From contig CALDQM010000104.1 in the NCBI GenBank assembly GCA_937911225.1, positions 7,938 through 71,937 of the forward strand: 64,000 nt of DNA, in the 5' to 3' direction. How positions within the stretch are numbered: position 1 is the first letter of the stretch; the number at the start of each line of letters is the position of its first letter. Below, one piece after another: positions 1-64,000 of the stretch. This stretch comes from an uncultured Cellvibrionales bacterium (GTDB lineage: Bacteria; Pseudomonadota; Gammaproteobacteria; Pseudomonadales; Porticoccaceae). Under the pieces are notes generated by a model. That model was not told the DNA's origin and made no database searches. It saw only the letters and a program-made list of their open reading frames with translations. The position numbers and the translations under genes are program-made.

Positions 1-814
1 TGTAGGCGGTATATTTTCTGATGTTTATAACACCGGTATCCAGGATCAAATACTGACCCTTGATACCCATTAAAACACCATCGATTTTAGGCTGCTTATC
101 AAGGTTAAAGCTTTTTACTTTTTCAGGAAACTCCTGAACCGGAAAATCAATATGGACGGTTGTCTGCTGATCTAGGAACTGCATTGCTTGAATACCGCAA
201 TCCTCTGCCAGCTGCTGTAAATCGTGCTGACACTTATCGACTAGCTCGTCTCTAAATGCCGCTAAATCAACATTTTCATTGTTACCTTTGAGCATTCTTT
301 GCCATTGCGTTTTATCAGCGACATGTTGCCTTAAACGATCTTCAATAAGCCCTGCTTGACGACGGTTTTTTACTCTAAAAATAGGTAACCCTTGCGTAGC
401 ACCTTGATCGACCCAACGAGTGGGTAACTGATCACCCCGTGTAATGCCAACTTTGATACCCGAGGTATTTGATAGATACACAAAATGGTCAGTAAAACAA
501 AACCTTTCACCCCACTCAGAATCTCGGCATGTTCCGGCATGAAAATGACACCGCTCCGGACTCATTATGCAAGTATCACACTGAGGCAGAGATATGAAAC
601 AGGGATAACAATATCCCTGAGCAAAGCTTTTGCGAGAGCGCCGACCACAGTGAATACAGTGGATATCGCCGAGATGCTCTATTGAGATAGCGTTTCCTAT
701 AAATTGGTTGAGCGGCAATCGCTCATCATCCAAAGGCAGCTGGTAGTCAACGCTGCCGTCCTCAGCAACTCTAGTTTCCATTTTGAGCAAATGCCCAGAT
801 TGTCTAAAAGTCAT
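1..814 (-). CDS. DUF2797 family Cys-rich protein, 3' end cut by the window edge; not in the ORF track
   Basis: Manual translation from ATG at 814: MTFRQSGHLLKM...IHCIHCGRRSRKSFAQGYCYPCF...QCDTCIMSPERCHF...VYLSNTSGIKVGITR...PTRWVDQGA...GIKGQYLILDTGVINIRKYTAY. The start overlaps the yeaC stop (TAATG). Confidence 0.85.
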   Translation of the reverse strand, partial: MTFRQSGHLLKMETRVAEDGSVDYQLPLDDERLPLNQFIGNAISIEHLGDIHCIHCGRRSRKSFAQGYCYPCFISLPQCDTCIMSPERCHFHAGTCRDSEWGERFCFTDHFVYLSNTSGIKVGITRGDQLPTRWVDQGATQGLPIFRVKNRRQAGLIEDRLRQHVADKTQWQRMLKGNNENVDLAAFRDELVDKCQHDLQQLAEDCGIQAMQFLDQQTTVHIDFPVQEFPEKVKSFNLDKQPKIDGVLMGIKGQYLILDTGVINIRKYTAY

Positions 815-1062
815 TAATTTTTCCAGGCTAATGGCTGTGGCTCAACGGACTCTGGCCCGCAGGGCGTTGTCTTAGGCGGGACATAACCGGTCCGCTGATC
901 TTCGGGAATTCCTTGTTCATAGGCAATAATAGCCTGCATGCACAACTCTTTTTGCTCGCTTGTTAAGCTTTTCCCGTCGGGCCATTTACCAATTTCTACT
1001 CCAAGTTTTAGCCGCGAATAAATATCGGGGGTAATACTATTAAGTAGTTGCTTAAGGTCCAT
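814..1062 (-). CDS. yeaC: YeaC family protein (DUF1315)
   Basis: ITPDIYSRLKLGVEIGKWPDGKSLTSEQKELCMQAIIAYE matches the family pattern; sits between rhomboid and DUF2797. Confidence 0.85.
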   Translation of the reverse strand: MDLKQLLNSITPDIYSRLKLGVEIGKWPDGKSLTSEQKELCMQAIIAYEQGIPEDQRTGYVPPKTTPCGPESVEPQPLAWKN

Positions 1063-1118
1063 ATTTGTCTCATTAAAATTTTCAATGGAGTCATTATTAA
1101 CCCCATTTTATACGATGA

Positions 1119-1724
1119 CTAATCTGCCTGATTCTTTAGCTTTTCTAACAACCCAAAAGCCAGCCCAAGCAACATACCGCTTAGTAATCCTCCCAAATGC
1201 GCGGCATTGGCAATGCCAACACCTAACAAAAAAGTAACTACTGGAGTCATACACAAAACGAGCCAGCCAATCATGAAAGTCACAATGCCCTTAGGGAGCG
1301 CCATAAATGGATGAGGTGCAATGCTGTTAGCAATCCAAAGGTATCCTAATAACGCATAAACCACTCCAGACATACCACCGAAGTTACTAGCCCCCGACCA
1401 CCAGAACTGGATTGTGTTAGACATAATCCCAGTGGCAATAATAATAAGAATTAGATGCGAGGACCCCATCACTTCCTCAATCCGCGAGCCAAGCATCGAC
1501 AGCCACAAGCTATTGAAAATAAAGTGAAGTATCCCAAAGTGGAGAAAGATAGGTGTAATCAATCGCCAGTACTGATTATTATTAATTCCACCAAAACTAA
1601 AGTAGCCCAACGCTGTAACCGAGCTAAAACTCACCAACATACCGCCCACCGCGCTCAAAACGATAAACAGGGTCACCGCAGGGTAACGCTTAGCGAGGAT
1701 ATACCAATTGGGTTGTTGCGACAT
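1119..1724 (-). CDS. Rhomboid family intramembrane serine protease (membrane domain only)
   Basis: WRLITPIFLHFGILHFIFNSLWL, GGMSGVVY (catalytic Ser), ANAAHLGG (catalytic His). Confidence 0.92.
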   Translation of the reverse strand: MSQQPNWYILAKRYPAVTLFIVLSAVGGMLVSFSSVTALGYFSFGGINNNQYWRLITPIFLHFGILHFIFNSLWLSMLGSRIEEVMGSSHLILIIIATGIMSNTIQFWWSGASNFGGMSGVVYALLGYLWIANSIAPHPFMALPKGIVTFMIGWLVLCMTPVVTFLLGVGIANAAHLGGLLSGMLLGLAFGLLEKLKNQAD

Positions 1725-1757
1725 GGCGCCCGAACCGTCCTTTACAAATAGTTAAAT

Positions 1758-2654
1758 CTAGTTGTCACTTTTAACTACGTCCAACCGACTGCCCCAGCCC
1801 AGTTTAGAACGGCAAACACTATAAAAGTTATTGTCTTTAGGGTGGATGAGTAAAATGTCGTGTTTATGGCGCGCAATGGTAATAATGTCACCCGGTTTAG
1901 TCACAATATCATTTTGCCCATCACAGGTAAGTACTGGCTGTAATTCATTACGCGTACTCACTCTCAGCTCCAACTGCGCACTACCGTGGAGGGCGATCGG
2001 TCTGCTGCTAAGCGTATGAGGATTCAAAGGCACAACCACCATGGCATCTAACTCTGGGAAAAGTAGAGGCCCACCGGCCGATAACGCGTATGCGGTAGAA
2101 CCTGTTGGTGTGGCAACTATTAAGCCATCAGAGCGCTGGCTATAGACAAACTCACCATCCACATAAAGCTCGAATGTCATCATTCTTGCCGACATTCCTG
2201 GATGCAGAGCAATGTCATTTACCGCCGTGCCAGTACCAATAAGTTCACCATCACGCATTACGGTCGTCTCGAGCATAAAGCGACGAGTCTGCTTATAATC
2301 TCCCATTAGCACACGCAATACACGCTCTTCGATTTCATCTGGAGATATATCGGTCAAAAAACCCAAGCGACCTCTGTTTATCCCTAACAGCGGAATACCA
2401 AAAGAAGCCATTTTACGACTGGCGCTGAGCATACTCCCATCACCGCCAACAACAATTCCAAGATCAATAACATCAGAAAAGTCTGTGATAGAGAAAACTT
2501 TTTCCACTGGCCAGTTAACTAGCTTCGCAGTTTGCTGCTCGTAGAAGACATCTCGCCCTTGACTAATAAGAAAGGTCTCTAGCCTATGAAGAGATTCCTT
2601 AACTTCGGGTAAATCAAGATTGCCAAGTAAACCAATTCGCTGAAAATGAGCCAT
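1758..2654 (-). CDS. nadK: NAD(+) kinase
   Basis: GGDGSML, GINRGRLGFL, AVNDI, DGLIVATPTGSTAYALSAGGP motifs. Confidence 0.96.
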   Translation of the reverse strand: MAHFQRIGLLGNLDLPEVKESLHRLETFLISQGRDVFYEQQTAKLVNWPVEKVFSITDFSDVIDLGIVVGGDGSMLSASRKMASFGIPLLGINRGRLGFLTDISPDEIEERVLRVLMGDYKQTRRFMLETTVMRDGELIGTGTAVNDIALHPGMSARMMTFELYVDGEFVYSQRSDGLIVATPTGSTAYALSAGGPLLFPELDAMVVVPLNPHTLSSRPIALHGSAQLELRVSTRNELQPVLTCDGQNDIVTKPGDIITIARHKHDILLIHPKDNNFYSVCRSKLGWGSRLDVVKSDN

Positions 2655-2669
2655 ACGCTATAACTCTAG

Positions 2670-2689
2670 TAATGTTTACAAACATTATA
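2670..2689 (-). promoter_or_regulatory. Perfect inverted repeat TAATGTTT-AC-AAACATTA overlapping a TATAAT -10 element (minus strand 2684-2689) upstream of nadK
   Basis: Read directly from the sequence, 16 bp upstream of the nadK ATG; no convincing -35 found. Confidence 0.45.
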
Positions 2690-2843
2690 CAGTCTCAACA
2701 AAAAATTCTATTACTTTCTTACAAAACAAAGCATCCATACCGTATATCCGTTTGTAGCCACCCCACAATAATTTTATTATTGAAAAGCAGAATTTGATGC
2801 ATAATGCCGCATAACATTCTAATGATGGTACTGGGGTTCAGAC

Positions 2844-3368
2844 ATGACCAAAAAAACGGCTAAAGGTATAGTCCTCATAGGGATGCCTTGTGTAGGCAAA
2901 AGTACCATCGGAGTGCTATTAGCCAACAGTTTAGCCATGGGGTTCGTCGACACTGACCATAGCATTGAGCTTTTTCTTGATAGCGACCTTCAATCGTTTG
3001 TCGATGAACACGGCTACCAGGCGTTAAGAGCAACCGAGGAGCAAGTATTACTCAAGGAGAGCCCTTACGGAAAGGTAATTGCCACCGGAGGAAGTGCGGT
3101 CTATTCCGAACTCGGAATGGCCCATCTGAAGGCTCAAGCTTCGGTGATATTTTTAGATCTACCCAAACAGCAGATCGAACAAAGAATGACTAACTTTGCT
3201 ACTCGAGGCATTGCAAGACGACCCAATCAGAGCCTCTCCAGTTTGTTTGATGAACGTCGGGTTCTCTACATGCGCTACGCTGACATCATAGTGGACTGCG
3301 ATAAAAAGTCGATTGAACAGATACTAGCCGAGCTAGTATCTGTATCAGCTGAACAAATTGCTCGCTAA
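2844..3368 (+). CDS. Shikimate kinase family protein, not linked to aroB
   Basis: P-loop GMPCVGKST, FVDTD, VIATGGSAVY, ERRVLYMRYAD. Confidence 0.85.
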   Translation: MTKKTAKGIVLIGMPCVGKSTIGVLLANSLAMGFVDTDHSIELFLDSDLQSFVDEHGYQALRATEEQVLLKESPYGKVIATGGSAVYSELGMAHLKAQASVIFLDLPKQQIEQRMTNFATRGIARRPNQSLSSLFDERRVLYMRYADIIVDCDKKSIEQILAELVSVSAEQIAR

Positions 3369-3393
3369 AAAAGACCGCCTCTAATACTCAGCT

Positions 3394-4587
3394 TTATCGT
3401 AAAACTGTTAGCAGAGACTGTTTCAGATAAGCTATGTTGTTCGAATTAACGCCCGCTAAATTGATGCGCGTAGAGGATACGATGTAAATTCCAAACTCAT
3501 GCCGTAAACGCTCTAACTGCGGCGTAGAAATTCCCAAAAATGAGAACATCCCTTTTTGACGATTAATATGGCTGAAATCCATTCCAGCATCATTATCTTG
3601 AAGGCTATCGCACAGTAAGGCTCGCATAGCCTTAACACGAAGTCTAACTTCTTCAAGCTCTGCCTGCCACTGCCTGCGAAGATGTTCATCGCCCAGCACC
3701 ATTGAAACCAAAAGCGCACCATGAGCCGGTGGCATAGAGTAAATAGACCGCGCAGTTGCCATTGCTTGACTGACAACAACATCTGTTCGCTCAGGGCTCT
3801 CAGCTATAAACGTAACAGAACCGGTACGCTCCCGATAGAGACCGAAGTTTTTTGAACACGAGGATGCTATTACTAATTCAGGTAATCGCTCAGCCATCAT
3901 TCGCATGCCATAAGCATCTTCATCTAAACCGTCACCCAATCCCTGGTAAGCCGTATCAATAAACGGAATGAACCCTCTTTCAAGGGCGATATCAGCAATC
4001 TCATCCCATTGTTCGTGAGTCAGGTCCGCACCCGTCGGGTTGTGACAACAGCCATGCAGCAGAACCAGATCTCCAGCTGGCACTTTGCGCAGCGTGTCCA
4101 TCATTGCCTGAGTATTAATCTGACGACTAGCCATGTCATAGTAGGGGTATTGATTTATATCTAATCCGGCACTACCTAACAGAGGAATGTGGTTTGGCCA
4201 AGTCGGCATGCCAATCCATAGTTTGGATTCAGGACGTGCCTTTCGCACAACCTCGGCCGCTACTCGCAACGCACCGGATCCGCCGGGTGCTTGAATGCTC
4301 TTGACTCTTCCCGACTTCAGTATGCTGTGCTCTTCACCAAACAACAGTCCCATCATGCGCTGATTATATTCGGGATCACCAGCCATTCCTTGATAGGATT
4401 TAGTTGTCTCTAACTCCATTAGCCGTGACTCTGCTTCTTTGACAGCTGCCATCACCGGCGTTCGTCCATGGTCATCTTGATAAACTCCCACACCAAGATC
4501 AATTTTTTGGGTACGAACATCTGACTTGAAGGCGGCCATAAGACCGAGGATAGGATCGAGGGCGACGGGCTTTAAATTCTCAAACAT
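3394..4587 (-). CDS. Aromatic amino acid/aspartate aminotransferase (TyrB/AspC, class I PLP)
   Basis: DLGVGVY, PGGSGAL, LLHGCCHNPTGAD, SCSKNFGLYRERTG, SSTRINLAG. Confidence 0.93.
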   Translation of the reverse strand: MFENLKPVALDPILGLMAAFKSDVRTQKIDLGVGVYQDDHGRTPVMAAVKEAESRLMELETTKSYQGMAGDPEYNQRMMGLLFGEEHSILKSGRVKSIQAPGGSGALRVAAEVVRKARPESKLWIGMPTWPNHIPLLGSAGLDINQYPYYDMASRQINTQAMMDTLRKVPAGDLVLLHGCCHNPTGADLTHEQWDEIADIALERGFIPFIDTAYQGLGDGLDEDAYGMRMMAERLPELVIASSCSKNFGLYRERTGSVTFIAESPERTDVVVSQAMATARSIYSMPPAHGALLVSMVLGDEHLRRQWQAELEEVRLRVKAMRALLCDSLQDNDAGMDFSHINRQKGMFSFLGISTPQLERLRHEFGIYIVSSTRINLAGVNSNNIAYLKQSLLTVLR

Positions 4588-4648
4588 ATTGGGTGTCCTG
4601 GTAGTGTATTTTTAATAACAAGATTCTACTATGATTCAATCAATTTAT

Positions 4649-5416
4649 TCAGGGGGTGTTAATAAATGCAGCGACACTAGCATTAAATTCATCTGGCTTT
4701 TCAGCATGTAACCAATGGCCAACACCCGCCATCACATGAAGTTTATTATTCGGGAAAAGCTGGTCAATAGTTGGTCGGTGTTTAGTTTGAATATAGGCGG
4801 ATTTTTCACCTTTTATAAACAAGCTAAGCCCCTGGTATGGTTGGCCCTCTGGCGCGGCCACTAGAGTCGAACTATAGTTCGCTAAAATCGCCTGCATATT
4901 TAACTTTAATGAATAATTTCCATCGCCATTACGACTCAAATTTTTCAGTAAAAAAGCACGTGTTTGAGCATCAGGCACATACTTAGCAACCAACATATCC
5001 GCGTCAACCCGACTAAGGACATTTACTGAAGATAGCTCAGCTAAAGCGTCTAAAGCGGCATCTTGTCGAGCACCATAGGCAACTGGCGATATATCGGCAA
5101 CGATCAGCTTTGTTACTCTATTAGGGTAATTGAGTGCTACTTGCATCGCAACTTTTCCGCCCAGTGAGTGACCCACCAAACTCGCCTCTGACAATGCCAA
5201 GTCATCCATTAGCTGAACAATATCATTGGCCATTGACGGAATATCCATTATTGACTCATGCGGCGAATCACCATGGTTACGCAAATCAACACTGATGACT
5301 CTACAGTGGGTAGCGAGGTGTCTCGCCAAATTACCCAAATTTGAAAGGGAGCCGAACATACCATGCATAATGATTACCGCGTGCCCCTGACCCTGCTCAC
5401 TGAAATTTAGCTGCAT
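4649..5416 (-). CDS. Alpha/beta hydrolase, YbfF-like esterase
   Basis: HGMFGSLSN, VDLRNHGDS, nucleophile elbow GHSLGGK, GHWLHAEKP. Confidence 0.88.
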   Translation of the reverse strand: MQLNFSEQGQGHAVIIMHGMFGSLSNLGNLARHLATHCRVISVDLRNHGDSPHESIMDIPSMANDIVQLMDDLALSEASLVGHSLGGKVAMQVALNYPNRVTKLIVADISPVAYGARQDAALDALAELSSVNVLSRVDADMLVAKYVPDAQTRAFLLKNLSRNGDGNYSLKLNMQAILANYSSTLVAAPEGQPYQGLSLFIKGEKSAYIQTKHRPTIDQLFPNNKLHVMAGVGHWLHAEKPDEFNASVAAFINTP

Positions 5417-5422
5417 AATGTT

Positions 5423-6259
5423 TTAAAGTCCCTTATTAACGGCGCTACGATTACGATATTTATCTTTGTTCTTGAGACCCTTTGCATAAAGTCTTGGTCG
5501 CATAAAGCGTCGCAAAGCAGGAAAGAGATAGCTTAATGTCACCAGTCGTCCACTGGCCGCAGGCATCGCTATTTCAGTTTTTTCGCCCCTGGCGATGCTC
5601 AGCACAGCATCTGCAACGTCATCTGCACTACTCATCGGCTGAGAGAATACAATATCTTCAACAATATCAATTTCACTCATGATAAACCCAGTATCGATGG
5701 GTCCTGGGGATACCACACCAACGTTAATACTAGTGTCTTGGAGCTCATCAGCAAGGGCAAAGGCAAAGGCCCGTAAGCCCGCCTTGGTGGCAGAGTACGT
5801 AGCCGCCCCTTGCAATGGAGCCATTCCGGCAAGTGAACCCACCATGACGATTGCACCACCATCTGATTTTTTAATAAAGGGTATAGCCGCACAAGAAAGA
5901 ATTAATGGTGCACGCAGATTAACATCTACCATCAAACCCACATCAGCTGAGTTCACTTTTTCAAGATCTCCACGGCTATGCATGCCTGCGTTATTGATTA
6001 GCACGTCAACTCGGCCAAATTCGGCTTCTGCTTTACTCAGCAGAGCATGGCATTGATCGGTATCGGAAACATCCATGGCGACGGTTAATACGGAGCATTT
6101 AGATGATAACTCCTCAGCTATTACATCTAATCCAGCTTGACCACGAGCACAAAGTACTAAGTTTGCTTTCTGACCTGCAAATGCGCGTGCGCAGGCTGCA
6201 CCAACCCCCGCAGAAGCTCCGGTAATAATGACAGTTTTTTGCTCAAAAAAATGACTCAT
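5423..6259 (-). CDS. Short-chain dehydrogenase/reductase
   Basis: TGASAGVG, NNAG, YSATK. Confidence 0.9.
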   Translation of the reverse strand: MSHFFEQKTVIITGASAGVGAACARAFAGQKANLVLCARGQAGLDVIAEELSSKCSVLTVAMDVSDTDQCHALLSKAEAEFGRVDVLINNAGMHSRGDLEKVNSADVGLMVDVNLRAPLILSCAAIPFIKKSDGGAIVMVGSLAGMAPLQGAATYSATKAGLRAFAFALADELQDTSINVGVVSPGPIDTGFIMSEIDIVEDIVFSQPMSSADDVADAVLSIARGEKTEIAMPAASGRLVTLSYLFPALRRFMRPRLYAKGLKNKDKYRNRSAVNKGL

Positions 6260-6327
6260 GTAACTCCCTACCTCGTTAGTGATGCTTTTTAAATGCGGTG
6301 TAAGTATACATTTTCTCGCATCTGTCT

Positions 6328-7251
6328 CTAGCTCTTTTTAGCATCGCTCGAAGATTTTTCGATTAAATCGCGAAGTGCCAACTGGAGATGAGGAAATTTA
6401 AAATCAAAGCCCTCAGTGACCGCTTTTGTGGGTATAACCAACTGGCCTTGTAACAATAGCTCGAGTCCCATTTCACCAAATAAGACCTTGACCATCAACG
6501 CAGGCATGGGCAGTAATGCAGGTCTCTTTAAGGCAGAGGCTAATGTCTGTGTAAATTCTCGATTGGTCACCGGATTGGGTGCTGTCGCATTAACGGGCCC
6601 AGTCAAGCTAGTATTTAAAACACAGTATTTTAACAGCTCAACCATGTCCTGAATGTGAATCCAAGACATAAATTGCCGACCATCACCAATAGGGCCTCCT
6701 AGCCCCAACTTAAAGGGAGGTAGCATCTTAGCAAGAGCACCAGCCTCACCAAGAACAATTCCAGTCCGCATTAGACAAACCCGCGTCCCAAACTTTTCAA
6801 ATTTCAGGGCACTGGACTCCCAATTAGCACAAAGTCTGTGGGAGAAACCATCTTCACCACTATTTGACTCATCCACAGGTTCGTTGCCCGGCCCATAATA
6901 GCCAATTGCAGAGCCACTAATAAGCGTATCTGGAACTGATTGTCGATGGCTAAAAAACTCATAGAGCTTATCCGTAAGACCAGCTCGACTAGAGTGAAAC
7001 TGTTTTTTCCGTGATTCAGTCCAACGTTTTTCAGCCAACGGCTCTCCAGCCAAATTAATCACTGTATCAATTTTTCTATCATTAGATATTTGTTCAAGAG
7101 AGGAAATAAGCTCAGTCGAGCTGGGCAAAACCGCCCTCGCGGCCCAAACATTCCGACTTAGCACTATCACCGTCCAGCCTAATCTTTCTGCTTCATGGCA
7201 AAAATTTCTGCCAATAAAGCCACTACCGCCAGTCATCAGAATTGTTGGCAT
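6328..7251 (-). CDS. TIGR01777/YfcH-like NAD-dependent epimerase family protein
   Basis: TGGSGFIG, VINLAGEP, SGSAIGYYG, RTGIVLG, GDGRQFMSWIHIQD, GPVNATAPNPVTN. Confidence 0.92.
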   Translation of the reverse strand: MPTILMTGGSGFIGRNFCHEAERLGWTVIVLSRNVWAARAVLPSSTELISSLEQISNDRKIDTVINLAGEPLAEKRWTESRKKQFHSSRAGLTDKLYEFFSHRQSVPDTLISGSAIGYYGPGNEPVDESNSGEDGFSHRLCANWESSALKFEKFGTRVCLMRTGIVLGEAGALAKMLPPFKLGLGGPIGDGRQFMSWIHIQDMVELLKYCVLNTSLTGPVNATAPNPVTNREFTQTLASALKRPALLPMPALMVKVLFGEMGLELLLQGQLVIPTKAVTEGFDFKFPHLQLALRDLIEKSSSDAKKS

Positions 7252-7411
7252 TTTAAATAATCCTTAAATTGGTGGTCATACTTAGACGAAATCTTACAAT
7301 AACGTAGTTTAGCGACATTCTTTGCTTTACCCAAGTGATTCTGAATTGCTAAAATCTGCTTATAGTTTTTTAAATTAGATCGCTTTTAAAATAATAACCT
7401 GGGCAACAACA

Positions 7412-8521
7412 ATGAGTCTTGCGAACAAAGTATTAGCATCGAATAATGACCTTCCCATTCGCTCCGATCAGCCGGTCCATAGCGGTAAAGTCCGGTCGGT
7501 ATATTGGCTGACAGAGAGTGATAGTCGGAGACTGATTGCTGAAAAAAATTACGATGTAGCTGCAGATGCGCCTCTAGCCATAATGGTTATTAGTGACCGT
7601 ATTTCAGCGTTTGAATGTATTTGGCGCGGTGAAGGTGATATGCGTGGGGTTCCAGGAAAAGGAGCCGCGCTAAATGCTATTTCTAATCATTGGTTCAAAT
7701 TGTTCCGCGAACAAGGCCTTGCTGATAGCCATATCCTTGATGTCCCTCATCCCTTAGTGTGGATTGTTCAAAGAGCTAAACCAGTAATGATTGAAGCTAT
7801 ATGTCGCCAGTACATAACTGGCTCAATGTGGCGGTCCTACGAAAAAGGCGAAAGAGACTTCTGCGGTATTGAATTAGAAGATGGTTTGGGACGTGATCAG
7901 AAACTAGCTGAGTTACTCATTACTCCATCTACCAAGGGTATTCTTACTGGTATTCCTGGCGTACCTGAGGTGGATGATGTGAACATTTCACGAGCTGACA
8001 TAGAAAATAATGCTGCTGCCTTCAAGTTTAACAACAAAGTTGATATCGATGAGTATGAAAAGTTACTCAGAGAAGGTTTTGGGGTTATCAGCGCCGAGCT
8101 TGCAAAGCTGGACCAAGTTTTTGTCGATACTAAGTTCGAATTTGGCTATGTAACTGACAAACAAGGAAAAGAAAAGCTCATCTATATGGATGAAGTAGGT
8201 ACGCCAGATTCTTCAAGGATATGGGACGGGGCCAATTACAGAGATGGCAAAGTGGTCGAGAATTCGAAAGAAGGCTTTCGCCAATTGCTGTTAGCACATT
8301 TTTCGGAGCCTGAAATTCTACTCGATAAGAACCGAATGGATGAGCGCTACGCATTAGCAAAAAACAACGAACTACCCGAAAGCATGATGATGCAGGTGTC
8401 AGACACCTATGTTAATCTTGCCGAGAAAATAACGGGGCAACCTTTGATAATGTCCGATAATCCAAAGGCGGAGATACTCGCAATCTTGGACCGCGACTAT
8501 GGACTAGTTAACTACGGTTAG
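7412..8521 (+). CDS. purC: SAICAR synthetase, long Vibrio-type
   Basis: [45 protein letters not shown]. Confidence 0.93.
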
Positions 8522-8571
8522 CTTTTCGGAGATCAAAACCCTACAGAACTAACACACACCAGGCGATTACC

Positions 8572-9048
8572 ATGACTGAAGAAAAGAACATCAACATTGA
8601 CTCAAGAAAACTGTTTAACCTTGGTGTGAATTTGCTGATCGCGGGCTTTATTCGACAAAAGCCGGAGGACGCTAAAAAGCTCTTCAAAGAGCTTAAGCAA
8701 GGCGATTTAGTGCAATCGGGCCAGCTCACATCCGAGAAAAACGGAATGGTAATACCTATCAAGTTACAACTAGACCGAAGCGAATATCGTGGTCAGTTTA
8801 ACTATCCAAATTTTGAAATTTCGATCAAGACTATGCTGCAGAAGTTCGAAACTGAAGTGCGCAAAGACAAAGAGTTAAAAGACTTACATACGTTGACCAA
8901 CGAAGCCACTGGCGGATTATTGTTTAACGTACCTACTGGCGTTAAGATCGGAGAGGACATTAACGTTCTTATGATGGCGGTAGAACCTGCAGAAGAAGCC
9001 TTGATCGTGAAATTGATGTTTATGAACCCAGAGCAGTTCCAATCCTAG
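8572..9048 (+). CDS. Hypothetical protein, 158 aa
   Basis: Intact ORF 50 bp after purC with protein-like composition; no motif recognised. Confidence 0.75.
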   Translation: MTEEKNINIDSRKLFNLGVNLLIAGFIRQKPEDAKKLFKELKQGDLVQSGQLTSEKNGMVIPIKLQLDRSEYRGQFNYPNFEISIKTMLQKFETEVRKDKELKDLHTLTNEATGGLLFNVPTGVKIGEDINVLMMAVEPAEEALIVKLMFMNPEQFQS

Positions 9049-9084
9049 CCTCGGTCATAAATATAAAATAGTCTCTTCCAACTC

Positions 9085-9114
9085 ATTGAGGGGTGTCTTT
9101 CGACACACCTCAAT
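9085..9114. other. 13-bp stem-loop with one mismatch (ATTGAGGGGTGTC-TTTC-GACACACCTCAAT)
   Basis: Direct pairing; no U-tract on either strand; the loop reads GAAA on the minus strand. Confidence 0.5.
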
Positions 9115-9229
9115 ACCTGTCCTATACTCAAGTAGAAGGCGCATGATTAATTGACGCGTTAACGACCGCGTAGTGCACACACAAACTCATTCGCCTCACC
9201 TAAAAAATAAAAATTTAAGGGGTTGTGTT

Positions 9230-9787
9230 ATGAGACGCCATTTTTATATCAGTAGTAATCTTGATGAACTAGAAGATGTGGAAAAAGAGCTAGAGAACCA
9301 AGGAATATCAACGCCACATATTCACGTATTAAGCTTAGATGACGTCGCTGTAGCTCAACATAGCCGTCTTCACGAGGTTGAAGCGGTACTACGAACCGAC
9401 GTCGTACATGGGACAGAGGTCGGCGCATTAATCGGAATGGTGATAGCTGTAAGCATCTTATTAACAGCCCATCTAACTGGCTGGGCAGAGGGTTCCACAT
9501 GGATCCCTTTTGTATTTTTAGCCATCGTAGTACTTGGCTTTTGTACATGGGAGGGTGGATTCTTTGGTATCCAAATAAAAAACAAACGCTTTTCTCATTT
9601 TGAGTCTGAGTTGAAAGCGGGTAATCATTTGTTTTTTGTAGATATCGAATCAGAAAAAGAGAACATACTGGAAGATATTATCCGCGCTCACCCGCAGTTA
9701 GTAGTTGCAGGAGAGGGTCCATCAGTGCCTCACTGGTTTATACGTCTGCAGGATCGTTTCAAGAATTTCATAAAGGTTATGCCCTAG
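9230..9787 (+). CDS. Conserved two-TM membrane protein of unknown function; ATG at 9230 is more likely than the track start at 9173
   Basis: MRRHFYISSNLDELEDVEKEL..., hydrophobic pair GALIGMVIAVSILL / FVFLAIVVLGFCTWEGG; AGGGG Shine-Dalgarno-like sequence before 9230. Confidence 0.75.
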   Translation: MRRHFYISSNLDELEDVEKELENQGISTPHIHVLSLDDVAVAQHSRLHEVEAVLRTDVVHGTEVGALIGMVIAVSILLTAHLTGWAEGSTWIPFVFLAIVVLGFCTWEGGFFGIQIKNKRFSHFESELKAGNHLFFVDIESEKENILEDIIRAHPQLVVAGEGPSVPHWFIRLQDRFKNFIKVMP

Positions 9788-9791
9788 TGTC

Positions 9792-10115
9792 TTACTGAAA
9801 AAATAGCAGCCGATTAAAATAGGTATAGCTAGCCTCACTAGCCATCAATGCAATTAGCACCAAAATACATAGTGGTGGCATCAAAATTGCCAGTACGAAA
9901 GCAACTCGCTCCCATATCATATGCATAAATACCGCAATAATTAACCCAGCTTTTAGGAACATAAATACTAGAATTAACGTCCATCGCAGTCCACCTTGAA
10001 TTTGCATGTAATCAACTAGGTAAGAAAAGCTGCTGAGAACGAACAATAACCCCCAAACTTTAAAATATAGGCTTATCGGATGTTCTTGAACGTGTGCATC
10101 ACTACTATGCTGCAT
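9792..10115 (-). CDS. coxQ: Cytochrome c oxidase subunit IV family (CoxQ-like); start refined to MQHSSDAH
   Basis: HPISLYFKVWGLLFVLS, MFLKAGLIIAVFMHMIWE; GGGGAG SD before 10115; last gene of the operon. Confidence 0.8.
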   Translation of the reverse strand: MQHSSDAHVQEHPISLYFKVWGLLFVLSSFSYLVDYMQIQGGLRWTLILVFMFLKAGLIIAVFMHMIWERVAFVLAILMPPLCILVLIALMASEASYTYFNRLLFFQ

Positions 10116-10126
10116 GGTTAACTCCC

Positions 10127-10801
10127 CTACCAAAGATAAAAGAACGCAAATATAAAGACCCAAACAAGATCAACAAAGTGCCAGTACAGCCCAGTGATTT
10201 CAACAATTTCATAGCCTCTCTCTTCGTAGTCACCGCGCAGTACTTTTAGTGCAACAACAGTGAGATAAACCACGCCAATGGATACGTGAAAACCATGAAA
10301 TCCTGTGATCATAAAAAAAGCTGCACCGAACTGCGCGGCACCCAGGGGATTACCCCACGGGCGCACACCTTCCTCAACAATTAACTTAGTCCACTCAAAG
10401 GCCTGCATCCCCACAAAAAATACGCCAAACAAAGCAGTAACCAACATTAGCATCGCCGCTTTTTTGCGTTGACCGCGATAGCCACAATTAACGGCCATTG
10501 CCATGGTGCCACTGCTCGTAATCAGCACAAAAGTCATAATCGCAATGAGGATCAAGGGAATATGTTCGCCTGCAATAGTGAGAGCGAACACCTCACTAGA
10601 ATTAGGCCAAGGCTCTGCTGTTGTCATCCTCACCGACATATAGGCAACTAAAAAACAACTAAAAATAAATGTATCACTAAGCAGAAAAATCCACATCATG
10701 GTTTTTCCCCAGGAAACATTTTTAAATGCATCTTTATCTGAGACCCAGTCCTGAACTAGTCCATTGACACCGGAAGTGGTTGAGGGGGTGGAATTTTGCA
10801 T
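10127..10801 (-). CDS. coxP: Heme-copper oxidase subunit III family (CoxP-like)
   Basis: GKTMMWIFLLSDTFIF, FFMITGFHGFHV, GLYWHFVDLVWVFIFAFFYLW. Confidence 0.88.
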   Translation of the reverse strand: MQNSTPSTTSGVNGLVQDWVSDKDAFKNVSWGKTMMWIFLLSDTFIFSCFLVAYMSVRMTTAEPWPNSSEVFALTIAGEHIPLILIAIMTFVLITSSGTMAMAVNCGYRGQRKKAAMLMLVTALFGVFFVGMQAFEWTKLIVEEGVRPWGNPLGAAQFGAAFFMITGFHGFHVSIGVVYLTVVALKVLRGDYEERGYEIVEITGLYWHFVDLVWVFIFAFFYLW

Positions 10802-10806
10802 AGTAT

Positions 10807-11481
10807 TTACTCTCCTAATCCACAGAATTTAGCGATAGCCGCATAAGTACCTGGAGAACTTGATAAAAGAGCAAAAAGTAATATCCAAATCACTAATAAA
10901 AAGTGCCAGTATGTAGCGCATAACTCAACACTTAGCTTTGCTAGAGAGATAGATTTGCTGTCTGAATTTTTATCAACAACTGACAGTCGGTACGTGGCAA
11001 CCATCCATGCGAACATACCGCCAATGAGGTGTAATCCATGTAAGCCAGTCAGTAAAAAGAAAAACGCATTAGCTGGGTTGGTACTCGCAAGATATCCACG
11101 ATCAGTCAGGTATTGCCAGAATACTAACTGGCCAACTAAAAAACCGAATGAAGACAGCCCTGCTAGCCACAGGAACTCTCTGCTGTTCCCTTGTTTAGAT
11201 CGACCTATATTTCGTCGAGTCAATTCAAAGGCAATACTAGCCACTAAAAGCAAAGCACTGTTTATCCAAAGCTGACCAGTCTGAGCCAGTGGTTGCCACG
11301 GCTCTGATAACGCCTCCCAATCAGAAACTTGCGACCGTAATATATAGGAGAGTAAAAACAAAAAAAACATAGAGCTAATAGCTGCCATCAGCAGATGAAG
11401 TCCGGTTTTAGCGCTCGCGCTGCGACGCTCAAAACGGCTACGTGGTGCTGCAAGTGGGGCCAAGGTAGTTTGTGCTAGCAT
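10807..11481 (-). CDS. coxO: Second subunit III family protein (CoxO-like)
   Basis: NPANAFFFLLTGLHGLHLIGG, YWHFLLVIW. Confidence 0.85.
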   Translation of the reverse strand: MLAQTTLAPLAAPRSRFERRSASAKTGLHLLMAAISSMFFLFLLSYILRSQVSDWEALSEPWQPLAQTGQLWINSALLLVASIAFELTRRNIGRSKQGNSREFLWLAGLSSFGFLVGQLVFWQYLTDRGYLASTNPANAFFFLLTGLHGLHLIGGMFAWMVATYRLSVVDKNSDSKSISLAKLSVELCATYWHFLLVIWILLFALLSSSPGTYAAIAKFCGLGE

Positions 11482-11511
11482 AGGTATCTCCGCTTAAAGA
11501 CGTTGATGTTA

Positions 11512-13260
11512 CTATTCATCCAAATCACTCTCATGAACCGGCACCTCATCCGCTGATGTGGTCTGAGGTACATAATCAAGCTCCGCCTCGGGCACTCCAT
11601 AATCGTAAGCCCAGCGATGTACGACGGGCATAGATTCGCCCCAGTTTCCGTGTTTAGGGGGAGTGTCTGGTGTCAACCATTCCAGTGAGTTGGCCTTCCA
11701 TGGATTGCCACCGGAGGGCTTGCCTCGAAACAAGCTATAAATAAGGTTAAATAGGAATAATACCTGGCTAACACCAACTGCAATGGCGACCACGGTAATG
11801 AACGCATTTAGACTCTGAGCCGAATCCGGAATAAACTGATAATCTTCATAAGCGTAATAACGCCTCGGCATGCCAAGAAAACCTAAATAATGCATGGGGA
11901 AATAAATCAGATACGTGCCAAGAAAAGTTATCCAAAAATGTAACTTCCCAATCCCATCATGAAGCATCCGCCCAGTGATTTTGGGGTACCAGTGGTAGAT
12001 CGCCCCAAACACTACCAAAATTGGAGCAACACCCATCACCATGTGAAAATGTGCGACAACAAAGTAAGTGTCGGACAAAGGAATATCCACCACCACATTA
12101 CCCAAAAATAATCCGGTCAAGCCACCGACCAAAAACGTCACAATAAACGCTAAAGAGAAAAGCATGGGTACGGTGAGATGAATATTTCCACGCCACAGCG
12201 TTAGAAGCCAGTTATAAACTTTAAGGGCTGTAGGTACCGCAATCACAAGTGTCGTCGTTGCAAAGAAAAAACCAAAGTAAGGATTCATACCACTGACATA
12301 CATATGGTGAGCCCAAACCACAAAACTAAGTACACCGATGGCGACGATTGCCCAAACCATCATTCTATAGCCGAATATACTTCGTCTCGCATGGACACTT
12401 ATTAGATCTGACACCAAGCCAAATGCCGGCAAAGCAACAATATAGACCTCTGGATGACCGAAAAACCAGAATAGATGCTGAAATAATATTGGGCTACCAC
12501 CGGTATGATCAAGCTGAGTTCCAAATTGCATCATGTCAGGCATGAAAAAACTCGTACCTATAGTTTTGTCCAAAAGCATCATAATCCCGCTGACAAATAA
12601 TGCTGGAAATGCCAATAGAGCCAAGATCGTTGCGACAAAGATGCCCCAAACAGTCAGCGGAAGCCTAAACATAGTCATTCCGTGAGTACGAGCTTGCAGA
12701 ACTGTGGTTACATAATTAAGCCCGCCCATCGTTGCGGCGATTATAAAAATAATCAGTGATACCAGCATCAAGATAATGCCCCATTCAGAACCCGGGGTAC
12801 CTGCCGTTATCGCCTGCGGTGGGTACAGGGTCCAACCTGCGCCTGTGGGACCACCTGGCACGAAGAAACTAGCTATTAAGACTAATACCGAAACCAGATA
12901 AAACCAATAGCTAAGCATATTAACGAAGGGGAAAACCATATCCCGCGCACCGACCATTAGCGGAATTAGATAATTACCAAAACCACCTAAAAATAGTGCT
13001 GTGAGCAAGTAAATAACCATGATCATGCCATGCATAGTCATAGCCTGATAATAGCCGGTAGAATCCATATCAATACTGCCCGGAAATCCTATCTGCATGC
13101 GCATCATCCCGGAGAGAACCAAAGCTACGAGACCCACAGCAATAGCAGTAAGCGAGTACTGTATGGCGATCACTTTATGATCTTGGCTCCATACGTACTT
13201 GGCATAAAAGCTCGTTGGTTCGTGAAGTTCTTCGTGCTCTGCATCATCTACATAGGCCAT
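11512..13260 (-). CDS. coxN: Cytochrome c oxidase subunit I, type A1 (CoxN-like)
   Basis: TMHG, GARDM (D-channel Asp), FWFFGHPEVY, WAHHM, VPTALK (K-channel Lys), VAHFH. Confidence 0.95.
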   Translation of the reverse strand: MAYVDDAEHEELHEPTSFYAKYVWSQDHKVIAIQYSLTAIAVGLVALVLSGMMRMQIGFPGSIDMDSTGYYQAMTMHGMIMVIYLLTALFLGGFGNYLIPLMVGARDMVFPFVNMLSYWFYLVSVLVLIASFFVPGGPTGAGWTLYPPQAITAGTPGSEWGIILMLVSLIIFIIAATMGGLNYVTTVLQARTHGMTMFRLPLTVWGIFVATILALLAFPALFVSGIMMLLDKTIGTSFFMPDMMQFGTQLDHTGGSPILFQHLFWFFGHPEVYIVALPAFGLVSDLISVHARRSIFGYRMMVWAIVAIGVLSFVVWAHHMYVSGMNPYFGFFFATTTLVIAVPTALKVYNWLLTLWRGNIHLTVPMLFSLAFIVTFLVGGLTGLFLGNVVVDIPLSDTYFVVAHFHMVMGVAPILVVFGAIYHWYPKITGRMLHDGIGKLHFWITFLGTYLIYFPMHYLGFLGMPRRYYAYEDYQFIPDSAQSLNAFITVVAIAVGVSQVLFLFNLIYSLFRGKPSGGNPWKANSLEWLTPDTPPKHGNWGESMPVVHRWAYDYGVPEAELDYVPQTTSADEVPVHESDLDE

Positions 13261-13263
13261 GGG

Positions 13264-14394
13264 TTACTCCTCAACTGCAGGTTTAGTGGGCGAGCCTGAG
13301 CTCTCTGTAGACAGCGACTCAATGTAAGCAACTAGACTATCCAGTTGCTCATTGCTAAATTGGTAGGCAACCATTACAGGTGGGTAGCCCGCGACAATTT
13401 TTGCAGCCGGATCGACAATAGATTCAATTAGATAATCGGCGTCGACAAATACTTCACTACCATCAATGAGGCTCTCTTGACTACCAAATAAGTCTAGCCA
13501 CCCTGGGCCAAGACTAGGACCACCATCGATACTATGGCAGGCAAGGCAACCGCGGCTCGATGCTAATAGCTGCCCCTGCTCTACTAGCCCTTCAACCGTA
13601 CCTCCAGTAAGTACCTCTGCAAAGGTTATTTGTTCTGATAGCCATTGCTGATAGTCAGAGGCCTTATCAACAACAATTTGGCCGCGCATGTTGTAATGGC
13701 CAATACCGCAGTATTCAGCACAAAGAATCTCAAAGGTTCCTGGCACTGTGGGTGTAAACCAAAAATAAGTGATCTGACCCGGAATAAGGTCCATCTTGGC
13801 TCTAAATTGAGGGACATAAAAGTCGTGCAGAACATCTTTAGAGCGGAGTAGAACTTTGGTCGGTTGATTGACCAAAAGGTGCATTTGGTTACCCGCCACT
13901 AAAATATCGTCTTGTCCAGCGGCATCATCAGGATCAAGACCAAACGTATTGATTTCATCCATTCTACTGACACTACTACGACCAAACTTTTCATCAGTTC
14001 CTGGCAACCTATAGCTCCATCGCCACTGCTCACCGACAGCTTCAAATTCTACGGCGTTGGATGGTACATGAACGAAGTCGTTGTAAACTATGAGTCCTGG
14101 CGCGAGTAGTCCGCAAATAGCGACCGTGGTGATACCAATTAACCACCATTCAAGCTTTTTATTTTCGGGTTTATACTCAGACCTACGATCAGGATCTACT
14201 TGATATTTGTACACGCAGTAGGCCATGAAAATAACAATGGCAACAAAGAAAATACCCGTAATAACTAAGGTTATAGTAATGGTTGTATCAATCGATCCCC
14301 AATTCGAGGCCAATGGCGTTGCTTGCCATGGACTGAGGAAATGAAACAACACTGAGAGAATAACAATAGCGACCAAAATAACTGCAAAAGTCAT
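13264..14394 (-). CDS. coxM: Cytochrome c oxidase subunit II with fused C-terminal cytochrome c (CoxM-like); ATG at 14394 preferred to TTG at 14448
   Basis: CuA site HDFY...CAEYCGIGHYNM; heme c motif CLACH; AGGGG SD about 10 nt upstream of 14394. Confidence 0.92.
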   Translation of the reverse strand: MTFAVILVAIVILSVLFHFLSPWQATPLASNWGSIDTTITITLVITGIFFVAIVIFMAYCVYKYQVDPDRRSEYKPENKKLEWWLIGITTVAICGLLAPGLIVYNDFVHVPSNAVEFEAVGEQWRWSYRLPGTDEKFGRSSVSRMDEINTFGLDPDDAAGQDDILVAGNQMHLLVNQPTKVLLRSKDVLHDFYVPQFRAKMDLIPGQITYFWFTPTVPGTFEILCAEYCGIGHYNMRGQIVVDKASDYQQWLSEQITFAEVLTGGTVEGLVEQGQLLASSRGCLACHSIDGGPSLGPGWLDLFGSQESLIDGSEVFVDADYLIESIVDPAAKIVAGYPPVMVAYQFSNEQLDSLVAYIESLSTESSGSPTKPAVEE

Positions 14395-14703
14395 ATTGAT
14401 TTGACCCCTGTTACAAAGGGCAGGTGCCTTATATTGGCACTTTGCCAAAAAGACGAGCTATTAGTCCACGCTAAATATTCAGAGTCTTTTTGAAGCGCTC
14501 TGTGAATTGAGACCTTAGTCGCCAATATATAATTATTTTTTAACTCTTCTTTGAGTCTAGCACATAGGAAAAATTCTGCTGGAAGCTTATGCTGAAGCCG
14601 AGAGTTTGCCTTAAAAGCCGTTTGTACCAAGAAATACTGTGACAGAAGTGCGCGTTGTTAAGTATTATTTGCGCACCGTCTATTAGAACTTTACTATGCC
14701 AAC

Positions 14704-15531
14704 ATGACATCTCATCTTGCTAATTTCAGTCTTCGCTTTGCCGCTATCTTGCCAGAGATAGGCGGGGCACGTATGCCGTCACTACTGATCAGTATGCTAA
14801 AAACTCTTGTGCCATTTGATAATGCAGTGATTGTGCATTATCAAGGTGGTAAGAGGCCTCAGATACATTACAACGACATACCACCATTGCAACGAGAGAG
14901 CCAAATTGACAGTTTTGTAACCAGCGCATTTTTGCTAGATCCGTTCTATCGTGCCGCCATCGACAGAGGTATTGGTGGGCTTCATAGACTCAGTGATCTG
15001 GCGCCTGAAGGATTCAAAAAGACAGAGTATTACCGCAGTTACTTTAAATTTACAAAAATTAAAGATGAAATTGGTTACATTGTTCATCTGGATAATGAGC
15101 AGTTTATAAATATATCTCTGGGCCGGCTAGGTTTAGCTCAACGATTCAATCGCACTCAACTTTCCTTACTTAAAGATATCACGCCCATCATCGAGAGTGT
15201 TTGTGATTTACAATGGTCTGGCAATGAAAAAAGCCCCTCTGGTCAGATTAGTCAGTTGCCAGGGCAATTAGATAGTGCGCTAAAATGTTTCGGGACCGCG
15301 TATCTAACCGATCGTGAGACTCAGGTCGTACAGTTATTTTTGCATGGCCACTCAACCAAATCGATTGCCGAGCGTCTGGGTATCTCACCAGAAACCGTCA
15401 AATTGCACCGTAAAAATAGCTACGCCAAACTAGATGTGTCCTCACAGGCCGAGCTGTTTTATCTGTTTATTGATTCCCTGGCCAGTCTGAACAATTATGT
15501 CGGCGGAGATCCACTGGTAGGTTACCTCTGA
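14704..15531 (+). CDS. LuxR-family transcriptional regulator with an N-terminal putative ligand-binding domain
   Basis: C-terminal [46 protein letters not shown]; N-terminal FLLDPFY...[13 protein letters not shown]...DE; no receiver-domain motif seen. Confidence 0.88.
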
Positions 15532-18101
15532 TCCTCACAAAATACAGCAACGCCGTCCTGTAATCGCCCACTAATAGAACTTCCAGGAGAAAATTCTCCA
15601 GACAAAATAGCCTCCGCTAATGGATTTTCAACTAGTTGCTGAAGCGCTCGCTTTAAGGGTCTAGCGCCGTAGACAGGATCAAAACCGACCTCCATGATTT
15701 GATTGAGTAGCTCATCATCAAGACTCAAGTTTAAATCATGGTGTGCCAAACGCTTTTGTAGTAGTTCCAGCTGAATACTCGCGATACCAAGTAATTCAGT
15801 CTTATCAAGGGGGTGAAAAACTACGGACTCATCGATTCTATTTATAAATTCCGGTCTGAAATTCATGGCAACTACATCCATCACTGCGGACTTCATCACC
15901 TCGTAATTATCTTCGCCGGAAAGTAGCTGAATAACATCTGAGCCAAGGTTAGACGTCATAACGATGACGGTATTTTTAAAGTCGACGGTGCGACCCTGCC
16001 CATCAGTCAGTCTTCCATCGTCAAGCACCTGCAAAAGTACATTAAAGATATCACTATGAGCCTTTTCGACCTCATCTAAAAGCACAACAGAATAGGGCCT
16101 ACGACGCACCGCTTCTGTTAGATATCCACCCTCCTCATAACCCACATAGCCCGGAGGTGCCCCTATTAGTCTTGCTACAGAATGCTTTTCCATAAACTCT
16201 GACATATCGATCCGAATCATTGCATCTTCACTATCGAACAAAAATTCAGCTAATGACTTACAAAGCTCTGTCTTTCCCACACCAGTAGGTCCCAGAAATA
16301 AGAACGAGCCGTTAGGCCGATTGGGGTCAGCCAAGCCAGCGCGAGCTCGACGCACCGCATTAGATACTGCTTTTACAGCTTCGCCCTGACCCATTACGCG
16401 GTGATGTAGAACATCTTCCATGCGCATGAGCTTATCTCGCTCGCCTTCAAGCATTCTGGTGACCGGAATACCCGTCCACTTAGCAACTACCTCAGCAACC
16501 TCGTCCTCGGTCACCCGATTACGCAATAACTGTTTCTCTACGATATCATGATGGCTAGCCTCCTCCAGTTGCTTCTCTAGCTGTGGAATAATACTGTATT
16601 GGATTTCGGCCATTTTCTCTAAATTACCCACGCGGTGAGCCACCTCTAAATCAGACTTAGCCTGCTCTAACTCACTTTTGATATGGGTAGCACCCTGCAT
16701 AGACGCTTTTTCGGCGATCCAAATTTGCTCAAGATCGGCATACTCTTTTTCTAAACCGCCAATATCCTCTTGAAGCTTCTTTTGTCGCTTCTTAGCTGCA
16801 GTATCGGTCTCTTTCTTCATTGCTTCACGTTCAATTTTTAACTGAATCAAACGTCGCTCTAGCCTGTCCATCACCTCTGGTTTGGAGTCTATTTCCATAC
16901 GAATCCGGCTACCAGCTTCATCTATTAAATCAATCGCCTTATCGGGTAACTGACGGTCTGTAATGTAGCGTGCAGACAATCTTGCCGCCGCTATAATTGC
17001 ACTATCGGTGATATCAACACCATGATGCACCTCATAGCGTTCTTTTAAACCCCTCAATATGGCAACGGTATCCTCCTCACTAGGCTCCTCCACAAGAACC
17101 TTCTGAAATCGACGTTCTAGCGCAGCATCTTTCTCAATGAACTTACGGTATTCGTCTAAGGTAGTTGCACCAACACAATGCAGTTCACCGCGTGCTAGAG
17201 CTGGCTTGAGCATATTCCCAGCATCCAGAGAACCTTCGGATTTACCCGCGCCCACCATAGTGTGCAGCTCATCGATAAATAGAATGATTTGACCCTCTTG
17301 TTTAGAAAGATCTTTAAGTACCGCCTTTAAGCGCTCCTCAAAGTCACCTCGGAATTTAGCACCGGCTAAAAGAGCGCCTAAATCTAACGTTAATACTCGC
17401 TTGTTCTTCAAACCCTCCGGCACTTCACCATTGATAATACGCTGAGCAAGACCCTCAACAATCGCCGTTTTACCGACGCCCGGTTCACCAATTAGTACAG
17501 GGTTATTTTTTGTACGCCGCTGTAAAACCTGAATGGTTCTACGAATTTCGTCATCTCGACCAATGACCGGGTCAAGCTTGCCCTTTTCTGCGCTTTCCGT
17601 CAGATCGATAGTATATTTTTCTAGCGCCTCGCGTTTTCCTTCGGCATCCGGATCGTTCACTGAATCTCCACCACGCACGCTAGAGATACCGGCAAGCGCT
17701 TTCTTAGTATCTCCAAATTTCCCCAGCATTTTGCCTATTTGACCAGAATCTTGTAACAGTGTTTGCAGCAGAGTCTCACTGGACATATATTGGTCGTTAT
17801 TTTTTTGAGCTGCCCGATCGGCTAAGTTCATCAAGCGTCCAAGTTCTTGACTAATACTGACGTCACCAGTGGGTGACTTGATCTTGGGTAACGTATCCAA
17901 TTGCCGATTTAATTGCTCCTGCAGACCACCAACATCAAAACCAGCTCGATTGAGAATAGGTCTGACACTCCCTCCCTGCTGGTTTAGCAGTGCAACTAAT
18001 AGATGGGCAATCTCAATAGCCGAATGATCATTACCCATCGCAATAGATTGGGCATCCGCGAAAGCTTGTTGGAGTTGATTAGTTAGTTTTTCCGCACGCA
18101 T
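15522..18101 (-). CDS. clpB: Chaperone ClpB
   Basis: Two AAA+ modules ([16 protein letters not shown]), a coiled-coil middle domain, and [23 protein letters not shown]. Confidence 0.98.
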
Positions 18102-18141
18102 AACTCTGCCTTTTTAATTTTAATCCGTTCTCTATTAAAAG

Positions 18142-18170
18142 AGTTGGGGATGACATGACCAAATTTCAAT
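18142..18170 (-). promoter_or_regulatory. Sigma-32 (RpoH)-type promoter of clpB
   Basis: Minus strand ATTGAAA-N14-CCCCAACT versus the consensus CTTGAAA-N13-17-CCCCATnT; about 40 bp upstream of the clpB ATG. Confidence 0.75.
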
Positions 18171-18403
18171 GTCATCTTAAACATGTTTGTAATAAAAATA
18201 TAAAGAGTGCCTTTCTTGCGAGATAAATTTCGTGTATTTTTATGCATAGGGTTTTGGGTACTCGGTGTTTATAGAGCATCGAGCTCATTAGTTCTTGAGC
18301 AAAGCATGCATTCTTTAACGTATTTATTTTTCCAAAAAATTTGATGCTTTTTTTACCTAACGCTTAATAAACAATGTCTATTAAAATCAATGTTGTAAAT
18401 TAA

Positions 18404-18415
18404 GTTACATGTAAC
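18404..18415. promoter_or_regulatory. Perfect 12-bp palindrome GTTACATGTAAC upstream of the SDR gene (candidate operator)
   Basis: Seen directly, 75 bp upstream of the ATG at 18490. Confidence 0.35.
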
Positions 18416-18489
18416 ATGCCTAATTTAACAATCGTGTGCGCTGATAAAATAGAGTTTGATCGACACTGACACAACATAAGAGACCCATT

Positions 18490-19503
18490 ATGAGTAAAGC
18501 GCAATCAAGTGAGAAATTGGATTTTACCGGGCAGGTAGCTCTTGTAACTGGTGCTGGCCGCGGCTTGGGTCGCGAACATGCCCTGCTGCTAGCCGCACGG
18601 GGCGCCAAGGTAGTCGTCAACGATTTAGGTACGACTTACGACGGTAGTGGCGCCGCTCAGGGCCAAGTGGCTGACGAAGTGGTTGCTCTTATTAAAGCCA
18701 GCGGTGGCGAAGCTATCGCCAATTACAATTCCGTCGAACAAGGCGAACTTATTGTCGCCGATGCAATAAATACTTATGGCCGTCTCGATATCGTGATTAA
18801 TAATGCAGGTATATTGACGCCAGAAGTGTGGTCTGAACTAACGCTTGAGTCTTGGCAACGAACCCTAAATATCAACTTGACCGGTGTGTTTTCAGTGATG
18901 AAAGCTGCCTGGCCGGTGTTTGTGCAACAGCAGTACGGTCGGTGTGTCATGACGGCCTCTCCCGCCATGTATGGCGCTGGCGTTGCCGCCTATGCTGCCA
19001 GCAAAGCCGGTGTTATAGGTCTGTCTCACTCGCTACAATTTGAGGCTAAAAAGCTAAAGCTCGACATTAAATGTAATGTGCTGATACCTCAAGCAGGCAC
19101 TCGCATGACCGAGGACTTTGCTCACTCAATTAATAAAAGTCGCATAGCTGCTGGGAAAAAGCCGGCCCCCAGCGCCCCTGAGGCAATAATGAAGCGCTTG
19201 TCACCGGACAAAGTATCAGCCATGGCAGTATGGCTTGCGCACCGCAATTGCCAAGCCGAGGCCGCTCTATTTGAAGCTGGTGGAGGCTATTTCGCACAGC
19301 TGAATTGGGCGCGATCGGCACCGCTATTTGCCACCGAAAAAGAAGGGATTATGGGAGCGCCGATCCCGGAGAATATTCGCGATGGACTAGAGACATTGGC
19401 AGACTTTGATCGAGGCGATAGGCCAATATCAGGCGATGGCACTATGGGTGCTCCCGACGCTCTGCAACGAGTGTTTGGCCACTTAAAATCCGGTGACAGG
19501 TAA
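18490..19503 (+). CDS. SDR resembling the dehydrogenase domain of peroxisomal MFE-2/HSD17B4 (3-hydroxyacyl-CoA dehydrogenase-like)
   Basis: TGAGRGLGREHALLLAARGAKVVVNDLG, VVALIKASGGEAIANYNSVE, NNAGIL, YAASK, C-terminal FEAGGGYFAQLNWARS. Confidence 0.8.
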   Translation: MSKAQSSEKLDFTGQVALVTGAGRGLGREHALLLAARGAKVVVNDLGTTYDGSGAAQGQVADEVVALIKASGGEAIANYNSVEQGELIVADAINTYGRLDIVINNAGILTPEVWSELTLESWQRTLNINLTGVFSVMKAAWPVFVQQQYGRCVMTASPAMYGAGVAAYAASKAGVIGLSHSLQFEAKKLKLDIKCNVLIPQAGTRMTEDFAHSINKSRIAAGKKPAPSAPEAIMKRLSPDKVSAMAVWLAHRNCQAEAALFEAGGGYFAQLNWARSAPLFATEKEGIMGAPIPENIRDGLETLADFDRGDRPISGDGTMGAPDALQRVFGHLKSGDR

Positions 19504-19781
19504 CCGATCTATAAACTTTGGCGAGTAGCAGACATGCTGTAATTTGATAGTTTACTCAGAAAACGCTTCTTATCACCTATGCAGCAATAAAGTTAGTGCC
19601 CTGCCAAATGGGCCCGATATAGCATGAGCAGTTACAGAGAGCACTTAACGTGCGATAAAGGACACGTTAGCTTCTTTGTCAGAAGCCCCCGGCTAGGCCC
19701 TTTATATTTTATGTTTAGAGCTTTAAAAGTGGCTTCGGTAGAAGACGTCAGTAGCCGAAAAAAATATGCATTTGACCTGAC

Positions 19782-19808
19782 AAAAAGCTCTGCATAACGC
19801 AGAACTTT
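19782..19808 (-). terminator. Rho-independent terminator of the pnt operon
   Basis: Minus strand AAAGTTCTGC-GTTAT-GCAGAGCTTT followed by TT, 18 bp after the pntB stop. Confidence 0.65.
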
Positions 19809-19826
19809 CTGAGTTTTTATATTTAC

Positions 19827-21275
19827 TTAAGCTTGATTAAGAGCTGTCGTCATCTCCACAACTGCCTTCTTACCGTCGCCATAGACCATGATTGTGTGGT
19901 CCATCGCAAAAAGAGGGTTGGGCAGTCCAGCAAAGCCTGGACTCAGTGAACGCTTGATAACCACAACATTTCTTGCCTTGTCGACATTTAAAATCGGCAT
20001 GCCATAAATGGGACTACCTTCAGAGTCTCTGGCCATTGGATTAGTAACATCATTAGCACCAATAACAATTACTACATCAGTGTCTTCAAAGGTGGGATTA
20101 ATTCTATCCATCTCAACCAACTTGTCATATGGCACTTCAGCCTCGGCAAGTAATACATTCATGTGTCCAGGCATACGCCCTGCAACTGGGTGGATACCGT
20201 ATTCAACCTCAGTCCCATTTTTCTCAAGAGCATCTGCCAGTTCACGCACAGCATGCTGTGCCTGAGCCATTGCCATTCCAAAGCCAGGTACAATAACCAC
20301 TCGTTGAGCCGTTTCCAACATCATTGCAACTTCATCTGGCTGCGCACTAGTGACTTTCCCAGCATAAATCTCATCGGCATCGATCTCTTCACCACCGGCA
20401 GCCATCTTTCCGAACAGCACATTAGCCAGTGACCGATTCATAGCAACACACATTATTTGCGTCAAAATAAGACCCGAGGTTCCCACCAATGAGCCAGCAA
20501 CAATGAGGACTGTATTACCCAAAATAAATCCCGCTAAGGCGGCTGCAATTCCAGAATAGGAGTTTAATAATGCAATGACCACGGGCATATCTGCCCCGCC
20601 AATAGGCATAACTAAGAATAGCCCCAATAGTAGCGCAAGCGATAAAATAGTCGCCATCGCTGCAACATTACCAGGATTATTGACTAGTAAGTAGACTGCA
20701 ACTAGCGCACCGGCCAACATAAGGCCGTTGCCTATGGGTCCTCCAGGGAGACCTCTACTTTTCTTAATTAATTCTTGCAGCTTACCAAAGGCAACTAAGC
20801 TGCCGGTTAAGGTCACTGCTCCGATAAGTACGGTAAGGCCAATTGATAAAATTGCTATAGTGCCGACTAACCCATCACCAAAAACGCTACTGGAGACGGA
20901 CACTGGCTCAAAAAAACCATACAAAGACGTCGGGGCCATGCCAACCCGAGTAGCATATTCAGCCAGTGCTATCGTTAGCGACGCGCCACCACCAAACCCA
21001 TTAAGCAAAGCGACCATTTGAGGCATTGAGGTCATTTGCACTTTCAGCGCCATCACTCCACCAATAATACCGCCAACAATCACACCAGCAACCACGTAGG
21101 TAAAATCGACATCATTAATCGTCGTCAAAGTAACTACCACCGCAACCAACATCCCCAACGCAGAGAGCATGTTTCCGCGTACCGCGGTTTTCGGTTTTGT
21201 GAGACCTTTGATGCCAAGAATAAATAAAATGGCTGATAATAAATATATAAAGTTGATTAAATCTGGATTCATCAT
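19827..21275 (-). CDS. pntB: NAD(P) transhydrogenase subunit beta
   Basis: PQMVALLNGFGG, IGGADMPVVIALLNSYSG, VPGFGMAMAQAQH, HPVAGRMPGHMNVLLAEA, IGANDVTNP. Confidence 0.97.
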   Translation of the reverse strand: MMNPDLINFIYLLSAILFILGIKGLTKPKTAVRGNMLSALGMLVAVVVTLTTINDVDFTYVVAGVIVGGIIGGVMALKVQMTSMPQMVALLNGFGGGASLTIALAEYATRVGMAPTSLYGFFEPVSVSSSVFGDGLVGTIAILSIGLTVLIGAVTLTGSLVAFGKLQELIKKSRGLPGGPIGNGLMLAGALVAVYLLVNNPGNVAAMATILSLALLLGLFLVMPIGGADMPVVIALLNSYSGIAAALAGFILGNTVLIVAGSLVGTSGLILTQIMCVAMNRSLANVLFGKMAAGGEEIDADEIYAGKVTSAQPDEVAMMLETAQRVVIVPGFGMAMAQAQHAVRELADALEKNGTEVEYGIHPVAGRMPGHMNVLLAEAEVPYDKLVEMDRINPTFEDTDVVIVIGANDVTNPMARDSEGSPIYGMPILNVDKARNVVVIKRSLSPGFAGLPNPLFAMDHTIMVYGDGKKAVVEMTTALNQA

Positions 21276-21557
21276 CTACTTCCTTTTAAACATAGCAAGC
21301 ATACGATTTGTTACTAAGTACCCGCCAACAACATTGATGGTGGCAAGTGTAACCGCCGTAAAACCGAGCCAATTGACCAGTGCTGGCGAGCTATCCGTAC
21401 CTGCAGCCAATAACGCGCCCACTAGAGTGATGCCAGATACCGCATTGGTTCCAGACATTAACGGAGTGTGTAATGTAGGTGGGACTTTGGTGATCAGCTC
21501 AACACCAAGAAACAAGGCGAGGACAAATAACGCTAAAAGTAAAATTAAGATTTCCAT
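21276..21557 (-). CDS. pntAB: NAD(P) transhydrogenase alpha subunit, membrane part (split alpha, part 2)
   Basis: VPPTLHTPLMSGTNAVSG, INVVGGYLVTNRMLAMF. Confidence 0.95.
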   Translation of the reverse strand: MEILILLLALFVLALFLGVELITKVPPTLHTPLMSGTNAVSGITLVGALLAAGTDSSPALVNWLGFTAVTLATINVVGGYLVTNRMLAMFKRK

Positions 21558-21569
21558 GGATAATTTCTC

Positions 21570-22793
21570 TTATTTTTGGTCAGTAGCTGTAGTGTCTTCA
21601 GCCGTTTCTTGTTCTGGAGTAGTCGCTTCACTAATTTCGGGTAAGCCCAGTAGTTTTCTCATATAAGCGTGTGGAACGTCATTCTGGTGAGCAACTACTG
21701 TTCCCGCTACAATTTCATCATCAAAATTAAGTTGTAAATTACCGCTGTCATCCAGGATAAGTTCTAACAGTGTTTGCATGTTTTTCCCATACATCTGACT
21801 CGCATGGAACGCCAGCTCAGACGGAACGTTCTCCGGCCCAATAATAGTAACGCCATGCGCAGTGATTGTTTTACCCTGCTCGGTCAAATCGCAGTTACCA
21901 CCGCGCTCGGCTGCTAAATCAACGATCACAGCACCTGGCTTCATTGCTTTAACCATCTCTTCGGTGACTAATATTGGTGATTTTGCTCCGGGGATAGCGG
22001 CCGTAGTAATAATAATGTCTTGCTCGGCTACCACAGCGATCATCTGTTCACGCTGTCTGCGTAAGAAGTCATCACCCTGCTCTTTAGCATAGCCCCCTTC
22101 TCCCTCTGACTCACCGGTATCCAAATCTAACTCAATGGGCTTGGCTCCGACGGAGATAATCTGCTCACGCGCCGCGGGTCTTACATCATAGGCTTCAACG
22201 ACGGCACCTAGTCTCTTTGCTGTTGCACAGGCTTGGAGCCCTGCAACTCCAACACCCATAATCAATACTCGAGCGGGCTGCAATGTCCCAGCCGCGGTCA
22301 TTAACATTGGAAATATTCGGGTCGATGCTGATGCACCCATTAATACTGCCTTGTAGCCGGACAACGTGGCCATTGATGAAAGGACATCCATACTTTGGGC
22401 CCGACTGATACGAGGGACTAGCTCTAGCGCTATTGCCGTCGCTCCAGTGCTCGCAACAGTTTGTGCTGCCTGCGGCGACGCAAGAGGGTCCATCATGCCA
22501 ATGACCAGTTGTCCCTGACGCAGCAGTTTTAAATCTGAATCACTATTTTCGTTATTCGCACCGAAACTTTGGACTTGTAAGACAATTTCAGCATCAGAAA
22601 ATATTTGTTCGCGCCTGTCCACCAGAGTCGCCCCCGCTTTGACATACTCGGCATCAGGATAGCCTGCCGATACGCCTGCGCCAGACTGAAGTAGTATTTG
22701 TACACCTTTGTCAGCCAGTGATTGCACGTTAGCTGGCGCCAACGCGACGCGGCGTTCACCTGTTTTAATTTCTGAAGGAATCCCGACGAGCAC
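21570..22793 (-). CDS. pntAA: NAD(P) transhydrogenase alpha subunit, NAD(H)-binding part (split alpha, part 1)
   Basis: GERRVAL, RISRAQSMDVLSSMA, GVGVAGLQA, GEGGYAKE, VDLAAERGGNC. Confidence 0.95.
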   Translation of the reverse strand: MLVGIPSEIKTGERRVALAPANVQSLADKGVQILLQSGAGVSAGYPDAEYVKAGATLVDRREQIFSDAEIVLQVQSFGANNENSDSDLKLLRQGQLVIGMMDPLASPQAAQTVASTGATAIALELVPRISRAQSMDVLSSMATLSGYKAVLMGASASTRIFPMLMTAAGTLQPARVLIMGVGVAGLQACATAKRLGAVVEAYDVRPAAREQIISVGAKPIELDLDTGESEGEGGYAKEQGDDFLRRQREQMIAVVAEQDIIITTAAIPGAKSPILVTEEMVKAMKPGAVIVDLAAERGGNCDLTEQGKTITAHGVTIIGPENVPSELAFHASQMYGKNMQTLLELILDDSGNLQLNFDDEIVAGTVVAHQNDVPHAYMRKLLGLPEISEATTPEQETAEDTTATDQK

Positions 22794-23002
22794 TCAATTC
22801 TCCTTTGATAGGTGTTATTTTAGAATTTTGGTGTGATCTTTATAATGAATCGCTAAATACGATCTCTATTATGCATGTATGTAAAGAGATTAGCAGAATT
22901 AAGATGGCCGATAAACTTTGGTGATCAAATAACCAACATCAAATAAAGCAATATTAATGATACTAGTCCATCTAAGAGTTTTAATGAACATTACGAGGGT
23001 AA

Positions 23003-23956
23003 TCAGCTGGCCCGAGAGATTGAAAAGTCAGCAAGTTCAAGTAGTACATTTTTATAATCGCTTGCAGGCATGTCTAATAGTGCCTGCTTTGCAAGCTCTA
23101 CTTCGTTAACCGCCTGTTGAAAACTGTAAGATAGCCCACCGTGATTTTTAACGATCTGTAAAATCGAACCGAAATCATCTGCAGTTTTTTCAGTTATTGC
23201 TCTGCGTATTAACAACGCGTCTTTTTCCGGAGCGTTGTCGCGAGCAAAAATAAGCGGCAAGGTCATCTTACCCTCGGATAAATCACTACCAATATTTTTA
23301 CCCGTAATTTCGATATCACCTTGATAGTCCAAAACGTCATCAGCGATCTGAAATGCCATCCCAAGATGCTTACCGTAAAGAATCATCGCATCTTGATCAG
23401 TATCCGCTAAACAAGCTCCAACCTGAGCCGCAGCTTCAAAAAGCTTTGCGGTCTTTCGATAGATTACTTGACGATAAATATCTTCAGTAATTTCTGGATT
23501 ACCAGCATTCGCCATCTGCTGCACTTCTCCCTCAGAGATGACATTGGTAGCGTTCGCCATAACACCCATAATCGGCATGTTCGCTATCTCAACCAACATC
23601 TGAAAGGCTCGTGAGTAAAGAAAATCTCCCACAAGTACACTGGGTGCGTTACCCCACTGAGCATTAGCAGTTTGACGACCACGCCTAAGACTGGAGACGT
23701 CGACTACATCGTCATGGAGAAGCGTAGCTGTATGAATAAACTCAATCACTGCGGCCATCTTAAGATGCTCTTGCCCTTTATACCCATTGGCCAAGGCGCT
23801 CAGCAACACAACCACTGGGCGCAGTCGCTTCCCACCGGCCTCAACGATGTACTGACCAATATTCTCCACCAAACCTACATCAGACCGAAGCTGGCTAACG
23901 ATTAACGTATTGACCGCAGTAAACTCGTGTTTCACCACTTTATGAAAAGGTTGCAT
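23003..23956 (-). CDS. ispB: Octaprenyl diphosphate synthase
   Basis: GGKRLRP, LLHDDVVD..RRG, FQIADDVLDY, GKNIGSDLSEGKMTLP. Confidence 0.93.
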   Translation of the reverse strand: MQPFHKVVKHEFTAVNTLIVSQLRSDVGLVENIGQYIVEAGGKRLRPVVVLLSALANGYKGQEHLKMAAVIEFIHTATLLHDDVVDVSSLRRGRQTANAQWGNAPSVLVGDFLYSRAFQMLVEIANMPIMGVMANATNVISEGEVQQMANAGNPEITEDIYRQVIYRKTAKLFEAAAQVGACLADTDQDAMILYGKHLGMAFQIADDVLDYQGDIEITGKNIGSDLSEGKMTLPLIFARDNAPEKDALLIRRAITEKTADDFGSILQIVKNHGGLSYSFQQAVNEVELAKQALLDMPASDYKNVLLELADFSISRAS

Positions 23957-24095
23957 TGAGACCGGAGAAGTTCTGTGTTATTGACGAATCAGCACACTAG
24001 CCAGAGTAACCTCATGTGTCAACTAATAAGGCAAAAAATCAGAGTCAATACGCTCCAATAGCGATTATAGTGACGTTTTGACTCATCCTTTATAG

Positions 24096-24124
24096 TTGCC
24101 GCTGAAAGAAGAAATGGTTAGGAT
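24096..24124 (+). promoter_or_regulatory. Candidate sigma-70 promoter of fabA
   Basis: TTGCCG-N17-TAGGAT ending 27 bp before the fabA ATG. Confidence 0.55.
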
Positions 24125-24151
24125 ACAGTCTTTAATAATGGTCAGTGATCT

Positions 24152-24673
24152 ATGAGTTTCTCCCCAAAGTCATCCTATTCTAGAGAAGAAATCTTGGGCG
24201 CCTCCCGAGGCGAGTTGTTTGGCCCAGACAATGCGAAATTACCCGCCCCTAATATGCTGATGATTGATCGAATTGTCGAAATCAATAATACTGGAGGCAA
24301 GAGTGGTCTCGGCCAGATAATTGCTGAAATCGATATTAGGCCAGATCTCTGGTTCTTTGATTGCCATTTTGAAGGTGACCCGGTAATGCCAGGCTGTTTG
24401 GGTTTGGATGCCCTATGGCAATTGGTTGGCTTCTTCTTAGTATGGAATGGTAATAATGGCAAAGGGCGGGCTCTTGGTGCTGGTGGTGTTAAATTCTTTG
24501 GACAGATACTACCAACTGCAAAAAAAGTGACCTACAAGCTTGATCTAACGCGATTGATTCAACGAAAGCTAGTAATGGGAATCGCCGATGGTTCAGTGGA
24601 AGTAGATGGAAGAGAAATCTACACTGCCAAAGATCTTAAAGTAGGTCTGTTTGCGAACACTGATAGTTTTTAA
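24152..24673 (+). CDS. fabA: 3-hydroxydecanoyl-ACP dehydratase/isomerase
   Basis: [45 protein letters not shown]. Confidence 0.97.
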
Positions 24674-24706
24674 TATGGACTCCAATAGAGTAGTACTCAA
24701 CGAGGA

Positions 24707-25927
24707 ATGCAGATGAGACGCGCAGTTATTACGGGTATGGGAATTGTCTCCTGCTTGGGAAATGATAAAACCACTGTTACAAACTCCTTAAGAAACGGTA
24801 TTTCAGGTATTCGCCGTAGAGAAGATTTTGCCGAGATGGGTCTCCGCTGTAACGTCGGAGGACTGATCGATCTAGATCCAAAAGATCATATTGATCGCAA
24901 AGTTTTGAGATTTATGGGCGATTCTGCCGCTTATGGCTACATCGCCGCAGATCGTGCTATTGCAGATGCCGGCCTGTCTGGTGAGATGGTCTCAAACCAC
25001 AGAACTGGCCTTATTATGGGCTCTGGCGGTCTGTCTGGTGAGATGTTTGTAGAGGCGGTTGATGTTATGCGTGCTCGTGGTATTAAGCGCGCAGGTCCTT
25101 ATCGCGTTACTCAAATTATGGCGAGCACAGTTTCTGCTTGTGTTGCCACCCCCCTTAAGATCAAAGGCGTCAATTATTCACTTTCATCTGCTTGTGCAAC
25201 CAGTGCTCACTGTATTGGTCACGCCGTAGAACTAATTCAGCTGGGTAAACAAGATGTACTCCTCGCTGGCGGTGCAGAAGAAATGCACTGGTCTATGGCT
25301 GCAATGTTTGATGCCATGGGAGCGCTCACTAGTAAATATAACGAGACTCCAGCAGTCGCTTCCCGCGCGTATGACGCCAATAGAGATGGCTTTGCGCCCT
25401 CTCTTGGTGGCGGCTGTGTTGTTGTTGAAGAACTCGAACACGCTCTCGCTCGAGGAGCTAACATTATCTGTGAAGTTACAGGGTACGGTGCAACATCTGA
25501 TGGCGCAGATATGGTATCGCCCTCTGGAGAAGGTGCCGAGCGCTGTATGAAGATGGCTATGGATACTGCGTCAGGGCCGATTGATTATATTAACACCCAT
25601 GGTACAAGCACGCCTGTGGGTGACGTTGCGGAACTTGGTGCTATTCGCAACACCTTTGGAGATAACTGTCCTGATATAAGCTCAACCAAGTCTCTTTCAG
25701 GGCACAGCTTGGGTGCTGCAGGGGTTCATGAAACGATTTATTGTATGCTAATGATGGAGAATAATTTTGTAGCTGGTTCTGCAAACATAGATACTCTAGA
25801 TGAGCATGCCAAAGGACTACCTATCGTGCTAAAAACTAAAGATACAGTGCTCAATCGAGTAATGTGCAACAGCTTTGGATTTGGCGGTACCAATGCCAGT
25901 TTGGTGTTAGAAAAGCTTAAGTTATAA
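24707..25927 (+). CDS. fabB: Beta-ketoacyl-ACP synthase I
   Basis: [49 protein letters not shown]; follows fabA. Confidence 0.96.
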
Positions 25928-26019
25928 TTTAGAATGAATGATTATAAACACCAGCTACTCTAAAACCCATATTCTCAGTCAGACTGCCGGTCGCCGCTTT
26001 TGAGATGTAAGAAGACCTT

Positions 26020-26349
26020 ATGTTAGAGAGCACGACGGCCGCCAACAAAACCTTCGCCAAAGATAGTTATAAACATCTACCTAAGTGTCTAACCATTAGA
26101 CACAGCAACATTGACGGGCTGAGTTTATTTGCGACTGAAGATATTCCAGGCGCGGTTTATCTGGGAGAGACTCACTTCAAAATTGATGCTGCCGAGGACT
26201 GGCTTAGAACACCGCTGGGAGGGTTTATTAATCACAGCGAGGTTAGTAACGCGAGTATCGAGTTACTAGACAATAATCTCAGAGGGCTAACCACGAAGAG
26301 GAATATATTAGAGGGTGAGGAGATCACTGTCACCTACACCCTCTACTAA
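26020..26349 (+). CDS. Minimal SET-domain protein (putative lysine methyltransferase)
   Basis: LTIRHSNIDGLSLFATEDI (motif I-like), RTPLGGFINHSEVSNA (NHS motif), TKRNILEGEEITVTY (GEEL-x-Y motif); no pre-SET or post-SET cysteines. Confidence 0.85.
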   Translation: MLESTTAANKTFAKDSYKHLPKCLTIRHSNIDGLSLFATEDIPGAVYLGETHFKIDAAEDWLRTPLGGFINHSEVSNASIELLDNNLRGLTTKRNILEGEEITVTYTLY

Positions 26350-26401
26350 ACGTCTAAAATCTGATTCACTGGGAGCATTAAACTCCCCGATGCAATCTCG
26401 C

Positions 26402-26878
26402 TTATAAAGCCGCTAAAATTGCTTCTGCGCTTGATCCTTCCAAAGCTGCTTGATCAACATTAAGCAGACTCACAACACCATCGTCAACGATCATAGCAAA
26501 GCGCTGACTGCGTGTTCCCATACCAAAGCCCGTTCCATCGAGCGTAAGCCCAATAGCTGTTGTAAAGTCAGCATTACCATCTGCTAACATCAACAAATGC
26601 TCTGCATTAGAAGCCTTACCCCAAGCATCAACAACAAACACATCATTCACCGACATACAGGCGACGGTATCAACACCCTTAGCTTTGATATCATCAACAT
26701 GAACAACAAACCCTGGCAGATGTGAAACAGAACAGGTGGGTGTAAATGCGCCTGGAACCGCAAACAAAACAACTTTTTTACCCTCAAAAATTTCTGAAGT
26801 ACTAATCCCCGTAGGTCCTTCTGCTCCCATAATAGTGAACATTCCTGCTGGAATCTTATCGCCTACTTTAATTGTCAT
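26402..26878 (-). CDS. Peroxiredoxin, Prx5 type
   Basis: AVPGAFTPTCSVSHLPGF, SVNDVFVVDAWG, RSQRFAMIVDDG. Confidence 0.95.
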   Translation of the reverse strand: MTIKVGDKIPAGMFTIMGAEGPTGISTSEIFEGKKVVLFAVPGAFTPTCSVSHLPGFVVHVDDIKAKGVDTVACMSVNDVFVVDAWGKASNAEHLLMLADGNADFTTAIGLTLDGTGFGMGTRSQRFAMIVDDGVVSLLNVDQAALEGSSAEAILAAL

Positions 26879-26971
26879 AACTACCTCTGCTAAACACTGT
26901 TGAATAAACTGGTCGCGTAGATGCCACCAGCATTGTGAACGTTGTTATCTAAATAAATAGTTCGCTATAAT

Positions 26972-27475
26972 TTAGAACGGGATATCGTCATCAAAGCTGT
27001 CCATACCCTGAGGAGCTTGCTGCTGAGGTGCCTGCTGTTGACCACCCTGCGGCTTATTCTGAGCTGCTGGCTGTTGATATCCGCCCTGCTGCTGCTGAGG
27101 AGGCTGATAACCGCCACCTTGCCCGCCATCTTGACCGCCGCGACTATCAAGCATTTGCATCTCACTGGCGACAATTTCAGTCGTATATTGGTCCTGACCT
27201 TCTTTATTTTGCCATTTACGTGTACGCAGGGCACCCTCTACATAAAGCTTGGACCCTTTCTTGACATACTCACCAGCAATCTCAGCTAAACGATTAAAAA
27301 ATACTACCCTGTGCCACTCAGTTCTCTCTTGAGGTTCACCGCTGGTTTTATCTTTCCAAGACTCTGACGTTGCAATACTCAGGTTAGTGACAGCACCACC
27401 TGAAGGCATGAACCGAGTTTCTGGATCCTGACCGCAGTTACCCACGATGATAACTTTATTTACTCCGCGTGCCAT
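26972..27475 (-). CDS. ssb: Single-stranded DNA-binding protein
   Basis: [21 protein letters not shown], Gly/Gln-rich linker, C-terminal FDDDIPF. Confidence 0.98.
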
Positions 27476-27492
27476 TTTATTCCCCTAGTCTG

Positions 27493-28851
27493 TTAACGAT
27501 TTATGTATGGTTGCAGACTCGTCATATCCACCTGCAAGCGATCTATTTGAACATAGGCCAAATGCTCCCCTTTGACCAGAAGTATATCTTCAACACCGGT
27601 CACATTTGAAACTATTTTTAGAAAATCTTGCTGATCAAGGTTTCCCAACGACAATACAAGGGTCTGTAACGGGCGAGGGGCTTTTAAGCCCATGGAAACA
27701 AAAGTCCAAACTAATAAAACCAAGCTAATGGTCACAAACAAACCATCTACTCCAAATGTATGCACGCTCCATCCACCGACTAAGCCACCTGCAAAAGCCC
27801 CAAAAAATTGACTAGTGGAATAAATTCCCATCGCAGTCCCTCGATTCCCGACCGGACATACCTTGCTCAGCCAAGAAGGAAGGGTTGCTTCGAGAAGATT
27901 AAATCCCGCAAAGAAAAACAACAACATCAGAGGTGTCAATACTGGACCCCGCTGGCTACTTAGAACGGCAGTCACCAGCGCCATTAGGGCAACTGACGCG
28001 ATAAAGATTAACTTTTGATATCCGAACTTTTCACCCATAATCATCACCGGCAGCATGACAAAAAACCCGCCTCCGAGTAAGCCCAGGTATACCCATGAGA
28101 GATTAACGCCATTTAGACCGAGGTCACCAGACAACATAGTGGGGATGGCGACAAAGGCGGCCATTAGTGCAAAGTGCAGAGCGAAAATCCCAAAATTCAG
28201 ACGCATTAGATTTGAGTCTCTCAACAAAGCTCTAATTTGCTGAGTATCTGCCATCGCTTCGCGATTGCGCATCATGGATACCCCTTTGGGCACCAGAAAA
28301 AAAGCCACACAAATACCTATCATACCAAGTAGCGCAGTTACCCAAAAGACACCTGAAAGACCAAAATTAGCAGTCAATAATGGGCCCAACATCATTGCCA
28401 GCATAAAAGAAAAGCCAATGCTTCCCCCAATTGCCGCCATTGCCTTAGAGCGGTTCTGCTCTAATGTCAGGTCGGCAACCAACGCCATTAGAGTACTTGC
28501 TATTGCTCCTGTGCCCTGCAAGGCACGACCGAGAATCAAACCAGTCATCGTGTCCGCTAACGCAGCAACAACACTTCCCGCAATAAACATTAACAACCCA
28601 CCAATAATGACCGGTTGACGGCCGATCCGATCAGAAAGAAGACCCAAAGGAATTTGTAGTATCGCTTGCGTTAGACCGTAAGCACCAAGAGTCAATCCTA
28701 ACATTAAGGGTGTAAAATCTGGATAGTCGCTGGTGGCTAAAGCAAGAACCGGCAAAACCATAAACAAGCCGAGCATTCTAAAACCAAATAAGCTGGCAAT
28801 AGATAGCGTTGCTCGCCTTTCAGTAGGCGAAAATTGAACATTATCAGTCAA
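27493..28851 (-). CDS. MFS transporter, YajR-like
   Basis: FRMLGLFMVLPVL, LQIPLGLLSDRIGRQP, FNLLEATLPS, GTAMGIYSTSQFFG; located between ssb and uvrA. Confidence 0.9.
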   Translation of the reverse strand: MTDNVQFSPTERRATLSIASLFGFRMLGLFMVLPVLALATSDYPDFTPLMLGLTLGAYGLTQAILQIPLGLLSDRIGRQPVIIGGLLMFIAGSVVAALADTMTGLILGRALQGTGAIASTLMALVADLTLEQNRSKAMAAIGGSIGFSFMLAMMLGPLLTANFGLSGVFWVTALLGMIGICVAFFLVPKGVSMMRNREAMADTQQIRALLRDSNLMRLNFGIFALHFALMAAFVAIPTMLSGDLGLNGVNLSWVYLGLLGGGFFVMLPVMIMGEKFGYQKLIFIASVALMALVTAVLSSQRGPVLTPLMLLFFFAGFNLLEATLPSWLSKVCPVGNRGTAMGIYSTSQFFGAFAGGLVGGWSVHTFGVDGLFVTISLVLLVWTFVSMGLKAPRPLQTLVLSLGNLDQQDFLKIVSNVTGVEDILLVKGEHLAYVQIDRLQVDMTSLQPYINR

Positions 28852-29029
28852 GATGGTTTCAGATTGTAGTTAAGGGAGCCTTCTCTTGACATAATAACAG
28901 CGCATTAGAAAAGGGGACATATTTATCCCTTATTTTTTTCTACCTAAACTTGAATAAAGTGAATTTAATACGCTATTTTTTAGGTCTAGCTTAGGGCAAT
29001 GGCCGTATTAAGATTAATATTTATTTCCT

Positions 29030-29059
29030 TTGCCCAGCGGGTGTTCCGACCTCTATAAT
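29030..29059 (+). promoter_or_regulatory. Candidate sigma-70 promoter of uvrA
   Basis: TTGCCC-N18-TATAAT, 33 bp before the ATG. Confidence 0.55.
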
Positions 29060-29092
29060 TGATGGTTAAAACTTACAAAAAAAGACACTTTA

Positions 29093-31915
29093 ATGGATAC
29101 CATTCAGGTTCGTGGTGCTCGCACCCATAATCTTAAAAATATTGATATTGACCTCCCTCGCGATAAATTTATTGTCATCACGGGTTTGTCTGGGTCAGGT
29201 AAGTCTTCACTTGCCTTTGATACGCTATACGCCGAAGGTCAAAGGCGCTATGTAGAGTCACTATCGACTTATGCGCGCCAGTTCTTATCAATGATGGAAA
29301 AGCCCGACGTCGACCATATCGAAGGACTTTCACCGGCCATTTCTATTGAGCAGAAATCAACCTCTCATAATCCTCGATCAACGGTCGGTACCATTACCGA
29401 AATTTATGACTATTTACGCTTGTTGTTTGCTCGGGCAGGAGAGCCTCGATGCCCAGATCACAACAATGCTTTAAAAGCTCAAACTGTCAGCCAAATGGTA
29501 GATCAAGTCATGGAGGTGGCTGAGGGTACAAAACTTATGCTCTTGGCCCCGGTGGTCAAAGATCGTAAGGGAGAGCACTTACACCTTTTTGAAACGTTGC
29601 GCCGCCAAGGGTTCATCCGCGCAAGAATTGACGGCATAGTATGTGATCTTGATGAGGCTCCGACACTCAATAAAAAGCAGAAGCACACGGTAGAAGTTGT
29701 CGTAGACCGATTTAAGGTAAAGGATGACATCGCTCTTCGGCTAGCTGAGTCGTTTGAAACTGCGTTGACACTGGCTGAAGGCTTAGTCGTCATCAGTTAT
29801 ATGGAGGAAGAGCAACCCGATCAGCTTTTCTCAGCTAAGTTTGCATGCCCAATCTGTAACTATAGCCTGAACGAGCTTGAGCCGCGATTATTCTCGTTCA
29901 ATAACCCGGCGGGGGCCTGCCCTACCTGCGATGGCTTAGGTGTTCATCAGTTTTTCGATATTGATCGAGTCATACAACACCCTGAAGCATCGATCGCAGA
30001 AGGTGCTATTCGCGGGTGGGATCGGCGGACATTATTTTACTACAACATGCTTACCTCGTTAGCAGAGCACTATGCGTTTGACATTGACACGCCCTGGGAT
30101 AAATTATCTCCCATACACCAGCAGAAAATTCTATTTGGTAGCGATGACGAAGAAATTACGTTTAATTATGTGAATGATCGTGGCACCGTTTTTCGTCGCG
30201 AGCATAAGTTTGAAGGTGTCATCCATAATATGGAGCGCCGCTATCGTGAGACCGAGTCTCAATCTGTTCGAGAAGAACTGACTAAATTTATGGCAACATC
30301 AAACTGTCCAGAGTGCTCGGGAACTCGTCTGCGAAAGTCAGCACGTAACGTCTTTATAGACAATAAGCGAATTGAAGATATTGTCAGTATGCCAGTGGGC
30401 GATTGTGCCGACTACTTTGAACAACTCAGTCTCGTTGGTCGTCAGGGTGAAATTGCCGAAAAGATTGTTAAAGAAATCCGGCAGCGATTTACTTTTTTGG
30501 TTGATGTCGGTCTCAACTACCTCTCTTTGAACCGAAGTGCTGACACTCTCTCTGGTGGGGAGGCGCAGCGTATTCGACTTGCGAGTCAAATTGGTGCTGG
30601 CTTAGTGGGTGTAATGTATATTCTAGATGAGCCGTCTATCGGTCTTCATCAACGGGATAATGAAAGACTTTTAAAAACACTGATTAGACTGCGTGATCTT
30701 GGCAACACCGTAATCGTTGTAGAGCACGATGAAGAGGCCATTGCAGCGGCTGATTACGTTGTCGATATTGGTCCGGGTGCCGGAATCCATGGCGGTGAAA
30801 TCGTCGCAGAAGGGTCAGTTGATGATATCCGAAATAATAAAAATTCAGTGACAGGTCAATTCTTGTCCGGCGTTAGAGCAATTGAAATTCCGAAGAAAAG
30901 ACACGCGGGGAAAGGTAAAACTCTTTCGGTAGAAGCGGCTACGGGCAATAACCTACAATCAGTGAATCTAAATATCCCCATTGGCGTATTCACCTGTATT
31001 ACTGGTGTTTCAGGTTCTGGAAAATCCACACTGATTAACGAAACGCTATACCCAGCTGCTGCTGTTGCATTGAACAAAGCAACCACCTTGAAGCCCGCCG
31101 CTCACAAAAAAATTACTGGGCTCAACCTTTTAGACAAATGTATTGATATCAATCAAAGCCCCATTGGCCGCACGCCGCGTTCTAATCCAGCGACCTATAC
31201 CGGAATCTTTACTCCCGTTAGAGAAATATTTGCAGGTACTCAGGAAGCGCGTTCACGGGGCTATGCGCCAGGTCGTTTTAGCTTTAATGTAAAAGGAGGT
31301 CGTTGTGAGGCCTGTCAGGGAGACGGGGTCACCAAGGTTGAGATGCATTTTCTTCCCGATATTTATGTACCCTGTGATGTCTGCGTCGGAAAACGCTACA
31401 ACCGAGAAACCCTGGACATTCACTTCAAAGGCAAGAATATCCATCAAGTCTTAGATATGACTATTGAAGATGCTCGTGATTTCTTCGATGCGATACCCGC
31501 AATTGCAAGAAAATTGCAGACACTTATGGATGTAGGGCTCTCTTATATCAAATTAGGGCAAGCAGCTACTACGCTATCTGGCGGTGAGGCTCAACGTGTA
31601 AAATTGTCCAAAGAGCTTTCTAAACGGGATACAGGTAAAACGCTCTATATTCTTGACGAACCCACTACAGGGTTGCATTTTCATGATATTGAGCAACTGC
31701 TGGCGGTACTGCACAGACTGCGAGACCATGGCAACACCGTCGTGGTTATTGAGCATAATTTAGATGTCATAAAAACCGCTGACTGGGTTGTCGATTTAGG
31801 GCCTGAAGGTGGTTCTGGAGGCGGTCTAATTATTGCAGAAGGAACACCGGAGCAGGTTGCAGAAACAAGTGGTTCGCACACTGGATATTTTCTAAAGACA
31901 GCGCTCGCAGTATAA
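29093..31915 (+). CDS. uvrA: Excinuclease ABC subunit A
   Basis: [18 protein letters not shown], two LSGGEAQR signatures, Cys zinc-finger motifs. Confidence 0.98.
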
Positions 31916-31916
31916 C

Positions 31917-32627
31917 CTATGAGTGACTATGCTCGGACTGCCACCCCAGGTAGTCTGAGACCATAAGGTCTACTGCTTGTTGCTCAAACGGTCGTAAGCC
32001 GCTAAGAATAAGGTGTTTGACTCCTCTCCCTACCAGGGTTTTTCCATCGAATACTCTGAAATGTAAATGAGCATCTCCCCGCTTGCCATCGACGTCTAAG
32101 GTTGTTTCCGATAATTGTAAGGTCGGTTTAGTTAAACTAAGTTCATCTAATTGCAAAGACATGGACTGGTAAATGACCAGTGGACGTTGCGCATTAATCA
32201 TTACATTTTTCTCAGTCATCAATGGCACTAAAATATGCGGGAAATTTTGTCCGGAAAAATGTACATAGGCTCTAATAAGTTCCTCTGCTCCAGCAGCGGC
32301 CGATACTCGATTACCCTCTAGCGAGAGTCTTAAATACTCCTTCCCTCTGCCATCTAAAATCTGAAACTGGTTAGATTGATAAGGTGGGAAAATAAGAGCA
32401 GTATCCGCAGGTACCAGACCAGAGAAGTGAAATTCCATCGACTGCGCCAGGCCATAACGCTCAACAGCTAGGGCAAATAGTAAATCACCCGGAACGCAAA
32501 AGCGTCTATTGCCGGGGTCATGAATTGGGTTAAAATCGCCGCTGACGGTTTTAGCAAAATCGCTGGCCTGATCGGCACTAACAGATAGTCGAGTGCCACT
32601 TTGGTGCGCAAATTGATCAATAAACAT
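31917..32627 (-). CDS. DUF3581 family protein (hotdog-fold-like, carries a MaoC hydratase motif)
   Basis: QASDFAKTVSGDFNPIHD...RRFCVPGDLLF; RPLVIYQSM; KRGDAHL. Confidence 0.8.
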   Translation of the reverse strand: MFIDQFAHQSGTRLSVSADQASDFAKTVSGDFNPIHDPGNRRFCVPGDLLFALAVERYGLAQSMEFHFSGLVPADTALIFPPYQSNQFQILDGRGKEYLRLSLEGNRVSAAAGAEELIRAYVHFSGQNFPHILVPLMTEKNVMINAQRPLVIYQSMSLQLDELSLTKPTLQLSETTLDVDGKRGDAHLHFRVFDGKTLVGRGVKHLILSGLRPFEQQAVDLMVSDYLGWQSEHSHS

Positions 32628-32630
32628 GTA

Positions 32631-32996
32631 TTAATCCAATTCTGCTTCGAACTCTTCAAGTAAATCCAGAGGCTCAATTTCTGCACCTTCAAGATCAACA
32701 TTCCAATTTACACCGACCAGCAGCACATCGCTGTGCATGCCAGGTAGCCAATCATCTAAAAACTCTTCCATCTCAATGGCCACTGGCTTATAGACATCCC
32801 ATTCTCCAACGCATAGAGCTTCAGCCAGTAACTTGGAGGACCAAAATGGAATGACATCAATATCATCATGATCAGTGGAACCAACCAACGCCCAGTTTTC
32901 AGTAGAATCTTGGAGCCCCCATACACAGCCTTGCTCAAGACACTCAACAATCAAGCGGTCAAAGTTTTCTTGAAGGTTATCTGACAGAGGTTGCAT
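32631..32996 (-). CDS. DUF2750 family protein
   Basis: VWGLQD...W, IPFWSS..LAEALCVGEW..Y..VAIEMEEFLDDWLPGM..D...VGVNW. Confidence 0.85.
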   Translation of the reverse strand: MQPLSDNLQENFDRLIVECLEQGCVWGLQDSTENWALVGSTDHDDIDVIPFWSSKLLAEALCVGEWDVYKPVAIEMEEFLDDWLPGMHSDVLLVGVNWNVDLEGAEIEPLDLLEEFEAELD

Positions 32997-33358
32997 AGAG
33001 TTATCCCGATTTAAGTTACAGTGTTAAAGGCGCCCATGGTAACCGTTTTAGCCTCGTATCCCAACACTCAATGTTTACTCAAAAAGTCCTTCGCAAACTA
33101 ACCACTAATTATGTGCATGCCCAACTGTAACAACGTTTTCTCCCACCATAATGTGACCTTAATGCTAGAGAGCAAGAGCTTGCGTGCTTGAGGGTCAAAC
33201 GCTAATAATGTGGTGTCGATATGAGCATGCTAGCTGACGATGAGAATAGCTAGATTGTCTCAATCTCTGTTGACATAAATCTGCTGAGCTTTGATGCTAG
33301 ATATGGAGGCTTCAACAGATTTACTTTTAATTGGCTAGTCTTTCACTATTCCAGCGAA

Positions 33359-33505
33359 TCAAAAAATATCCTTCATCTGTTTAAGCGAAAGCGGTGGTCT
33401 CACAGAGTGCGCTAGTAAGTCACAATTACCACACAAAGGTATCACGTCATCAAGAGTGGTTTTCCGTTCACCCTCAGTAATAGGGTCTAGATGATGAATC
33501 TGGAT
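33359..33505 (-). pseudogene. Truncated HNH endonuclease remnant (C-terminal 48 codons, McrA-like)
   Basis: Manual translation IQIHHLDPITEGERKTTLDDVIPLCGNCDLLAHSVRPPLSLKQMKDIF*; an in-frame TGA lies immediately upstream, there is no start codon, and the usual CxNCH reads CGNCD. Confidence 0.75.
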
Positions 33506-33576
33506 TCAACATATCAGCGATTACAGGAGTGGTTACAGTGTTCAGTGCACTTCGATGAGATAAAAAAGAGCAATTT

Positions 33577-33598
33577 AAAAAGGCCAGCAAGGCTGGCC
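33577..33598 (-). terminator. Rho-independent terminator after the SPFH gene
   Basis: Minus strand GGCCAGC-CTT-GCTGGCC-TTTTT. Confidence 0.8.
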
Positions 33599-33631
33599 CC
33601 GAGTTTTGTTACGTACTTATAAACAACCCGT

Positions 33632-34483
33632 TTACTTAGTGTTGTTCATAATGCCGCGAACTGCAGCAGGTATATCCGCTGGCAATACTACCAATTTTGC
33701 GTTGTCAGACCTGGCCATGGATTGCATCGCTTCAATATATTTTTCACCTAGCATATACATAGCGGGTAGTTCTTTATCTTGAATGGCTTCGTTAATCTTT
33801 GTTAGCGCAGACTTAGTTGCTTCGGCTAAAACTACTTTTGCTTCAGCGTCACGCCGCGAAGCCTCAAGACGACCGTCAGCTTCAAGAATTGCGGCAGTTT
33901 TCTCACCGTCGGCTCGGGTCACGGTTGCGCGTCTCTGACGCTCGGCCGCAGCCTGTTCTTCCATCGCTGACTGCATGGTTCCCGAGGGCTGAATATCCTG
34001 AATTTCAACAGTTTTTAGCGTAATACCCCAGTCAGCGATATCATCCGAAATTGATGTTTTCAGCTTTGCTTTGATCTGATCACGTGAAGATAGGGCGTCA
34101 TCGAGTGTCATCTCGCCAACAATCGAACGCAAAGATGTCTGGACTAATGTGCGAATAGCTAGCTCATAATCCTCCACCCCATAGACCGCCTTTTCTGGAG
34201 ATAGAATATTAATATACGCCACTGCATTGGCGATAATCACTACGTTGTCACGCGTAATGACTTCCTGAGAAGGAATTTCTAATACAATATCTTTAGTGGT
34301 CGCTTTAAAAGCTACCACATCGATATAGGGAACCAAAAAATTTAATCCGGGGCTTAATGACTTATGAAACTTTCCTAGCCTTTGCACAACCCACTTTGAC
34401 CCCTGAGGCACCAACCGAACAGCCTTAAATAATGTGATTAACGCAACTAAAAATACTGTACCTATAGCAATAAGATTACCCAT
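33632..34483 (-). CDS. SPFH/band 7/stomatin family protein (QmcA-like)
   Basis: VPQGSKWVVQRLGKF, QEVITRDNV, SLRSIVGEMTLDDALSSRDQI, EQAAAERQRRA. Confidence 0.93.
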   Translation of the reverse strand: MGNLIAIGTVFLVALITLFKAVRLVPQGSKWVVQRLGKFHKSLSPGLNFLVPYIDVVAFKATTKDIVLEIPSQEVITRDNVVIIANAVAYINILSPEKAVYGVEDYELAIRTLVQTSLRSIVGEMTLDDALSSRDQIKAKLKTSISDDIADWGITLKTVEIQDIQPSGTMQSAMEEQAAAERQRRATVTRADGEKTAAILEADGRLEASRRDAEAKVVLAEATKSALTKINEAIQDKELPAMYMLGEKYIEAMQSMARSDNAKLVVLPADIPAAVRGIMNNTK

Positions 34484-34505
34484 TTTTTAATATCTCCTTA
34501 ATTAA

Positions 34506-34958
34506 TTAATCGAGTCTGACAACCACAAGGGTTTGGTCAGAAATTTCCTGTATGTGTAGCCTATCACCTAGTTCAACTTTGGTGTCGCATTTAAAGTACC
34601 ACTCGTCGCAATCAAGAACCGGCGTACTGAATCTCATACTTCCCAAGGTGCTCTCTGTGGGAAGCTTTATCACTAAACCAGATTCCCCTATAGCCGATTG
34701 TTGCGATTGCTTATTTTGATTAGCTGCGGCCATTTTCGGTTTGATCGCTTTGAACCAGCCCACTGCAAAAAGTACTGAGGATACAGTCCATAGTAATATT
34801 TGAACGGTCATAGACATAGGAACAAACATCTCAACGAAACCCACTACTAGTGCACCTAAGCCGAACCATAGAATCGTAAAGCTAGGTACAAATATTTCAG
34901 CGACAACCAACAACATGCCAAGAACTAACCAATGCCAGTACAACAGTTGAATATCCAT
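34506..34958 (-). CDS. NfeD-family (YbbJ-like) membrane protein
   Basis: WHWLVLGMLLVVAEIFVPSF; C-terminal OB-like GSMRFSTPVLDCDEW; paired with the SPFH gene. Confidence 0.88.
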   Translation of the reverse strand: MDIQLLYWHWLVLGMLLVVAEIFVPSFTILWFGLGALVVGFVEMFVPMSMTVQILLWTVSSVLFAVGWFKAIKPKMAAANQNKQSQQSAIGESGLVIKLPTESTLGSMRFSTPVLDCDEWYFKCDTKVELGDRLHIQEISDQTLVVVRLD

Positions 34959-35090
34959 TTAAACCCCTTAAGTAAAATTAACAAACAATGGTGCATCAAC
35001 ACCTGCTCAATACACGCTTCCCTATTGACGATGAATACTCTATCACCTTCTGCCCCACACAAGAGACATAAAATGATTCAACTGACTAAC

Positions 35091-35540
35091 TCATACAATA
35101 CCTAAGCACATGGTTAGTGCATCTTCACGACCAAACTCTGTAGGATAATAATCTCTTCGCTGACCGATTTCTAAGAAACCCATCTTGTTATACAAACGAA
35201 TTGCTGAAAAATTAGATACTCTCACCTCTAGATAGACTTTATTAACACTATTAGCAAGATTATTGATGCCATGATTAAGGAGGTACTCGCCATAACCCAA
35301 CAACTGGCAATCATTATGAATCGAAATATTTTGTAATTCGGCTTGGTCAATAATGGTCCTAAGCACTACAAATCCAGCCAACTTTTGATCCAGTATCAAA
35401 ACCTGAGTGCACTGAAGCGATTCGATAATCTGCTGTTTAGTCCACGCATGCTTTGCATTTCGCTGCTCAATCTCAAACACTGCGTCAAAATCATTGGGAC
35501 ACATTTGGCGCACATTAACTACCGTAGTGCTGGCGATCAT
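35091..35540 (-). CDS. rimI: Ribosomal protein S18 alanine N-acetyltransferase
   Basis: VYLEVRVSNFSAIRLYNKMGFLEIGQRRDYYPTEFGREDALTM. Confidence 0.92.
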   Translation of the reverse strand: MIASTTVVNVRQMCPNDFDAVFEIEQRNAKHAWTKQQIIESLQCTQVLILDQKLAGFVVLRTIIDQAELQNISIHNDCQLLGYGEYLLNHGINNLANSVNKVYLEVRVSNFSAIRLYNKMGFLEIGQRRDYYPTEFGREDALTMCLGIV

Positions 35541-36295
35541 TGTGTCTCTTGCTGCCGATGAACCTCGCCATTTGGTGCAAAAGGTTTAATTACATCCCAT
35601 GCCTGGCGCTTTAATTTAGGGTCAGTAATCATTTCTTCCAGTGAGGGGATTACAACAGCAGTGACCTTCTCATTTACCTTAACTTGCCCATGCTTAAGAT
35701 CAAATTTTTGTTGATCTGTCAGTACCCAGTCAGTCGTTACTGAGCCTAGCATTAATATCATATGCGTCTGACTACTTTCTAATCTAGCGTTAATAAGCGT
35801 CGACAGAAAATCTCTAGCGTCTATCTCGCCACCCTGCATATTGGCGAACGGCGGCCACTGTGCAAGCTCGAACTGAGGTAAGACTCCACCCTTATGGCCC
35901 ATTGAAATGAGAATATTAGACAATAACTGCGTCTGCTCAGGACTTGGCAATTCATTATCTAGGGCACCACAGATTAGTAATTTATCATGAGGCTGCCAAA
36001 GTGCTATTTTCACCTCAATGCTTTCACTTGTGATCGAAGTCATCTCTGCAGAGGCGGCACTCTGGTCAGACAATGTCCCGCTAGACACAATCAAAGGCGA
36101 TTTCTCAGCAACTATAACTTCAGGTATGCCAGCATGTTCAGTTAGTAATTGATTGATTGCCGTTGCCCTTACTTCCGTCAGCGGTTCCTTCTTAGGTGGA
36201 GCGAGCGTCCCTTCGCTATCATCGACAAAACCTCTCGGTATATACTCCACAATACCCAGTGTTTTTAAATAATGATGGCGAAGAGCGTCAACCAC
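35537..36295 (-). CDS. holD: Probable cryptic DNA polymerase III psi subunit (pseudomonad-type HolD)
   Basis: N-terminus RHHYLKTLGIVEYIPR resembles the psi clamp-loader-binding peptide; C-terminus PSLEEMITDPKLKRQAW; immediately upstream of rimI, the holD position. Confidence 0.65.
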   Translation of the reverse strand: MVDALRHHYLKTLGIVEYIPRGFVDDSEGTLAPPKKEPLTEVRATAINQLLTEHAGIPEVIVAEKSPLIVSSGTLSDQSAASAEMTSITSESIEVKIALWQPHDKLLICGALDNELPSPEQTQLLSNILISMGHKGGVLPQFELAQWPPFANMQGGEIDARDFLSTLINARLESSQTHMILMLGSVTTDWVLTDQQKFDLKHGQVKVNEKVTAVVIPSLEEMITDPKLKRQAWDVIKPFAPNGEVHRQQETQ

Positions 36296-37848
36296 TAAAC
36301 GCCTCCCAACTGAGGATGTAGCCGTCCAGGGTTGCGCATTAGCGTCAACGCATGCAAGTACGCTTTTGCACTAGCTACCAAAATATCAGTATCGGCGCCT
36401 TGGCCATTAATGATTCGCCCCTCTTTTTCTAAACGAACCGTTACGCCTCCTTGAGAATCCGTTCCCTGCGTAACTGCATTTACAGAATAAAGTTGCAGCT
36501 CAGTACCACTCTTTATCAGTTTTTCAATCGCATTAAAGATGGCATCAACTGCACCATCGCCACTGGCTTCAGCCGCATGATTCTGATCCTGATAACGAAT
36601 AGTTAATTTTGCATGAGGCGACTGACCCGACTTTGATAATACTTCCAATTCAACAAGGGTTAGAGCTTCATCTTCGGTACCCATCTGCACATCCGATACC
36701 AGCGCCTGAAGGTCTTCATCAAAAATCTCACGCTTCTTGTCAGCTAAATCTTTGAAGCGCCGAAATGCCTGATTAAAATCTTCTTTACTGTCAAAACTTA
36801 TACCAAGATCTCCTAACCGAGCGGCAAGTGCTGCACGCCCTGACAACTTACCAAGCGACAATTTATTAGTTGACCAACCCACATCTTCAGCTTTCATGAT
36901 TTCATAGGTTTCTCGCATTTTTAGAATACCGTCTTGGTGTATTCCTGATTCATGTGCGAAGGCATTAGCGCCCACAATCGCTTTGTTCGGTTGCACTGGG
37001 AACCCAGTAATACTTGATACCAGCCGCGATATAGGCACTATGTGCGACGGATCAATCATTGTCTCAACAGGATATAGATCTTGGCGCGTTCGAATCGCCA
37101 TTACTATCTCTTCCAAGGATGCGTTACCCGCCCTTTCTCCGAGGCCATTAATCGTGCATTCCACCTGACGCGCACCGCTTTGGATCGCAGAAAGGCTATT
37201 AGCTACGGCCAGACCCAAGTCATTGTGGCAGTGAACTGAAAAAATGGCCTTATCAGCGTTAGGAACTGTGTTCATAAGGCGCTGAATCATTGAGCCATAT
37301 TCACCAGGTGCTGAATAACCAACGGTATCTGGTAAATTAATGGTTCTCGCCCCAGCAGCAATAACTGCCTCAGTCACTCGGCACATAAAATCAAAATCGG
37401 TTCGACTAGCATCTTCAAGTGAAAATTCGACATCATCAATCAAATCTCTCGCGGTTTTGACCGCACCAATCGCCTGCGCTAAAACGTCCTTCGGCTCCAT
37501 CTGCAGCTTATATTTCATATGGATTGGGGATGTAGCAATAAAGGTATGAATACGTCCTGCACTTGCCCCTCGAAGCGCTTCACCAGCACGCTCTATATCA
37601 CCGGTCATAGCCCTAGAAAGACTACATATCCGGCTATCTCGGACAGTATCTGCAATCAGTTTTACCGCATCAAAGTCGCCTTGACTGGACACTGCAAAGC
37701 CTGCCTCGATAACATCTACATTCATTTTTTCTAGAACCGTAGCTATTCTGAGCTTCTCATCTTTTGTCATAGACGCGCCCGGACTCTGCTCGCCGTCACG
37801 AAGAGTCGTATCAAAAATAACTAATTTTTCTTTTGTTGTCATGGTCAA
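36295..37848 (-). CDS. leuA: 2-isopropylmalate synthase
   Basis: [47 protein letters not shown]; C-terminal regulatory domain [16 protein letters not shown]. Confidence 0.97.
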
Positions 37849-38022
37849 ATTACCTTTTCAAAGCCATACCTATCAACTGCTACTATTGTAGAACGCAATC
37901 GACCTAATATTCTACTTGCTTATTGGCACGCCGAAAGATCACACGTTATACACAATAAACCGCCACTTTTAGCGAATCATGTCCGCTTTGTACTATTTTT
38001 GAGGTATAACAATAGATGCCCC

Positions 38023-38109
38023 TCAGGGCAGGAGAACGAGAAGAGCACGCATAGGAAGCACACAAAGTGCGCTTTCAAGAAAGTTAAGAAGACTGGTTGA
38101 GTAATTCAT
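38023..38109 (-). CDS. Putative leuA leader peptide (28 aa, 9 Leu), not in the ORF track
   Basis: ATG at 38109: MNYSTSLLNFLESALCVLPMRALLVLLP*; all Leu codons are CTN; the stop lies in the loop of a TGCCC-TGAG-GGGCA hairpin; about 175 nt upstream of leuA. Confidence 0.65.
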   Translation of the reverse strand: MNYSTSLLNFLESALCVLPMRALLVLLP

Positions 38110-38157
38110 GAATGTATTTAATCAGATTTGCGCGATAAATCCAAGCGTTGCAAGCAC

Positions 38158-38946
38158 CTATTCTCTAACTGGAATAAGCCCAATTTTTTTGCCAACCCAG
38201 ATAAATGGAGCCGAAAATGCAAATGCTATAGCAATGGCAAACAATATTCGCGGTGGGTCAATGGTAATTACCACAAAGCCCATCACCGCAGATAGAATAA
38301 CAATAAAGGGGACTTTGCCTTTTAAATCAACCTGCTTAAAACTAGGGTACTGAAAGTTAGAGACCATCAAGAGGCCAGCAGTCGCCGTAAGAGCGGCACC
38401 TAGACTGGACAACCAAAATGATGGCACTACATCATGAAGTGACCACACAAACCCGGCGACTAAAGCTGCCGCCACTGGACTGGGAAGCCCAGTAAAGACT
38501 TTGCCATCAGAAATTCCTGCCTGAACATTAAACCGCGCCAGCCTCAGCGCTGCACATGAGGCATAGACGAAAGCTGCGGCCAAACCTATCTTCCCAAGGT
38601 CGCTGACACCCCAACCATAAGCAACAATTGCTGGGGCAACCCCAAAAGAAACCATGTCCGACAGGCTGTCATACTGAACACCAAAATCGCTTTGGGTATT
38701 AGTCATACGAGCAACGCGTCCATCAAGACCGTCAAACAGCATGGCAGCAAAGATTGCCATCGCGGCCCATTCATACTGCCCACTAAATCCTGATAGTACC
38801 GCGTAAAAGCCTCCGAACAATGCACCGGTGGTCAGTAAGTTGGGCAGCAGATAGATCCCCTTCCGAACCGGTCTAACCCCCGGCTCTGAATTATTTCCCT
38901 GCTTAATTTCAACCACTTTTTCTGCTGACTCTGACTTGTTTACCAT
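38158..38946 (-). CDS. pssA: CDP-diacylglycerol--serine O-phosphatidyltransferase
   Basis: RKGIYLLPNLLT, DGLDGRVARMTNTQSDFGVQYDSLSDMVSFGVAP, RLARFN, GLPSP. Confidence 0.95.
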   Translation of the reverse strand: MVNKSESAEKVVEIKQGNNSEPGVRPVRKGIYLLPNLLTTGALFGGFYAVLSGFSGQYEWAAMAIFAAMLFDGLDGRVARMTNTQSDFGVQYDSLSDMVSFGVAPAIVAYGWGVSDLGKIGLAAAFVYASCAALRLARFNVQAGISDGKVFTGLPSPVAAALVAGFVWSLHDVVPSFWLSSLGAALTATAGLLMVSNFQYPSFKQVDLKGKVPFIVILSAVMGFVVITIDPPRILFAIAIAFAFSAPFIWVGKKIGLIPVRE

Positions 38947-39002
38947 ATTACGAATCTCGACATTACCCTTGAATTCGGTTGGCCATTATACGCCAATCAC
39001 TC

Positions 39003-39791
39003 TCAGTCATCCAAAAACTGTTTATGCATTTGGCCTAAATCAGCTTCTGACAACCCCAATGCATCCATTAGATAGCTTTTTATTGAGCCATAACGCTCAT
39101 CAATGGCATCCAAGAATGCGTCTATATTATCTCGGTGCACAGACACATAGGGAGTAAGCCATGCCCTCTCCCAACTTTCGACCTTAGCCTCTTTCAAATG
39201 GCCCTCAATGATCTCGATCAATTTGGTTGAATCATAATGCTCGCGAGTAAGAAGATAATCCTCAATGATGGTTTCACGCGGTACATCAAGAGCGGCTAGT
39301 ATCAGTGCGGCAGCCATACCCGTTCTATCTTTGCCCGCAGAGCAATGAAAAACACTTGAATTATCGGCATTATCAACGATCTGACGCATAAAGCGACTGA
39401 AGGCAGGGATAACAACATCGATGCAAGAACGATAAGAATTAACCACTAATTCATGCGAGGACTCTGGTGTGAGTTCTCCTTCAAACAAAAACTCCCAAAA
39501 GCGTGAAATATCACCAATAGATATCTGATAATCATCGACAAATTCGGCCCTAATTGCGCAGCTCGGCGACTGCGTTTGCTCATCTTTGCGACGAAAGTCA
39601 TGAATCTGGGTAACGCCAATATCTTCTAATACATTTAAGTCTTGTTCACTAAGATTAGCGAGGTGCCCGCAACGCATAATTTTACGCCACTTCACCGTCT
39701 TACCTTGGTTATTTGAATAGCCGCCTAAGTCACGGAAATTAATTCCTCCATCTAGGTCCACTACTCTTGAAAAAGTACTAGCTTTGCTCAT
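39003..39791 (-). CDS. Tyrosine-protein phosphatase family (IphP-like)
   Basis: GGINFRDLGGY, FHCSAGKDRTG (CX5R), ETIIEDYLLT. Confidence 0.9.
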   Translation of the reverse strand: MSKASTFSRVVDLDGGINFRDLGGYSNNQGKTVKWRKIMRCGHLANLSEQDLNVLEDIGVTQIHDFRRKDEQTQSPSCAIRAEFVDDYQISIGDISRFWEFLFEGELTPESSHELVVNSYRSCIDVVIPAFSRFMRQIVDNADNSSVFHCSAGKDRTGMAAALILAALDVPRETIIEDYLLTREHYDSTKLIEIIEGHLKEAKVESWERAWLTPYVSVHRDNIDAFLDAIDERYGSIKSYLMDALGLSEADLGQMHKQFLDD

Positions 39792-39836
39792 TTGACACTC
39801 GTTATTTCGTTAATTTTATGCAGTATTGCACAGGGT

Positions 39837-39870
39837 TAAAAACAAAACGACCCTCTTCATGAAGGTCGTT
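39837..39870 (-). terminator. Rho-independent terminator after ilvH
   Basis: Minus strand AACGACC...GGTCGTT stem followed by TTGTTTTT. Confidence 0.7.
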
Positions 39871-39905
39871 GATATTATAAAGCACAGCGTTAATATTCCT
39901 CACTA

Positions 39906-40403
39906 TCAATTAATACGAATAAACTTATCACCGCGCGAAATACCCGTCACGCCACTGCGTGAAACCTCCATAATACCAATCTGACTGACCGCTTCGATAA
40001 AGGCATTAAGTTTGTCACTATCCCCCGCTAGCTGAACAGTGTAGGTGGTTGGGGTAACATCGATAATGTGCCCTCGAAAAATTTCTACACAATTTTTCAG
40101 CTCAGCTCGACTGTCACTGTCAGCCGCCTTAATCTTCACTAACATTAACTCTCGCTCAATATGTGGCCCCTCGGTAAGATCAACCACCTTAATAGTGTCG
40201 ATTAACTTATGCAGCTGTTTAACAATCTGTTCCGCCATCTGGTCATCGCCATTGGTGGTCAGAGTTAAGCGAGACAACGTATCATCGTCAGTAGGGGCCA
40301 CCGCCAGCGTATCAATATTGTAACCACGCTGAGAAAACAGGCCAACAACCCTGGAAAGCGCACCAGATTCATTTTCCATCAAAATAGAAATAATACGTTT
40401 CAT
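39906..40403 (-). CDS. ilvH: Acetolactate synthase small subunit; start refined to ATG 40403, which overlaps the ilvI stop (TAATG)
   Basis: [53 protein letters not shown]. Confidence 0.95.
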   Translation of the reverse strand: MKRIISILMENESGALSRVVGLFSQRGYNIDTLAVAPTDDDTLSRLTLTTNGDDQMAEQIVKQLHKLIDTIKVVDLTEGPHIERELMLVKIKAADSDSRAELKNCVEIFRGHIIDVTPTTYTVQLAGDSDKLNAFIEAVSQIGIMEVSRSGVTGISRGDKFIRIN

Positions 40404-42139
40404 TAGGTTCTCTCCGTCTTGTTCAGCCATAGATCGCGCATAGAACCACCGGGCATCTGCATGGGGTACACATGCTCAGAGCGATCAACACAGACATCCA
40501 TAAATACCGTGCGGTCTTTCATAGCAAAGCACTCGCGCATTTTCTCTTCCAGCTCATCGATATGGGTAATCTTCATACCCACATGACCATAGGCTTCTGC
40601 CAATTTAACAAAATCAGGCAGAGAGTCTTCGTATACAGACTCAGAGTAACGGCTGCTGTAATTCATATCCTGCCACTGGCGAACCATTCCTAAGGCAGCA
40701 TTATTCAAGTTGATAATCTTGACCGGCAAATTGTGTTGAGTGCAGGTCGATAGCTCCTGAATACACATCTGGATGCTGCCCTCACCTGTCACACAGGCGA
40801 CGTCAGTATCTGGGAAAGCGCGCTTGCAACCCATAGCCGCAGGCAAACCAAACCCCATAGTGCCAAGGCCGCCAGAATTGATCCAGGTACGGGGCTTATC
40901 AAACCGATAATACTGCGCAGCAAACATCTGATGCTGGCCCACATCCGAGGTGACAATAGCCTTGCCGTCGGTCACTTTGTAGAGCATCTTAATCACATCT
41001 TGAGGCTTGATTAAGTTACCCACGCTGGGCTCGTAGCGAGACGCTGTATACAGGCCTTTGTCCGCACGCCATTGGTCAATCTGTTGCCACCATTCGGCCA
41101 GAGCCTTTGCGTCCGGCTCTATATCCATCTGCTCGGCGATACTCATCATCTCTACCAATACCGAAGTACAGGTGCCAACAATAGGAATGTGAGCCTCAAT
41201 ATTTTTTGACACTGTTGTCGGGTCTACATCGACATGGATAATCGTTGCCATAGGGCAGAATTTTTCTAAGTCGTTAGTCACTCGGTCATCAAACCGAGCG
41301 CCGATAGCAAAGATCACATCCGCATGGTGCATCGCCGTATTGGCTTCGTAAGTACCGTGCATACCCAGCATGCCCAAGTTCTGTCTATCAGTGCTTGGGT
41401 AGCCACCCAGGCCCATCAGAGTATTGGTCACTGGGAAGTTAAGCTTTTGCGCCAAGGCAATAAGATGCGGCGCTGCATTGTCGATAACAATACCGCCACC
41501 CGCATAAATAACCGGGCGCTTGGCCTCGATCAAGGTTTTAACCGCACGCTTTATCTGCCCGCGATGACCCTTGTCCGTAGGCTGGTAAGAGCGCATTTTG
41601 GTCTCGGTCGGCCAGTGGTAAGGCACCTTATAACTAGGATCAGTAACATCTTTAGGGATATCAACAACCACAGGACCGGGACGGCCAGTAGACGCAATGT
41701 AATAAGCCTTGGCGATAGTCTCGGCAATGTCTTCTGCCCGAGTGACCAAAAAACTGTGCTTAACGATCGGGCGTGACACCCCGACCATATCGGTTTCCTG
41801 AAAGGCATCCTGACCAATCTTGCTCAGAGGCACCTGCCCAGAAATAACCACCAGAGGAATTGAATCCATGTAGGCCGTCGCAATACCGGTAATCGCGTTG
41901 GTCGCACCGGGACCAGAGGTCACCAGCGCCGTACCCACTTTACCGGTCGCGCGAGAAAATCCGTCAGCAGCATGCACAGCGGCTTGCTCGTGACGAACCA
42001 AAATATGAAAGACGTCATCCTGTCGATACAGGGCGTCATAGATATGCAGCGCAGCACCGCCGGGGTAACCCCAAACGTCTTTTACGCCTACATCTTTTAA
42101 AGCACGGATTAAAATATCACCGCCCGATAAATTTTCCAA
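40403..42139 (-). CDS. ilvI: Acetolactate synthase large subunit
   Basis: [53 protein letters not shown]. Confidence 0.96.
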
Positions 42140-42447
42140 AATAGTTCCTCACAAATCAGTTGTGTGAAATTTTCCAGTCAGAGGTAGGCTGTAACATCAA
42201 AAGAGACACCGCAAATGCAGCATGTTCAGTCACACGGATGAGTGCTTTTGACTGACGTTAGAGCTATGGGTAATAGCGCTATCTTTGTTGATGACCAGCG
42301 ACATGGGTTACGCCTGTCTGGTACTTTTTCTGTAATCTCCAGCAAAGGTATTAGCTGGAATATCAGTACCTTAACAGTTTGCGCTGTTTAGTCAATGAAT
42401 TACCGAATGCAACTCGACTAGAACTAACGGGCAAGCCGCAAAAACGA

Positions 42448-42477
42448 TTGACAAAAAATCAGCACTTGAGCGATTAT
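42448..42477 (+). promoter_or_regulatory. Candidate sigma-70 promoter of the amidohydrolase gene
   Basis: Perfect TTGACA, then N18, then GATTAT. Confidence 0.4.
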
Positions 42478-42521
42478 AGCGCGCCTTCAGCGTAGTTTCC
42501 GAGGGCATCACTTTTCAAGTA

Positions 42522-44228
42522 ATGGAGATTGTTTTGATACGAATACGCCCGAAGACACTATTAAAGAATGTGCTAGTAGTATTAGCTATCCCATTACTAC
42601 TTCTGATCGCTAGTTGTAGCGAAACACCTCAATCAGAGACTACCGTGCTTACTAATATCAACGGTTATAGCTTTGATAATGCCCGTGAGCTCGAACAATT
42701 TACGACACTGGTGTTTGATTCAGGGAAGGTTGTCGCGAGAGGAGATGATAGGCTTCTACAGAACTTTGCTGATGCAACTATTATTGATGGGCAAGGAAAG
42801 ACCTTAATTCCAGGTATCACCGATGCACATGGCCATGTCTCTAGCCTCGGTTACACACTACTTCAGATAGATCTTCGTGATACTAATTCGGCTCGTCAAG
42901 CGGCTACACAAATTGCTGCTTATGCCAAAGAAAAGCCTTATCTGAAGTGGATACAAGGACGAGGATGGAATCAGGTATTGTGGCCGGGACAACAATTTCC
43001 TAGCGCTAAAATTCTTGACGAATTAGTCTCTGATAGGCCAATTTGGCTGGAAAGGATCGATGGACATGCTGGCTGGGCTAATAGCAAAGCACTCGCACTT
43101 GCAGGTATCAACGCTAATACCATATCACCGCCAGGTGGGGAGATATTGCGTGACGCCAACGGCCAGCCTACGGGAATCTTAGTCGATAATGCCATGAGCA
43201 TCATCAATCGAATATTACCACCGCCGAGTCCTGAAGAACTCGCTGCGGCGGTCGATGCTGCCACCAGTCATCTGTTGTCTCTTGGTATCACTTCGACCCA
43301 CGATGCAGGCGTAAGCGCTACTGAGAATCGATTCTACGCAAGTCTTGCACAGCGTAATAAGTTGGCCGTGAGACTCTACGGAATGATTTCTTCGACCGAC
43401 CCAGAGCTAGGATCTATTTTATCTGCGGGACCCATGGTTGATGAGTATGATTTATATAGTGTTAAAAGTGTCAAGGTTTATACCGATGGTGCATTGGGAA
43501 GCCGAGGCGCAGCATTACTTCAACCCTATACAGATCGACCTGATCATAGCGGTCTTTTGCTAACCTCTCAGCAACAGCTAAGAAGTATATTTAATGATGC
43601 GATCAAAGCAAATTTTCAAGTCGCCATCCACGCAATTGGGGATAAGGGTAACCAAATCGGCTTGGATGAGGTTGAGTATGCTTACAGTACGGTTGGCGGA
43701 GAAAATCTGAGGCATAGAATGGAGCATGCGCAGATCGTCGCTCTGACTGATATACCGAGATTTAAGACGTTAAACGTTATCCCTTCGATGCAGCCAACGC
43801 ACGCTACTAGTGATATGAATATGGCTGAAGCACGAATTGGTCCCGAGCGCTTAAAAGGAGCCTATGCTTGGCGTAGTTTTCTTGATCAGGGTAGTCGATT
43901 GGTTTCTGGATCTGACTATCCGATTGAGTTAGCTAACCCTTTTCATGGCATTCATGCAGCAGTTACTCGGCAAAACAAAAAGAATAAACCCGATAACGGC
44001 TGGGTACCTGAGCAAGCGATTACAATAGAAGAAGCAATGCGATCATTTACCATAGATGCCGCATGGGCTGCTCATCAAGAAAACGTCCTAGGTGGATTGA
44101 GTGCCGGAAAATGGGCAGACTTCATCCTCATTGATCAAGATATCTTCACGATACCGTCTCAAGATCTGTGGAAAACAGAGGTTTTGCAAACATGGCTGGC
44201 AGGAAAGCAAGTGTACAAAAAACCATGA
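42522..44228 (+). CDS. Amidohydrolase family 3 (YtcJ-like) with a predicted lipoprotein signal
   Basis: PGITDAHGH, HAIGD, RMEHAQ, GSDYP, GKWADF; hydrophobic stretch ending in the lipobox IASC. Confidence 0.88.
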   Translation: MEIVLIRIRPKTLLKNVLVVLAIPLLLLIASCSETPQSETTVLTNINGYSFDNARELEQFTTLVFDSGKVVARGDDRLLQNFADATIIDGQGKTLIPGITDAHGHVSSLGYTLLQIDLRDTNSARQAATQIAAYAKEKPYLKWIQGRGWNQVLWPGQQFPSAKILDELVSDRPIWLERIDGHAGWANSKALALAGINANTISPPGGEILRDANGQPTGILVDNAMSIINRILPPPSPEELAAAVDAATSHLLSLGITSTHDAGVSATENRFYASLAQRNKLAVRLYGMISSTDPELGSILSAGPMVDEYDLYSVKSVKVYTDGALGSRGAALLQPYTDRPDHSGLLLTSQQQLRSIFNDAIKANFQVAIHAIGDKGNQIGLDEVEYAYSTVGGENLRHRMEHAQIVALTDIPRFKTLNVIPSMQPTHATSDMNMAEARIGPERLKGAYAWRSFLDQGSRLVSGSDYPIELANPFHGIHAAVTRQNKKNKPDNGWVPEQAITIEEAMRSFTIDAAWAAHQENVLGGLSAGKWADFILIDQDIFTIPSQDLWKTEVLQTWLAGKQVYKKP

Positions 44229-44247
44229 CACCAGCTGAGCATTTACG

Positions 44248-45108
44248 CTAGTTTCCGGTCACACTGACGTTATCAATCAATCTAGCCGACTCGGTGAAAA
44301 TAGCACCCAGAATAGTGATTTCAGAATCATCATCGGCGGCTAAGTCTAACGTTTTACTGTTACTACAGGTGATGTAATCAACCTTAAATCCGGCCTGTTC
44401 TATCTGCTCGGTTGCCAAGGCCTCTAGGTCAGAAAAGTGGCGATTGCCGCTTGCAATTTGAGCAGCCATCCAATCCAAAGAATTTTTCAATACAATTACT
44501 TTAGGTCTCTCATTATCGGTAATATAGCGATTGCGAGAACTCATCGCTAGCCCGTCAGTTTCGCGATGAATAGGTGCCGAGGTAACTTGAATCGGCAGAC
44601 ATAGATCTTCAACCATACGACGAATTACAGCTAGTTGCTGGTAATCTTTAATACCAAATATCGCCTCATCAGGCTGCACTATGTTAAAAAGCTTACTGAC
44701 TACGGTGGTTACGCCCTCAAAATGGCCTGGCCGACTTGCCCCGCACAGCACATCGGTCATAGTCGGACAGATCACCCTACTCTGAGTGTCTAGCCCATTG
44801 GGATACATCTCAATATCATCGGGGTGGAAAAGGTAGTCACAGCCGGCGTCTCGTAGCTTTTCGCAATCTGATTGATAGGTACGTGGATACTTATCCCAGT
44901 CTTCATTCAGACTAAATTGTAATGCATTGACGAAGATGGAGCAGACAACAATATCATTGGTCTGCTTAGCCTGTTCTAAGAGGGCCAAGTGCCCGTCATG
45001 CAAATTACCCATGGTTGGAACAAAACCTACCCTAGAGCCCTTTAATCGATCTTTAGTAAGATCCTCGCGCAGAGCATTAACCGAGTGAAATATTTTCACT
45101 CGTAACAA
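44248..45108 (-). CDS. panC: Pantoate--beta-alanine ligase
   Basis: [50 protein letters not shown]. Confidence 0.96.
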
Positions 45109-45123
45109 CCTACTGGCAATGTG

Positions 45124-46572
45124 TTATTGCTCAGCAAAATGATCACTAGCGAGATTTTCGAATCGAGTGTACTTACCCATGAACATCAAACGACAAGTGC
45201 CAATCGGTCCATTACGCTGCTTCCCGATAATAATCTCCGCGGTTCCTTTATCTGGACTATCTTCGTTATAGACTTCATCACGATAAATAAACGCAATAAC
45301 ATCAGCGTCCTGCTCGATGGCTCCAGATTCTCTAAGGTCGGCATTTACTGGGCGTTTATTTGGCCGTTGCTCAACATTACGACTGAGCTGAGATAGCGCA
45401 ATCATCGGGCACTCATACTCTCTGGCAAGACCCTTGAGTTCACGCGAAATTTGCGAAATTTCTTGTACACGTCCCTCAGCAGAATTACTACCATTCATCA
45501 ATTGTAGATAATCGACCATAATCATACCGGGCTGAGCTTGTGCATACAGTGCCTCAGTGTCTGCTGGAGTATTGGGGCCATGCTCTTTGTGCCATTCACT
45601 GCGCAGTTGTTCCACCCGCTCACGGGTGAATTGCTTAATCCTATTGCGCATCTCTAGTGGCGTTATACCTGCTGAATCATCAATAAATAACGGTTTGTCT
45701 TTTAACCTTTGCGCCGCGCTACTTAGGCGTGGCCAGTCATCTTCGACCAAATTGCCAGACCTCATACGTGTTTGGTCAATTTTCCCAATTGAGGATAACA
45801 TCCTTATTATTAATTGATTAGCAGGCATTTCTAGCGAAAAGACCAATACTGGACGGTCTTGATGCAACGTTGCATGCTCCACCATATTCATTGCAAATGC
45901 CGTCTTACCCATAGAGGGACGACCCGCAATAATCACCAAATCTGACTTTTGCCAACCCGAGGTCATTTTGTCAAGATCGGAGAAACCAGTGCTTAGACCA
46001 GTAATTTCAGCGTCGTTATTAAAAAGTTCATCGAGCCGTTCGACAGCCTCTTTGATCAAACTGTTAACTTCTTTAAAGCCGCCCTTTTTTGGACGATTTT
46101 CAATAATTTCTTGAAGTCTACTCTCTGCCTCAGCAAGCAGCTTAGAACTGTCCCAGCCTAAAGGGTTATAGCCTTTGCGGACTATCTCACTAGCTGCACC
46201 AATCAGTTGCCGAACAATTGAGCGCTCCAAAACAATCTGTGTGTAAGCCTTAATATTGGCAGAGCTCGGCGTGCTGGTGGCTAAATCAACCAAATATTCG
46301 GCACCACCAACGGATGACAGTTCGTTAGAGTTTTGAAGAGATTCCGCTAAAGTAATTGGATCAAAAGGCTGATCTTCAGCGGCCAATCGACCCATGGCGC
46401 TAAAGATTAGCTGGTGATCTTTACTGTAGAAATCACTTTCCGCTAAGATCTCAGCTATAGAATCAAACGCATCATTTTTAAGCATGAGACCACCGATAAC
46501 AGCCTGCTCTGCCTCAATAGAATGGGGGAGAGGTTGGCTTATACTTGGCTCTGCAAATAATGCTTCGTTCAT
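45124..46572 (-). CDS. dnaB: Replicative DNA helicase with a ~25-aa insertion
   Basis: PHSIEAEQAVIGG, GRPSMGKT, VDYLQLM, SQLSRNVEQRPNKRP, DLRESGAIEQDAD, KQRNGP. Confidence 0.97.
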   Translation of the reverse strand: MNEALFAEPSISQPLPHSIEAEQAVIGGLMLKNDAFDSIAEILAESDFYSKDHQLIFSAMGRLAAEDQPFDPITLAESLQNSNELSSVGGAEYLVDLATSTPSSANIKAYTQIVLERSIVRQLIGAASEIVRKGYNPLGWDSSKLLAEAESRLQEIIENRPKKGGFKEVNSLIKEAVERLDELFNNDAEITGLSTGFSDLDKMTSGWQKSDLVIIAGRPSMGKTAFAMNMVEHATLHQDRPVLVFSLEMPANQLIIRMLSSIGKIDQTRMRSGNLVEDDWPRLSSAAQRLKDKPLFIDDSAGITPLEMRNRIKQFTRERVEQLRSEWHKEHGPNTPADTEALYAQAQPGMIMVDYLQLMNGSNSAEGRVQEISQISRELKGLAREYECPMIALSQLSRNVEQRPNKRPVNADLRESGAIEQDADVIAFIYRDEVYNEDSPDKGTAEIIIGKQRNGPIGTCRLMFMGKYTRFENLASDHFAEQ

Positions 46573-46651
46573 AACAATGGGACGGACCTGTGCAAATGGA
46601 CTTAAGTTAACGAGCGCTTAGGCGTCAGTATATTTATTAAACCACACAAAC

Positions 46652-46688
46652 AAAAACGGCACTGCATCTTATCAAGAAGCGGTGCCGT
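46652..46688 (-). terminator. Rho-independent terminator after rplI
   Basis: Minus strand ACGGCAC...GTGCCGT stem followed by TTTT. Confidence 0.7.
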
Positions 46689-46727
46689 CTTTAAACTATT
46701 TTCAATGCTTTTAAAAAAACCGTGAAA

Positions 46728-47177
46728 TTATTCCGCCTCAATAACGACAGTAATAGTTTCAGTGATATCCGAATGAAGTTGCACATCAACCGCGAATTCA
46801 CCGACGTGCCGCAAAGCCCCTTCAGGAAGGCTAATCTCATTCTTAGTAATATCGCCACCTGCAGCCATAATGGCATCTTCAAGCTCACGCGCACCTACTG
46901 AACCGAATAGCTTACCTTCGTCGCCAGCAATGGCAGATATAGTAATCGTACCAATTGCTTTCAACTTATCAGCTCTAATCTGAGCCAAACCTAGTTTGTC
47001 GGCTGCTTTAGCCTCAAGGTCTGCACGGCGCAGTTCAAAGTCAGCGGTATTTTTTTCTGTAGCAAATACAGCCTTACCATGGGGAATGAGATAGTTGCGA
47101 CCAAAACCAGCCTTAACATTGGCCTTGTCTCCGATATTGCCCAATTTACCTATTTTTTCAAGCAGAATAACTTCCAT
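46728..47177 (-). CDS. rplI: 50S ribosomal protein L9
   Basis: MEVILLEKI..LG, VKAGFGRNYLIP, GKLFGSV. Confidence 0.98.
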   Translation of the reverse strand: MEVILLEKIGKLGNIGDKANVKAGFGRNYLIPHGKAVFATEKNTADFELRRADLEAKAADKLGLAQIRADKLKAIGTITISAIAGDEGKLFGSVGARELEDAIMAAGGDITKNEISLPEGALRHVGEFAVDVQLHSDITETITVVIEAE

Positions 47178-47201
47178 CGTAAAACCCTCACTGTTGCTCC
47201 A

Positions 47202-48056
47202 TTAGCTCTGATTATCAGCCACTAATCTTGCTCTTAAATTTAAAACACTATCGATTGCGCCGAGCGCCACCAATAAACCAGACATTACAGGCCCCAAAAA
47301 GAGCCCTAAATACATTAAAACCAACCAATAGCCTCCCGCCTTTTTGACCTTGGCGGTATAGTGCAGCAGAGACAGGCCACACACGATCAGAGGGATTGAC
47401 GCCAACTGCAACCAAAACTGAAATTCACTTAGCAAAGTGAACCCCAAGATGACCAGTAGCAAACACCCCAAACCAACCTTTGACTCCAGCCGAATCCCTT
47501 GGAATTCTTGTTGGAACCCTCCAGGGTTAAACAGCAGAGCTTGCCACCATCGTGCAACAACCACTCCAAGCAAGGCGCTGAACGCTGTCATCCAAGCGAC
47601 CCAAGCTAAAACGCCACTCGTGTCGGGCATAACATAATCTTTCTCTAGCTGCTCTGAGACGCTTACAAACAGCTCCGTTAGATCTGACATCATTACACCC
47701 AGATCGGTTCGAAACACAACACCAGCAACAACCACGAAGCCAACCGCGACGCATACGTCGCTCACTAATGCCAAACTCCAGCTAGCAGTCCCTCTGAGAA
47801 CGTTGGCTACTATTAAGGTGTTAGCCAACGCTAAAATCGACATCACTGCAACAAACGGACTCGACTGCCCTGCAAAGTAGCTCACCACGAAGGGCAATGA
47901 CGCCCAAAGAGCAACCAGTGCACCTTCAACACTACCCTTTCGCAGAGTTACTAACCCTACCGCTGCTGGCCCGATTAACGGTACCAAGACACCTAAGAGG
48001 GCAACCAAGCAAGCCTGCGCTCGCCCGCGCATTATAAATTCAGCTAGGCTTCGCAC
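47202..48056 (-). CDS. Polytopic membrane protein between rpsR and rplI (YybS/DUF2232-like)
   Basis: Many TM segments; RWWQALLFNPGGFQQEF; position matches the Pseudomonas-type rpsR-X-rplI layout. Confidence 0.8.
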   Translation of the reverse strand: MRSLAEFIMRGRAQACLVALLGVLVPLIGPAAVGLVTLRKGSVEGALVALWASLPFVVSYFAGQSSPFVAVMSILALANTLIVANVLRGTASWSLALVSDVCVAVGFVVVAGVVFRTDLGVMMSDLTELFVSVSEQLEKDYVMPDTSGVLAWVAWMTAFSALLGVVVARWWQALLFNPGGFQQEFQGIRLESKVGLGCLLLVILGFTLLSEFQFWLQLASIPLIVCGLSLLHYTAKVKKAGGYWLVLMYLGLFLGPVMSGLLVALGAIDSVLNLRARLVADNQS

Positions 48057-48072
48057 TGCTCAATACACTCTG

Positions 48073-48300
48073 TTACTTATGGCTGTCAGTATAAGGTAGC
48101 AGCGCGATGTAGCGCGCGCGCTTAATGGCTTCTGACAGTTCACGTTGATACCGAGCCTTTGTTCCAGTAATGCGACTAGGTACAATTTTTCCGCTCTCCG
48201 ATACGTAGCCTTTCAGCGTATCTAAGTCCTTATAATCGATCTCCGTTGCGCCTTCAGCGGTGAAACGACAAAATTTTCTACGACGTACAAATTTAGCCAT
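48073..48300 (-). CDS. rpsR: 30S ribosomal protein S18
   Basis: [36 protein letters not shown]. Confidence 0.99.
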
Positions 48301-48302
48301 GA

Positions 48303-48776
48303 TTATTCTCCACCTTCCGAGTCAGATTCAGCTTCAGTAACTTCAGCTACCGGGGCAGCTGGCTCTTCAGGTTTTGCAGCAGCTTTCTCAGCGGCTTCAG
48401 CCTTAATACGAGCTGCATTACGGCGCTCACGAGCTTCTTTATCAGCTTTATCAGCATTCTCAAGTTTCATAATCGGTGATTCGCCAGTAACCGCATCATT
48501 ACGTCGGATCACCATGCTTCGAATCACTGCATCATTATATCGAAAGGTTGCATTTAGCTCATCAAGGACTTCTTGTCCGCACTCGATATTCATCAAGATA
48601 TAGTGAGCTTTGTGGATTTTGTTGATTGGGTAAGCCAACTGACGTCGACCCCAGTCTTCGCTTCTGTGAACTTTTCCGCCGCCAGCAGCAACCGATGCGC
48701 CATAGCGCTCGACCATACCTGGGACTTGTTCGCTTTGGTCAGGATGGACCAAAAACACGACTTCATAGTGACGCAT
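48303..48776 (-). CDS. rpsF: 30S ribosomal protein S6 with a long Ala/Glu/Lys-rich tail; start refined to ATG 48776
   Basis: [42 protein letters not shown]; GAGGAG SD before 48776. Confidence 0.97.
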
Positions 48777-48781
48777 TGTAT

Positions 48782-48840
48782 CTCCTCGTGGGTTAAAGAG
48801 TCTCCCGTTAGCGGCATGTGCCACGCGGTAAGACAAGGAG
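48782..48840 (-). promoter_or_regulatory. Structured rpsF 5' leader, candidate S6:S18 autoregulatory RNA
   Basis: CTCCTTGT (48833-48840) pairs over 8 bp with ACGAGGAG (48782-48789), which contains the SD; a CCC lies just 5' of the SD strand and an inner GGC-ACAT-GCC hairpin is present. Confidence 0.6.
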
Positions 48841-48937
48841 TGCCGAGACATTTTTGACTCGACGCTTTTAAGGCGACGCATTGTAGTTACTTAAGTAGCT
48901 GCTTGCAACTCACTTTATTAAGTTAATGCACTAATTC

Positions 48938-49531
48938 TTAGAGCCTTTTAGCGTTAGTGTCTCCACGCATGAAAAGACGCCAGGCTGATCCCACATTCGT
49001 AGCTGGAGATTTTAAAATTATAGTAATAAGTATTTCTTCTGACGCCACTAATAAATAAAACAAAATAACTAGCCTAAACCACGTATCAGCATCCAGCAAA
49101 ATAAGCATATAGTAGGCTGGCGCAATCAGTATCGCCGCCACTTTTGCACCCCACGTATGATAACTGGGGTATTCACCAAATTTAACCAAAGCCGCCACCA
49201 AGGGTATTATAAAGGATAACGTAGCGGACAAAAGGTATGCTTGCTGATCAGTGAAAATGCTTGGCCAAAGTTGATAAAGTCCAAAAATCATACTGGCATA
49301 CGTTAAGGAATCCCCCCAACTATCAAGCTTGGCACCGAAATCACTGACCTGATTGAGCTTGCGGGCAAGGTAGCCATCAAGTACGTCGCTAACCAGAGAT
49401 GCCGCCAGTACTCCCAGAAACCAATAAGGCGCGCCCTCTAGTGCAAAAAAAACCAACACTGGCACCAACAGTAGCCGCAAGATACTGAGTAGATTTGCGA
49501 TAGGAAATGTCTTAGAGTTCATCGTTTCCAT
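48938..49531 (-). CDS. CDP-alcohol phosphatidyltransferase family protein
   Basis: IANLLSILRL, SDVLDGYLARKLNQVSDFGAKLDSWGD. Confidence 0.9.
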   Translation of the reverse strand: METMNSKTFPIANLLSILRLLLVPVLVFFALEGAPYWFLGVLAASLVSDVLDGYLARKLNQVSDFGAKLDSWGDSLTYASMIFGLYQLWPSIFTDQQAYLLSATLSFIIPLVAALVKFGEYPSYHTWGAKVAAILIAPAYYMLILLDADTWFRLVILFYLLVASEEILITIILKSPATNVGSAWRLFMRGDTNAKRL

Positions 49532-49693
49532 TTAAGTGAACCTAGGCTAAAAAAATTTAAATTGTTTTTTTAAGCCTATCGCTAGTTGATAGCCAAAAGC
49601 AACATTCCTATTAAAATATCTGCGTCAACACCTCTAGCACAAAGCAGGCTAAGCTAAATGTACTTAATAGTAATGACAGACCAAAAGTCAGAT

Positions 49694-50431
49694 CTAAATA
49701 AGTGCCGAGCGTTGGCGAACGATTTCGAAAAGGCACACGCCGGTGGCTACAGAGACATTTAGGCTCTCGACCTCCCCCGCCATAGGTAATTTAGCCAAAA
49801 AATCACATTGCTTGGAGGTAAGTTGGCGCATCCCATCACCCTCTGCACCCATGACTAAAACGATTGCTCCGGTTAAATCCATTTTGTACAGAGACTTTTC
49901 TGCCTCACCGGTAGTTCCTACCGCCCAGACTCCTAGCTGCTGGAGTTTGTCTAGCGTTCTTGTCAAGTTGGTTACCGTAACCAAGGGCACGGACTCGGCG
50001 GCACCACAGGCAACTTTTTGCACAACAGGCGTCAGGCCTACGGAATTATCTTTTGGTACAATAACGGCGTGAACTCCAGCAGCATCAGCTGATCTTAGGC
50101 ACGCGCCTAAATTATGTGGGTCAGTCACGCCATCAAGCATTAAGAAAAAGCTTTGGTTGCCGTGGGTCTCAGCGAGTTGTAATAAAAAAGATTCATCTCG
50201 CGCCTCTCCAGGCCTACACAGTGCAATGACTCCTTGATGCCTCCCTTGAACTTTGGCATCTAGTTTCTTTATCGTAACTGGCTGCAGTGGAATTCCATGC
50301 TGTTCAGCTAAATTATAGATTTTCTGCAGACGATCATCACGGCGTCCACTTTGCACCTGTATTTCCTCTACCCTCTGAGGGGCAGATTTCAACATAGTTT
50401 GAATAGCATGAATGCCATAAATCCAATCCAC
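49694..50431 (-). CDS. rlmB: 23S rRNA Gm2251 2'-O-methyltransferase; start refined to GTG 50431
   Basis: IYGIHA, HQGVIA, LDGVTDPHNLGACLRSADAAG, MGAEGDGMR, ESLNVSVATG; AGGAG SD 7 nt before 50431. Confidence 0.95.
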   Translation of the reverse strand: MDWIYGIHAIQTMLKSAPQRVEEIQVQSGRRDDRLQKIYNLAEQHGIPLQPVTIKKLDAKVQGRHQGVIALCRPGEARDESFLLQLAETHGNQSFFLMLDGVTDPHNLGACLRSADAAGVHAVIVPKDNSVGLTPVVQKVACGAAESVPLVTVTNLTRTLDKLQQLGVWAVGTTGEAEKSLYKMDLTGAIVLVMGAEGDGMRQLTSKQCDFLAKLPMAGEVESLNVSVATGVCLFEIVRQRSALI

Positions 50432-50556
50432 AAAAAAACTCCTAAGGTATGTTTTTATCAATCGAGGATTGCGCATTGTACTGGCTTTCGGCACACTTCT
50501 GGTACCAATCGTTCTCTGATTTTCAAATAATAGACAAAAGCGGCGTTACTTAAACG

Positions 50557-51051
50557 ATGAGCCCAGTTAAAAAGAATCCGACTCACTTAACAACACATCC
50601 AAGCGCCAGCATAGCCCGTCGCATGGCAGCAATGGTCTACGACCTTTTCTTATTGGCTGCTATCGTCATGGCATATTCCCTTGCCGTCATCATGCCTTTA
50701 AGGTTCGCAGTTTACGGAATGCCTGATAACGACATTGGTTGGGTGGGTTTTTCGCTGATCTTTAAGCTATTACTAATGATTGGCCTGACATTTACTCTCT
50801 GTGGATATTTTTTTATATGCTGGCGCAAGCAAGGCCAATCGATGGGAATGAAAGCATGGCGATTAAAGCTTCAACAACCTAGCGGGGAACTTCCCAGTGC
50901 CAAACAATGTTGGTGGCGCTGCTTGCTAGCGCCTGCTTCTCTAGCTTGCTTTGGACTAGGATACCTATGGTGCTTGATTCCGCCCAATAAAGAATGCCTG
51001 CATGACCGTCTTACGAGGACACAAGTGGTGACATTACCTAAAAGTAAATAA
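50557..51051 (+). CDS. RDD family membrane protein
   Basis: [33 protein letters not shown]. Confidence 0.9.
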
Positions 51052-51074
51052 AGCCTAACGTAGCGTGGACGCAT

Positions 51075-52574
51075 ATGAACTCTAAACATTTTATTCTTGC
51101 CATAGACCAGGGTACGACTTCGTCGAGAAGTATGCTGTTTGATCAACATTTTTTGGTAGCAGAACAATCGCAGTATGAATTTCCTCAGTACTTTCCAGAA
51201 TCTGGCTGGGTAGAACACAATCCTGAGGATATTTGGCAAACAACGTTAAAGACCTGTAATGATGTAATCGCCAAAACCCGTACTGGAGCCTCAAATATTG
51301 CCGCCATTGGCATTACCAATCAAAGAGAAACCACTATTGTGTGGGAGCGCTCTACCGGAAAACCAATTTATAATGCAATTGTCTGGCAAGACAGGCGGAC
51401 TGCAACTCTTTGTACCTCTCTAAAAAGGGACGGTATCGAACCCCTAATTAGTGCCAAGACTGGTTTACTGCTAGACCCCTATTTTTCAGCGACCAAAATC
51501 GCTTGGATTTTGGATAATGTAAGTAATGCACGATTAAAGGCGGAGCGCGGAGAGCTGGCTTTTGGGACGGTAGACAGCTGGTTACTTTGGAAATTAACCG
51601 AAGGTAAAGTTCACGCTACTGATGCCACCAATGCGTCACGCACTATGCTCTACAATATTCATTCTGGCGATTGGGATGAGGAGCTATTAGAGATATTTAA
51701 TGTGCCACGCTCAATGCTTCCAGTGGTTAAGAATAGTGCTGATGATTTTGGGACTACCACATTATTTGGGTCTCCTCTGAAGATTTATGGCATCGCAGGC
51801 GATCAACAGGCGGCGGCTATAGGCCAGGCTTGCTTTGACGTAGGCATGATGAAGTCTACTTATGGAACAGGCTGTTTTGCTCTACTCAACACCGGTGACA
51901 ATGCCGTTAACTCAACCAATCGCTTGCTAACTACCATTGCCTACCAACTAGATGGCAAAGTGACCTATGCCTTGGAAGGGTCAATTTTTATTGCGGGTGC
52001 CGCGGTGCAGTGGCTGAGAGATGGTCTTGGCATTATTGAGTCTGCCGAGCAGAGCGGTGCTTTAGCATTACAAGCGGATCCCAACGAACAGGTATACATG
52101 GTTCCGGCCTTTACGGGGCTTGGCGCACCATGGTGGGATGCAGACACACGCGGGGCAATTTTTGGTTTAACACGCAATACAGGCCCAGCCGAAATTGCAA
52201 AAGCCGCCCTTGAGTCCGTTTGCTACCAAACTCTGGATCTTTTAACAGCAATGCGCGCGGACTGGAATCATCCTCAAAAAACAGTGTTGCGAGTGGACGG
52301 TGGTATGGTCGCTAGTAACTGGACCATGCAATGTTTAGCGGATATTTTAGAGTCGCCAGTGGAGCGCCCAAGTATCATAGAAACTACCGCTATCGGCGCT
52401 GCTTGGCTTGCAGGATCTAAGACAGGGCTGTGGCCAAATCAGCAAGAATTTGCGGACTCTTGGCACTGCCAGCACCGCTTTGAACCAAAAATGGAGAAAC
52501 CCTTGCGAGACAAAAAGGTAGCACATTGGAATGACGCAATAAACCGGTTAACCGCTGCGCCGCAAAAGATATAG
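51075..52574 (+). CDS. glpK: Glycerol kinase
   Basis: [50 protein letters not shown]. Confidence 0.93.
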
Positions 52575-53618
52575 CCCAACTAAAATACATAACAATATGG
52601 GTGTAATGACGGCAAAGATGACGGGGAATCCGAACACTAAACTGAACGGTCCAAGTAAATCCTGCAGAATGTTAAAACTTATACCGACTAAAACACCAAC
52701 AAATATACGGAACCCCATGGTTGCATCTCGAAGAGGGCCAAAAACAAAAGAAATGGCTATTAGCACCAGGCCTAAGACAACCAGGGGTTGCAGTACTTTG
52801 CTCCAGTAGGCTAGCTCATAAACAGCGGTATCTGCGTTTTGTTGACGTAAAAAATCAATATGATTATCTAATGTTCTGACCGGCAATGATGCCGCCGGCA
52901 AAATATTAACCGTGAGTATTTGGGGAGACAACTCAGAATTCCAACGACGCGTTATTCGCTTCTCTGTTACCGTTTTATTTTCATCAAAGCGCGTAATAGA
53001 GACGTTTTCTTCGACCCAAAACTGTTCGGTAGCGTTATAGGTAGCTCTGCTTGAAAAGCTTGCCTGCTGTAACTTTTGCTGATCATCGAATTGATAGCGC
53101 GTAACGCCATAAAGAACACCTCCGGGAAAGACTGCATTGAAGTGCATGAACTCGCGCTCTTCGCGAATCCAAAGTCCCGCGGCGGAATCTTGCGAAGAAG
53201 AGCCTTTACGCAAGTATTCGCGAGTTCCTTCTGCTCGCTGATCTAAATAAGGTGAAAAATACTCTCCGATACCCACACTCAACACAATAAACACGAGTAC
53301 TGGCTTCATCACAAAGTACACGATACGCACTAAGGAAACTCCTGAGGCACGCATTACCGTCACTTCACTGTTACCGACAAGTAACCCGAGACCATAAAGA
53401 CAGCCAATAAGAGAGGAAAGGGGCATATATTCGTAGATCGTCGACGGTAGTTTTGTGAATACATAAATTAGTGCATCTACGAAATAATAGTCTCTTTGAA
53501 TTGCCCGAGTTTGATCAATAATCTCGGCGACGACGTCAAGCCCTACAATCACGCAAAGTGCCAAAAATACTGATCTAAAGACTGTACCGCCAATATGCCT
53601 GGACAGTCGCCGCATCAT
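52548..53618 (-). CDS. lptG: LPS export ABC transporter permease LptG; start probably 53618 or 53615
   Basis: [43 protein letters not shown]. Confidence 0.93.
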
Positions 53619-54730
53619 GATGATCTCCCCCAACGGCTAATCAGGCTCTCTTTTAAATATCGTAATCGCTCAGAGCCCGCCAAAATCAACCCCAGCATTA
53701 AAAAAGCGACGTGCACAGGTAGCAATGTAACATCAGACGCAATGCCACCGGATTCAATACTGCCTCGCGCCGCATTCAAAGAAAGCAAGTAAGTAAAGTA
53801 CAACATAATTGCCGGCAACAACCGAGCAAACCGACCCTGTCGAGGATTGGTTCTACTTAGAGGAACCGCTAACACTACAATTATTATTAGCATCAACGGC
53901 GTTGATAGCCGCCATTGCAAGGTTGCCTTCAGCTCTGGCTGCTCCGAACCCCAGAGCTTAACTGTGGGCATGGCATCGGTTTCGAGATCCTCGACAACTT
54001 TCTTTGGAGGGCTAAGTTTTGAACCATATTGTTCAAACGAGGTAATTTGATAATCATTGTTACCTGGAATGCCCTCGACACGGTACCCCTGATCGAGAAC
54101 AAAAAATCTTTCTTCACCGTCTATAGACCGCTGCTGCCGACCCTTTTTTGCGAAAATAACTACTGTTCGACTGTCAAAGTTTTCTGGAGAACCTGCAGTA
54201 ACCGCTAAAAAAACATCCTCTAACTCTCTATCTTCGTTAATTTTTTCAGCATAAGTGATGCCCTTGTCGCCGCTGAGTTTATAAAAACGTTTAGGACTTA
54301 CCTTATCTAGTTCGGTCATTTCTTTTTGAACTTTTAAAATAGTCTCTGCTTTTGCTGCACCGGCTGGCGATATAGAAAGACTAAGCCATGCAACAAAAAG
54401 AGCAAGTACTGACGCCATCACTAGCGTATAACCAACCAAGTTCGCCTCAGAAACGCCGCATGATTTGAGTACGCTCATTTCATTTTCAACATGTAATCGG
54501 CCAAATGACAGTAAAATAGCCAAGAAAAATGCGAGAGGGATAGTCAACTCAAGAAAGCCAGGGATACGATAACCGATGACTGCAAATATCACCCCAGGAT
54601 CCATATTACCCGCCATAGCGCTAGACAGGTATTTAACGAACCGACCACTAATTAGTACTAATAAAAGCACAACACAGATTGCAAAGGTCGTCGATAAAAT
54701 TTCACGGGTCAAATAACGGAAAATAATCAC
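53615..54730 (-). CDS. lptF: LPS export ABC transporter permease LptF
   Basis: IIFRYLTREI, FGRLHVENEMSVL..CG, QWRLS, VPLSRTNPRQGRF. Confidence 0.94.
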   Translation of the reverse strand: MIIFRYLTREILSTTFAICVVLLLVLISGRFVKYLSSAMAGNMDPGVIFAVIGYRIPGFLELTIPLAFFLAILLSFGRLHVENEMSVLKSCGVSEANLVGYTLVMASVLALFVAWLSLSISPAGAAKAETILKVQKEMTELDKVSPKRFYKLSGDKGITYAEKINEDRELEDVFLAVTAGSPENFDSRTVVIFAKKGRQQRSIDGEERFFVLDQGYRVEGIPGNNDYQITSFEQYGSKLSPPKKVVEDLETDAMPTVKLWGSEQPELKATLQWRLSTPLMLIIIVVLAVPLSRTNPRQGRFARLLPAIMLYFTYLLSLNAARGSIESGGIASDVTLLPVHVAFLMLGLILAGSERLRYLKESLISRWGRSS

Positions 54731-54823
54731 AATATTAGACTTATAGCCCTTGGGTGTAGTTAAACAAACTGGTATTGTTGCTGGCCGTATATTACATCAT
54801 ATCTGCAACCACATGGAGTTCAC

Positions 54824-56287
54824 ATGGAGTTTAATGCTTCTTCTGCCCAGCTATTAGAAATCACAGCCGACTCTCTCGTTTTACCAACAGGGTCAAAACT
54901 AGAGAATATCGCTAAAGAAATTGATACGTTACTCGACGGCGCTATCACATCACTCATCAAGTCCGGAGATTTTAGCGGCAAAGCATCTGAATCCTGCGTA
55001 CTACGCAACCTCAACATCCCCTTTCAGCGAATCATTTTGATCGGTACAGATGGTGCTTCGAGTTCACAAAAGATAATTAGAGCGATTGAAGCTGGAGCTG
55101 CTGCCGTCTTCAAAACCCCAGCGGTAGATGTGGTCTGGGCGACTGAAGGTTTGGCAAAAGATCATGATTGGCAGGCAAGTATCATTGCTCGCAGTACAAT
55201 GACTGCAGCCTATGCATACACGGGCACAGGTAAAAAACCTGAGCCAAAGAAGGTCAAGACGGTCACTTACTGGTGTTCCGCTAAGACCGATTTGGACGCC
55301 GCTCAAAAGGGCATTAATTACGGAGCCGCAGTTGGCAATGGTATGAATACCGCTCGGCAACTCGGTAACCTTCCTGCGAACATATGTACGCCTAATTACC
55401 TTGCAGAGCAGGCTAAGGAATTGGCAAAAGGGCAAGCTAACCTTACCACTAGCATTGTAAATGAAGCCCAGATGCAAGAGCTGAAAATGGGATCGCTACT
55501 ATCGGTGAGCGCAGGTTCAGTAGAGCCAGCAAATCTGATAGTAATGAATTACAAAGGCGCCGACAGTAGTGTAAAACCCGTTGTTTTAGTCGGCAAAGCA
55601 GTTACCTTTGACACCGGTGGTATTAGTTTAAAACCCGGTCGCGGGATGGATGAAATGAAATTTGATATGTGTGGCGGAGCATCTGTTTTTGGTGTTATTA
55701 ATACTCTGTTAGAAACCAAGTTACCTGTCAATGTTATCGGAATCGTTCCAGCAGTAGAGAATATGCCGGCTGGCAATGCAACTAAACCAGGAGACGTGGT
55801 AACCAGCATGTCGGGTCAAACCATCGAAGTACTTAATACTGATGCTGAGGGCCGCCTGATCCTTTGTGACGCATTGACCTATGCCGAACGTTTCTCGCCA
55901 GATACAGTCATTGATATAGCAACATTAACCGGCGCAGTTATTGGTGCTCTGGGCAAATTCACCTCCGGGCTTTTAGCAAATGACGATGAACTTGCCGACC
56001 AACTTCTACTGGGAGGCACCAAAAGTGGTGACCGTGCTTGGCGACTACCCCTGTGGGAAGAGTATGATAAGCAGATAAAAAGTAACTTCGCCGATATGGC
56101 TAATATTGGCGGTGAGGCCGGCACCATTACGGCGGCGTGTTTTCTTGCTCGGTTTACCAAATCCTTTAAATGGGCTCACCTAGACATTGCTGGGACAGCT
56201 TGGTTATCTGGGGCCCAAAAAGGTGCCACAGGTAGACCAGTCCCTATGCTTATGGAATATATCCGCAGCAAGACTGTCAGCGAGTGA
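54824..56287 (+). CDS. pepA: Leucyl aminopeptidase A
   Basis: VGKAVTFDTGGISLKP, MKFDMCG, NTDAEGRLILCD, DIATLTGA, WAHLDIAGTAW. Confidence 0.96.
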   Translation: MEFNASSAQLLEITADSLVLPTGSKLENIAKEIDTLLDGAITSLIKSGDFSGKASESCVLRNLNIPFQRIILIGTDGASSSQKIIRAIEAGAAAVFKTPAVDVVWATEGLAKDHDWQASIIARSTMTAAYAYTGTGKKPEPKKVKTVTYWCSAKTDLDAAQKGINYGAAVGNGMNTARQLGNLPANICTPNYLAEQAKELAKGQANLTTSIVNEAQMQELKMGSLLSVSAGSVEPANLIVMNYKGADSSVKPVVLVGKAVTFDTGGISLKPGRGMDEMKFDMCGGASVFGVINTLLETKLPVNVIGIVPAVENMPAGNATKPGDVVTSMSGQTIEVLNTDAEGRLILCDALTYAERFSPDTVIDIATLTGAVIGALGKFTSGLLANDDELADQLLLGGTKSGDRAWRLPLWEEYDKQIKSNFADMANIGGEAGTITAACFLARFTKSFKWAHLDIAGTAWLSGAQKGATGRPVPMLMEYIRSKTVSE

Positions 56288-56321
56288 TTTTCCCGGTCAA
56301 TCACATTGGGCAGTCTAGGTC

Positions 56322-56750
56322 TTGACTAACGTGTCTTTTTATAAACTAGCTGGAGATCAAATGATGGGTTTCTCATTGGTCTGCCAGCTCGTTAAAAAGT
56401 CACTGGCACAGGGGCAACAAGTCCTCTGTCTAGTTACTGATAACACCGCTGTTAAGCTACTGGATAACCATCTTTGGCAGTTACAATCTTCGTCCTTTAT
56501 ACCCCATGGTATTGGGACTGAACACGCTCCTGTGGCGGTCAGTTGTGATTCAAATCCTGGCGATCACCATCAAATTTTAATCAATCTCCAGCACAGCATC
56601 CCAACTTGGTTCAGCCGGTTCGACCGCGTCATTGAGATCATTTATCAAGATGATGCCTATGAGCAGGCGAAACGAGAAAACTTCCTTTTTTATAAGCAGC
56701 GTGGCTATGCACTTAACTACCATGACCTTTCTGAAAAGTTTAGCGGCTAA
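56322..56750 (+). CDS. holC: DNA polymerase III chi subunit
   Basis: LDNHLWQ....SFIPH, ILINL, FSRFDRVIEII, RENFLFYKQRGY; pepA-holC-valS order. Confidence 0.92.
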   Translation: MTNVSFYKLAGDQMMGFSLVCQLVKKSLAQGQQVLCLVTDNTAVKLLDNHLWQLQSSSFIPHGIGTEHAPVAVSCDSNPGDHHQILINLQHSIPTWFSRFDRVIEIIYQDDAYEQAKRENFLFYKQRGYALNYHDLSEKFSG

Positions 56751-56888
56751 TTGGTTTTTGTAATCATAACTCTAAAAGTTAACTTCAATTAGTCGGCAAA
56801 GCTAGCGACAAATCTCGGCAAGCTCTATAATCAGGTAGCACTTAAATCAACTCAATTCACAAATACCTTTGGGATATAAAATTCAATA

Positions 56889-59753
56889 ATGGACAAGACA
56901 TTCCAACCAAAAGACATAGAAACCAAATGGTATAAATCGTGGGAGAGCAATGGCTACTTTGCTCCATCCGGTAATGGTGATCCCTATAGTATTGTCATCC
57001 CTCCGCCCAACGTCACAGGAAGCTTACACATAGGACATGCTCTGCAGCATGGCATTATGGATGCTCTTTCGCGCTATGCCCGAATGCAGGGTAAAAATAC
57101 TCTTTGGCAGGTCGGTACAGACCATGCTGGGATTGCCACACAAATGGTGGTAGAGCGGAAGTTAGCTGCCGAAAATCTGCCTGGTAGAGAGGAAATGGGC
57201 CGCGAGTCGTTTGTTAAAGAGATATGGAAGTGGAAAGAACAGTCCGGTGGCACTATTACTGAGCAAATGCGGCGCTTGGGGAACTCAGTTGACTGGGATA
57301 CTGAGCGATTCACTATGGATGATGGTTTTTACGATGCGGTGCAGGAAGTCTTTATTCGCCTTTACGACTCAGAGCTGATTTACCGAGGAAAAAGGTTAGT
57401 CAATTGGGATCCAAAACTGCATACAGCAATCTCTGATTTAGAGGTTGAAAACCGCGAAATCAAAGGCAAGATGTGGCACCTTCGATACCCTCTGGCTGAT
57501 GGAACGAAAACCTCAGATGGAAAAGACTACATTATTGTCGCTACCACTAGACCGGAAACAATGCTTGGGGATACCGGAGTTGCAGTAAATCCGAATGATC
57601 CGCGCTATCAAAGCTTAATCGGTAGCTCCGTTAACTTACCCCTTGTGGCTCGGTCGGTCCCTATATTTGCCGATGAATACGCTAGTATGGAAAAAGGTAG
57701 TGGCTGCGTGAAAATCACACCGGCTCACGACTTTAATGATTACGATGTTGGTCAACGTCACTCTTTACCTATGATTAATATGCTAACAACTAATGGTGAT
57801 GTTCGACATTCTCCAGAATGCGTGAATAGCGACGGCAGCGATAATCATGATCTTGGCGCAACAATTCCAGAAAAATATCGGGGTATGGAGCGATTTGCTG
57901 CACGACGAGAGATCATTGCAGATTTTGAGGCATTGGGGCTACTGGAGTCTATCGAAGAAAACGATATGACAGTGCCCTATGGTGATCGCGGAGGTGTTGT
58001 AATAGAACCGATGCTGACTAATCAATGGTATGTGGACGCCAAAAAATTGGCTGGCCCAGCAATTGAAGCTGTTGAAGATGGGCGCATAAATTTTGTACCC
58101 AAGCAGTATGAAAATATGTATTTTTCATGGATGCGTAACATACAAGACTGGTGTATCTCTAGACAACTTTGGTGGGGGCATCGTATTCCAGCTTGGTATG
58201 ACCAAGCTGGCAAAGCTTATGTGGGCAGTAGCGAGGCTTCGGTTCGTGAAAAGCATAATCTGGGTGACATAAAACTGAGACAGGATGAAGATGTTTTAGA
58301 TACATGGTTCTCTTCAGCCTTATGGACTTTCGCGACACAGGGCTGGCCTGAGAATACCGATAGGCTAAAGACATTCCACCCGACTGATGTGTTGGTGACG
58401 GGTTTCGATATCATTTTCTTCTGGGTAGCCAGAATGGTTATGATGACTATGGAGCTGGTGAAAAATGAAGATGGTAGTCCGCAGATACCCTTTAAAACTG
58501 TCTACGTCACAGGGTTGATTCGTGATGATCAAGGTCAGAAAATGTCCAAATCTAAGGGTAATGTCTTAGACCCCCTTGATATGATTGACGGCATTGATAT
58601 TGAGAGTTTAGTAGCAAAACGCACTGGCAATATGATGCAACCCAAACAGGCCGAAAAAATTGCTAGCCGCACGCGGAAACAATTTCCTCTAGGCATTGAA
58701 GCTCACGGCTCCGACGCTTTGCGTTTTACTCTCTGCGCGCTGACCTCCACAGGTCGTGATATCAATTGGGATATGAAAAGGCTTGAAGGTTATCGCAACT
58801 TCTGTAATAAAATATGGAACGCGTCACGCTATGTTCTTATGAATGCGGAAGGAGAAAACTGCGCGCAAGACGGCAGTGATTACACCCTAAGTTTGGCTGA
58901 CCGTTGGATTATATCTAGACTTCAGCAAGCTCAGACAGAGGTCAACTCAGCCATTCAAAGTTATCGCTTCGATCTCGCCACACAGGCCTTGTATGATTTC
59001 ATATGGAACGAATACTGTGACTGGTACCTTGAGCTATCTAAACCGGTACTATGGGATGAAAACGGCGACGAATCACTGAAGACGGGTACCCGTCGGACGT
59101 TAGTGAGAGTACTAGAGGCGACATTGCGTCTTGCTCACCCATTACTACCCTTTATCACCGAAGAGATTTGGCAGAATGTTGCCCCACTTGCCGGAATTCC
59201 TGTGGACTCAAAAAGTACGATTATGTTGCAACCCTATCCTATCGCCGATAGTCACCAGATCGATGAAAACGCATTGCAAGATATAGACTGGCTAAAAAAG
59301 GTGATTGTTGGCGTGCGCAATATACGTGGGGAAATGAATATATCTCCCGCCACTGCACTGAATGTGTTTTTCACTCGCGGTGATGATAATGATCAGCGGC
59401 GTATCGACGAGAATCATCAATTCCTAAGTAAACTAGCTAATTTAGAGTCCATCACTTGGCTAGATGACCCTAGCAAAGCGCCACTAAGTGCGACTGCACT
59501 TGCAGGAGAACTTGAAATACTGGTCCCTATGGCAGGCCTGATTGACATAAGCGCGGAGCTAGCGCGTCTTGATAGAGAAATTGACAAAATATCGTTGGAA
59601 GCAAAAAAACTGTCTGGAAAATTGGGTAACGAAAAATTCTTGAGTAATGCACCGACGGAGGTGGTGGCTAAAGAACGTCAAAAACTTACTGATTTTGAAA
59701 GCTCCTTGAGCCAACTCAAGCAAAAACGCAGCTCCATTGCAGAATTGGCGTAA
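56889..59753 (+). CDS. valS: Valine--tRNA ligase
   Basis: [43 protein letters not shown]-terminal coiled coil. Confidence 0.98.
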
Positions 59754-59759
59754 GGTTTA

Positions 59760-61790
59760 GTGTCGAATAATCTAAACTCGCAGCAAAAAGCTGCCCTAAA
59801 ATATATCGATGGGCCTCTGTTGGTGCTTGCCGGTGCCGGTAGTGGTAAAACCAGCGTTATTACACAGAAAATTGCCTACTTAGTAGAGCAATGTGACATT
59901 CCGGCCCGAAATATAGCGGCCGTAACCTTCACTAATAAAGCTGCTCGTGAGATGAAAGCGAGGGTTTCAAAGCTGATGCCCAAAGATAAGGCTCGCGGAC
60001 TAACAGTGTCTACCTTTCATAATCTTGGGCTAACCATTATTCGTACAGAAATAAAAACGCTAGGGTTTAAGCCAGGTTTTTCTATTCTTGACCAAGAAGA
60101 TTGTCGCAAACTATTAAAAGAACTTATGGTTCGTCACAGTGAGTTGGACGACAAACTACTTGACCAAGTGCAAAGTACTATTTCCAACTGGAAGAATTCA
60201 TTGCTTGAGCCTGGGCAAGCTACAGGTGCGTCCGATAGCACTGGTGAGCAAGGGATTGCGATGCTTTATGAGCGTTATCAGAGGGCACTCAAAGCCTACA
60301 ATGCGGTAGACTTTGATGATCTTATAATGACCCCAGTCATGCTCTTTAGACAGTATCCAGACATACTTAGCAAGTGGCAACGGAGGATCCGTTATCTGCT
60401 GGTTGATGAATATCAAGACACAAATCTAGCGCAATATGAATTGGTAAAAACCCTTGTCAATGAGAAACAAGCACTCACCGTAGTAGGTGATGACGATCAG
60501 TCTATTTACGCATGGCGTGGCGCTCGACCAGAAAATTTAATGCAGCTACAAACTGACTTTCCTGGTCTAGAGATTATAAAACTAGAACAAAACTATCGCT
60601 CAACTGGGCGCATTCTTCGTGCTGCGAACACCCTGATTGACAATAATCCTCACTTAATCAGTAAGCAACTTTGGAGCGAGTTGGGCCCTGGAGACCCACT
60701 CCGCTTAATCAGTGCAGAAAACGAAGAAGATGAATGTGAGCGGGTGGTTAACGAAATCATCGATATGCGACTCAAGCGGCGTTGTAAGTACAGTGATTTT
60801 GCTGTCCTATATCGTGGAAACTATCAAGCCAAGTTGGTCGAAATTAAACTGCAATCACAGAATATTCCCTATGAGATCACTGGTGGGCAGTCGTTCTATG
60901 CAAAAACCGAAATTAAGGATGTGATGGCTTATCTTCGCCTCCTCATTAATCCAGATGATGACAATGCCCTACTGCGAATTATTAATACCCCTCGGCGTCA
61001 GGTTGGACCAACCACTCTCGAGAAACTAGGCAATTATGCCAACCAACGCGGGCTGTCACTCTATAGTGCAATTGATGAAGTTGGTCTAAGCGCAAGCATG
61101 CCAGAAAATAACCTACAGCGACTTAGACGATTTAAACACTGGGTTCAGCAAGTGAGTAAAAATGTTTATTCTGGTGATCCTATCGCCGCCATTAATGAAA
61201 TGCTGAGTGATGCAGACTATCTTGGTTGGTTACACCAAAATGCTAGTAGTGACCATGTTGCACAGAAACGCTGGGCAAATGTTACCTTTTTACTCGCTCA
61301 ACTTACGCAAGTACTAAAAAATGATTCGTCTGATAATGAAAATGATAAGGGCGACAGTGCTATTGAAAGTGCCATCGCCAAGCTGATATTACGTGATATT
61401 TTGGATCGAGAAGAGGAAGAGTCTGCCGATGATAAAGTACAGCTACTGACCCTCCATGCAGCCAAAGGTCTAGAATTCCCCCACGTCTTTATGATCGGCA
61501 TGGAAGAGGATATATTGCCACACAGAAACAGCGTAGAAGGCGGTCAAATTGAAGAGGAGCGCCGACTTGCCTACGTTGGCATAACTCGAGCCCAGAGGAC
61601 CTTAACGATGACGTGTGCACGACAGCGCACCCAGTTTGGTGAGAAATCAGCCACAACACCGAGTCGCTTTGTCGATGAGTTGCCTGAAGACGACCTTATC
61701 AGGATTGGTGGTAATGTAGAGGTTAACGAAGAACAAAATCAAGCTAAGGGAGAGGAGTCTTTAGCCGCGCTTAAATCGTTATTTAGTTAA
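59760..61790 (+). CDS. rep: ATP-dependent DNA helicase Rep
   Basis: LAGAGSGKTSVIT..I, LVDEYQDTN, VGDDDQSIYAWRGA, LEQNYRST, EERRLAYVGITRA; no UvrD-type C-terminal tail. Confidence 0.93.
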   Translation: MSNNLNSQQKAALKYIDGPLLVLAGAGSGKTSVITQKIAYLVEQCDIPARNIAAVTFTNKAAREMKARVSKLMPKDKARGLTVSTFHNLGLTIIRTEIKTLGFKPGFSILDQEDCRKLLKELMVRHSELDDKLLDQVQSTISNWKNSLLEPGQATGASDSTGEQGIAMLYERYQRALKAYNAVDFDDLIMTPVMLFRQYPDILSKWQRRIRYLLVDEYQDTNLAQYELVKTLVNEKQALTVVGDDDQSIYAWRGARPENLMQLQTDFPGLEIIKLEQNYRSTGRILRAANTLIDNNPHLISKQLWSELGPGDPLRLISAENEEDECERVVNEIIDMRLKRRCKYSDFAVLYRGNYQAKLVEIKLQSQNIPYEITGGQSFYAKTEIKDVMAYLRLLINPDDDNALLRIINTPRRQVGPTTLEKLGNYANQRGLSLYSAIDEVGLSASMPENNLQRLRRFKHWVQQVSKNVYSGDPIAAINEMLSDADYLGWLHQNASSDHVAQKRWANVTFLLAQLTQVLKNDSSDNENDKGDSAIESAIAKLILRDILDREEEESADDKVQLLTLHAAKGLEFPHVFMIGMEEDILPHRNSVEGGQIEEERRLAYVGITRAQRTLTMTCARQRTQFGEKSATTPSRFVDELPEDDLIRIGGNVEVNEEQNQAKGEESLAALKSLFS

Positions 61791-61795
61791 CGAAA

Positions 61796-62080
61796 TTAAA
61801 TACCATTATTCACGCGCGTCCGCAGCTCTTTGCCTGGCTTAAAATAAGGCACGTATTTACCACGCAAATCTACGGCGTCGCCCGTCTTAGGATTACGCCC
61901 TACTCTAGCCGCACGATAGTGCAATGAGAAGCTTCCAAACCCTCTAATCTCAACCCGCTGATTATCAGCCAATGTCGACGCCATGCGCTCCAGAATCATT
62001 CTCACTGCTAATTCCACATCGCGTGGAAGCAGCTGATCTTGATTAGACGAAATTTTTTCAATAAGTTCAGACTTGGTCAT
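61796..62080 (-). CDS. ihfB: Integration host factor subunit beta
   Basis: [39 protein letters not shown]; downstream of rpsA. Confidence 0.97.
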
Positions 62081-62178
62081 ACGAGCTCTTTATTTAGAAG
62101 GATGGTATTTTTATTAGTGGTTGATTTTATTGAAGTTTTGAAAAAATTCAAGTAAAAACTTAAGAGATTTTGATATTT

Positions 62179-62210
62179 AAAAAAAAAGGGTGGCAAAGCC
62201 ACCCTTTTTT
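62179..62210 (-). terminator. Rho-independent terminator after rpsA
   Basis: AGGGTGGC-AAA-GCCACCCT flanked by A9 and T6 tracts. Confidence 0.88.
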
Positions 62211-62225
62211 ATCTTCTTTGGCAGA

Positions 62226-63905
62226 TTACTTATCCATCTGCGCCTTAATCAGATCACCAATCGTAGTCGGAGCTGCTGCAGAAGACTCTTCTTCAGTGCT
62301 ACGATGCGCTTTCACCGCAGCCTTCTCTTCAGAAACATCTTTCGCTTTAATCGACAAGTTAATCACGCGATTCTTGCGATCAACATTAATCACCTTGGCT
62401 TCGACTTCAGCACCTACAGTCAGTTCTTGACGAGCGTCTTCAACTTTCTCGCGAGAAAGCTCAGAACCCTTCAAGATGGCTTCAATACCGTCAGCCAGAG
62501 TAATAACCGCTCCCTTGGCGTCGACTTCTTTAACCGTACCGGTAACAATCGTACCTTTGTCATTTTGGTCAACATAGTTGCTAAACGGATCATCGGACAG
62601 CTGCTTAATTCCAAGAGAGATACGCTCTCTTTCTGCATCAATACTTAGAACTACTGTCTCTACTTCGTCACCTTTCTTAAAGTTTCGAACGGCTTCTTCG
62701 CCAGTTTCGTCCCAAGAAATATCAGACAGATGAACCAAACCATCAATACCGCCATCAAGACCAATGAAGATACCGAAATCGGTGATCGATTTGATGTTTC
62801 CAGAAACTTTGTCACCCTTAGTTTTGGTTCCAGCAAAGTCATCCCAAGGATTGGTGAAGCATTGCTTAATACCCAGCGAAATACGACGACGTTCTTCATC
62901 GATATCAAGGACCATAACTTCAACTTCTTGACCAAGATCAACAATCTTTGAAGGATGAACATTCTTATTAGTCCAATCCATCTCTGAAACGTGAACCAAA
63001 CCTTCAACACCATCTTCGAGTTCAGCAAAGCAGCCGTAGTCAGTAAGATTAGTAATTGTCGCTTTAACACGAGCGCCTTCTGGGTAACGTCCTTTGATAT
63101 CGCCCCAAGGATCTTCGCCCATTTGCTTCATACCCAGTGAGACGCGATTACGCTCTCGGTCAAACTTAAGAACCTTAACATCGATTTCATCACCAACATT
63201 AATCATCTCAGACGGATGCTTAATACGCTTCCAAGACATATCTGTAATATGCAACAGGCCATCAATACCACCAAGATCAACGAATGCGCCGTAATCAGTC
63301 AGATTCTTGATCACGCCCTTCAATGATGCACCTTCTTCAAGATTAGCAAGCAACTCATCACGTTCAGCAGAGTTTGCACTCTCCATAACAGCACGCCGAC
63401 TTACAACGACATTATTACGTTTGGCATCAAGCTTAATAACTTTAAATTCTAAATCGATATTCTCTAAGTGAGTAATCTCACGTAGTGGACGAACATCTAC
63501 CAGCGAACCCGGAAGGAATGCGCGCAAACCACGAACATCGACAGTAAAGCCGCCTTTGACTTTGCCGCTGATAACACCAATAACCACTTCATCCGCTGTA
63601 TGGGCTGCTTCAAGTTCAATCCAAGACTCAGCACGACGGGCTTTTTCACGAGATAGTTTGGTAGCGCCAAAGCCATCTTCAACAGCTTCAAGAGCGACCT
63701 GTACCTCGTCACCAATGGCGACTTCTAGTTCGCCCTTGTCATTATAAAATTGATCTAACGATATGACGCCTTCAGACTTTAGTCCAGCGTGGACTGTTAC
63801 CCAGTCTTTATCGATGTCGATAACTACGCCAGTAATAATAGCGCCAGGATTCATCTCAACGGTTTTGAGACTCTCTTCAAATAGTTCTTGGAAATTTTCG
63901 ATCAT
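62226..63905 (-). CDS. rpsA: 30S ribosomal protein S1
   Basis: [37 protein letters not shown], six S1 repeats, TTIGDLIK. Confidence 0.98.
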
Positions 63906-64000
63906 GGGAAGTACCTAGGGTATGACAGAGAATCAACTGCGACAGATAGCAGTAGCCTCTTTTTTCCGCAATGCCAGTTTCTGCGGGTCAGTTACAATTA

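Follow-up and report, generated by a model that had tools for sequence, protein, structure and literature searches.

The window analysed here is a stretch of 64,000 nt from an uncultured Cellvibrionales bacterium of the genus labelled HTCC2207 (Porticoccaceae, "gamma proteobacterium HTCC2207"), which we take to be the SAR92 clade, and this stretch is abundant in marine metagenomes. An open reading frame of 109 codons, which begins with ATG and ends in the aa sequence GEEITVTYTLY followed by a stop codon, lies downstream of fabA and fabB and converges on prx and ssb. The features of the locus are listed in Table 1. All neighbours are housekeeping genes, and no phage genes are found around the chromosomal SET gene. 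The initial annotation, made from the letters alone, had placed a small SET-domain gene 92 bp after fabB with no obvious terminator in between; its placement, size and motifs were accurate at every point checked.

Table 1. Features of the fabA-ssb region, in window coordinates
Feature	Position	Strand	Evidence or remark
fabA, 3-hydroxyacyl-ACP dehydratase/isomerase	24152..24673	+	Pfam FabA, E 4.7e-48; heads the upstream operon
fabB, beta-ketoacyl-ACP synthase I	24707..25927	+	Pfam ketoacyl-synt, N and C domains; borders the insertion site on the left
fabB-SET spacer, 92 bp	25928..26019	+	without intrinsic terminator
SET protein, 109 aa, putative SAM-dependent protein-lysine N-methyltransferase, phage type	26020..26349	+	Pfam, phrog_28741, AF2, Foldseek, dN/dS
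Motif I, cofactor loop, G33-L34-S35	26116..26124	+	codon 35 polymorphic: AGT Ser, GGT Gly, ATT Ile
Block R63-T-P-L-G-G-F-I-N71-H72-S73, including SET motif III NH(S/C)	26206..26238	+	column conservation; alignment with vSET NHS and MLL INHS
Motif IV, G99-E-E-I-T-V-T-Y106, presumed catalytic Y106	26314..26337	+	alignment to vSET GEEITISY
Stable hairpin in last SET codons, GAGGGTG...CACCCTC	26309..26345	.	fold of 26290-26410, z -3.2
Weak hairpin GGGAG-N7-CTCCC in 52-bp SET/prx spacer	26371..26387	.	folds z -1.9 (+), -2.3 (-)
prx, peroxiredoxin (Redoxin/AhpC-TSA)	26402..26878	-	Pfam Redoxin, E 2.4e-32; right flank, convergent with SET
ssb	26972..27475	-	ORF list and conserved synteny; next gene of the right flank

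No terminator-like site was detected in the spacer between fabB and the SET gene, which folds about as well as shuffled sequence (z +0.87). The weak hairpin between the SET gene and prx has no adjacent T run and is not called a terminator here.

The translated aa sequence matches the Pfam SET family (PF00856) with 30.6 bits against a cutoff of 22.4, and a scan of the whole genome gave the same single match. The SET assignment, which had been made from motifs by eye, is therefore borne out by a profile match above cutoff. The alignment spans residues 66-106 only, which pair with model positions 62-104 and lie in the C-terminal half of the protein. No second domain was found in the Pfam search and no NCBIfam model matches the protein. 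The phage family phrog_28741 matches far more strongly and covers more of the chain, with residues 17-109 aligned to positions 3-96 of the 100 in the profile (E 7.5e-18). An AF2 model built from 20 homologues has a mean pLDDT of 82.4 and a pTM of 0.72. When this model was compared with the PDB by Foldseek, 194 structures matched at E<=1e-3, and the best 50 of the 194 are all SET enzymes (TM 0.54-0.68). Ranked first are 4rz0 (TM 0.68) and vSET 3kma (0.67), followed by the SET domains of MLL, SETD8, SUV420H and EZH2. Among predicted viral structures, SET proteins of uncultured Caudovirales and of giant viruses were matched. A search of PDB sequences with the single window sequence gave noise-level matches only; the match to vSET came with the family profile (E 1e-6), where residues 25-106 align with residues 7-105 of vSET, and the NHS and GEE(I/L)T--Y motifs are in register. 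The window protein is a stand-alone minimal SET domain without accessory domains, as had been proposed, and Pfam, AF2, Foldseek and the family profile agree on this.

Across homologues of 48-97% identity, Y17, G33, H52, the block R63-T-P-L-G-G-F69, E100, E101, T103 and Y106 are invariant, and G35, N71 and H72 are at least 90% conserved. Motif III, F69-I-N71-H72-S73, is invariant or nearly so and aligns with NHS of vSET and INHS of MLL. In motif I the family consensus is G33-L-G35, and the window carries the allele GLS. Three residues follow the presumed catalytic Y106. Close homologues of identical length number 33, and an exhaustive HMMER scan gave 620 representatives of clusters formed at 50% identity (E<=1e-3), most of them 95-130 aa long. 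The frame is not a chance one, because of these same-length homologues, the 620 cluster representatives, the invariant motif residues and the dN/dS values of 0.10-0.19 given below.

The order fabB-prx-ssb is conserved in all 38 genomes of the genus that were examined, and prx is present in 39 of 41 genus genomes. The distance between fabB and prx is about 60-470 bp in 35 of the 38, and about 2 kb, around a DUF885 gene, in the other three. The spacers fall into classes of about 60-90 bp (many lineages), 113-266 bp (others), 437-474 bp (with an intact SET gene) and 2.0-2.2 kb (with DUF885). In its short, empty form of 60 bp the junction is a bidirectional terminator, AAAAAAGGCGGCC-ATT-GGCCGCCTTTTTT, and this is absent from the genomes that bear the SET gene. 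In a tree of three flanking proteins from the 38 genomes, all carriers of the SET gene and all of its recognisable remnants fall in one clade of nine genomes (SH-aLRT 100). An HMM search of all fabB-prx spacers in six frames revealed no SET remnants outside of this clade. Spacers of intermediate length (113-256 bp) from outside the clade had been considered as older SET remnants, and this was rejected with a best six-frame E of about 1. Family-wide, among 201 Porticoccaceae genomes from 20 genera, the SET family is found in the HTCC2207 genus only, and it is absent from 24 other families of the order. Because the gene and its remnants are restricted to one nine-genome clade and are absent from the other genera and from these 24 families, the most parsimonious history is that the subclade gained it once, on its stem. 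The initial annotation had spoken of a gene fixed in a core region. The conserved synteny fabA-fabB|prx-ssb supports the core region; fixation does not hold, as the gene occupies the junction in just the one nine-genome subclade and has decayed there in at least six species.

Searches of pooled genomes found an intact SET gene at fabB|prx in eight species, with 57-91% identity to the window protein, and a pseudogene or 3′ remnant at the same site in at least six species. One of these carries a pseudogene with an in-frame stop and the changes Y17C, W61C, F69W and N71Y. The fabB adjacent to this copy (G176; loci L053/L210), in which four invariant residues are altered, is 96% identical to that of the window; the copy is a recent pseudogene. 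Five species have 5′-truncated remnants of 266 bp or 129 bp in which the 3′ end only is kept. One species has a trace of a remnant, and one member of the clade has none. The 3′ end, where the hairpin of the last SET codons lies, survives in the remnants of G034, G003, G019 and G009, and the hairpin within the SET codons may be the reason why decayed copies always keep their 3′ ends. In G026 (L024) the trace, with codons that read like KKGE...TLF, now forms a perfect 17-bp hairpin with A5 on one side and T5 on the other (z -5.6), a new bidirectional terminator made from the 3′ end of the gene.

Other sequences are also found at this junction. A DUF885 gene of 612-634 aa (E 1.5e-172) lies there on the minus strand in G025 (L045), G004 (L046) and G031 (L047). 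Non-coding sequences of 417-431 bp are found in G061 and G033, and the 256-bp spacer of G020 looks repetitive. The fabB|prx junction is a recurrent insertion hotspot.

A second chromosomal SET site, seen in loci L051, L052 and L057 (the last being contig C51 of genome G189), lies beside a gene for a DUF2061 membrane protein and cysNC/cysD. Genome G189 has both copies, one at fabB|prx and one at the cysNC site, and the two group together in a tree of 153 sequences (SH-aLRT 93). This points to a duplication or a move of the gene within the genome; no mobile element is visible. Locus L051 comes from an Akkermansiaceae bin and L052 from a Rhodospirillaceae bin. A wider spread of the gene on the basis of these two was rejected, and both loci are probably mis-binned, because their cysNC-DUF2061 context matches that of the Porticoccaceae contig L057.

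Pairwise Nei-Gojobori comparisons give a dN/dS of 0.10-0.19 for the SET gene, well below 1, against 0.01-0.02 for fabB, 0.02-0.04 for prx and values within 0.01-0.04 for ssb. In the comparison with the orthologue of 91% identity the value for SET is 0.17. The dS of the SET gene is similar to that of the flanking genes, and it accumulates non-synonymous changes about 5-10 times faster than the neighbours do; in the comparison with G063, for example, identity is 78% for SET against 97%. The low dN/dS together with a dS like that of the flanks shows that the SET gene has been inherited vertically under purifying selection and has diverged together with its neighbours.

The initial annotation had pointed to the reading GLS at motif I, in place of GxG, as a possible sign of altered activity. 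GLS is indeed present in the window, but it does not characterise the lineage, being one natural allele of a Gly/Ser/Ile polymorphism in which Gly is the family consensus. The nearest database variants have GLS or GLI at this position and somewhat more distant ones have the consensus GLG. Codon 35 is read as GGT, AGT or ATT in DNA assemblies, with Gly usually the major allele, and as Gly in RNA contigs. The changes 26122 A>G and 26123 G>T were found in DNA and RNA contigs. Within the population 13 SNPs are non-synonymous and 7 synonymous, and near-identical sequences include P0013, with a deletion of 16 aa that removes motif I, and the truncated P0028 and P0030. In several studies the metagenome assemblies run without a gap over fabB and prx, and exactly over positions 26020-26275 (SET codons 1-85) they break into alternative contigs of 60-140 nt. 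The 5′ two-thirds of the SET gene is a sharp hotspot of microdiversity between nearly invariant flanks.

In many marine metatranscriptomes, 50-70% of the words sampled from the SET stretch are present. One RNA contig (X30, record 21) runs unbroken from position 24185 to 26068, that is through fabA and fabB into the first 49 bases of the SET gene, and another extends from the end of fabB through SET and prx into ssb. Expression of the gene, which had been named as a point to check, is suggested by contigs that cover it, although these are assembled from unstranded data and may contain DNA. Because there is no terminator before the SET gene and one RNA contig spans fabA-fabB into it, the gene is probably transcribed by read-through from fabAB.

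A likeness to small SET proteins of marine phages had been proposed in the initial annotation, and database searches confirm it. Besides the match to phrog_28741, a tblastn search found relatives in the cultured pelagiphage Kolga (46.7% identity), in the cyanomyoviruses P-RSM6 and P-SSM7 (41-42%) and in a single-virus genome, all annotated as hypothetical, and at least 581 loci in IMG/VR encode a relative. Carriers of phrog_28741-type proteins are marine phages of unrelated hosts, among them SAR11, Prochlorococcus and many uncultured bacteria. The nearest homologues of the window protein are not viral: they are vertically inherited orthologues at the same site, and the phage relatives come next, with identities of at most 52%.

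Protein trees were made from 153 sequences and, with more care, from 77; they are unrooted and have few columns. The ten Porticoccaceae SET proteins are monophyletic (UFBoot 96, SH-aLRT 75) and appear so in 98% of bootstrap trees. Their sister is the phage contig L124 (99/89), and the surrounding nodes consist mostly of viral contigs. Contig L124 comes from a true phage and encodes a T4-type large terminase, ParB_N, PAPS_reduct/DUF3440 and a primase-helicase-like protein. On it the SET gene lies within positions 4469-5318, after ParB_N and the PAPS-reductase/DUF3440 gene and before a GGACT/AIG2-like gene. The presence of a PAPS-reductase neighbour there and of the sulfate-activation genes cysDNC beside the second bacterial SET site is probably a coincidence.

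The three flanking open reading frames on each side of the SET gene were clustered for 80 viral loci. The neighbourhoods differ between clades, some being near DNA polymerase or helicase genes, and no conserved partner or substrate gene emerged in the 80. In one viral clade of 12-13 contigs (e.g., L198, L191 and L177) the SET gene is located between putative large terminase-like and portal-like open reading frames, an unusual place for an accessory gene.

A separate and well supported clade comprises about 34 loci (L064-L115) from marine Flavobacteriaceae MAGs and SAGs, with proteins of about 125 aa and 35-42% identity. In one of these, L083 (positions 3983-4360), the SET gene is in a chromosomal context with M16 peptidases, a sodium/bile-acid-type symporter and GT9/GT4 glycosyltransferases. 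The clade appears to be another cellular lineage of the phage-type minimal SET, independent of the first. As these 34 loci are chromosomal, viruses are not the only carriers of the family.

Base composition was considered as a sign of foreign origin and was dropped, since the GC3 of the SET gene (0.52) exceeds the mean of the window (0.42 +/- 0.04), and its phage relatives are rich in AT (30-34% GC). With a composition unlike that of phages, any transfer must be old, and composition lends no support to a direction.

Taken together, the data point with reasonable though not full confidence to a putative minimal SET lysine methyltransferase that was acquired once from a phage at fabB|prx in one HTCC2207 subclade, has been kept by vertical descent under selection, and has been lost repeatedly. 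The ancestor of this one SAR92 subclade would have gained a single copy, most likely from a phage, by insertion into the convergent fabB|prx intergenic region, which elsewhere in the genus is the 60-bp bidirectional terminator. The SET gene would then have been left without an upstream terminator, riding on fabAB read-through, and vertical inheritance under purifying selection would have been accompanied by repeated loss through deletions that proceed 5′ to 3′. Because of this repeated 5′-to-3′ loss, the SET gene is a conditionally useful accessory gene and not a core gene.

At the protein level, catalytic activity as a lysine methyltransferase is inferred from the aa sequence. By homology, SAM would be bound in a pocket formed by motif I (G33-L-G/S35) and motif III (N71-H72), and the methyl group would pass to the epsilon-amine of a target lysine beside Y106 of motif IV. 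The target is most likely a broadly conserved, abundant bacterial protein, given that phages with very different hosts use the family and that no phage partner accompanies the chromosomal copy. By analogy with MC1-alpha and the chlamydial Hc1-like proteins, which are substrates of other prokaryotic SET enzymes, a small basic nucleic-acid-binding protein, for instance a nucleoid-associated or ribosomal one, is our best guess for the substrate.

A different reading of the window copy itself should be considered, i.e., that cofactor binding has been lost in the strain's KH/RH/GLS haplotype, which would make it a dead or dying enzyme of an otherwise functional family, on its way to the decay observed in sister species. 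The nearly invariant G35 is Ser in the window and Ile in the closest variants, the motif I deletion of P0013 and the truncated P0028 and P0030 belong to the near-identical population, and more SNPs within the population are non-synonymous than synonymous (13 vs 7). The stop and altered invariant residues in G176/L053, the 3′ remnants in five more species and the trace in G026 likewise show that decay does occur in this lineage. However, the frame in the window is intact and all other invariant residues are retained, the dN/dS against the 91%-identical orthologue is low, the gene is covered by RNA contigs, and GxG may tolerate a side chain at its second Gly. We regard a dead or dying enzyme in the window strain as rather unlikely.

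The direction of transfer was also weighed. The minimal SET could be an old bacterial gene that marine phages have taken up repeatedly, with the SAR92 copy obtained from another bacterium. The MAG-only Flavobacteriaceae clade with its 34 loci in ordinary chromosomal context is compatible with this, as are the composition of the SAR92 gene, which is not phage-like, and the unrooted tree. Against it, the SAR92 clade has a true phage contig as its sister (99/89), with mostly viral sequences at the next nodes, the gene is absent from the 19 other Porticoccaceae genera and from the 24 other families, and the family is very diverse among viruses (at least 581 loci; 620 clusters at 50% identity). Such a reverse route is distinctly unlikely in our judgement. 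Transfer from a phage to the ancestor of the SAR92 subclade is most likely, a direction drawn on an unrooted tree from the contrast between a narrow distribution in bacteria and a very broad diversity in viruses; phylogeny and distribution favour the viral source that the initial annotation had proposed. A phage gene, once acquired, need not have become a housekeeping regulator, and it might act in phage-host conflict, for example by superinfection exclusion or by the protective methylation of a host protein on which phages rely. The phage origin, patchy presence and repeated loss, the non-synonymous rate of 5-10 times that of the neighbours, the microdiversity hotspot in the 5′ half of the gene and the second chromosomal copy in G189 would all suit such a role, and so would the variable spot between conserved genes, which holds other cargo elsewhere (DUF885 in G025, G004 and G031). 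Opposed to this are a dN/dS well below 1, with no whole-gene sign of positive selection, the lack of a partner gene, and the PADLOC-DB 2.0 defence models, none of which matched the window protein, its L124 sister or a Flavobacteriaceae homologue at E<=0.01. Little probability is given to a role in conflict. The same low weight applies to a broader speculation, in which phage SET proteins methylate a universal bacterial protein for takeover or protection, and SAR92 and, independently, Flavobacteriaceae have domesticated them as an immunity-like or regulatory modification; the Gly/Ser/Ile alleles and the 5′ microdiversity would then reflect conflict and not decay. The preferred reading thus remains a single old acquisition from a phage, kept under selection and repeatedly lost.

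To our knowledge, SET lysine methyltransferases are well understood on eukaryotic histones, and their role in free-living bacteria and bacterial phages is essentially unknown. The locus described here is a clean natural experiment, with one dated insertion whose site is fixed, in a marine heterotroph that is abundant. Among close relatives the gene is found intact, polymorphic or pseudogenised, or the site is empty, and hundreds of phage homologues are available for comparison. Methyl-proteomics of carriers and non-carriers could show what a widespread phage enzyme modifies. A further lesson of the locus is that a foreign gene may take the place of a shared bidirectional terminator, be carried along by a housekeeping operon and, on decaying, give rise to a new terminator. 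New in these results are the single insertion of phage type, which can be dated and which displaced a shared terminator at a core operon junction, the vertical inheritance under selection with stepwise decay from the 5′ end of the SET gene, and the active-site-loop polymorphism that segregates in the ocean.

SET genes are already known from free-living bacteria (PMC3980110). Like the window protein, Go1-SET of Methanosarcina mazei and the chlamydial SET proteins are prokaryotic, but they are larger, and they are not among the close sequence relatives in any search made. Their substrates include small basic chromatin-like proteins, namely MC1-alpha and histone-like proteins (PMC3980110). No published study of minimal SET proteins of bacteriophages was found in the literature searched. 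Some uncultured phage proteins in UniProt are already labelled SET-domain, and one metagenome source lists a homologue as a "SET domain-containing protein". The closest counterparts in named phages are Kolga gp27, PSSM7_204 of P-SSM7 and CPXG_00131 of P-RSM6, all of the phrog_28741 type. These are similar in size to the window protein, with 41-47% identity over 85-93% of the length, and have RTPLGGFINHS and GEE-T--YT as it does; Kolga gp27 itself exceeds the Pfam SET cutoff. Their genes reside in lytic phage genomes, annotated as "hypothetical protein", whereas the window copy is chromosomal.

Among structures, the best match is PFL0690c of Plasmodium falciparum (4rz0), a compact SET core with a TM of 0.68 over 111 columns, and Set7 of S. 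pombe (5h6z), also a compact SET core, has a TM of 0.65. Both are eukaryotic with 20-22% identity, and the match is not meant to imply an evolutionary connection. vSET (A612L of Paramecium bursaria chlorella virus 1, 1n3j/3kma) is, like the phage homologues, a virus-borne stand-alone SET without pre-SET or post-SET regions. It comes from a eukaryotic virus, is a dimer and methylates histone H3K27; the identity of this substrate is not transferable because the bacterial host has no histones. The fold match to vSET (TM 0.67) is accompanied by a sequence identity of about 21%. With its 119 aa, the vSET chain exceeds the window protein by about 10 residues. The window family has about 16 fewer residues than vSET between the first beta-sheet and motif III, and 3 residues follow the catalytic Tyr in the window protein compared with about 14 in vSET, in which GEEITISY stops at residue 105. 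With these two shortened segments, the family is among the most compact SET cores.

Follow-up and report, generated by a model that had tools for sequence, protein, structure and literature searches.

A conserved leucine leader peptide upstream of leuA in SAR92-clade Porticoccaceae, with a probable leaderless start and a terminator-like hairpin lost in one clade

The window analyzed here is a stretch of 64,000 nucleotides from a marine SAR92-clade gammaproteobacterium of the family Porticoccaceae, and the exact stretch is present in many seawater metagenomes. On its minus strand, read 5' to 3', ilvI and ilvH are followed by an ORF of the tyrosine-phosphatase family, a pssA-type CDP-alcohol phosphatidyltransferase gene (38158-38946), a 28-codon ORF, and finally leuA. 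Together with its ribosome-binding site, leuA occupies positions 36295-37856 of the minus strand, and its product contains the Pfam domains HMGL-like, HCS_D2, and LeuA_dimer. The start codon of leuA is likely the ATG at 37842 and not the TTG at 37848, given the AAGG (37856-37853) that lies 10 nt upstream of the former. Between the stop codon of the 28-codon ORF and this ATG lies a spacer of 180 nt. The gene stands as a single leuA, not as part of a leuABCD cluster, and overlaps the next two ORFs (putative holD and rimI), which, being located 3' of leuA and overlapping, would share any leucine control. The ORF upstream of ilvI (42304-42230) is not rich in Ile, Leu, and Val codons, and a genome-wide search for further codon-run leaders was too noisy for use.

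The 28-codon ORF extends from 38109 to 38023 on the minus strand and encodes MNYSTSLLNFLESALCVLPMRALLVLLP, followed by a TGA stop. Nine of its 28 codons specify leucine, all of them of the CTN type (CTT six times, CTC twice, CTG once), and four are placed within the last six codons CTT CTC GTT CTC CTG CCC (38026-38043, minus strand), which encode LLVLLP and are taken to be the regulatory codons. A second in-frame ATG would yield the shorter peptide MRALLVLLP. The ORF, its nine CTN codons, their placement near the end, and the second ATG had been described by the first-pass annotation, which was made from the sequence alone, and they were confirmed here. That annotation had also proposed to look for a conserved Leu-codon ORF in other pssA-leuA regions, and such an ORF does recur. 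When the leuA loci of 22 same-genus genomes were collected with no regard to the leader, the core CTGCCC-stop-GGGGC was encountered 131-257 nt 5' of leuA in 21 of the 22, where it ends an in-frame ORF of about 27-38 codons; the remaining locus is cut by a contig end.

The core was further searched for with the pattern CTNCTGCCCTRRGGGGCNWCT in one genome per prokaryotic species (GTDB). Out of 106 matches, 88 have leuA within 88-260 nt and an ORF ending in L(2-5)-Pro-stop, and nearly all of these leuA-linked matches belong to Porticoccaceae, SAR92, or HTCC2207 metagenome-assembled genomes and isolates. The other 18 are apparent chance matches (Streptomyces, archaea, and others) or run into a contig end before leuA. 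A strict version of the core, looked for in 401 genomes evenly sampled from 58 families of the order, was found in the window's own family and in two others only. The N-termini of the leader peptides are unrelated between relatives, and what is shared is the C-terminal L(2-5)-Pro-stop, commonly in the form ...ARGLLLLLP. At positions -6 to -4, leucine occurs in 45-55 of the 74 distinct ends and is encoded by CTA, CTG, TTA, or CTT; Leu at -3 and -2 and Pro at -1 are constant, these last positions being fixed by the search pattern. The stop codon of the 74 distinct ends is TGA in 66, TAA in six, and TAG in one. At the level of sequence, the synonymous turnover of Leu codons combined with the use of three stop codons is a coding signature. 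The element is not described in any paper found. The leader, shared with about 90 relatives of the window, belongs to a distinct, unannotated, lineage-specific family and represents a new form of a familiar type of regulator.

Upstream of the leader ATG, an extended -10-like element, TGaTTAAAT (38116-38124, minus strand), ends 6 nt before the start codon. A TG-n-T....T element was detected in 58 of 58 distinct upstream regions of the SAR92 genus, most often as TGtTTGAAT, and its end is separated from the leader ATG by 6 nt in 40 regions and by 7 nt in 18. The -35-like hexamer TTGGAT (38139-38144, minus strand) is positioned 17 nt 5' of the -10-like hexamer, and equivalents reading TTGGCA, TTGGTT, or TCGATT are found 16-18 nt 5' of it among the 58 distinct genus sequences. 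The -10-like hexamer (TTAAAT or TTGAAT) has a T, not an A, at its second position. In sigma-70 promoters, this position is normally occupied by A, and a T there is unfavorable. The box of other genera in the family is located 37-60 nt from the ATG. A Shine-Dalgarno-like 4-mer before the leader ATG was observed in none of the 58 distinct SAR92-genus regions. Since the -10-like box lies only 6-7 nt from the ATG and a Shine-Dalgarno sequence is missing in 58 of 58 regions, the leader mRNA is probably leaderless or near-leaderless. Contigs assembled from four RNA runs end at 38109-38110 and were considered as a mark of the start site; this was rejected, as a DNA run breaks there too. DNA runs carry SNPs at 38110-38113, and the contig breaks at 38109-38114 coincide with these strain SNPs, so that the breaks reflect strain polymorphism and not RNA ends. 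Gaps in RNA coverage at 38111-38205 in low-depth runs were likewise uninformative, as polymorphic sites (38110-38113 and 38205) delimit them.

The lack of a Shine-Dalgarno sequence would also fit a chance ORF that is not translated and lies within a conserved non-coding RNA or promoter region. In line with this, the leader peptides are absent from a collection of 15 billion proteins and no Rfam family matches the leader region. Such a reading is hardly credible, as it does not account for a reading frame, a fixed distance from box to start codon, a Pro-stop ending realized with three stop codons, and synonymous Leu turnover that have all been kept over about 90 species. Judged by these signatures, the ORF is almost certainly a conserved leucine-sensing leader peptide before leuA and not a product of chance.

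The end of the leader ORF is embedded in a hairpin, here called H1 (regions 1:2), with the sequence UGCCC-UGAG-GGGCA (38017-38030, minus strand). Its stem comprises 5 bp, and the TGA stop (38025-38023) is part of the loop, as the first-pass annotation had stated. The arrangement recurs with other sequences elsewhere: one relative carries UGCCC-UAGC-GGGCA, another (L144) has CCUUCUGCCU-UAAUUUC-AGGCAGAAGG, and a third (L027) CUGC-CUUGA-GCAG (the first of these being L138). Other genera and families thus preserve the architecture, with compensatory changes (CCUUCUGCCU/AGGCAGAAGG in L144 and CUGC/GCAG in L027). H1 was also considered as a terminator and rejected: in relatives, no U-rich tail follows it, and regulation would work the wrong way round. 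Directly 3' of H1 follows a C/U-rich, G-poor tract, UCUAUUGUUAUACCUCAA (37999-38016, minus strand), which is nearly invariant in alignment A1; in most relatives, the tract after H1 reads AUCUAUCGUUAUACCUCA and is near-invariant as well. Over 89 sequences, the 30 nt after GGGGCA have a mean C content of 0.25 and a mean G content of 0.08. The tract at 37999-38016 is a candidate for either a Rho-loading segment or a region C, in which CCUC would pair with GAGG.

In most relatives of the window, the G-poor tract is followed by a hairpin H2, a hairpin H3, the segment GUUUUACAAU, and, immediately ahead of the leuA ribosome-binding site, a hairpin H4. H3 consists of a CCC(C)-loop-GGG(G) core with the flanks AAAUUC...GAAUYC, to which GUUUUACAAU is attached, and was found in 58 of 89 sequences. 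When the whole spacer was searched for the best partner of the post-stop segment UGAGGGGCAUCUA, this partner was the 5' arm of H3 in 48 of the 58 H3-bearing sequences, and the pairing of the post-stop GAGGGGCA with that arm amounts to -9 to -19 kcal/mol, compared with a median of about -4 kcal/mol. The H3 core is conserved as CCCC/GGGG, and the sequence of the neighboring H2 drifts freely, a pattern to be expected of a region 3 that has to pair with region 2 as well as with region 4. By its predicted pairings, the leader of most relatives has the design of a classical 1:2/2:3/3:4 attenuator, although its terminator is atypical. The GC core of H3 is about 8 nt away from the U-run (GUUUU), and the distance is bridged by a weak AU lower stem; a terminator consensus scan on relatives returned nothing in L005 and a borderline match in L013. 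When equilibrium folding was performed with ribosome masks, the 2:3 pairing outcompeted H3 in only six of 58 sequences and the local H3 usually won, so that kinetic control must be assumed. Equilibrium folding was set aside as an arbiter, since a kinetic mechanism is beyond what it can decide. In a compact group (L031 type, with a spacer of 111 nt), H3 is a different one, CCUUCUCU/AGAGAGG, and is followed by A's instead of U's. Neither the second hairpin with its U-run in most relatives nor the probable leaderless start had been foreseen by the first-pass annotation. Its interpretation is supported in part, in that the leader peptide is a genuine, conserved leucine leader peptide; the family, however, is basically classical, with H3, a U-run, and antiterminator complementarity (48 of 58), and the window's clade is a derived form without that hairpin.

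In a leuA tree, the window is placed in a clade of 12 species-level genomes (support 100/98), all of which are without H3, and two members of the genus sample (L002 and L003) have the same look. L032 was considered as a close relative that still has H3 and was rejected in this role, as it groups with L106 (only 104 nt of its leuA are available). Within the window's clade, GUUUUACAAU has changed to GUUCUACAAU, which breaks the U4 run, and TACAAT is invariant. The latter is part of the block GATTGCGTTCTACAAT (37885-37900, minus strand), which is invariant across relatives and is the counterpart of GAAUCCGUUUUACAAU, located 3' of H3 in most of them. Since the block occurs only once in the whole genome, it was rejected as a repeated regulator site. 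It was also considered as a second promoter, since TACAAT (37890-37885) resembles a -10 hexamer, but a -35 is not evident, and in relatives the conserved H4 begins only 1-3 nt further on. Read along the tree, the terminator-like unit (H3 and the U4 run) is a feature that was lost once, and as a unit, in the window's clade. What is left for region 2 of the window as the best partner is a nearby CCUC, at -7.7 kcal/mol, and the 3:4 pairing (H3) is absent.

All members of the clade nonetheless retain the promoter box, the ATG at 6-7 nt from it, the reading frame, at least two terminal Leu codons, the Pro-stop, H1, and the G-poor tract, despite the loss of H3 and despite spacers and peptide N-termini that have diverged past alignment, which argues for a function of the leader that is independent of H3. 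The opposite view is that of a decaying attenuator, in which the leader no longer controls leuA after the loss of H3 and the U4 run and persists through its promoter or a secondary role, for example the protection of the 5' end by translation. The joint disappearance of H3 and the U4 run from a single clade is consistent with decay, and so are the weaker Leu runs in this clade: that of the window is interrupted (LLVLLP), and L002 (VLCRLP), L003 (AICLLP), and L049 (LRCLLP) are left with about two leucines. It also agrees with the expression data, in which the depth of RNA contigs is similar over leader, spacer, and leuA. Several assembled metatranscriptome contigs span pssA, the leader, and leuA without interruption and at similar depth; in one relative, the contig depths are 43.3 for pssA, 41.5 for the leader, 32.5 for the spacer, and 30.6 for leuA. 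These pssA-to-leuA contigs mean that read-through or DNA carry-over exists, and no signal of in situ attenuation was visible from the depths of the assembled metatranscriptome contigs. We nevertheless consider decay unlikely, as start codon, frame, Pro-stop, H1, and at least two terminal Leu codons are retained in 12 of 12 clade members in the tree, L039, L118, L083, and L071 retain LLLL(L)P, and a mere promoter would need no conserved frame or stop. A leader that still acts without H3 is thus the reading followed below.

The first-pass annotation had further pointed out that no classical terminator precedes leuA, and this is borne out for the window genome. No canonical terminator was identified before leuA in the window, where a lenient scan gave only weak candidates of 5-6 bp, and none of these weak spacer candidates recurs as a terminator among close relatives. 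The absence is meaningful because the genome uses canonical terminators elsewhere, for instance after ilvH (39870-39846) and at 33600-33580. The spacer does contain two mutually exclusive hairpins at 37960-37987 (minus strand). H2a is formed by AGCGGA/UUCGCU (37987-37971) and H2b by CGCUA/UGGCG (37975-37960), which is followed by UUUAUUGUGU. The two share UUCGCU and so exclude each other. Attenuation could be intrinsic and local, H2b serving as the weak terminator and H2a, which overlaps it, as the antiterminator. The scan indeed flags H2b as terminator-like, and in L108, L100, and L112 both stems persist through compensatory or wobble changes. The U-rich tail after H2b, however, belongs to the window sequence only, the corresponding tails being CUCCAUUG in L108, GCGUAUUU in L100, and GCGUAUCC in L112; moreover, the H2b stem is limited to 5-6 bp with G-U pairs, and H2a is situated 36-41 nt past the stop, beyond the reach of the leader ribosome, as is H2b, so that a link to leucine sensing would be missing. 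This makes control through the local hairpins very improbable.

Control could also be exerted on translation, with a long-range helix, either between the Leu codons and the leuA Shine-Dalgarno sequence or between GUUAUACC and GGUAUGGC, gating the leuA ribosome-binding site and a stalled ribosome altering that helix. A pairing between a Leu-run and the Shine-Dalgarno sequence has been described upstream of actinobacterial leuA (PMC1262725). In a sister sub-clade (L056, L120, L071, and L083), CCUUCUCC of the leader is complementary to GGAGAAGG at the leuA Shine-Dalgarno sequence, with a rank of 0-7 out of 82. For the window, the same pairing was rejected: the duplex of -11.2 kcal/mol ranks 71 out of 82 against the binding sites of other species and is no better than mismatched pairs, the mean rank over all species is 34 of 82, and the weak signal seen overall (permutation p of 0.0006) is phylogenetically inflated. 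The second helix, predicted by the RNAalifold consensus of six sequences of the window's sub-clade, connects GGUAUGGC (37863-37870, minus strand) with GUUAUACC (38010-38003); it is present in six of six close relatives, and the variants GGC, GGU, and GAC all retain the pairing. It does not cover the Shine-Dalgarno sequence, though, and the six sequences on which it is based are closely related. Translational gating is therefore quite improbable as an explanation for the window.

Returning to a leader that acts on transcription, the following course of events may be proposed. Transcription would start at the leader AUG or 1-2 nt upstream of it, giving rise to a leaderless mRNA, onto whose 5' end a ribosome would load to trail the polymerase. 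With leucine in plentiful supply, the ribosome would reach the Pro-UGA and depart, after which H1, formed by the Leu/Pro codons and GGGGCA, would close. With leucine scarce, the ribosome would be expected to stall on the Leu codons by the stop, which would block H1 and leave the post-stop GAGGGGCA free. In most relatives, the free GAGGGGCA would then pair with the 5' arm of H3, resulting in a choice between antiterminator and terminator. In the window's clade, Rho might instead load onto the leader RNA, which is rich in C and poor in G, and end transcription within the 180-nt untranslated spacer, and ribosomes stalled or queued near the stop would block Rho, as in the tna operon. That the leader makes leuA expression depend on how much charged tRNA-Leu is available, with the read-out as proposed, is a view on which we see the balance as even.

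Because H3 and the U4 run have been lost and the rest of the leader has been retained, premature termination in the window's clade would most likely be factor-dependent. The base composition of the leader ORF is compatible with this, as C exceeds G in 83 of 85 sequences (0.29 versus 0.19; 0.29 and 0.16, respectively, in the window ORF); in leuA itself, C is below G in 84 of 85 sequences. A rho gene is present as well, and the Rho RNA-binding domain was recognized in it with 118 bits. Against a role for Rho, it has to be noted that the 180-nt spacer of the window is G-rich (G 0.25, C 0.14) and that the G-poor tract after the stop, with only about 30 nt, is short for a Rho-loading site. From these sequence features, Rho-dependent termination, which the first-pass annotation had already raised, is plausible as the leading candidate for the window lineage, and factor-dependent termination as the window's read-out is put forward tentatively, at somewhat less than even confidence. 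A broader version would hold that, across the Porticoccaceae, the core of the leader (the leaderless ORF, its Leu run, the Pro-stop in a hairpin, and the G-poor tract) is a tna-like Rho-dependent leucine attenuator, in which the stalled ribosome bars Rho and in which H3 and the U-run are accessory and can be lost without losing regulation; this generalization seems doubtful to us.

A known counterpart in terms of function is the enterobacterial leuL attenuator (RF00512), with which the present element shares a short ORF with a Leu run 5' of leuA, a stalling event presumed to choose between RNA pairings, and, in most relatives of the window, the 1:2/2:3/3:4 arrangement. The covariance model of RF00512 (Leu_leader) gave no match at E<=10 in 36000-40000 with permissive filters. 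Unlike in leuL, the Leu run is located at the extreme C-terminus and is followed by a Pro-stop inside the loop of the 1:2 hairpin, the mRNA is probably leaderless, and the genes downstream are a single leuA with two overlapping ORFs instead of leuABCD. The terminator differs as well: that of the relatives is atypical, with about 8 nt between core stem and U-run, and the window has none. In the E. coli pheL-pheA system, the regulatory codons reach the C-terminus of the peptide, where Pro is the final residue, and the stop is found at or in the first hairpin; pheA is further equipped with a strong canonical terminator and a leader headed by a Shine-Dalgarno sequence. The ending with a Pro-stop in a hairpin is thus alike, whereas the amino acid sensed is another one.

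A second resemblance exists to tnaC-tnaAB, in which the leader likewise ends in Pro-UGA, the untranslated spacer is long, a C-rich segment lies by the stop, and an intrinsic terminator is missing. The untranslated spacer of tna measures about 220 nt, compared with 180 nt in the window. In tna, the stall is caused by free tryptophan acting on the nascent peptide, whereas here it would be caused by a lack of charged tRNA-Leu at the last codons; in tnaC, Rho attenuation is blocked by the ribosome at the leader stop, whereas a role of Rho here is one that we infer.

Among Actinobacteria, short regulatory ORFs that start at the 5' end of the transcript have been described as the leaderless polycysteine sORFs of mycobacteria (10.1101/834739). 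Actinobacterial cys leader peptides without obvious terminators, for which Rho has been suggested, and a LEU element of actinobacterial leuA, proposed to act on translation or via a bound protein, have also been provided (PMC1262725). These leaders resemble the present one in having a short ORF that begins, in the present case probably, at the transcript 5' end, and the pairing of the Leu run with the leuA Shine-Dalgarno sequence is shared in the L056 sub-clade only. The present family differs in belonging to the Porticoccaceae of the Gammaproteobacteria, in having neither a pseudoknot nor similarity to the LEU element, and, for the window, in lacking the Leu-run pairing with the Shine-Dalgarno sequence.

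Leader-peptide attenuation is textbook biology, and nearly all of its worked examples come from enterics. The leader family described here belongs to SAR92/Porticoccaceae, which are abundant marine heterotrophs. Sister clades with and without the terminator-like hairpin, which share the same leader, represent a natural experiment. With it, one can ask directly if regulation by a codon-run leader is possible in the absence of an intrinsic terminator, via Rho or otherwise, and if a leaderless start serves to couple the first ribosome to the polymerase. If the broader Rho version for the Porticoccaceae is true, this would be the first amino-acid-starvation (codon-run) leader shown to act via Rho in Gammaproteobacteria, and it would do so on a leaderless mRNA.

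The four nucleotides (window 38110-38113) that separate the extended -10-like box from the ATG of the leucine-rich leader ORF are hypervariable in the population, with the variants G>C, A>G, A>C/T, and T>G differing among the DNA and RNA runs, and yet the box and the ATG themselves are invariant. Further variable positions are found at 38083, 38102, 38132, and 38205. Assembled contigs end exactly at the leader ATG because of this population variation, which breaks assemblies and thereby imitates a transcription start; these ends were therefore rejected as evidence of one.

Downstream of the leader, the relatives carry a hairpin (H4) between TACAAT, part of an invariant spacer block, and the leuA Shine-Dalgarno sequence, beginning 1-3 nt past the TACAAT. 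Its stems show clear compensatory changes, as illustrated by the arms in L092 (GGAGCCAU...AUGGCUCC), L061 (GGGCCA...UGGCCC), and L045 (GGGGCUA...UAGUCCC). For the post-stop GAGGGGCA of the compact L031 group, it is the 5' arm of H4 that offers the best pairing. In the sister sub-clade (L004, L056, L120, L071, and L083), CCUUCUCC within the leader Leu codons is exactly complementary to GGAGAAGG at the leuA Shine-Dalgarno, and a second spacer element, GGGACAGGAGG, is likewise complementary to CUCCUGCCC. Judged from these sequence matches, a translational version of the leader switch is possible in this sub-clade.

The leader regions of some relatives are enlarged by tandem repeats (L012/L063, L027, and L133). 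The L012 spacer holds three copies of gctgtcgttaaa, six copies of gccttgagctattaca extend that of L027 to about 400 nt, and in L133 a SAFS motif is repeated within the leader peptide proper. In the small-genome (1.4 Mb) SAR92 subgroup (L017-L021, L033, L048, L075, and L088), the leaders, which end in ...LVVxLVVRLLP or ...ARLLP, contain much Val besides Leu and have only two terminal Leu codons, a composition that might reflect joint sensing of Leu and Val.

Elsewhere in the window, ilvH is followed by a strong canonical terminator (39846-39870, minus strand; a 10-bp stem, then UUGUUUUU); a Y_phosphatase3-family ORF (39003-39791) comes next. Upstream of ilvI lies a 24-codon ORF, MSLVINKDSAITHSSNVSQKHSSV (42230-42304, minus strand), whose Ile/Leu/Val content is not clearly high.

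leuA is followed by a 252-aa ORF without a Pfam match, whose start overlaps the leuA stop and which itself overlaps rimI (window 35091-37848). If leucine controls the transcription of leuA, the 252-aa ORF and rimI would both come under the same control.
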